From: Candidatus Methanomethylophilaceae archaeon
Lineage (GTDB): Archaea > Thermoplasmatota > Thermoplasmata > Methanomassiliicoccales > Methanomethylophilaceae
Direction: 5' to 3'
Assembly: GCA_050944155.1 (NCBI GenBank)
Contig: JBMNQN010000010.1
Coordinates: 1 to 30,350, forward strand
DNA: 30,350 nucleotides
In this document: positions 1-30,350 of the stretch, piece by piece
How positions within the stretch are numbered: position 1 is the first letter of the stretch
Layout: every line of letters begins with the position of its first letter
Notes under the pieces: model-generated
What the model saw: the letters and a program-made list of their open reading frames with translations, nothing else
Database searches by the model: none
What the model was told of the DNA's origin: nothing
Position numbers and translations under genes: made by a program

Positions 1-1
1 G

Positions 2-412
2 GAATTCCTGAAAATGGGCGCGGAAGCAGGGTCTCCCGATGCCGCGCTCACTCTGGGCAACATGCTTCAGGCGGGTTACGTCTGCGGCAAAAATTACAGG
101 GTGTGCGACCCGGATGCGGCTTTCAAGCTCTTCGGCATCGCGGCCGAAGGCGGACTTGCCGCGGGATTTTACAGAATGGGTCTGATGTACAGGGACGGTC
201 TGAGCGTGCCTCAGGACGCCGCCAAAGCCCTGGAACTTTTTATCAAAGCGTCCGAGAAAGGTTTCGATCCCGCGTCTCTGGCTCTTTACTACATGTACAG
301 AGAAGGGGACGGAACCGAACCCGATTCCGAAAGGGCCACCCTTTATCTCAGGATGGCAGCCGAAGCGGGAAACGAAGAAGCGATAAACAGGCTGGAAGAG
401 AATCCGGAATAA
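2..412 (+). CDS. Sel1-like repeat (SLR/TPR) protein, probably 5'-truncated by the window edge
   Basis: Tandem SLR units: A..LG.M...G, GFYRMGLMYRDGLSVPQDAAKALELFIKASEKG, LYYMYREGDGTEPDSERATLYLRMAAEAGN. The frame is open back to position 2; the first ATG is at 14. Confidence 0.9.
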   Translation, partial: EFLKMGAEAGSPDAALTLGNMLQAGYVCGKNYRVCDPDAAFKLFGIAAEGGLAAGFYRMGLMYRDGLSVPQDAAKALELFIKASEKGFDPASLALYYMYREGDGTEPDSERATLYLRMAAEAGNEEAINRLEENPE

Positions 413-510
413 AAGAAAAACAGAGACGGGCGATGGATGGTAGATGGGATGGGAGCCCGCCTCTGGGATGAGACAGCTGCATTGGGGATGCGCTGTTTTT
501 GTCTCTGTTA
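411..510 (-). ncRNA. Candidate small structured RNA with repeated CAUC(C) motifs
   Basis: Closing stem AACAGAGAC(419-427)/GTCTCTGTT(501-509), two inner stems, and six GATG motifs on the + strand. A minus-strand TATA-like TTATATA lies at 535-529 and a T-tract at 420-411. Confidence 0.5.
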
Positions 511-608
511 CTAACAGCAACGATTGAGTATATAAGGCAAATCGGGGGGTCACCGAAAGTGACCGAAAGTGAAAATTCCCGTTTCCGTGCGGTTTTTTCC
601 GTACGGAA

Positions 609-2297
609 TCACTTGGATTTATGGCGCACGCGTACGGCCATGCCCCGGTCGGACTGAACCATCTCCCGTCCGCACATTTCCGCCACCCCAACTCCGGCGA
701 CCTTTCCGTTTCTCATGATTACGGCTTCGTCTCCGATTCTGATATCCGGATCCGCATCCTCGACTCCGACGGCGAAGAGATTTCCTTTAAGTTCGAAATC
801 CGTCATAGTGACAGCGGAAACTCCCGCATCCGCAAGAATTTCCGCACCTTCCAACGTGAGCGAAATCATGCCTCTTTCGGGGGTCAGCATTCCCAGCTGG
901 GTCTTTTCGGATCTGTCTGAGGGATTTTCTCTTATGATTTTCCAATAGGGGTATTTTCCGGTAACGTAAGTGTTACCGTCCATGATTGCGGACGCGATGC
1001 TTTTTCCGAACTGGAACTTAAGCACGGAACAGACGGTCTCCCTGCGGTCAACCATGTATCCGGGATTGTCCATGCCTTCGGCCGCGTTTCTGAGAGCGGC
1101 GTCCAGACGTTCCAGCGATTCTCCGGACACCGGGTCTCCGTTTACGACGGTGAATTCCATTTCGGCCAAGTCGCTTATCATGCCGTAATCCGGAAAGTGG
1201 CACACGACTCTGTCGTATTTCTGGGACAGAAGTTCCTTCAGCATCGAACGTATCATTTCTTTTTCGTAACAGTTCCATTCCCCGGTGACCGGAACGTCGT
1301 AAGAGTTGGCGGGATAGAATACGTCCAATTCCCTGGGAACAAGACCCAGAGGCGAAGTTAAAATGACTTCATGCACGAGAACGTCGTGGTCTCCCGTGTG
1401 TACGGCAGAAGAAAAAGCCCTGTGCGATTTTGACGTGTGATAAGGTTTGACGGCCGAGCAGGGCAGCAGCAGAAGAATTCTTTTGTGTTCGGGTTTTTCG
1501 TAGCGTTCGGATATCCTTCTGCGGTAGCGTTCGTTATCGGGCCTGCGTAAAGACTGGACTGTGTTGCATGAGAACGCGGAACCCGTAAGCGGGAAAGCTT
1601 CTTCCTGATACGCATAACCCAGATCGTCGAAAAGTCTCAGGAGGGCAACCGACCTCGGCGAGGAAACCGATCTCTGATCCGCCAGTTCTCTTAAACGTCC
1701 GGCGGCTATAAACGCGGAAGTTTTGACGCATTCGTCCTCCAGTGCGGCGCAGTTTCCTTTGGAGGAATCTTCCCCCGTTTCGGCTTCGCCTTCGGGAAAC
1801 ATTCTGATGCCCATCATTCCCGCGGAAAGGGGAAGAGTCTCGTCGAACAGGTCGACTCCCATGTAAGACAGAAGTGCCAGCGTGGAAGGTTCGGCTATGC
1901 CCGAGAAGTAAAGAAGGCGTCCGAATCCCGCCGCTTCCCTTATTTCCGTTACGGCTTCGATGAGTTTTCTGGGATTTTTTCTGAGTTCGAAAGCGTTGGA
2001 AACCGCAACGACTCCGCATTCATCCGGTATCTTCTGCCCATTGTACGGAAGCCTCAGAACGCACACGCTGCCGGAAACCCGCATGTCCCCTTTCCTGGAG
2101 GACGCGGTGAACATCATCCCTCCGTCCAGAGGAATCTCGTTTCCCATGAAATGGAACACTCTGCCTTCGGCTTCGATGGAGATGTACGGACCCGGAGACC
2201 TGCCCACCGGAATCACCGCCGGCGTAATGAGAGACGTCTCTCCTTCCGAGTATCTGCATATTCTGCCCCTCTGAGACCTGGCGAGAACTTCCAGCAT
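609..2297 (-). CDS. arcS: Archaeosine synthase subunit alpha (ArcS/TgtA2)
   Basis: Degenerate TGT-like N-terminus, signature LLLPCSAVKPYHTSKSH, TSPLGLVPREL, and a C-terminal PUA domain (LFAVGVEDADPDIRIGDE). Confidence 0.92.
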   Translation of the reverse strand: MLEVLARSQRGRICRYSEGETSLITPAVIPVGRSPGPYISIEAEGRVFHFMGNEIPLDGGMMFTASSRKGDMRVSGSVCVLRLPYNGQKIPDECGVVAVSNAFELRKNPRKLIEAVTEIREAAGFGRLLYFSGIAEPSTLALLSYMGVDLFDETLPLSAGMMGIRMFPEGEAETGEDSSKGNCAALEDECVKTSAFIAAGRLRELADQRSVSSPRSVALLRLFDDLGYAYQEEAFPLTGSAFSCNTVQSLRRPDNERYRRRISERYEKPEHKRILLLLPCSAVKPYHTSKSHRAFSSAVHTGDHDVLVHEVILTSPLGLVPRELDVFYPANSYDVPVTGEWNCYEKEMIRSMLKELLSQKYDRVVCHFPDYGMISDLAEMEFTVVNGDPVSGESLERLDAALRNAAEGMDNPGYMVDRRETVCSVLKFQFGKSIASAIMDGNTYVTGKYPYWKIIRENPSDRSEKTQLGMLTPERGMISLTLEGAEILADAGVSAVTMTDFELKGNLFAVGVEDADPDIRIGDEAVIMRNGKVAGVGVAEMCGREMVQSDRGMAVRVRHKSK

Positions 2298-2372
2298 GTT
2301 CCGTCGGAGTACCGTCCCGTTTATTAACCTTGGTACCCGGAGATGTAGATTTCCGATTTTTATTCCGTAATG

Positions 2373-3005
2373 TTACCAGTCCCTTCCCAGGGAATAGACC
2401 AGCGCGTTGCAGATTGCGGCGGCGATGTTGCTTCCTCCCTTCCGTCCGCGGGCCACGATGTACGGAACTCCGGCTTCCATTATCGTCTCTTTGGACTCGA
2501 CCACGTTGACGAAACCCACAGGAACGCCGATTACGAGAGCGGGTTTCGCTTTTCCCGCTTTTATCATGTCGTACAGCGAAAAGAGAGCGGTCGGAGCGTT
2601 TCCCACCGCAAAAATGACGTTGTCTCCCAGCTCCGCTCCGCGTTCCATGGCCACCGACGATCTTGTGCATCCTCTTTCTTTCGCCTCGGCAATGACGTCC
2701 TCGTCGCTGATGAAACAGTGAACCGTGCATCCGTATTTTTTCAGATGGTTCCTGTTTATTCCGGACGCGGCCATTTTCGTGTCGGTCACGATTGCCGCAC
2801 CGTTCTTCAGAGCGTCGGTTCCCGCCTTCACCGCGCCTTCGGAGAAAACCAGATTGTCCGCATAGTCGAAATCGGCGGATGTGTGGATGCATCTTTTGAT
2901 TATCGAAAATTCGGGTTCCGGCCATGTCCTTCCGTTAAGCTCGGCCTCGATGGTTTCCATGCTCTTTTTTTCTATTTCACGGGGATTCGTTATCTCGCAC
3001 TTCAT
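2373..3005 (-). CDS. cbiC: Precorrin-8X / cobalt-precorrin-8 methylmutase
   Basis: Motifs IEKKSMETI, RCIHTSADF, AVGNAPTAL, GVPVGFVNVVESKE, GRKGGSNIAAAICNAL. Confidence 0.96.
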   Translation of the reverse strand: MKCEITNPREIEKKSMETIEAELNGRTWPEPEFSIIKRCIHTSADFDYADNLVFSEGAVKAGTDALKNGAAIVTDTKMAASGINRNHLKKYGCTVHCFISDEDVIAEAKERGCTRSSVAMERGAELGDNVIFAVGNAPTALFSLYDMIKAGKAKPALVIGVPVGFVNVVESKETIMEAGVPYIVARGRKGGSNIAAAICNALVYSLGRDW

Positions 3006-3378
3006 ATTATCAACCTATATCCTTAATGGGTTTGGAACTCCCGCCGAGGGAAATGCGTCCGAAGACGGGGATAAGCCTGCAGAGTTGATTGTATATCCGT
3101 TTGAGTATCTTCGCGATGCATTTCCCGTATCGGCGGTAAATTGTTTGAGACGCCCGGAGGTAAATGACGAAACCGCCCGACGGTCCGTAAAACGTTTTAT
3201 GCCTACACGGCTGCGACGGGGCAGCGCCGCAGTTGGATGTAGCATCCAACATACCATTTCAGAAGTATAAATAATGTATGTTCCCGAGACTTCCGGAATA
3301 AATTCCGGAAACCCCGGCGGAGCGCTGCGGGAGCGGGCGGAGGATAAGTGTTATAACGCCAATATCGGATTAGACGCC

Positions 3379-4308
3379 ATGGACTTTTACGACCGGGATA
3401 TCGTTTCCATAAAAGATTTTACAAGAAGCGAAATCGAGTATCTTCTCGACCTTTCGGAAAAAATGATACCTTATTCGACCGGGGAAAAGGTGAGCAAAGT
3501 TCTTGACGGAAAAATACTCGGCAACCTGTTCTTCGAACCGTCTACCCGTACGAAACTTTCCTTCGAAAGCGCCGCATACAGACTGGGATGCGACGTTATC
3601 GACGTTTCCGAAATGTCCATGACTTCCATATCCAAAGGGGAAACTCTCGCAGATACGATAAGAATGGTCGACGCCTACTGCGACGTCATCGTTCTGAGAC
3701 ATCCCTACGAGGGAGCGGCCCGTCTTGCGGCCGACTTCTCCATTAATCCGGTAATCAACGCCGGAGACGGAGCGGGTTCCCATCCCACGCAGACTCTTCT
3801 CGACCTTTTCACCATGCGCAGAGCCAAAGGTTCCCTGGACGGACTCGACATAGTTCTGCTGGGCGACCTGAAATACGGACGCACCGTACACTCTCTCGCG
3901 GAAGCGCTCACCATGTTCGGCGCCAATCTCACACTCGTTGCTCCGGATCAGCTTCAGATGCCGGACGAAATCGTCAGCCACATCAAAAAGAAAGGGTGCC
4001 GCATGACGAAAACCTCCAGACTGGAAGACGTGATAGAGAAAGCGGACGTTCTTTACGTCACGAGGATACAGAAAGAAAGGTTCCCCGACCCGGCGGAATA
4101 CCTTAAAGTGGCAGGAATGTACCGTATTAACAACAACGTGCTCAGGGAGAGCAAGAAAGACATGATCGTAATGCACCCGCTTCCGAGGGTGGACGAAATC
4201 GCTCCCGAAGTGGACTCCACGGAACACGCGAAATATTTCCAGCAGGCTTTCAACGGCGTACCCGTAAGAATGGCATTGCTGTGCGCCATACTGGGAGGAG
4301 AGATATGA
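3379..4308 (+). CDS. pyrB: Aspartate carbamoyltransferase catalytic subunit
   Basis: Motifs FFEPSTRT, HPTQTLLD, GDLKYGRTVHSL, MHPLPRVDEI. Start moved to ATG 3379, with TTATAA at 3351-3356. Confidence 0.97.
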   Translation: MDFYDRDIVSIKDFTRSEIEYLLDLSEKMIPYSTGEKVSKVLDGKILGNLFFEPSTRTKLSFESAAYRLGCDVIDVSEMSMTSISKGETLADTIRMVDAYCDVIVLRHPYEGAARLAADFSINPVINAGDGAGSHPTQTLLDLFTMRRAKGSLDGLDIVLLGDLKYGRTVHSLAEALTMFGANLTLVAPDQLQMPDEIVSHIKKKGCRMTKTSRLEDVIEKADVLYVTRIQKERFPDPAEYLKVAGMYRINNNVLRESKKDMIVMHPLPRVDEIAPEVDSTEHAKYFQQAFNGVPVRMALLCAILGGEI

Positions 4309-4778
4309 ACGGAAAAATCATCAAAGAAGTGAAACTCGCCCCCATAAGGAACGGTACGGTTATCGATCATATTGCCGTCGGACAGGCTCTGAACGTTCTG
4401 AAGATTCTCGGCGTAAACGAATACGTGGATTCCACCATCAGCGTGGGAATGCACGTCGCCTCCCGCAAAGAGGCGGAATGGAAAGACATAGTCAAAATCG
4501 AAGACTGCGAACTGGACCAGAAAACTCTGGACAAAATTTCCCTCATCGCTCCGGACGCCACCATATCGATAATACGCGACTACTATGTGGCGGAGAAATT
4601 CTCCGTTACCCTGGGAGACAGAGTTGTGGGACTGGCGAAATGCTGCAATCCCAACTGCATCACAAACAAATCTGAGCCCATAGAGACCGAGTTTACGGTC
4701 ATAAGCAGACGCCCCACCGTTCTCAAATGCTGCTACTGCGACAGAGAACTGGTCAACATTTCGGATAATTTACTATGA
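4305..4778 (+). CDS. pyrI: Aspartate carbamoyltransferase regulatory subunit
   Basis: IRNGTVIDHI, KDIVKIE, Zn-binding C.NPNCIT...CCYCD. ATGA overlap with pyrB. Confidence 0.96.
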   Translation: MNGKIIKEVKLAPIRNGTVIDHIAVGQALNVLKILGVNEYVDSTISVGMHVASRKEAEWKDIVKIEDCELDQKTLDKISLIAPDATISIIRDYYVAEKFSVTLGDRVVGLAKCCNPNCITNKSEPIETEFTVISRRPTVLKCCYCDRELVNISDNLL

Positions 4779-5305
4779 AGATACTTATTATAGCCGGACT
4801 GCCCGGATCGGGCAAAGAAGAACTCCTCAACGTCGCAAGGGAGATGAACATCCCGTTTCTGAGAATGGGAGACATCGTGAGGGAACACCACGCGAAGAGC
4901 CGTTCCAGAGACAAACTGACCGTGGGGGAGTTCGCTGACAAAGAACGCAAAAAGAAGGGGCCTGACATCTGGGCAAGGCTTGCCATGGAAAAGATGTCCG
5001 GAGACGTGTTTCTCGTTGACGGGTGCAGAAGCATCGACGAAATCGACGCGTTCAGGACCCTCAGTGAAGACGTTTACATAATAGCCATCCACTCGAGCCC
5101 GGAAACCAGATACGAAAGACTCGTGAAAAGGGGAAGGGAAGACGCTCCCAGGGAATGGGTCGAATTCGCGGACAGAGACGCCAGGGAAATCTCCTGGGGT
5201 TCGGCGGTCGTCATAGCCCTTGCAGACATTATGTTCGTGAACGAGTCCACTCTCGAAGCATTCCGCAAGGACGTCAGGAAAAAGCTGAAGGAAATCTGCA
5301 GATGA
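4775..5305 (+). CDS. P-loop NMP-kinase-like protein (UPF0200 / dephospho-CoA kinase-like family)
   Basis: Walker A-like GLPGSGKE, MGDIVRE, DGCRS..E, RYERLVKRGRED, RD.RE..WG. Translationally coupled to pyrI. Confidence 0.82.
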   Translation: MKILIIAGLPGSGKEELLNVAREMNIPFLRMGDIVREHHAKSRSRDKLTVGEFADKERKKKGPDIWARLAMEKMSGDVFLVDGCRSIDEIDAFRTLSEDVYIIAIHSSPETRYERLVKRGREDAPREWVEFADRDAREISWGSAVVIALADIMFVNESTLEAFRKDVRKKLKEICR

Positions 5306-5568
5306 GGTTCAAAATATCCCGCCTCTGCGGAGACAGGGCGCTTATGGCGGCTCCGAGAGAAGACGTCGATCTCGATTTGGACAGAGCGGAGAAAATTCTT
5401 TCCGAAAAAGGATACGAAATAAAGCAGAACGACGGGCTGATGCTCGCGTTCACCTTCGAAAATCTGGAAACGACCCTCTACATTCAGGGGAAAGTCATGT
5501 TCTTCCCTCTTAACGACAAGACCCTGTGCACGGAATACGCGACCCGCATTCTGGAATGGGTTCTCTGA
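5302..5568 (+). CDS. Small hypothetical protein (88 aa, MRFKISRLCGD...)
   Basis: ATGA overlap with the upstream kinase stop, protein-like composition, and it fills the gap in the operon. Confidence 0.75.
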   Translation: MRFKISRLCGDRALMAAPREDVDLDLDRAEKILSEKGYEIKQNDGLMLAFTFENLETTLYIQGKVMFFPLNDKTLCTEYATRILEWVL

Positions 5569-5625
5569 TATTTCTGCGGCCTTTTGAGGGCAGATTTAAT
5601 AAACAAACGCCTTATCTCTGCGCCC

Positions 5626-6354
5626 ATGAGCAATATAGCCGTATATGCGGCTGTACTGGTTATTTCAATCGCACTTTCCGTTGCGGCATGGAAAATAAAG
5701 ATGCTTACCGCGGACGGGTCCCTGACCGCGGCAGTCGTCCTGTGTCTAATCGGAATTTTCGGAGACTTTTACTGGCTTGTTATGCTGACGGTTTTCGCGG
5801 TAATCGGCTTTGCGGCAACCAAGATATCTTTTTCCAAAAAGAAATCACAGGGGCTGCAGGAAGGAAAACACGGAGAACGCACATGGAAGAACGTTCTCGG
5901 AGTTTCGTTCGCACCTGCGGTCGTTGCGGTGGCGAACTTCGCCGTGCCGGGATACCACTCCGTGTTCACGATAGCGTTCCTGGGAGCTGTTTCGACTGCG
6001 GCCGCAGATACCGTGGGAAGCGAATTGGGCGTGAAGGACGGAAAAGTATGGCTCATCACCTCTTTCAAACGGGTGAAGCCCGGAACCGACGGAGGCGTTT
6101 CCATGTCGGGAACTCTGCTTTCCTTTGCTGCCGCGTTCGCCATAGCCTTCCTGGGATGGGTTCTGTTCTTCAGAGATCTGGATATTCTGTTCGTTATACC
6201 CGGATTCGCGGGATTCGCGGGCTGCATTATGGACAGCGTTCTGGGCGCCACGCTGGAATCCAGAAAACTTATTTCAAAATACACGAACAACAACATTACG
6301 GAGCTGTTCGGAGCGGTCATAGCGGGTCTGGCGTATTACATAGCGATTTTCTGA
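5626..6354 (+). CDS. DUF92 (TIGR00297/TMEM19-like) integral membrane protein
   Basis: LT.DG...A, G.RTWKNVL, AAADTVGSELG, V.PGTDGGVS..GT, DSVLGATLE, and multiple TM segments. Confidence 0.92.
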   Translation: MSNIAVYAAVLVISIALSVAAWKIKMLTADGSLTAAVVLCLIGIFGDFYWLVMLTVFAVIGFAATKISFSKKKSQGLQEGKHGERTWKNVLGVSFAPAVVAVANFAVPGYHSVFTIAFLGAVSTAAADTVGSELGVKDGKVWLITSFKRVKPGTDGGVSMSGTLLSFAAAFAIAFLGWVLFFRDLDILFVIPGFAGFAGCIMDSVLGATLESRKLISKYTNNNITELFGAVIAGLAYYIAIF

Positions 6355-6371
6355 AGAAATCCTGAGATACA

Positions 6372-6377
6372 TTTAAA
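6372..6377 (+). promoter_or_regulatory. TATA box of the 5S rRNA gene
   Basis: TTTAAA about 24 nt upstream of the 5S 5' end. Confidence 0.55.
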
Positions 6378-6400
6378 TAGAAATTAACTATCCTAGGTAT

Positions 6401-6526
6401 TGGTCTGACGGCCATAGCGGCGGGGAAACACCCGGTCCCATTCCGAACCCGGAAGTAAAGCCCGCCTGCGTCTCCGTCTGTACTGTACTGCGCAAGCGTA
6501 CGGGAACTCGGAAACGCTGTCAGCCA
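6401..6526 (+). rRNA. rrf: 5S ribosomal RNA (stand-alone)
   Basis: GGCCATAGCGGCGGGGAAACACCCGGTCCCATTCCGAACCCGGAAGTAAAGCCCGCC...GTACTG...GGGAA. Terminal helix CTGACGGC/GCTGTCAG, followed by a T-tract. Confidence 0.96.
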
Positions 6527-6600
6527 CTTTTTCATTTCATCGACCGAGCGCAAGCTCCGTGTCGTCTTTGAATATCGTATCCGGTTTCGGATATAGAAAA

Positions 6601-6630
6601 TAAGAAAAAAGAAAAGGGGTTTTACCCCCT
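6601..6630 (-). terminator. Putative terminator of the por operon
   Basis: The minus strand reads GGGG-TAAAA-CCCC followed by TTTTCTTTTTT, just after the porB stop. Confidence 0.6.
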
Positions 6631-6635
6631 GAAAT

Positions 6636-7583
6636 TCAGTTTTTGGCCAGCTTTATGAGCTTTTCCCATCTGCGGTCGACTTCCGCCTGCATGACTTCGA
6701 CGATGGGGGCGTTCTTCGGACCCTTCAGATGTTTGAACCTGCCCTGGGACTCGATCCAGTCCGTAACCGGCTTCTTTTCCTTCTTTCCGTCGGCTATCTT
6801 TGCGCTTTCCGCGGTGAGGAAGTACTCTCCGTTGACCACTTCGTAAAGAGGCCAAATGCAGGTTTCCACCGCGATTTTCGCGACAGCTATGGTTTCGTCG
6901 GAAGGACACCTCCATCCTCTGGGACAGGGGGTCAGCGCGTTGATGAAGGACGGCCCGCCGCACTCGAAGGCCTTTCTTGCCTTGGTAACGGTGTCCACCC
7001 AGTTATGGGGCGACACCTGCGCGACGTAGGGTATGTTGTGGGCCACCATTATGGCGGTCATGTCCTTGGGGTACTCTTTCTTACCGAAAGATTCGGTACC
7101 CGCAGGGGACGTGGTCGTGTCCGCGCCCAGTCCGGTTGCGCTGGATCTCTGGATTCCGGTGTTCATGTACGCCTCGTTGTTCATGCAGACGTACAGCATG
7201 TTGTGTCCTCTCTCCATGGCTCCGGAAAGCGCCTGCAGACCTATGTCGTAAGTGGCTCCGTCTCCTCCGAAGTTAACGAATCTCATCTCGTCGGTGATTT
7301 TTCCTCTCTTTCTGAGTGCCTGGTACGCCGTTTCCACGCCCGCGCAGGTGGCGGCTCCGTTTCCGAAGGCCGTGTGGATCATGGGAACGTTCCACGAAGT
7401 GTACGGGTACACAGTGGTGGAGACTTCGAAACATCCGGTGGAAAGGGAAACCACCACGGGCTTCTCCGTTCCCAGAAGAATCTGCTTGGCAAGTATGGGT
7501 TCCGCGCATCCGGCGCACAGCCTGTGCCCGCTTGTGAGTTTGACGGGCTGCTTGCTCAGTTCCTTAAGTGTGATTACGCTCAT
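6636..7583 (-). CDS. porB: Pyruvate:ferredoxin oxidoreductase beta subunit
   Basis: GHRLCAGC, TGCFEV, TPP-binding GGDGATYDIG...NNEAYMNTGIQRS, PCPRGW. Confidence 0.95.
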   Translation of the reverse strand: MSVITLKELSKQPVKLTSGHRLCAGCAEPILAKQILLGTEKPVVVSLSTGCFEVSTTVYPYTSWNVPMIHTAFGNGAATCAGVETAYQALRKRGKITDEMRFVNFGGDGATYDIGLQALSGAMERGHNMLYVCMNNEAYMNTGIQRSSATGLGADTTTSPAGTESFGKKEYPKDMTAIMVAHNIPYVAQVSPHNWVDTVTKARKAFECGGPSFINALTPCPRGWRCPSDETIAVAKIAVETCIWPLYEVVNGEYFLTAESAKIADGKKEKKPVTDWIESQGRFKHLKGPKNAPIVEVMQAEVDRRWEKLIKLAKN

Positions 7584-8749
7584 ATCTTCATCCCCTTGAA
7601 GTTAATCTTGGAAGCCGTTCCGTTCACCGCGGATTCCATCGCTTCGGTAAGGATTGCGACACTGGTGTCGGCTCCTCCTATTCCGTATATGAAGTTGTAC
7701 ATCTTGGGCATCTTCTCCAGGTCCGCGGCAGCGGTGACTACCTCGGGGAACATGGGGCCGTAAGATCCCAGACTCAGGTGCTTGTCGAAAACCGACACGG
7801 ATTTCTTGCCTTTCATGATTTCCGCAAGAATCTTCTCGGGCCAGGGCCTGTACACGTGGGGCATGGCGCATCCGACTTTGAATCCGGCGTCCCTCATCCT
7901 GTCCACGGTTTCCTTCATGGTTCCAAAGGAAGAACCGAGAATTATGGCGATGTGTTCGGCGTCTTCGCATCTGTACTGGTCCACGATGTTGTACTCCCTT
8001 CCGGTAAGTTCCTTGAACTCTCTGAACACCTGTTCGGCGACTCCGAAGACTTTCATCATCGCTTCGTTCTGGATGTATTTGTGGGCGTAGTAATAGTCGG
8101 GACCGTCCATCATTCCGTGGGAAGTGGGGTTCTTGTAGTCGAGCAGCGGGTGCATCGGCTTGTACTCTCCGACGAACTTTTTGACGTCCTCGTCGGATAC
8201 GGGAGTCATTCTCTCCACGGCGTGGGTGAGAATGAAACCGTCCAGGTTCGTTATGATCGGAAGCTGCACGTCGGGGTGCTCGGATATTCTGGGAGCTATT
8301 ATCGCGTTGTCGTAGGCCCCCTGGACGTTTTCGGCGAATATCTGAATCCATCCCGTATCCCTGGCGGCCATGGCGTCTCCGTGGTCGTTGTTGATGTTGA
8401 TGGGGCCGCTGACGGCTCTGTTCGCCACGGCCATGACCATGGGAAGTCTCATGGACGACGTAATGGGGAGCATTTCCCACATATATGCCAGACCCTGGGA
8501 AGCCGTAGCCGTGAAAGTCCTCGCTCCCGCGGAGCAGGAAGCTGCGCACAGAGTCAGAGCGCTGTGTTCGGACTCTACGCACACGTATTCGGTTCCCACT
8601 TCTCCGTTTGCGACATATTTCGAAAAGTCCTCTACGATTATCGTCTGGGGAGTGATCGGGTAAGCGGCGCAGACGTCCGGATCGATCTGTTTCCACGCGT
8701 AAGCAACCGCTCCGTCTCCGTTCATCGCCAAATCTTTGATTTTTGCCAT
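7580..8749 (-). CDS. porA: Pyruvate:ferredoxin oxidoreductase alpha subunit
   Basis: AAYPITPQT, VESEHSA, TATASQGL, NRAVSGPINI..DH.D. Start at ATG 8749, downstream of GGAGG. Confidence 0.95.
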   Translation of the reverse strand: MAKIKDLAMNGDGAVAYAWKQIDPDVCAAYPITPQTIIVEDFSKYVANGEVGTEYVCVESEHSALTLCAASCSAGARTFTATASQGLAYMWEMLPITSSMRLPMVMAVANRAVSGPININNDHGDAMAARDTGWIQIFAENVQGAYDNAIIAPRISEHPDVQLPIITNLDGFILTHAVERMTPVSDEDVKKFVGEYKPMHPLLDYKNPTSHGMMDGPDYYYAHKYIQNEAMMKVFGVAEQVFREFKELTGREYNIVDQYRCEDAEHIAIILGSSFGTMKETVDRMRDAGFKVGCAMPHVYRPWPEKILAEIMKGKKSVSVFDKHLSLGSYGPMFPEVVTAAADLEKMPKMYNFIYGIGGADTSVAILTEAMESAVNGTASKINFKGMKI

Positions 8750-8751
8750 GC

Positions 8752-9024
8752 TCAGACCTCCATGCTGATTGCGTCCTTGGGACAGACCTTCCTGCATATT
8801 CCGCATCCCTTGCAGTGGCTCATCTTTATGCCCGCCATCTTTCCGTCTTTCACGATGATGGAGTTGTCGGGGCAGAATATCCAGCAGTTAAGGCAGTTAA
8901 TGCACTTTTCGCTGTCGAAAACCGGGGTGTTCGATCTCCAGTCTCCGGTGAGGATATCTTCGGAACTTCCGGGGTCGCACACTCTCGCTCCCACAACCAT
9001 GTCTTTTTTCTGAACGAATGCCAT
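8752..9024 (-). CDS. porD: Pyruvate:ferredoxin oxidoreductase delta subunit (2x[4Fe-4S])
   Basis: TGDWRS..P, CINCLNCWIFCP, CKGCGICRKVCP. Confidence 0.95.
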   Translation of the reverse strand: MAFVQKKDMVVGARVCDPGSSEDILTGDWRSNTPVFDSEKCINCLNCWIFCPDNSIIVKDGKMAGIKMSHCKGCGICRKVCPKDAISMEV

Positions 9025-9025
9025 C

Positions 9026-9583
9026 TCAGTGAACCTCCTCGTATGCCCTTCTGAGAGCGTTGAGATTTTTCTCGATAACCTTGTCCGACAGTTTTCCGCT
9101 GAATTTCTCGCGGACCTGGCTTGCGAGCTGGTCGTAAGTTACGATCTGCTTGACTTTGACCAGGGCGCCCAGCATGGACGTGTTGGCCATGGGCCTTCCG
9201 ATCTCTTCGGTGGATATCTTGGTGGCGTCCACCGCGTAACACTTGGCGTCGGTACCTATCTTTTTCTGGAGTTCTTCGGGACTGCCGTCGAAATTCGCCA
9301 GAATGAATCCGTCTTTCTTCAGACCGGCGGCAACGTCCACCTTACCGAGAAGCGTTCCGTCGAGAACGATGACGGCGTCGGGTTCGTAGACCTGACTGTG
9401 GACTCTGACCGGTTTTTCGGAAATTCTGGTAAATCCCTTAATCGGCGCGCCCATCCTTTCCGGACCGAATTCGGGAAATGCCTTGACGTATTTTCCTGCA
9501 CTGATGGCGGCTTCCGCGAGTATTTCGTTAGCTGTAACGACTCCCTGCCCGCCTCTCCCGTGCCAACATATTTCCATATCCAT
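9026..9583 (-). CDS. porG: Pyruvate:ferredoxin oxidoreductase gamma subunit (PorC/PorG)
   Basis: HGRGGQGVVTA, FPEFGPERMGAP, NTSMLGAL. The start is uncertain among ATG 9592, 9583 and 9577. Confidence 0.93.
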   Translation of the reverse strand: MDMEICWHGRGGQGVVTANEILAEAAISAGKYVKAFPEFGPERMGAPIKGFTRISEKPVRVHSQVYEPDAVIVLDGTLLGKVDVAAGLKKDGFILANFDGSPEELQKKIGTDAKCYAVDATKISTEEIGRPMANTSMLGALVKVKQIVTYDQLASQVREKFSGKLSDKVIEKNLNALRRAYEEVH

Positions 9584-9673
9584 GGGAACCATCAAATTAC
9601 CCGAAGGCAACATCCGATTTAAATCCTTTTATACCATTTTTACTGTTATGTGTGGTTTCGGATGGTTTTTTCA

Positions 9674-9735
9674 GCGGAATCCGCATATTATAGCCGATTG
9701 ACTGCGGAATCCGCACGTATCGCACGAATTCCGCA
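9674..9735. promoter_or_regulatory. Repeated palindromic operator-like sites (T)GCGGAATCCGCA between divergent por and ppsA
   Basis: GCGGAATCCGCA at 9674-9685 and 9704-9715; a partial third copy ending TTCCGCA at 9735. Confidence 0.5.
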
Positions 9736-9868
9736 TTTATTCTGATTCGTACTATCGACGTACGCTTAATACGGCTTCCGGCCCCTGAAAGCAAACAATA
9801 ATTAAACGGTTCCCGTATAGTGGAACTATGCTGAAAGCATCGAAACTCTTTACAGGGGTAGCGTTTTG

Positions 9869-12169
9869 ATGAATAAAAGAATAGTAGATGTCGACGAACT
9901 CCGTGCGGAGGACATTCCTCTCGTAGGCGGAAAAGGAGCCAACCTGGGAGAACTCACTTTTGCGGGATTTCCGGTGCCCGGAGCATTCGTACTCACAACC
10001 CATGCCTATGATTACTTTTTCGAGTCCAACAATCTGAAGGACGCGGTAGAAAAAGAATTGGCGTCAATCGACGAAAAATCCGACCAGAGTCTTGCCGACG
10101 CTTCCGAGCGCATAAGGAAGAAAATCGAATCGGGAAAGATTCCCGAAGACCTGAAATCGGAAGTTGTTTCCAGGTACAGCGTACTGTTCCCCAAGGGAAA
10201 GAAGGGATTCGTAGCGGTAAGGTCCAGCGCCACCGCCGAGGACCTTCCCGATGCCAGTTTTGCGGGACAGCAGGAGACTTACCTGAACGTAACGGACAAA
10301 GACCTTATGGACAAGGTGAAAAAATGCTGGTCTTCCCTGTTCACCGCAAGGGCGATATCCTACAGAGAAAAGCACGGCTTCGGACACGAAGACGTGAAAC
10401 TCGCCGTGGTCGTCCAGAAGATGGTTAACTCCGAATATTCCGGAATCATGTTCACCGTGGATCCCAACAGCGGAGCCAGGAACATAGTCATCGAAGCCGG
10501 ATACGGACTGGGCGAGGCGATAGTGGGCGGAGAGGTCACTCCCGACACTTACGTCGTGGATAAAAACGAGATGAAAATCTCCAACGTCAGAAAGTCGACT
10601 CAGAAATGGAAATATGTCAGAGGGAAAAACGGAGGAGCGGTCAAAGAGGACATACCTCCCGAACTGGAAAACGCACAGAAGATTCCCGACGACAGGATTC
10701 TCGAAATTGCCGAAATCGGCAGACAGATTGAAATCCATTACGAAATGCCTATGGACATGGAATGGTGCATCGAAGACGACCGCGTTTTCATCGTCCAGGC
10801 GCGTCCGATTACCGCCGTGGGCGATTCCAGAACCAACGAATCCGCCGGAACCGACGTGTCAGAAGACAGCATCCTCACTTCCGGTCTCGGCGCGAGTCCG
10901 GGACTTGCCACCGGCAGAGTCACGATTTACGACGAGGGCATGAGTCTCGACGCCATAAAAGACGGCGATGTTCTGGTTACCACCATGACCATGCCCGACA
11001 TGGTTCCCGCAATGAGCAGGGCCGCCGCGATAGTTACCGACGAAGGCGGAATGACCTGCCACGCCGCGATAGTTTCCAGAGAGATCGGAACCCCCTGCGT
11101 TGTGGGTACGGGAGACGCCACCAAAGTCCTCAAGGACAGAATGGTCGTGACCGTCGACGGAACCACCGGAACCGTTTACATAGGCGAAATCAAAAAGAAA
11201 ACGCAGGAACAGCAGAACACCGTGTACAACGTGACTTCCGAATACGTTCCCGTAACCGGAACCAAAGTCATGGTTAACATGAGCATTCCCTCCAAAGCCG
11301 AAGAGGTGGCGGAACTGCCCGCGGACGGCGTGGGACTCATGAGAAGCGAATTCCTGTTCACCAACTACGTGGGCGAACACCCCATGTCCCTCATCGCCGA
11401 CGGCAGGGAGAACGAACTCATCGACAAACTCAGCGAGGGAATCGCCAAAGTCGCCAGAGCTTTCTATCCCAGACCGGTCGTTCTCAGAACTTCCGACTTC
11501 AAGACCAACGAATACAGGGATATGCGCGGAGGGGCCGACTACGAGCCCAACGAAGACAACCCCATGATCGGATGGCGCGGATGCTCCCGCTACGTCTCTC
11601 CCGAGTACAGGGACGCCTTCATGTGCGAACTCAGGGCCATAAAGAAAGTCAGAGACGAGATGGGAATGAAGAACCTGAACATCATGCTCCCGTTCGTCAG
11701 AACCATCGACGAAGTCAAGGAAATAACGAAGATGATGGAAGAGGTCGGCCTGAGGAGAGGCAAAGACCTGAAGCTTTACTTCATGGCCGAAGTTCCCGTG
11801 AACATCTTCATGGCCGAAGAATTCTGCGGGTACTGCGACGCTTTCTCCATAGGATCCAACGATCTGACCCAGCTGGTCATGGGATGCGACAGGGACTCGG
11901 ACATCCTGGGAAGGATGGGATACTTCGACGAAAGAAACGAAGGAGTGAAAAGGGCGGTCAAGCAGCTCATCGACACGGCGCACAAACACGGCAAGTTCGT
12001 GAGCATATGCGGACAGGCCCCTTCGGTCTACCCGGAATTCACCGAATTCCTCGTCGAGTGCGGAATAGACTGTATTTCCCTGAACCCGGACACTCTGATC
12101 AAGACGAAACGCATAATAGCGTCCGCGGAACAGAAGGTTATACTGAAACATCTCCGCGAACTGCGCTGA
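9869..12169 (+). CDS. ppsA: Phosphoenolpyruvate synthase (pyruvate, water dikinase)
   Basis: VGGKGANLGEL, AVRSSATAEDLPDASFAGQQETYLN, phospho-His GGMTCHAAIVSRE, RTSDFKTNEY, FSIGSNDLTQL. Confidence 0.97.
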   Translation: MNKRIVDVDELRAEDIPLVGGKGANLGELTFAGFPVPGAFVLTTHAYDYFFESNNLKDAVEKELASIDEKSDQSLADASERIRKKIESGKIPEDLKSEVVSRYSVLFPKGKKGFVAVRSSATAEDLPDASFAGQQETYLNVTDKDLMDKVKKCWSSLFTARAISYREKHGFGHEDVKLAVVVQKMVNSEYSGIMFTVDPNSGARNIVIEAGYGLGEAIVGGEVTPDTYVVDKNEMKISNVRKSTQKWKYVRGKNGGAVKEDIPPELENAQKIPDDRILEIAEIGRQIEIHYEMPMDMEWCIEDDRVFIVQARPITAVGDSRTNESAGTDVSEDSILTSGLGASPGLATGRVTIYDEGMSLDAIKDGDVLVTTMTMPDMVPAMSRAAAIVTDEGGMTCHAAIVSREIGTPCVVGTGDATKVLKDRMVVTVDGTTGTVYIGEIKKKTQEQQNTVYNVTSEYVPVTGTKVMVNMSIPSKAEEVAELPADGVGLMRSEFLFTNYVGEHPMSLIADGRENELIDKLSEGIAKVARAFYPRPVVLRTSDFKTNEYRDMRGGADYEPNEDNPMIGWRGCSRYVSPEYRDAFMCELRAIKKVRDEMGMKNLNIMLPFVRTIDEVKEITKMMEEVGLRRGKDLKLYFMAEVPVNIFMAEEFCGYCDAFSIGSNDLTQLVMGCDRDSDILGRMGYFDERNEGVKRAVKQLIDTAHKHGKFVSICGQAPSVYPEFTEFLVECGIDCISLNPDTLIKTKRIIASAEQKVILKHLRELR

Positions 12170-12176
12170 AACCCAA

Positions 12177-12208
12177 CCGGGCATTCCGCCCGGCTTTTAA
12201 CTTTTTTT
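12177..12208 (+). terminator. Putative terminator between convergent ppsA and the CBS-ParB gene
   Basis: CCGGGC-ATTCC-GCCCGG hairpin followed by CTTTTAACTTTTTTT. Confidence 0.6.
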
Positions 12209-13043
12209 AATCGCTGCTGTCGACGAGTCTCTGGTTTATCGACATGGCGTCTTCGTCCGGAAGAAGCATCGTCGTCGCGGCCATAAAAGGATGTTTCGAA
12301 CCTTCGATTATCTTCACGTCATCCAAGGTTTTCAGATTCCATTTCTCCGCGGTTCTCTCGAGTCCCAGCTTCACGTCGAAATTGTTCGGCACCAGCACAA
12401 TCGCTTTGAAAGTGGAAAGACCCAGCCTCTTGGCGGCCATGATTCTGTGGTGTCCGTCCACCACCAGATATCCGTTCCTGCGGGCAATCACGATTATGGG
12501 CTCGTTCAGTCCCCTTTTGATTTCGTACTGGCGTCCTATGAGTTCGTCCATGTAAACTTCCTTCTGGGAAGGGAACAGTTCGTCCATGGACACTTCTTTG
12601 TTGACTATGCGCATTCTCAGCCCGTTCTGCTGTTCCATGAAATTCTTTACGGTCATTACCTTCCCGGGTCTGGATTTTTCGATCTGGGAACGCACGATAT
12701 CGATGTTGGAAATAATTCCCACCAGTTTCCGGTTTTCGTCCACCACCGGCAGGTTGCGCAGTCCGTACCTGAAGAGTATCCTGGTGGCGTCGTCTATGGA
12801 CATGGATGGAACGGCACACAGCGTACCGCGCCTCATAACGCTCCTCATTTTCGCGTCGGGAGTGTGAATATACCTGAGCAGCTCTTTGGCTGTGATGAAT
12901 CCCAGCAGATATCCGTTTTCTGCGATCGGAAAACCGTGAAAACTGGAAGAAATCATCTTGTCTCTCACCTGGCTGACGGTCATGTCGGGCGTCACGGTGA
13001 GAACATCCCTGACCATATATTCGGCCACAATAGCTTCCGGCAT
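12207..13043 (-). CDS. CBS-pair + ParB/Srx-like domain protein
   Basis: Two CBS repeats (VAEYMVRDVLTVTPD...GFPI; LPVVDENRKLVGIIS..DI) and a C-terminal EPIIV...LVVDGHHRIMAA. Confidence 0.9.
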   Translation of the reverse strand: MPEAIVAEYMVRDVLTVTPDMTVSQVRDKMISSSFHGFPIAENGYLLGFITAKELLRYIHTPDAKMRSVMRRGTLCAVPSMSIDDATRILFRYGLRNLPVVDENRKLVGIISNIDIVRSQIEKSRPGKVMTVKNFMEQQNGLRMRIVNKEVSMDELFPSQKEVYMDELIGRQYEIKRGLNEPIIVIARRNGYLVVDGHHRIMAAKRLGLSTFKAIVLVPNNFDVKLGLERTAEKWNLKTLDDVKIIEGSKHPFMAATTMLLPDEDAMSINQRLVDSSD

Positions 13044-13148
13044 TTTGTCTCACGGCCGGTATTGCCGTACCGATATCTTAAAGTTGTCAGCCTTTACGCG
13101 GAGATTCCGATTAAGGTTAAATAGTGAATCATAATATCAGGAATGCAA

Positions 13149-13221
13149 GCCCTGGTAGTGTAGCGGCCTATCATGAAGCCCTGTCGAGGCTTCGACTCGG
13201 ATTCAAATTCCGGCCAGGGCG
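13149..13221 (+). tRNA. tRNA-Asp(GTC)
   Basis: Acceptor GCCCTGG/CCAGGGC, anticodon arm AAGCC-CTGTCGA-GGCTT, T-loop TTCAAAT, discriminator G, no encoded CCA. Confidence 0.95.
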
Positions 13222-13222
13222 C

Positions 13223-14023
13223 TCATTTTTCCATATTTGTGCAGGACCCGTGGAGAATCACCGTGTTGCGCCCGGTTTTGGGATCTTTCGAAGGTACGGC
13301 ATCTATTCCGAAAACCGTTCTCATGTTCTCCGGAGTCAGTACGTCCTCGGTCCTGCCCATTGCGTGTATCCTGTGGTTGTGGATCATGATTATCCTGTCG
13401 CAGTAGCGGGCCACCATGGGAAGGTCGTGGGAAACGATTACCACGGTAAGCCCTTCCTCCTTGGAAAGTCTGTAAACCAGATCCAGAACGTCGAACTGGG
13501 CGCTTATGTCCAGATGAAGGGTGGGCTCGTCCATGAGCAGAATACGGGGGGCCTGTGCCATGGCTCTGGCTATTATTACTTTCTGTCTTTCCCCGCCGCT
13601 CATCGTGTTTATGAAACGGTCGGCCATGTCCAGAACACCGGTCTTCCTCATGGCGTCCTCTATTATCTTCAAATCATCGGAAGAATTGCCCTGGAACGCG
13701 TCCTGAAAAGGCATTCTTCCCATGGACACGATTTCTCTGGCGGTGAAAGAAAAACCGACCTGGTTGTTCTGGGGAACGACGGCAATGTCTCTGGCTATCT
13801 CTTTTTTCCCGATTTCCTCGAGGTCCGTCCCGTCCAGAAGAACGCATCCGCCCTTGGGACTGAGGTTGCGGTTCATGTTTCCCAGAAGAGTCGTTTTCCC
13901 GCAGCCGTTCGGACCCAATATTCCCAGAATTTCGCCTTCGTACAGCTCGAAGTCGATACCGTCCAGAACCGATTTTTTGTTGTAATCGTAGTCCAGATCC
14001 CTGATTTCCAGACTCACATCCAT
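13223..14023 (-). CDS. Iron-chelate/cobalamin ABC transporter ATPase (FecE/BtuD-like)
   Basis: GPNGCGKTT, MSGGERQKV, LLMDEPTLHLD, VSHDL. The likely start MDVSLEI at 14023 overlaps the permease stop. Confidence 0.93.
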   Translation of the reverse strand: MDVSLEIRDLDYDYNKKSVLDGIDFELYEGEILGILGPNGCGKTTLLGNMNRNLSPKGGCVLLDGTDLEEIGKKEIARDIAVVPQNNQVGFSFTAREIVSMGRMPFQDAFQGNSSDDLKIIEDAMRKTGVLDMADRFINTMSGGERQKVIIARAMAQAPRILLMDEPTLHLDISAQFDVLDLVYRLSKEEGLTVVIVSHDLPMVARYCDRIIMIHNHRIHAMGRTEDVLTPENMRTVFGIDAVPSKDPKTGRNTVILHGSCTNMEK

Positions 14024-15030
14024 CCGACCTCCCTCTTTCTTCTCATTAGGAGATATATGAAATAAGGGGCTCCGATCAGCGAAGTAACCACGCCTATGGG
14101 AAGGACTCCCAGGGAAGCTGCGGACAGATGTGCCAGATAGTCGCACCCCATAAGGTAGACTCCTCCGGTTATAACGCACATGGGTATCAGGAGCCTGTTG
14201 TCCGGACCCAGCATGATGCGCAGAATGTGGGGTATCACCAGACCGACGAAGCCTATCGTTCCCACGAAACACACGCAGGCGGCCGTCGTCAGAGAAGATG
14301 CGATAAGAAGGGTGAGACGGGTTTTTTTGACATCCACTCCCAGGTCCATCGCGTGGGCGTCGCCGAGCATCATTACGTTGAGGTCCTTCGAATGGTAAAA
14401 CATCACGAGGATTCCGATCATAGCCAGTATAATGACCACGGGAAGTTTCGTCCACGGCATGGTGACGGAAAGATTCCCCATGCCCCAGTATACGATGTCG
14501 TGGGTTTTTTCGCCGGCGAGATAGGTCAGAAGGGAAACGGCAGCCTGAAACAGGGCCGCAACGGCTATTCCCGCCAGAAGCAGGGTTTCCATATGCGTCT
14601 GGTTTCCCACTCTGGCTATCGAATACACAAGGAACATCGTCCCCAGACAGAATATGAAAGCGAGTAGGGGTACTGACGCAATAGTGGGTATGAACGCAAC
14701 CGGAAACATTATTCCCAGCGCGGCTCCGAAGGACGCTCCGGACGAAAGACCCAGTGTGTAAGGGGAAGCCATCGGGTTTTTGAAGAGTGCCTGCATCACG
14801 GCTCCGGACGCCGCCAGTCCCGCACCGACGATCAGTCCGAAAAGCACTCTGGTAAGGTTGATGTCCACTACGACTACGCGGTAGAATCTGTCCTTACCCG
14901 TCAGCGCGTCCCATACTTCCTTCGGCGAAAGCGGCCACAGCTGAGCCCATCTGAGCTGCAGAAACAGCAGCACTGTGAAAGCAAACGCAAGGAAGACGAG
15001 TATGAGCGCTGTTTTGGCTCCCCTTTTCAT
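14014..15030 (-). CDS. Iron-chelate/cobalamin ABC transporter permease (FecCD/BtuC family)
   Basis: GAGLAASGAVMQALFKNPMASPYTLGLSSGA, GTIGFVGLVIPH, PIGVVTSLIGAPYF. Confidence 0.95.
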   Translation of the reverse strand: MKRGAKTALILVFLAFAFTVLLFLQLRWAQLWPLSPKEVWDALTGKDRFYRVVVVDINLTRVLFGLIVGAGLAASGAVMQALFKNPMASPYTLGLSSGASFGAALGIMFPVAFIPTIASVPLLAFIFCLGTMFLVYSIARVGNQTHMETLLLAGIAVAALFQAAVSLLTYLAGEKTHDIVYWGMGNLSVTMPWTKLPVVIILAMIGILVMFYHSKDLNVMMLGDAHAMDLGVDVKKTRLTLLIASSLTTAACVCFVGTIGFVGLVIPHILRIMLGPDNRLLIPMCVITGGVYLMGCDYLAHLSAASLGVLPIGVVTSLIGAPYFIYLLMRRKREVGWM

Positions 15031-15058
15031 ACTATCAGGCTGTATATGTTCCTATTAT

Positions 15059-16123
15059 TCATCCTTGGCGCCTGACAAGCACGAACGCGGCAGCGAAGAC
15101 CGCGACTGTGGCAACCGCTGCAACCCCTATGTAGACGGCATTGTCTTTGAAGAAGCCGCCCTCCCCGTCATAGAGGGGAGAATCATAAAGACTCGCGTAC
15201 ATGGCTTCCAGTCCGTCCGCGATGCTGGGACAGTAGTTGTTCCAGTCCTTTTCGAGAATCACGACATTCAGAATTTCCGCACCCGTGTATGCGTTCTTGA
15301 AATCTTCCGCGGTTCCGTTGTAGTTTCCGTTAAGGAAAACCACGTCGGGTTTCAGCATCAGTATTTCCGTCATATCGGCTTTGTGGGAGGCCAGTCCCGT
15401 TCCCTTGTCGCCTGCGTTAACGGCTCCGCATATCGTAATCATGGAAGCGGCGATTCCGCTGTCGTAAACGGTGATTGTGTTCCCGGAAGCACTTATGTAC
15501 ATCGCACTGGGTCTTTCGTCATCGGTCAAACCTTCCGTCTTGTCGATGACGGTCTGTTTCACGGATTTCATCCTGTCCACGGAACCGGAAGAATCCGTGC
15601 CGATTATTTTGGAAATGGATTCCACGACGGTTACGGATTCGTCATAGGTTTTTGCACCGAAACAGACCACTTTATAATTAGGCGAAAGAGAATCGTAAAG
15701 CCCCCCTTCCTCCAGGGTGGTAGAATAATTGTTCAGAATGACGACATCTTTGGTTTTATCGAATTTTCCAGAGGATTCCAACTGAAGAAGACCGGAAATA
15801 AGGAGGTCTTTGTCTTTCGTGTACCCCGTACCGAGAACGTGGACGCCTTCAAGAACTCTCATTTTTTCGTTTTTATTGTAATCATAAGTGGAATATGAAT
15901 CACATCCGACGATTTTCGATTCTCCGCCGAGATCGATTATCGTTGAACTGAAGGCATAACCCATTGCCACCACGCGTTCCGCGGGCGCGTCCAGGGTCAA
16001 AGTATGTCCGGCGGAATCCTCGATTGTTATTTCTGCGGATGCTTCGCTGCTTACCAATACGGCGGAAAAGGCAAAAACCGCAATAAAAGCAACTGCGAGC
16101 GTACTGATTTTCGATTTAAACAT
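15059..16123 (-). CDS. Helical-backbone substrate-binding protein (BtuF/FecB-like) with a C-terminal TM anchor
   Basis: Signal peptide (MFKSK...ASA), ITIEDSAG..LTLDAPAERVV, EILMLKPDVVF, and a C-terminal hydrophobic helix + RR. TTTATAAA at 16148-16155 supports the start at 16123. Confidence 0.88.
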   Translation of the reverse strand: MFKSKISTLAVAFIAVFAFSAVLVSSEASAEITIEDSAGHTLTLDAPAERVVAMGYAFSSTIIDLGGESKIVGCDSYSTYDYNKNEKMRVLEGVHVLGTGYTKDKDLLISGLLQLESSGKFDKTKDVVILNNYSTTLEEGGLYDSLSPNYKVVCFGAKTYDESVTVVESISKIIGTDSSGSVDRMKSVKQTVIDKTEGLTDDERPSAMYISASGNTITVYDSGIAASMITICGAVNAGDKGTGLASHKADMTEILMLKPDVVFLNGNYNGTAEDFKNAYTGAEILNVVILEKDWNNYCPSIADGLEAMYASLYDSPLYDGEGGFFKDNAVYIGVAAVATVAVFAAAFVLVRRQG

Positions 16124-16270
16124 GAATCGCCCAGCGGTTAATCCGTATTTATAAATTATTACTAAATCCAAAAAAGTGTTACCAAACGTATGATTATGCG
16201 TTCGGAGTAACACCCTGACGCCTCCGGAATCGGTACAAAGTATCTATATCAAGTGCGGATATTGTAAATC

Positions 16271-16603
16271 ATGCGCTGGATGCTCCGCAGCAAAATTCAC
16301 CGTGCAACCGTAACCGAAACCCGCCTGGATTACGAAGGCAGCATTACGATAGACGGCGGACTGATGGATTCGGCGGGACTGCTTCCCGGCGAAAAAGTTC
16401 TTGTGGCCGACGTGAACAACGGAAACCGTTTCGAAACCTACGCGATACGCGGAAAAACGGGAGAGATCTGCATCAACGGAGCGGCCGCACACCTCTGTAG
16501 CAAAGGCGATTTGGTAATCATTATGGGATTCGAACTCGCCGACAGAGTCATAGAAACGAAAATCGTGAAGGTCGACGGAAACAACAGACCTACGGGTAAC
16601 TAA
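16271..16603 (+). CDS. panD: Aspartate 1-decarboxylase (pyruvoyl-dependent, bacterial type)
   Basis: MLRSKIHRATVT..LDYEG/SITID self-cleavage site, NGNRFETYAI, ICINGAAAHL, GDLVII. Confidence 0.96.
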   Translation: MRWMLRSKIHRATVTETRLDYEGSITIDGGLMDSAGLLPGEKVLVADVNNGNRFETYAIRGKTGEICINGAAAHLCSKGDLVIIMGFELADRVIETKIVKVDGNNRPTGN

Positions 16604-17004
16604 TGCTGCGGATTTATTCCGACGGAGGTTCCAGAGGCAATCCCGGCCCTGCGGCTTACGGTATCGTCGTTACGGAAAACGGAAAGACGATTTACGAAGA
16701 ATCCGGGTATCTGGGTATTCGGACCAACAACTACGCCGAATACAGAGGCCTCATCGCCGCGATAAGAAAGGCCATCGATCTGGGGGCGCAGAACGTGGAA
16801 TTCGTGATGGATTCACAGCTCGTCGTAAAACAGATGAGGGGAGAATACAGAGTGAGATCTCCCGACCTCATGGATCTTTACGCGGACGCTCGGGCACTTT
16901 CCGCTCTGATTCCTTCGGTACGTTTCAGGCACGTGCGCAGAAACGAACTGCTCATGCCCCGCGCGGACGCACTGGTGAACATCGAACTGGATGCTCATCC
17001 CTGA
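16603..17004 (+). CDS. rnhA: Ribonuclease HI family protein
   Basis: YSDGGSRGNPGPAA, TNNYAEYRGL, DSQLVVKQM.G.Y, HVRR...AD.L.N. TAATG coupling to panD. Confidence 0.93.
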   Translation: MLRIYSDGGSRGNPGPAAYGIVVTENGKTIYEESGYLGIRTNNYAEYRGLIAAIRKAIDLGAQNVEFVMDSQLVVKQMRGEYRVRSPDLMDLYADARALSALIPSVRFRHVRRNELLMPRADALVNIELDAHP

Positions 17005-18242
17005 ATTTTTTCCGCTAAATCTTTTATGGCGACGGTTTCCTGCGCTCCGGTTTCCATGTTGCGCAGTGTTACGGAATCGGATTCCAGTTCGTTTTTTCCC
17101 ACAATAACCGCGTATTTGGCTCTTACCGACGAGGCGTACTTCATCGCTTTGGCCATTTTTCTTCCCATTATGTCGGTGTCGCAGGAAACTCCCGCCGATC
17201 TGAGCATCGACGTTATTTCCATGGCCTTCAGCCTGACGTCGTCGGATACCGGAACCACGTACGCGTCTATTCCTCTGGGTTCGTAAGAAATTCCTTCCTT
17301 CTCCATAGCCAGAAGTATTCTGTCGAATCCCACCGCGAATCCGGTCGAGAACACTTTTTCTCCTCCGAACAGCTCCGACAGTGTGTAGGAACCTCCTCCG
17401 CAGATCTGCTTTTCCGCACCGAGAACGGGAGCTTCGGCTTCGAAAACCGCTCCCGTGTAATAATCGAGACCGCGGACCACGCCCAGGTCTATTTCGAAAT
17501 CCGAAATTCCCATGACGCCGAGAATTTCCGTAAGTTTTCTGAGATAATCTCCCGCTTCTCCGGGAATCCTGTCGAGAACTTCGGGACCGCCCGACGTCTC
17601 CGTAAGAGAGAATATTTCGGATATTTCGTCCGAACCGGCTCCCGCATCTTCCAGCAGGGGACGTGCTTCGTCGTAACGTTTCTTGTCGAGCTTCTGAAGA
17701 ATCTCCGCCATTTTGCCGGCGGGAACTCCGGCTGCCGCAAGACTGTCTCTCAGAACTCCGATGTGTCCTATCCTGAATCTGAAATCTTTTATTCCAAGCG
17801 CCCCGATCATGGCATGTGCCAGCGCTATGGCTTCCGCATCCGTTTCCGGAGTCGCCGAACCGATGAGTTCGGCTCCGAACTGGAAAAATTCCCTGTACCT
17901 TCCGTTCTGCGGCCTTTCGTATCTGAAGCACTGCCCGAAATAGAAGATTTTCACCGGTTTGGGCTCGTTGCTCATGCCGTTCACGAACATCCTCACGGCG
18001 GGAGCGGTCAGTTCCGGCCTGAGTGCCAGATCCCTGTCTCCCTTGTCTTTGAACGCGTAAAGCTCGTTCATTATGTTGGGGCCGCTTCTCAGAACGAACA
18101 GTTCCAGATCTTCGAAAATCGGCGTGGAAACTTCCCTGAATCCGAACTTAAGCGCGGTTTCTCTGAGAATTCCCTCGTAATACCTGCGTCTCTCCATCTC
18201 GTCGGGAAGAAAATCCCTCGTTCCGCGGGGACACTGAATCAT
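16995..18242 (-). CDS. hisS: Histidine--tRNA ligase
   Basis: PRGTRDF, LRPELTAP, FRYERPQNGRYREFFQFG.E, VRGLDYYTG, CGGGSY, GFAVGFDR. Confidence 0.97.
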   Translation of the reverse strand: MIQCPRGTRDFLPDEMERRRYYEGILRETALKFGFREVSTPIFEDLELFVLRSGPNIMNELYAFKDKGDRDLALRPELTAPAVRMFVNGMSNEPKPVKIFYFGQCFRYERPQNGRYREFFQFGAELIGSATPETDAEAIALAHAMIGALGIKDFRFRIGHIGVLRDSLAAAGVPAGKMAEILQKLDKKRYDEARPLLEDAGAGSDEISEIFSLTETSGGPEVLDRIPGEAGDYLRKLTEILGVMGISDFEIDLGVVRGLDYYTGAVFEAEAPVLGAEKQICGGGSYTLSELFGGEKVFSTGFAVGFDRILLAMEKEGISYEPRGIDAYVVPVSDDVRLKAMEITSMLRSAGVSCDTDIMGRKMAKAMKYASSVRAKYAVIVGKNELESDSVTLRNMETGAQETVAIKDLAEKIQG

Positions 18243-18278
18243 ATTCTCCCCTATGACATGAAGATAATAAACTTGTTC

Positions 18279-19379
18279 TCAGCGCTTCACGATTACCGAA
18301 AGTATGTCCTTGTCCATCAGTACGTGCTCCAGACCCACAGTCTGACCCGGAAACTTGGCGCTGTCTCCCCACACCATGGCGTATCTGAAACGGTTCCTGA
18401 AATCTCTGTGAATCAGTTCGCAGACGTCTCCCACGTTGTTTCCCCTTTTGATAATAAGAGGTATATCCATATCCGCTTCCTGTCCCTGGGGTTTGAGATA
18501 GACGCGGATCATGTCGATGGTGTCGTAAAGAGCCTGTTTCAGATCTTCCATTCCCTGTCCGGTGGCGGCGGACACGGGAACCGTCTGATAGTTGGAATGC
18601 ATTTTTTGGACGGCTTCCAGCTGTCCCGGTTCGGCAAGATCCATTTTGTTTATCGCCATCAGGGATTTGATGTAGACCCTGTTTCCCGCCAGAACGTCCA
18701 GCATCTGTTCCACCGTGATGTCTTCGCGGACGACCACCGTCGCGTTTATGTGACCGTAGGCCGCAGTCATGTCTTTTATTGTGTCTTCGGTTATTTTCGT
18801 TAATTTCAGTGTCGGCTTGACCTGGATTCCGCCCTGTCCCGTGGGCGTTATCACAACGTCCGGTTTACTCTGGTCCAGGCGTATTCCCGAGTTGTAAAGC
18901 TCTCCGAAAAGAACGCTGATATCCGGATTGAAGATGTCGACGACGAAAAGAATCACGTCCGAAGCCCTTGCGGCCGCTATGACCTCTCTGCCGCGTCCTT
19001 TGCCGCGGGACGCGTCTTTGATCAGCCCCGGCATATCCAGAATCTGAATCTTCGCGTGGTTGTATTCGAGAACTCCCGGAACCACGTCCAAAGTGGTGAA
19101 ATGGTACGCTCCGGTTTCGGATTTCGTTCCCGTAAGCTGGTTCAGAAGGGTGGATTTTCCCACAGACGGGAATCCGACCAGGGCGACGGTTGCGTTTCCG
19201 GCTTTTTTGACGTAGAATCCTTTGGTCGAACCTTTGGAGGACCGCCTTTTTTCCTCTTCGGCGGTAAGCTTCGCTATTTTCGCTTTGAGCTTCCCGATGT
19301 GCGCTTCGGTCGCTTTGTTGTATTTGGTGTTGGAAATCTGCTCTTCCAATTCTTTTATCTGCTCTTCTATCGTTGCCAA
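18279..19379 (-). CDS. DRG/Rbg1-family OBG GTPase with TGS domain
   Basis: TKYNKATEAHIGKLKAKIAKL, GFPSVGKST, FTTL, DMPG, NKMD, C-terminal TGS (SAKFPGQTVGLEHVL.D.D). Probable TTG start at 19379. Confidence 0.94.
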   Translation of the reverse strand: MATIEEQIKELEEQISNTKYNKATEAHIGKLKAKIAKLTAEEEKRRSSKGSTKGFYVKKAGNATVALVGFPSVGKSTLLNQLTGTKSETGAYHFTTLDVVPGVLEYNHAKIQILDMPGLIKDASRGKGRGREVIAAARASDVILFVVDIFNPDISVLFGELYNSGIRLDQSKPDVVITPTGQGGIQVKPTLKLTKITEDTIKDMTAAYGHINATVVVREDITVEQMLDVLAGNRVYIKSLMAINKMDLAEPGQLEAVQKMHSNYQTVPVSAATGQGMEDLKQALYDTIDMIRVYLKPQGQEADMDIPLIIKRGNNVGDVCELIHRDFRNRFRYAMVWGDSAKFPGQTVGLEHVLMDKDILSVIVKR

Positions 19380-19441
19380 TTCGGTTCCGCCCTCTTGATA
19401 CACTTGGTTATATTAGACCTTCACCCGATGTTAGGTTTTTA

Positions 19442-20575
19442 ATGGGAGAGAGCATTACCGCCCCGATGGCCCTTAATCTGGAGAACGTACCGGGAAAGGA
19501 AAAGAAGAAACTCGGACTGAATCAGTATCTCGGACTGATATGCGGGTTCTTCATGGCGCTCGTGATACTGGTATCGGGAGTATACACCATACTTTCGTGT
19601 TTCAGCATGCTCGTAATCGGCGCGGTTCTGTACCTCATTCCCCACTTTATGAAGGTCAAAGACATCAAGGTCATGATTGCGCACGGCGCTATTTTCATGG
19701 TTGTCGCAATTCTGATCGGAGGTCTGTATTCCTCTCCCGCATACGTTAACCAGCACGATTCTTTCACCGATTCCGGAAGTTTCAGCAGCTGTACGTACAC
19801 GGTGGAAGACTACGGATACGACATTCAGGTTTCTTACAGCGATTCGGTATCGGTGCACGAACCCAGAATCCAGCTCATGGGCGTCGAAAGGGTCGGATAC
19901 AATTCCGTTTACGGCGTAAGGGACGGGACGGAAATTATTAAGCCGTACGAAGACGACGGAAGCGTTGCAAAGTTCAGGGTAGAAACCGACGACGGTCTCT
20001 ACGCCATGTTCTTCTACATGGAAAATACGTCCGACGGGTCTATGGCCGACGGTTCCAGAAGCATATCCTTCTTCCTGCACGACAAGACCTCTGATTCCGT
20101 CATGAATTCCGCCGTGTGGTCCGGAACGGCATACTTCCTGGCTATGTGCATGGCCATGTACTTCATGATACTCTTCTTCTCCCACGCCATAAGAAGCAGC
20201 GCCGACAAATCCCGCAAGAAGATGGAAGCCCAGGGCCGTCTGTATCCCGTGGGCTACGGCAGATGCAAAAAGTGCAACGCAATCGTGCTTCCGGGAGAAG
20301 TGACCTGCCGGAAATGCGGCACGTACATCGACGTTCCCGACGAGATGAAGCCCGAGAAGAAAGACTTCTTCGTATGTTCCGACTGCGGTGCGGAAGTGGA
20401 GGAAGGCTCGGACGTGTGCCCCAAATGCGGCGCGGAATTCGACGAGGGGATAGAAGTGGAAGTGGAACGTGCCGACGGCACCGTGAAAACTTCCGAGATG
20501 ACCGAATGCGGCAACTGCGGAGCGACCGTTCCTCCCGGCATATGTCCCAAATGCGGAAGGAAAACGGACGAATAA
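19442..20575 (+). CDS. Membrane protein with C-terminal zinc-ribbon repeats
   Basis: Three N-terminal hydrophobic segments, a soluble middle domain, a fourth TM, then three CxxC...CxxC pairs (CKKC/CRKC, CSDC/CPKC, CGNC/CPKC). Confidence 0.85.
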   Translation: MGESITAPMALNLENVPGKEKKKLGLNQYLGLICGFFMALVILVSGVYTILSCFSMLVIGAVLYLIPHFMKVKDIKVMIAHGAIFMVVAILIGGLYSSPAYVNQHDSFTDSGSFSSCTYTVEDYGYDIQVSYSDSVSVHEPRIQLMGVERVGYNSVYGVRDGTEIIKPYEDDGSVAKFRVETDDGLYAMFFYMENTSDGSMADGSRSISFFLHDKTSDSVMNSAVWSGTAYFLAMCMAMYFMILFFSHAIRSSADKSRKKMEAQGRLYPVGYGRCKKCNAIVLPGEVTCRKCGTYIDVPDEMKPEKKDFFVCSDCGAEVEEGSDVCPKCGAEFDEGIEVEVERADGTVKTSEMTECGNCGATVPPGICPKCGRKTDE

Positions 20576-20645
20576 CCGCCGTTCCGAAACGTGCCAGTGT
20601 ACCGGAAGCAATATTTTTTAAACAGACCCGAACATACGGTTTCGG

Positions 20646-22691
20646 ATGCGCTCTAACGAAGACAGTCCGGACCCTGGATCCCGTCCGGGAAGATCCGTAG
20701 CTTACAAACTTGCAGAAAAACAACAGGAAATTTCGGTTGCGGAATTTTTCGAAAAGAACAAACAGATTCTCGGTTTTGATTCCCGATCCAAATCGTTGCT
20801 GATGGGTATTAAGGAAGCCGTCGACAACTCTCTAGATGCCTGCGAAGAAGCCGGAATTCCTCCGGAGATAAGCGTAAAAATAGAAAGACTCGACGACGAC
20901 GAATACCGTATAACCGTAGAGGACAACGGACCCGGAATCGTCCACAAATCCATGCCCAACGTTTACGGGCGTCTTCTGTACGGTTCCCGATTCCACGCGC
21001 TGAGACAGTCCAGAGGACAGCAGGGTATCGGTATATCCGCCACGGTCATGTACGGATACCTGACCACGGGAAAACCCGCACACGTTATTTCCAAAGTGTC
21101 CGGCGCCGACGAAGTCGCATGGGAAATGGATATCGTAATAGACACGAAAACAAACCGTCCCATCGTAACCAACGACCGCGCATTCACCTGGGACAGAGAC
21201 CACGGAACCAGCATTCAGTTCACGATCAAAGGAAGATACATCACGGGAAAACAGTCCGTGTTCGAATATCTGAAGAACACGGCCATAGTCAATCCCCACG
21301 CTTCCATAACGTTCATAGACCCGGACGGGAAAAAATTCATCTTCGAGAAGGCGACCGATTCCCTGCCTCCGAAACCCAAGGAGATAAAACCTCACCCGGA
21401 CGGGATGGAAATCGGAGACCTCATCAAATATGCCAGAGCAAGCAAACAGAAAAACATGAAATCGTTCCTCAAGGAAGATTTCTCCAGAGTCACCGGACGT
21501 ATAGCCGACGAGATTCTGAAAATCTCCGGAGTGGATCCCAAACTTCCGCCGGGAAAACTCGACAGGGACGGTTCTGCCGCCATGATCGATGCCATAAGCA
21601 AAGTGAAAATCATGGCGCCTCAGACCGACTGCCTTTCCCCCATAGGTGACACCCTGATCAAGAAAGGACTCATGCACGTTCTCGAGGGCCTGAGACCCGA
21701 TTACTACGCCATGCCGGTAACCCGTTCCCCCAAAACGGTAAACGGAAATCCCTTCGTCATAGAAGTGGGAATAGTTTACGGAGGGGACATACCCTCGGAC
21801 AGCCAGGTCAGCATACTCAGATTCGCCAACCGCGTTCCCCTGCTTTACCAGCAGGGAGCCTGCGCCGCAACCAAAGCCATAAGCGAAATGGACTGGAGGA
21901 GGTACGGGCTGGAACAGAGAGGCGGAAAGGGAATACCCTTCGGTCCCGCCATAATTCTCGTACACATGGCATCCACCAAGGTTCCCTTCACTTCGGAAGG
22001 AAAGGAAGCCATAGCCAGCTATCCCGAAATAGTAAGCGAGATGACCGCCGCCCTGAGGCTGTGCGCCAGGAACCTGAAAAGCCACCTGAACAAGATGGAC
22101 CGCCGTTCCAAAACGAGAGCGAAGTTCGACATCGTTCAGACAATACTTCCGGATCTCGCCGAAAAGACGGCGGAATACCTGGAACGTCCGGTTCCCAACC
22201 TGGACCGCACCATAACGAAAATAATGAACGTGGTGTGGATAGAACCATCCGAAGAGAAAATCAACAAACAGGACCGGAGAATAACATACACGATATACAA
22301 CTACACGAACACCGTCCGCAAGTTCGGACTCCACGCCCAGGTTCCGAAGGAATCCGTCAATCTGGCACTTTTCTCCAATCCTTATTTCGTGGACATGAAC
22401 GACGACGGAAAGGCGTACTGGGAAGTCAGAGACCTGATGCCTTCCGAGTCGATGACCATAACGTTCGAACTTACGGGAGAGCTTGCCGATACGTTCTCCC
22501 CCGAAGACGTGTACGTCTCGGGAATAAACCCGGTGATGGTCATGGGTGCCGAACCCCTTCCGGGAGACTGGGGAATCAAAGGCATGGAAATCATCGAAGA
22601 AGAGGTTGTTACCGAGGAAGAAGAGGTAACCGACGAAGAAGACGAAATACTTGAAGACGACGACCTGAAAGGAGGCGGAAACAATGATTGA
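20646..22691 (+). CDS. top6B: DNA topoisomerase VI subunit B
   Basis: EISVAEFFEKNKQILGF, GHKL motifs KEAVDNSLDACE / DNGPGI / SRGQQGIGISA, RFANRVPLLY, STKVPFTSEGKEAI. Exact start uncertain. Confidence 0.97.
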   Translation: MRSNEDSPDPGSRPGRSVAYKLAEKQQEISVAEFFEKNKQILGFDSRSKSLLMGIKEAVDNSLDACEEAGIPPEISVKIERLDDDEYRITVEDNGPGIVHKSMPNVYGRLLYGSRFHALRQSRGQQGIGISATVMYGYLTTGKPAHVISKVSGADEVAWEMDIVIDTKTNRPIVTNDRAFTWDRDHGTSIQFTIKGRYITGKQSVFEYLKNTAIVNPHASITFIDPDGKKFIFEKATDSLPPKPKEIKPHPDGMEIGDLIKYARASKQKNMKSFLKEDFSRVTGRIADEILKISGVDPKLPPGKLDRDGSAAMIDAISKVKIMAPQTDCLSPIGDTLIKKGLMHVLEGLRPDYYAMPVTRSPKTVNGNPFVIEVGIVYGGDIPSDSQVSILRFANRVPLLYQQGACAATKAISEMDWRRYGLEQRGGKGIPFGPAIILVHMASTKVPFTSEGKEAIASYPEIVSEMTAALRLCARNLKSHLNKMDRRSKTRAKFDIVQTILPDLAEKTAEYLERPVPNLDRTITKIMNVVWIEPSEEKINKQDRRITYTIYNYTNTVRKFGLHAQVPKESVNLALFSNPYFVDMNDDGKAYWEVRDLMPSESMTITFELTGELADTFSPEDVYVSGINPVMVMGAEPLPGDWGIKGMEIIEEEVVTEEEEVTDEEDEILEDDDLKGGGNND

Positions 22692-23775
22692 AAGACACGA
22701 AAAGGCCGTAGACAGACTGACGGGAATCGTCGAAAATCTCTATGATCAGCTGGACGCGGGAAACGTTCCCAACATGGAAATAGCCCAGAGGTCCAAAAAC
22801 AACATAGAATTCGATTCCAAAAGCAGCGTCTGGAGATACGGGGACCAGACAACAACACGCACCGCCAAAACCGTAAAGGGTTCCATGATGCTTCTCAGAA
22901 CCGTCTACACGGCGGACTTCATCAAAAAGATGCTGGAAACGAACAAGTCCTCCACCCTGAGGGAAATGTACTACATCTCGGAGGGATGGAACAACGCCAA
23001 ATTCCACAGCCAGGACGAAAGCAACATTCTGGCCGAAGATCTGGAGGTCATGACGGGATGCATGAGGGAAGATTTCAAACTCCGTCCCGAAGAAGACGGT
23101 TCCAGAGTTTACGGGGACCTGACTCTTACCGAACTCACCAGAAAAGGCGAGAAAAAGAAAATCAACTGCATAGACGACGTGGGTGACTCCGGGTACGGAA
23201 TACCGTACAACGTGGAACAGGACAAAATCGAGTTTCTGAACTGCAACGCGAAGTTCGTCATGGCCGTGGAGACCGGAGGTATGTTCGACAGGCTCGTGGA
23301 GAACGGTTTCTGCGAGAAACACGACGTCCTTCTGGTACATCTCAAAGGACAGCCGGCGAGAAGCACCCGCCGTTTCATCAAACGCGTGAACGAAAACCTG
23401 AACCTTCCCGTCACCGTGTTTACCGACGGAGATCCCTGGTCCTTCAGAATATTCGCTTCCGTGGCTTACGGTGCAATAAAGACCGCACACATTTCCGATT
23501 ATCTTGCGACTCCGTCGGCCCAGTTCATAGGAATAACCCCTTCGGACATTCTTAACTACGATTTGCCCACGGACAAGCTCACCGACAGGGACATAGGGGC
23601 GCTTAACGCGGAACTTTCCGACCCCCGTTTCGCCGACGGCTTCTGGACCAACGAGATACAGGCCATGCTTAGCATGAAGAAGAAAGCGGAACAGCAGGCT
23701 CTGGCCAAGTACGGCCTGGATTACGTCACGGACACGTATCTTCCGGAGAAACTCGCGGATATGGGAATACTGTGA
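22684..23775 (+). CDS. top6A: DNA topoisomerase VI subunit A
   Basis: STLREMYY (catalytic Tyr region), TOPRIM AVE..., KGQPARSTR, FTDGDPW, KAEQQAL. Confidence 0.97.
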   Translation: MIERHEKAVDRLTGIVENLYDQLDAGNVPNMEIAQRSKNNIEFDSKSSVWRYGDQTTTRTAKTVKGSMMLLRTVYTADFIKKMLETNKSSTLREMYYISEGWNNAKFHSQDESNILAEDLEVMTGCMREDFKLRPEEDGSRVYGDLTLTELTRKGEKKKINCIDDVGDSGYGIPYNVEQDKIEFLNCNAKFVMAVETGGMFDRLVENGFCEKHDVLLVHLKGQPARSTRRFIKRVNENLNLPVTVFTDGDPWSFRIFASVAYGAIKTAHISDYLATPSAQFIGITPSDILNYDLPTDKLTDRDIGALNAELSDPRFADGFWTNEIQAMLSMKKKAEQQALAKYGLDYVTDTYLPEKLADMGIL

Positions 23776-25320
23776 TCACTGGGCGGCCTGGATTATCCTG
23801 TTGACCGCGAACGCCTTGTCCATTCCTGCGAGGAACGTCCCTATCCTGGGGCCGGCTTTCTTGCCGATGAATATGCGGTACAGCACGCTGTACCCGCCTT
23901 TCAGTCCCACAGGGGATTCTTTTGCGGTTTCGGAGATTACGGACGCAATCGTATCGGCTTCCCAGACGCAGTCGTATATGCGCTTGGAAAGGGCCTGAAG
24001 GAACGCTTTGTCTCCCATGGTGAGATTGATGCCCTGAGGCACCGTGGGACACACGGAGAATTTAACTCTGTCGGGAGCGAACCCGTTGAGCCAGTATCTC
24101 ACGCAGTCCACCCTGCGGGAGAGTCTCTTGATGTCCGAAGGGGACATATCGGAAAGATCTTCGGTGCGTCCCAGCACCTCAAGGACGCCTTCGAAAGTAT
24201 CGGCCATCTGAACCACGTTCACCAGATGCCTGTACGGTACCTGGCGGGGAAGTTTCGACGGAACGTGATTGTGCTGCGCGATTTCGTAAGCTCTTATGAG
24301 ATTCTCTTCGGATTCGGCATGACCGCCGTTGAAATACAGACGCTCCATGCGGTCGTACTCGTCGGCCATGTCCAGAATACCCAGTCCGGAATCGTAGTCT
24401 ATGGCTTTGGAAGGGTTGACCCTCAGGAACATATAGTTCAGAACTTCGGGAGGAGTCATATTTATCGCATCCAATCCCGTAACCGGACTTCCCAGGGATT
24501 TGTGCATCTGCCCCACCCCTTTCAGCTGGACGAATTCGTAAGGAATCGGATAGGGCGCTTTACCGCCGTAAATCTCTTCCACTATGCGTACGCCGGTTTC
24601 GTAAGAACCTCCCGCCGCGGCGTGATCCTTTCCGAAAGGTTCCGCGGAAGTGCCGAATATGGACCATTTGGCCGGCCACTCCAGCCTCCATGTGAGTTTT
24701 CCTTCCGCTTTCCTTACGTCGGCTCTGCCGCAGTTTCCGCAGCTGCACTCGTACCACATGTACGGAAACGCATAGTTATCGAAAATCGGCCTGGAGAATC
24801 TTCCGCACTCGGAACACACCGGGGTATACGGAGCGTAATCGGGATTTTCTTCTTTTCCCGTGACTTCGGAGAGTATTTTGATTACCTGGTCTCTCTTTTT
24901 CATGGCCATGTCCACGTGTTCCGCGAACTTTCCCTCTTCGTAAAGCTTGTGCGTCCAGATTATCTCGCACTGAACTCCCAGGGAATCCACCGCATCAAGG
25001 AACGGCTGGACGAAGTGGTGGGCGTAATTTTTGTGCTTTCCGCAGGGACAGGGTATTTCGGATATGGGCATTCCCACGTATTTTTCGAATTCTTTGGGCA
25101 GGAAATCGTACCGTTTGCGGAGAGGGTCGTAAGAATCGATCAAATAAATCAGTCTGACTTCCTTTCCCAGATTTTCGACGGCGCTGCGGACGGATTCTCC
25201 GGTGATGGCCTCCCTGAGGCTTCCCACGTGTATGATGCCGGTGGGACTGATGCCGGTTGCTATCAGCGGCTTGTCGCAGCTTTCGGCGATTTTGTTTGCT
25301 ATTACGTCTGCCCAATGCAT
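23776..25320 (-). CDS. lysS: Lysine--tRNA ligase, class I
   Basis: MHWAD, GISPTGIIHVGSLRE, GKLTWRLEWPAKW, EPFGKDH, KMSKS-like QMHKSLG, GPRIG. Confidence 0.96.
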   Translation of the reverse strand: MHWADVIANKIAESCDKPLIATGISPTGIIHVGSLREAITGESVRSAVENLGKEVRLIYLIDSYDPLRKRYDFLPKEFEKYVGMPISEIPCPCGKHKNYAHHFVQPFLDAVDSLGVQCEIIWTHKLYEEGKFAEHVDMAMKKRDQVIKILSEVTGKEENPDYAPYTPVCSECGRFSRPIFDNYAFPYMWYECSCGNCGRADVRKAEGKLTWRLEWPAKWSIFGTSAEPFGKDHAAAGGSYETGVRIVEEIYGGKAPYPIPYEFVQLKGVGQMHKSLGSPVTGLDAINMTPPEVLNYMFLRVNPSKAIDYDSGLGILDMADEYDRMERLYFNGGHAESEENLIRAYEIAQHNHVPSKLPRQVPYRHLVNVVQMADTFEGVLEVLGRTEDLSDMSPSDIKRLSRRVDCVRYWLNGFAPDRVKFSVCPTVPQGINLTMGDKAFLQALSKRIYDCVWEADTIASVISETAKESPVGLKGGYSVLYRIFIGKKAGPRIGTFLAGMDKAFAVNRIIQAAQ

Positions 25321-25410
25321 TGGAATCGGGTGCCCAACATACCCGGGCTATTAAGATATTTCCGCCGTCGGGAGCAATGCTTTTAATATACACCCGCGAT
25401 TGGGCAACGG

Positions 25411-25578
25411 ATGGCATCCAAGAAAAACGACAGCGGATTTCAGTCTTCGGCCGGACTCATGAGATATTTCGACTCCGAAACCGACAAGGGACTCAAGATT
25501 TCTCCCAAGGCGGTCATAGGTTTGGCCATCGCTTTCATCGTGGTAGTCGTCGTGGCGCAGGTTTTCTTCCCTGTCTGA
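25411..25578 (+). CDS. secG: Preprotein translocase subunit Sec61-beta (archaeal SecG), 55 aa; absent from the ORF track
   Basis: Hand translation gives MASKKNDSGFQSSAGLMRYFDSETDKGLKISPKAVIGLAIAFIVVVVVAQVFFPV*, with the SAGL.RYF...KI.P signature and a single C-terminal TM. TATA-like TTTAATATA about 25 nt upstream. Confidence 0.93.
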   Translation: MASKKNDSGFQSSAGLMRYFDSETDKGLKISPKAVIGLAIAFIVVVVVAQVFFPV

Positions 25579-25638
25579 AGCTGTTTCCGACGGTACTCGT
25601 TTCGTACGTATACGCTCAGTGCGGATTTTCTTTCCCGT

Positions 25639-26922
25639 TTAAGGTGCTTCCCAGCAGGAAATTGCGGGAGTCTCCGGTATTCCTTCCGGATATTTTTTCT
25701 TGAAAGCCCTTTCGATCAGCGGAGGAGCGATTATCGTGGTTACCACAGACATGAGTACTATCACCGCGTTCATGTCCGAAGTCAGGTGTCCGGTGGAAAG
25801 TCCGATGGCAGCTATTATTATACCCACTTCCGCCCTGGGAATCATGCCTATTCCCACAATGTTCGCAGATTTCTTGTCCGCCGTCTTGTCGGATATTCTG
25901 ACCCCTATGTAGCATCCGACATACTTCATTATGACCGCAAGGAATATCACGACGGCCGCAAGCGCAAGCACCGTTGCGCTGGTGAGCGAAGATACGTGCA
26001 CCTGCATACCCACGTGAAGGAAGAAGAAGGGAAGGAAGAACGACGTAATGGTTCCTATCGTAACCTTCAGATTCCATTTTTCGGCGTAATCCGCAAGCAT
26101 CATACCGCCCAGGAAGGCCCCTATGATTGCGGCAAGACCCAGCGCCTGTGAAATCGTAGCCATTATGAGACACACGGCGATGGCGAAAACCGCTTTGTCG
26201 ATCTTTCTGCCGGAATCTTTGCCCGCGTCGCATCTTTTCTTGGAACAGCTCGCCAGCCAGGGAACGCAGCGCTGGCAGAATACGAAAACGGCCATCACGA
26301 ACAGAACGGAAATGAAGACAACCTTCAGTACACTGAGTATACTGAGACCCTCGTTCGAAGTCATTCCCGAAACGATTGCGAGAACAATCATACCCAGTAT
26401 ATCGTCGATAACCGCCGCCCCTATGATTATGCGGGCTTCCTTGGTGTTGGACGCTTTGAGGTCCATTATGACTTTTGCCGTAACTCCCACGCTGGTGGCC
26501 ACCATTGCGGCCGCCATGTACATCGCGTGAACTATGTTCCGGTCGTAGAAGTAAAGAGAGATTCCCGCGGCGAAGGGAAGTATGACTCCCAGTATCGCCA
26601 CGTACATTGCGGGCTTGCCCACGGACATTATCTCGCAGGACCTGGTTTCCAGCCCCACGCAGAACAGAAGGAAAATGGCGCCCATCTCGGAAATGATGGC
26701 CAGCGCGTTATAGTTCAGCGACGCCGAAACACCTTCGGCCGGCATCACGACATCGAAAAATCCCAGAAAACTTCCGCCGTCCCAGACAATGTTCGCTACG
26801 ATTATGCCGACTACAATCTGACCTATCAGTCCGGGTATACCCAGTTTTTCGAATATCAGAGATCCCAGCGATGCCAGTACGAACAATACGGACAGCATTA
26901 TCAGAACGGTCAGCAGTTCCAT
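25639..26922 (-). CDS. Cation:proton antiporter, CPA2 family (NapA/GerN/KefB-like)
   Basis: GAIFLLFCVGLET, ATSVGVTAKV, GAAVIDDILG, IIGAFLGG, FLPFFF..VG, GMIPRAEVG; about 12 TM segments. Confidence 0.92.
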   Translation of the reverse strand: MELLTVLIMLSVLFVLASLGSLIFEKLGIPGLIGQIVVGIIVANIVWDGGSFLGFFDVVMPAEGVSASLNYNALAIISEMGAIFLLFCVGLETRSCEIMSVGKPAMYVAILGVILPFAAGISLYFYDRNIVHAMYMAAAMVATSVGVTAKVIMDLKASNTKEARIIIGAAVIDDILGMIVLAIVSGMTSNEGLSILSVLKVVFISVLFVMAVFVFCQRCVPWLASCSKKRCDAGKDSGRKIDKAVFAIAVCLIMATISQALGLAAIIGAFLGGMMLADYAEKWNLKVTIGTITSFFLPFFFLHVGMQVHVSSLTSATVLALAAVVIFLAVIMKYVGCYIGVRISDKTADKKSANIVGIGMIPRAEVGIIIAAIGLSTGHLTSDMNAVIVLMSVVTTIIAPPLIERAFKKKYPEGIPETPAISCWEAP

Positions 26923-26968
26923 AGGAGCCCAATAAAAACAAGAGATAAAAGAGTTTCTGAAAGGGTGT

Positions 26969-28579
26969 TTAGTAGAGGTTGTAGACCGAGTTCAGTCCGT
27001 TCCTTCCGAAGACGAAAGAGATCATGGGTTTCCTTACGGGTATGTACTCGTTTTCGCAGGAATCGTACGTTTCGGCCGCTTCGGCGGCATCGGAAACCGA
27101 CGGAATTTTCGTCATATCGGAAACTTCCGTTTCCGCCTGTTCTTTCACGAATTCAGAAATCTGAACCTCTGGCGCCGTTTCGATTTCCGGCATGGAAACG
27201 ATCGATTCCACGAGACTGTCAAGCATGAGGAGGGCTTCCGCGCGTTCGTCGTCGCTCAGAGTCATACTGAGGACGGCCTCTTTCCTTGCTGCTTCCTCCG
27301 CGAGGCGGATTCTTTCTCTGTCTATAGCAAGACCCAGCACTTCCATTCCGTCGTCGGGAATGTCGGTTGAGTCCCATCCGTCCGAGCAGGAATATTCCGC
27401 CGCGTCGGATTCTATGCCGGGGACAGTGAGCATCATGAGACCGCCGGTTTCGTCGTCAATCTCCGTATACTCGGGAACCTGGGACACCGTTTCGGCAGCT
27501 TTGGGTTCGCGCCTTACCGGTTCGGTTATCGGGGGGAGAAAATCGTGTCCGCAGAAATCGGCGTAACTTACGAGCACCTCGGCCGCAGCGGATGTTTCGG
27601 CCGCCTGTGCGGCACATCCGGTGTACTGGGTAACGGTCTCGGAAGCGGAAGCGACCGCTTCGGCACAGGGAACGGTACCTTCGGCGTAAAGACCGGAAGG
27701 CAGTTCCGCCATGGCTATTCTGGCGGACTCTTCGTCCTCCTCCATCATTCTTTCGTTGTCGATAGCGGACATTTCGGGTTCCGGAAGCATCGGACAGGGA
27801 ACGGGAGCAACCAGTCTGGCACTGTCGGCACCTGCCGAAAGCATAACAGGCAGAGCAGGCTGAGAAATGAGTGCCGGCATTTCCTCAGAAGGGAGCATGA
27901 GACACGGAACGGGCGCGGCTATGAAGGGAATTTCTTCGGCCTCCGTATTTTCCGGCACCTCGGTCTCCGGAACCTCTTCGGGTAATTCCGTAACGGAAAC
28001 TTCGGCAGCGGTCGAAGGCAGTCGTTCCACTTCCGCGGGCGGAACGGGGAGCCTTTCTTCGATTTTTTCGGAAATATCGTCGTTGACGACTTCCAATTCG
28101 TACTCCGGTTCTTTATCGAAATTGATGACGGGAGCTGATACAGGAGCCTGTGCCGCCGAAGACGTGACGGCCATTTGGGCCTCGGTAGAAATGCTCATGC
28201 CCGGGATGGTTTTTTCCTCGAAATCGGAATCGGTGAACCTGGATTCGGGCATCCCGTTGGAAAACGAACTTGCTGGCAGGGATGCGGAAACCTTTCCTCC
28301 GAGGAAGCGGCTTCCGGACCTGGAACTTCTGGGTTCTTCGTAATCGATGAAGGGATCGTCCGATGCCGTGATGTAAATGTCCGAACCGGCGTCGAGACTG
28401 TACCTTATGCATCCGTTGTTCTCCAGATTCCGGATTTCCGTCTTCTCCGGACGCTTGTAGAAACGTCCGTTTTCCTCGGTGTCCGGTATGTCCTGTGCCT
28501 CGTCGGCCTTCTTTCTGCCGAAAAGCCGTCGCTTAATCCTATTTAGAGTGCTACCGCTGTTTCTGCCATAGTTACCCAT
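26969..28579 (-). CDS. Acidic, low-complexity hypothetical protein (536 aa)
   Basis: Long ORF rich in E/A/S/P/D with a basic N-terminus, internal APVPCxMLP repeats and no recognisable domain. Upstream TATA-like TTTTATAT at about 28622-28615. Confidence 0.78.
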   Translation of the reverse strand: MGNYGRNSGSTLNRIKRRLFGRKKADEAQDIPDTEENGRFYKRPEKTEIRNLENNGCIRYSLDAGSDIYITASDDPFIDYEEPRSSRSGSRFLGGKVSASLPASSFSNGMPESRFTDSDFEEKTIPGMSISTEAQMAVTSSAAQAPVSAPVINFDKEPEYELEVVNDDISEKIEERLPVPPAEVERLPSTAAEVSVTELPEEVPETEVPENTEAEEIPFIAAPVPCLMLPSEEMPALISQPALPVMLSAGADSARLVAPVPCPMLPEPEMSAIDNERMMEEDEESARIAMAELPSGLYAEGTVPCAEAVASASETVTQYTGCAAQAAETSAAAEVLVSYADFCGHDFLPPITEPVRREPKAAETVSQVPEYTEIDDETGGLMMLTVPGIESDAAEYSCSDGWDSTDIPDDGMEVLGLAIDRERIRLAEEAARKEAVLSMTLSDDERAEALLMLDSLVESIVSMPEIETAPEVQISEFVKEQAETEVSDMTKIPSVSDAAEAAETYDSCENEYIPVRKPMISFVFGRNGLNSVYNLY

Positions 28580-28635
28580 AGCTATCCCATCCGCTTAGAC
28601 ATAGGAATTTACCATATAAAAAAGTAGCTTACAGC

Positions 28636-29019
28636 TCAACTCCGGACGAATTTTACGTAATCCGCTTTGGCTTCCGCGTTGATGGCTCTGAGCAGCTCTT
28701 TGACCCTTTCCGCTTCGGCGGAAACCACCATGACTTCGAGGCATTTGTTGTTCAGAAGATGCGAGTGCATCTGGGTCTTGACGTCGGACTGATGTTTTGC
28801 CTGGATTGTGTTCATCCACGGATCCGAATGGTCTCTCCTTACGATTATCAGAACCCCTTCTACGAATCCGTCCAGCTCTTCGATTTCTTTCACTTTCGAT
28901 TCCGCTTCCTTGATGGAGAGCCTAACTGCTTCGCTCCGTCCCGCCAGGGAATAAACTTTCCGGATTTCATCCAACGCGGCGATGTTTTCGTCGCTCAGGG
29001 AAACACTTACGACTGCCAT
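28636..29019 (-). CDS. NikR-family (ribbon-helix-helix + ACT-like) transcriptional regulator, atypical
   Basis: RHH VVSVSLSD...LDEI...GRSEAVR, GVLIIV, metal-site HSH....CLEV, C-terminal V..VK. Confidence 0.88.
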   Translation of the reverse strand: MAVVSVSLSDENIAALDEIRKVYSLAGRSEAVRLSIKEAESKVKEIEELDGFVEGVLIIVRRDHSDPWMNTIQAKHQSDVKTQMHSHLLNNKCLEVMVVSAEAERVKELLRAINAEAKADYVKFVRS

Positions 29020-29029
29020 GCTGCTTTAT

Positions 29030-29073
29030 GGCAATTATTTTATTAACTTTTTACTGAATATTTGATAATTGCC
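29030..29073. promoter_or_regulatory. Inverted repeat GGCAATTAT-N26-ATAATTGCC in the divergent nikR-like/terC promoter
   Basis: Perfect 9-bp half-sites at 29030-29038 and 29065-29073. Confidence 0.5.
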
Positions 29074-29121
29074 TGTAAACTTCACTATTAATTTTAAATG
29101 ATTAATCCCTTTTACGGAGGC

Positions 29122-30042
29122 ATGCTTGCAGACGCAGAGCTCATAGAGTGGGTCGGACTGTTCCTCATTCTTACCGTAGCTCTGCTTCTCGACAACTTCG
29201 TAATCAACCGTGGCGCAAAACACATTACGACGAAATCCGCCCTGATTCAGACGGCGGGATGGGTGTCTCTGGCCGTTTTGTTCGGTATATATATCTGGAC
29301 TACCCGCGGAGCGGAATCCGGAATGGAATATTATGCCAGCTACGTTATCGAAGAGGCTCTTAGCGTCGACAACATGTTCGTCTTCATTCTGATCTTCACC
29401 ATGTTTTCGATTCCGGACGATTACCAGCACAAAGCCCTGTTCTACGGCGTGGTAGGAGCGATTGTGTTCCGTCTGCTGTTCATTTTCGCGGGTTCGGAAC
29501 TGCTCATAAGATTCCACGTCGTGATGTACATATTCGGATTCCTGCTGATATTTGCCGCGATAAAAACGATGTTCGGAAAGGAAGGCGGAGGGGGAAACAA
29601 AATCGCCACTTTCCTGTCCAGACATCTGAACGTTTCTCCGGAACTGGACGGGGACAAACTCTTCACCCACAAGGATGGGGTGCGCCTGGTCACTCCGCTT
29701 TTAATCTGTATCATCGTAATCGAGTTCACGGATATCGTGTTCGCGCTGGATTCGATTCCGGCGGTTCTGAGCATCACGACGGATAAATTCATCGTATATT
29801 CGTCGAACATTTTCGCGGTGCTGGGTCTCAGGTCTCTGTACTTCGCGCTGAGAGGATCTCTGACGCACTTAAAGTATCTGAAATACGGACTGGGTCTGAT
29901 TCTTATATTCGTCGGAGTGAAGATGCTGATAGGAGATTATTACGAGTTTACGATTGTGCAGTCCCTGGCGTTTATAGCGATTGCGCTGGTAGTCACGATT
30001 GTTGCGTCGGTGTTCGTTGGGAAAAAATCGACTGAAGCCTAA
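29122..30042 (+). CDS. TerC/Alx family metal homeostasis membrane protein
   Basis: YVIEEALSVDNMFVF, QHKALFYGVVGAIVFR, IEFTDIVFALDSIPAV, YSSNIFAVLGLRSLYF, LKYGL..IL.FVGVKML. TTTTAAA at 29092-29098 supports the start at 29122. Confidence 0.94.
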   Translation: MLADAELIEWVGLFLILTVALLLDNFVINRGAKHITTKSALIQTAGWVSLAVLFGIYIWTTRGAESGMEYYASYVIEEALSVDNMFVFILIFTMFSIPDDYQHKALFYGVVGAIVFRLLFIFAGSELLIRFHVVMYIFGFLLIFAAIKTMFGKEGGGGNKIATFLSRHLNVSPELDGDKLFTHKDGVRLVTPLLICIIVIEFTDIVFALDSIPAVLSITTDKFIVYSSNIFAVLGLRSLYFALRGSLTHLKYLKYGLGLILIFVGVKMLIGDYYEFTIVQSLAFIAIALVVTIVASVFVGKKSTEA

Positions 30043-30192
30043 TTATACGCGTTTTTATTGCGGTATAATTTTATAATCTGAATTTAATAAAACAAAAATT
30101 CCAAATTTATCATAACCTAATCTTTATTCGAAAAAATCTGTAAGTGCTCAAAACAAATTTTTTGATTGGCTTAGAATGTTTGAGAGTATTGA

Positions 30193-30350
30193 ATCTACAG
30201 TAGTAGAAATTTGAATGAGTTTTTGACGAGACAACACTGGAGACGTCTCCACAGATCTACAATAGTAGAAATTTGAATGAGTTTTTGACACCCCCTTGCT
30301 TACTATCAGGGCATCATCTACAATAGTAGAAATTTGAATGAGTTTTTGAC
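30193..30350 (-). CRISPR. CRISPR array with type V-A (Cas12a)-like repeat, truncated at the window end
   Basis: Three 35-nt repeats (30193-30227, 30255-30289, 30316-30350) with unique 27- and 26-nt spacers. The minus-strand consensus GTCAAAAACTCATTCAAATTTCTACTATTGTAGAT ends in the AATTTCTAC-N4-GTAGAT handle. Confidence 0.95.

Follow-up and report, generated by a model that had tools for sequence, protein, structure and literature searches.

Class 2 CRISPR-Cas systems are uncommon in archaea, and bacterial Cas12a arrays are known from Francisella novicida, Acidaminococcus and Lachnospiraceae. Among archaea, Methanoplasma termitum and Methanomethylophilus alvus are named as Cas12a carriers in the accessible part of PMC7145573, and the Cas12a proteins of Candidatus Methanomethylophilus alvus and Candidatus Methanoplasma termitum are employed as nucleases according to the available sections of PMC6892893. 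Arrays of type V-A are classified, in the accessible portion of PMC7757703, by the repeat motif UCUAC[N3-5]GUAGAU. Here we describe one end of a CRISPR array that genuinely belongs to type V-A, found in a member of the Methanomethylophilaceae, and compare it with the Cas12a loci of the same archaeal family. The array occupies the end of the window, i.e. the whole stretch of DNA that was analysed (30,350 nucleotides).

Cas12a above the TIGR04330 cut-off is encoded in nine of the 173 other species genomes of the GTDB family, which belong to five of its 19 genera. The statement of the initial annotation that Cas12a is reported in a few Methanomassiliicoccales is borne out for this family, in which it is rare but present, in agreement with what the accessible part of PMC7145573 reports. 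All nine Cas12a loci make up our family comparison set. Hereby, eight of the nine share the order cas12a (~1225-1300 aa), cas4, cas1, cas2, AT-rich leader and array on one strand; wherever cas1 and cas2 are present (8/8), the array follows cas2 in the same orientation, with about 130 nt between the two in seven loci. Pfam assignments for the locus of genome G060 comprise Cas12a (RuvC_1, REC1, NUC, PI, REC2), Cas4, Cas1 and Cas2, and all nine effector-linked arrays with such repeats in the family adjoin a full TIGR04330 Cas12a. Within the window's own genus, none of the 15 other species carries Cas12a (0/15), while Cas1 is present in 4/15, so that CRISPR-Cas is patchy in this genus. The handle motif forms an array in the window's genome only; elsewhere in the genus it was matched just once, as an isolated copy in one of the 15 other genomes.

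The family loci show some further features. In eight of the nine, a gene of 262-283 aa is located divergently upstream of cas12a:

L016, 5621-6448, minus strand: divergent gene upstream of cas12a
L017, 5714-6550, minus strand: divergent gene upstream of cas12a
L018, 5724-6560, minus strand: divergent gene upstream of cas12a
five more loci: divergent gene in the same position

Its N-terminus matches HFX_2341_N, and one copy shows a weak Csm6-CARF match (Pfam, three of the eight copies scanned). The gene may encode a sensor or regulator of archaeal V-A islands; no homolog of it was found in the window's genome by tblastn. The locus of genome G042 (L021) holds a full-length cas12a (1260 aa) without adjoining cas4, cas1 or cas2, and has solitary repeats in place of an array. 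One in-frame TAG each is present in the cas12a genes of G106 (L008/L019) and G026 (L012/L015/L023), the latter also being split into two matches; the TAG could be a Pyl codon, in a pyrrolysine-using lineage, or mark a broken gene. Degenerate V-A repeats that retain just the handle were located in three genomes, on the strand opposite to cas12a and immediately beyond the 3' terminus of the gene that lies upstream of cas12a:

L017 (G077), 5480-5720, opposite to cas12a: handle-only degenerate V-A repeats
L018 (G060), 5540-5670, opposite to cas12a: handle-only degenerate V-A repeats
L021 (G042), near 5900-5980 and 10920, opposite to cas12a (cas12a on plus): handle-only degenerate V-A repeats

In G077 and G060 a conserved short guide-like stretch follows these copies, and a copy of its first 14 nt, with one to two mismatches, is found at a distance of about 100 nt, immediately behind TTTG. 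This arrangement looks like the CreR/CreA-type V-A regulatory mini-CRISPRs set out in the accessible parts of two preprints (bioRxiv 10.1101/2023.03.10.532045 and 10.1101/2023.03.03.530964).

The window corresponds to the whole of contig C10 in an assembly of 27 contigs, 1.04 Mb and 92.4% completeness. Its genes include topoisomerase VI A and B, class I lysyl-tRNA synthetase, a DUF5591-PUA protein and other housekeeping genes, and McrA and PylS are encoded in the genome above curated cut-offs. Topo VI A/B and class I LysRS in the window together with McrA and PylS in the genome confirm the archaeal host that had been proposed from the letters of the window. This gene content and the family context fit a small pyrrolysine-using methanogen of the Methanomassiliicoccales/Methanomethylophilaceae.

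The last 158 bases of the contig (30193-30350) consist of three copies of a 35-nt repeat and two spacers, preceded by an AT-rich flank:

30043-30192, no strand assigned: AT-rich flank on the trailer side (GC 0.24), separating the TerC stop codon from the array
30193-30227, minus strand: trailer-most (oldest) repeat, 34/35 against the consensus, A to G at the 8th base (plus strand)
30228-30254, minus strand: spacer S1, 27 nt, common to contigs of three other public runs
30255-30289, minus strand: consensus repeat 2, exact copy, the final repeat before leader-like DNA in runs X1, X3 and X8
30290-30315, minus strand: spacer S2, 26 nt, not in the X1, X3 and X8 contigs, which diverge at 30289
30316-30350, minus strand: consensus repeat 3, exact copy, with the contig stopping on its last base

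The repeats start 62 and 61 nt apart, S1 and S2 are mutually unrelated, and the flanking bases differ among the copies, so that the true unit is 35 nt. Allowing up to three mismatches, this unit has three matches in the window and none in each of 100 dinucleotide-preserving shuffles. We therefore find regular direct repeats with unique spacers, three units being in view. Recomputed coordinates and spacing, along with the 0/100 shuffles, reproduce the 35-nt repeat with 26-27-nt spacers of the initial annotation; its minus-strand reading of the repeat is the correct reverse complement, and, as it noted, the window stops precisely where a repeat does, the contig's final base being that of the third repeat. 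Tandem Repeats Finder makes no call at the array, as expected with unique spacers. The variant base of the leftmost repeat falls into the hairpin loop (U to C in the crRNA sense) and leaves the stem unaffected. S1 contains a perfect 14-nt palindrome, and self-folding is possible in the predicted crRNA.

Folding of the minus-strand repeat yields a UCUAC/GUAGA stem of 5 bp, a loop of 4 nt and a single 3' U (-4.8 kcal/mol, z -2.6), and eight of 200 shuffled sequences fold equally well. Its 3' end is the V-A handle UCUAC[N3-5]GUAGAU. Compared to the arrays of the nine cas12a loci of the family, 29-33 of 36-37 positions are identical, whereby the 37-nt comparison strings take in one or two flanking bases. 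This likeness spans the whole repeat and comprises the 5' part (GTC-AAAACTCATT...) as well as the handle. Thus, the stem taken earlier as characteristic of Cas12a crRNAs belongs to a V-A handle that folds, within a repeat resembling cas12a-linked family repeats. Rfam yields no CRISPR family match for the repeat, its sole match (E 0.21) being attributable to chance; because no Rfam family matches, the classification rests on the motif and on the comparison with real loci. With up to three mismatches allowed, the repeat itself was found in none of the 173 other family genomes (0/173). Searched as a 31-base pattern with free loop, it gave no match in metagenome_contigs, genome_contigs or viral_contigs. 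Other contigs with the same repeat were found in the public runs X1, X3, X8 and X15, against zero matches in these three collections.

The crRNA sense is the minus strand, which would correspond to transcription from right to left. The only variant repeat is the leftmost one, on the TerC side, and in the family arrays of G008, G117 and G031 variant repeats are likewise found toward the trailer. Because of the crRNA sense, the family locus layout and the leftmost variant repeat, we place the trailer end at 30193 and the leader beyond 30350. That the window holds the trailer end, with the leader to the right, had been proposed before; the minus-strand crRNA sense, the leftmost variant repeat and the rightward divergence of contigs from other samples all agree with this. 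On the evidence of the sequence, the leader is hence predicted to lie to the right of the window.

In line with the initial annotation, the flank between TerC and the array is more AT-rich than the rest of the window, having a GC content of 0.24 compared to 0.46-0.58 in 500-nt bins. The other intergenic stretches listed (n = 14) show values of 0.43-0.54 in 12 cases and 0.37-0.38 in the remaining two, and the sole other comparably low stretch is 29020-29097 (GC 0.23). In six of six congeners, only 6-30 nt separate TerC from a convergent gene, which encodes 222 aa in five of them and falls within 222-274 aa overall, so that these genomes leave no room for such a flank. No sequence resembling it was found in the family loci, the congeners or the assembly. 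As a leader candidate the flank was ruled out by its position 3' of the sense repeats, i.e. on the trailer side.

We searched the assembly, which is 92.4% complete and whose contig C10 is broken inside the array, for the genes that accompany V-A arrays in the family. Cas12a gave no match with TIGR04330, PF18501 or tblastn with the nine family Cas12a proteins. Likewise, Cas1, Cas4 and Cas6 were absent from the 27 contigs, Cas2 gave only noise (E 0.15), and Cas3 had no match above cut-off, the matches being generic helicases. When the 86 ORFs of the nine family loci were compared with the assembly by tblastn, 66 remained without match, among them all cas12a, cas4, cas1, cas2 and HFX_2341-like genes; the 20 with a match are flanking housekeeping genes. 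The array on C10 is the sole CRISPR-like array of the assembly, and the handle occurs on no other contig.

Linked contigs of this assembly share overlaps of 127 bases, and the array end of C10 has no such partner. This fits a branch of the assembly graph at which the next spacers of different strains differ. Contig C23, suggested as right-hand neighbour by congener synteny, was rejected, as it runs into a diphthine-synthase-like gene and overlaps C8 by 127 bases. In two mapped congeners the order is diphthine-synthase-like gene, 697-aa gene, ~47-61 kb, TerC and 222-aa gene, the genes being located in five. In the present assembly the diphthine-synthase-like gene is the immediate neighbour of the 222-aa gene (C23/C8, 127-base overlap), and a segment of ~50 kb (C19...C24...C26-C10) has two loose ends, one of which is the CRISPR array. 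This segment is either relocated or polymorphic in the sampled population. Relative to the congeners, the array thus marks a rearrangement breakpoint.

The last 651 bases of the window (29700-30350) recur, with half or more of the sampled words, in public DNA runs (20 runs, 10 studies), none of which is on record as RNA; the source sample may be among them. These runs are labelled landfill, anaerobic digester, bioreactor or simply metagenome, and the stretch is nearly unchanged in them; since it recurs in these 20 runs, the organism is widespread in engineered anaerobic habitats. Contigs were compared for four runs of four studies (X1, X3, X8 and X15). Hereby, X1, X3 and X8, from three studies, each hold one contig that is identical to the window up to 30289 and continues with 831 nt (X1), 2911 nt (X3) and 2467 nt (X8) of the same non-window sequence. 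The first 30 bases past 30289 are GC-rich and show no renewed repeat at the distance of a spacer (26-27 nt), and the records of the three runs match no second place of the stretch. The evidence is the loose end at 30289, the lack of cover at 30290-30350 in these runs being no evidence by itself. The public contigs were presumably built with short words (k=31). A 35-nt repeat that is crossed by such a contig implies a single repeat context in the sample, and the strains of X1, X3 and X8 are hence read as having an array of only two repeats and the one spacer S1.

In the crRNA sense, the loose end has ...CCCACGG as its last bases before the repeat. Among the leaders of the eight family loci, five terminate in ...CGG and seven in ...GG, and by eye the spacers of the present array lack such an end. 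The resemblance hints, weakly but specifically, that to the right of repeat 2 the DNA of X1, X3 and X8 may be leader. The 30 bases past 30289 are absent from the assembly, even as 14-mers, and gave no match in metagenome_contigs or genome_contigs. A different picture is obtained for X15, for which 48 records were placed; 36 of the 48 match two places of the stretch, corresponding to many short repeat-bearing pieces. Such pieces are as expected of a long or heterogeneous, still-extending array, and a different organism that shares the repeat could likewise be their source. Over the repeats, the summed depth in X15 amounts to about 29,000-59,000, against 531 on the flank, which is not a copy number. 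Taken together, the variation is polarised to the right-hand side as acquisition at the leader end predicts, and such acquisition needs Cas1-Cas2 in the recent past.

Comparison of the spacers with viral sequences in IMG/VR, a check put forward in the initial annotation, did not reveal a target, exact S1 and S2 giving zero matches each. The whole array produced only noise against phages (E of at least 2) and no match against plasmids. With up to three mismatches, S1 was found in none of 260 other genomes of the order and S2 in none of 90 other family genomes of at least 90% completeness, and a search for self-matches of the spacers with up to six substitutions gave none in the assembly. Across phages, plasmids, IMG/VR (exact), the order and family genomes and the organism's own genome, no protospacer was found for S1 or S2, and hence no PAM could be derived.

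Taking these data together, we consider it probable, from sequence comparison, that the window holds the promoter-distal (trailer) end of a V-A array whose leader and cas genes lie to the right and were lost in assembly or binning. An orphan array, derived from a V-A island that was acquired and whose cas genes were later deleted or never arrived, would instead be a short remnant that is no longer extended and at most transcribed. It would be in line with the lack of any cas gene of any type in the assembly, with the 0/15 congeners carrying cas12a, and with the three runs that show just two repeats and one spacer; moreover, deletions are plausible at a rearrangement breakpoint such as the one where the array is located, and G042, with its cas12a lacking cas4, cas1 and cas2 and its solitary repeats, demonstrates that decayed V-A loci occur in the family. 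Against a remnant of this kind speak two perfect repeats and a third that differs solely in the loop, leader-side spacer differences among strains and repeat-bearing pieces in X15, both of which need a recent adaptation module, and a junction right of repeat 2 that resembles a family leader end. Moreover, an assembly of 27 contigs at 92.4% completeness has gaps, and binned genomes often lack CRISPR-cas islands. We regard the orphan array as rather unlikely but as a serious rival, and a cas operon that is unassembled seems on balance more plausible than one that is lost.

Two further explanations concern the effector and the role of the array. The same crRNA handle could serve a type V effector other than Cas12a proper, since the accessible part of PMC7757703 describes divergent type V effectors, some in operons without a V-A nuclease, whose repeats carry UCUAC[N3-5]GUAGAU. 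The repeat, however, resembles the cas12a-linked repeats of the family over its whole length, 5' part included, and every one of the nine effector-linked arrays of the family stands next to a full TIGR04330 Cas12a, which renders another effector very improbable. Alternatively, the array might be a degenerate mini-CRISPR of the CreR/CreA kind, producing a crRNA-like RNA that guides Cas12a to repress a nearby promoter and not to cut invaders. Two repeats around one spacer in three runs and the one repeat variant are compatible with this, such mini-arrays are described for V-A systems in the parts available of bioRxiv 10.1101/2023.03.10.532045 and 10.1101/2023.03.03.530964, and handle-only mini-arrays stand beside cas12a in G077, G060 and G042. 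The repeats here, however, are full-length and intact (34-35/35), the spacers are of normal length, and a third repeat with a different spacer is present in this assembly. In addition, a search of the assembly with the PAM-proximal 14 nt of each spacer (up to two mismatches) gave nine seed matches each, zero of them with TTTV. Given the intact repeats, the normal spacers and the lack of a TTTV-flanked partial target in the assembly, we rejected the CreA/CreR-like reading, which is extremely improbable.

In the favoured reading, the leader, to the right of the window, would drive transcription on the minus strand toward TerC. The precursor would be cleaved by Cas12a itself, 5' of every hairpin, resulting in crRNAs with a 5' handle of ~19-20 nt (AAUUUCUACUAUUGUAGAU) and a guide of 26-27 nt. 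These crRNAs would direct Cas12a to DNA with a matching protospacer beside a PAM, while Cas4-Cas1-Cas2 would insert new spacers at the leader end. Transcription, processing and interference by this particular array are likewise predicted. Beyond 30350 we would expect a leader of about 130 nt, followed by cas2-cas1-cas4-cas12a on the minus strand. The cas island may have been lost because the assembly graph broke at the diverging spacers of the strains and the island was not binned. Jointly with a leader and cas12a-cas4-cas1-cas2 lost to the right, the array is probably working or was so recently. More tentatively, the array might belong to a strain-variable V-A island newly acquired by a genus otherwise without Cas12a and inserted at the breakpoint of the ~50-kb relocation. 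Such an island would show differing natural states, with a single spacer in three studies (landfill, digester and bioreactor) and an array both long and heterogeneous in a further bioreactor; we regard this as possible, yet somewhat doubtful. In that case, its Cas12a would be an uncatalogued ortholog from a methanogen of ~1.1-1.3 Mb, and the runs would be a record of Cas12a-based adaptation in progress in an archaeal host.

V-A arrays of this archaeal family are already in the literature, and the present repeat is a close variant of those. New here are only the host genus and the hint that strains differ, some having one spacer and others a long array. Otherwise this is an ordinary array end, and it adds nothing new on mechanism unless the missing cas island is recovered. 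A confirmed V-A array at this place widens the known host range by one genus, and it suggests that a further archaeal Cas12a ortholog may exist in an organism encountered repeatedly in metagenomes of landfills, digesters and bioreactors.

Compared to known systems, the array shares with orphan CRISPR arrays that no cas gene is detectable in the available, incomplete assembly; unlike those, its contig breaks within the array, and the strain-level spacer variation argues for recent adaptation. With bacterial Cas12a arrays and the metagenomic V-A families in the accessible part of PMC7757703 it has in common that no need for a tracrRNA is implied, whereas the 5' part of its repeat follows the archaeal family consensus and its host is an archaeon. 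In contrast to the V-A loci of alvus and termitum, the trailer end alone is visible here, without a cas gene, and the genus is otherwise without cas12a. Like those loci, however, it resides in an archaeal methanogen, its ~35-36-nt repeat carries the same 3' handle and a closely related 5' part, and its spacers fall in the range of 26-28 nt, the family loci compared here (not matched to the named strains) being ordered cas12a-cas4-cas1-cas2-leader-array.
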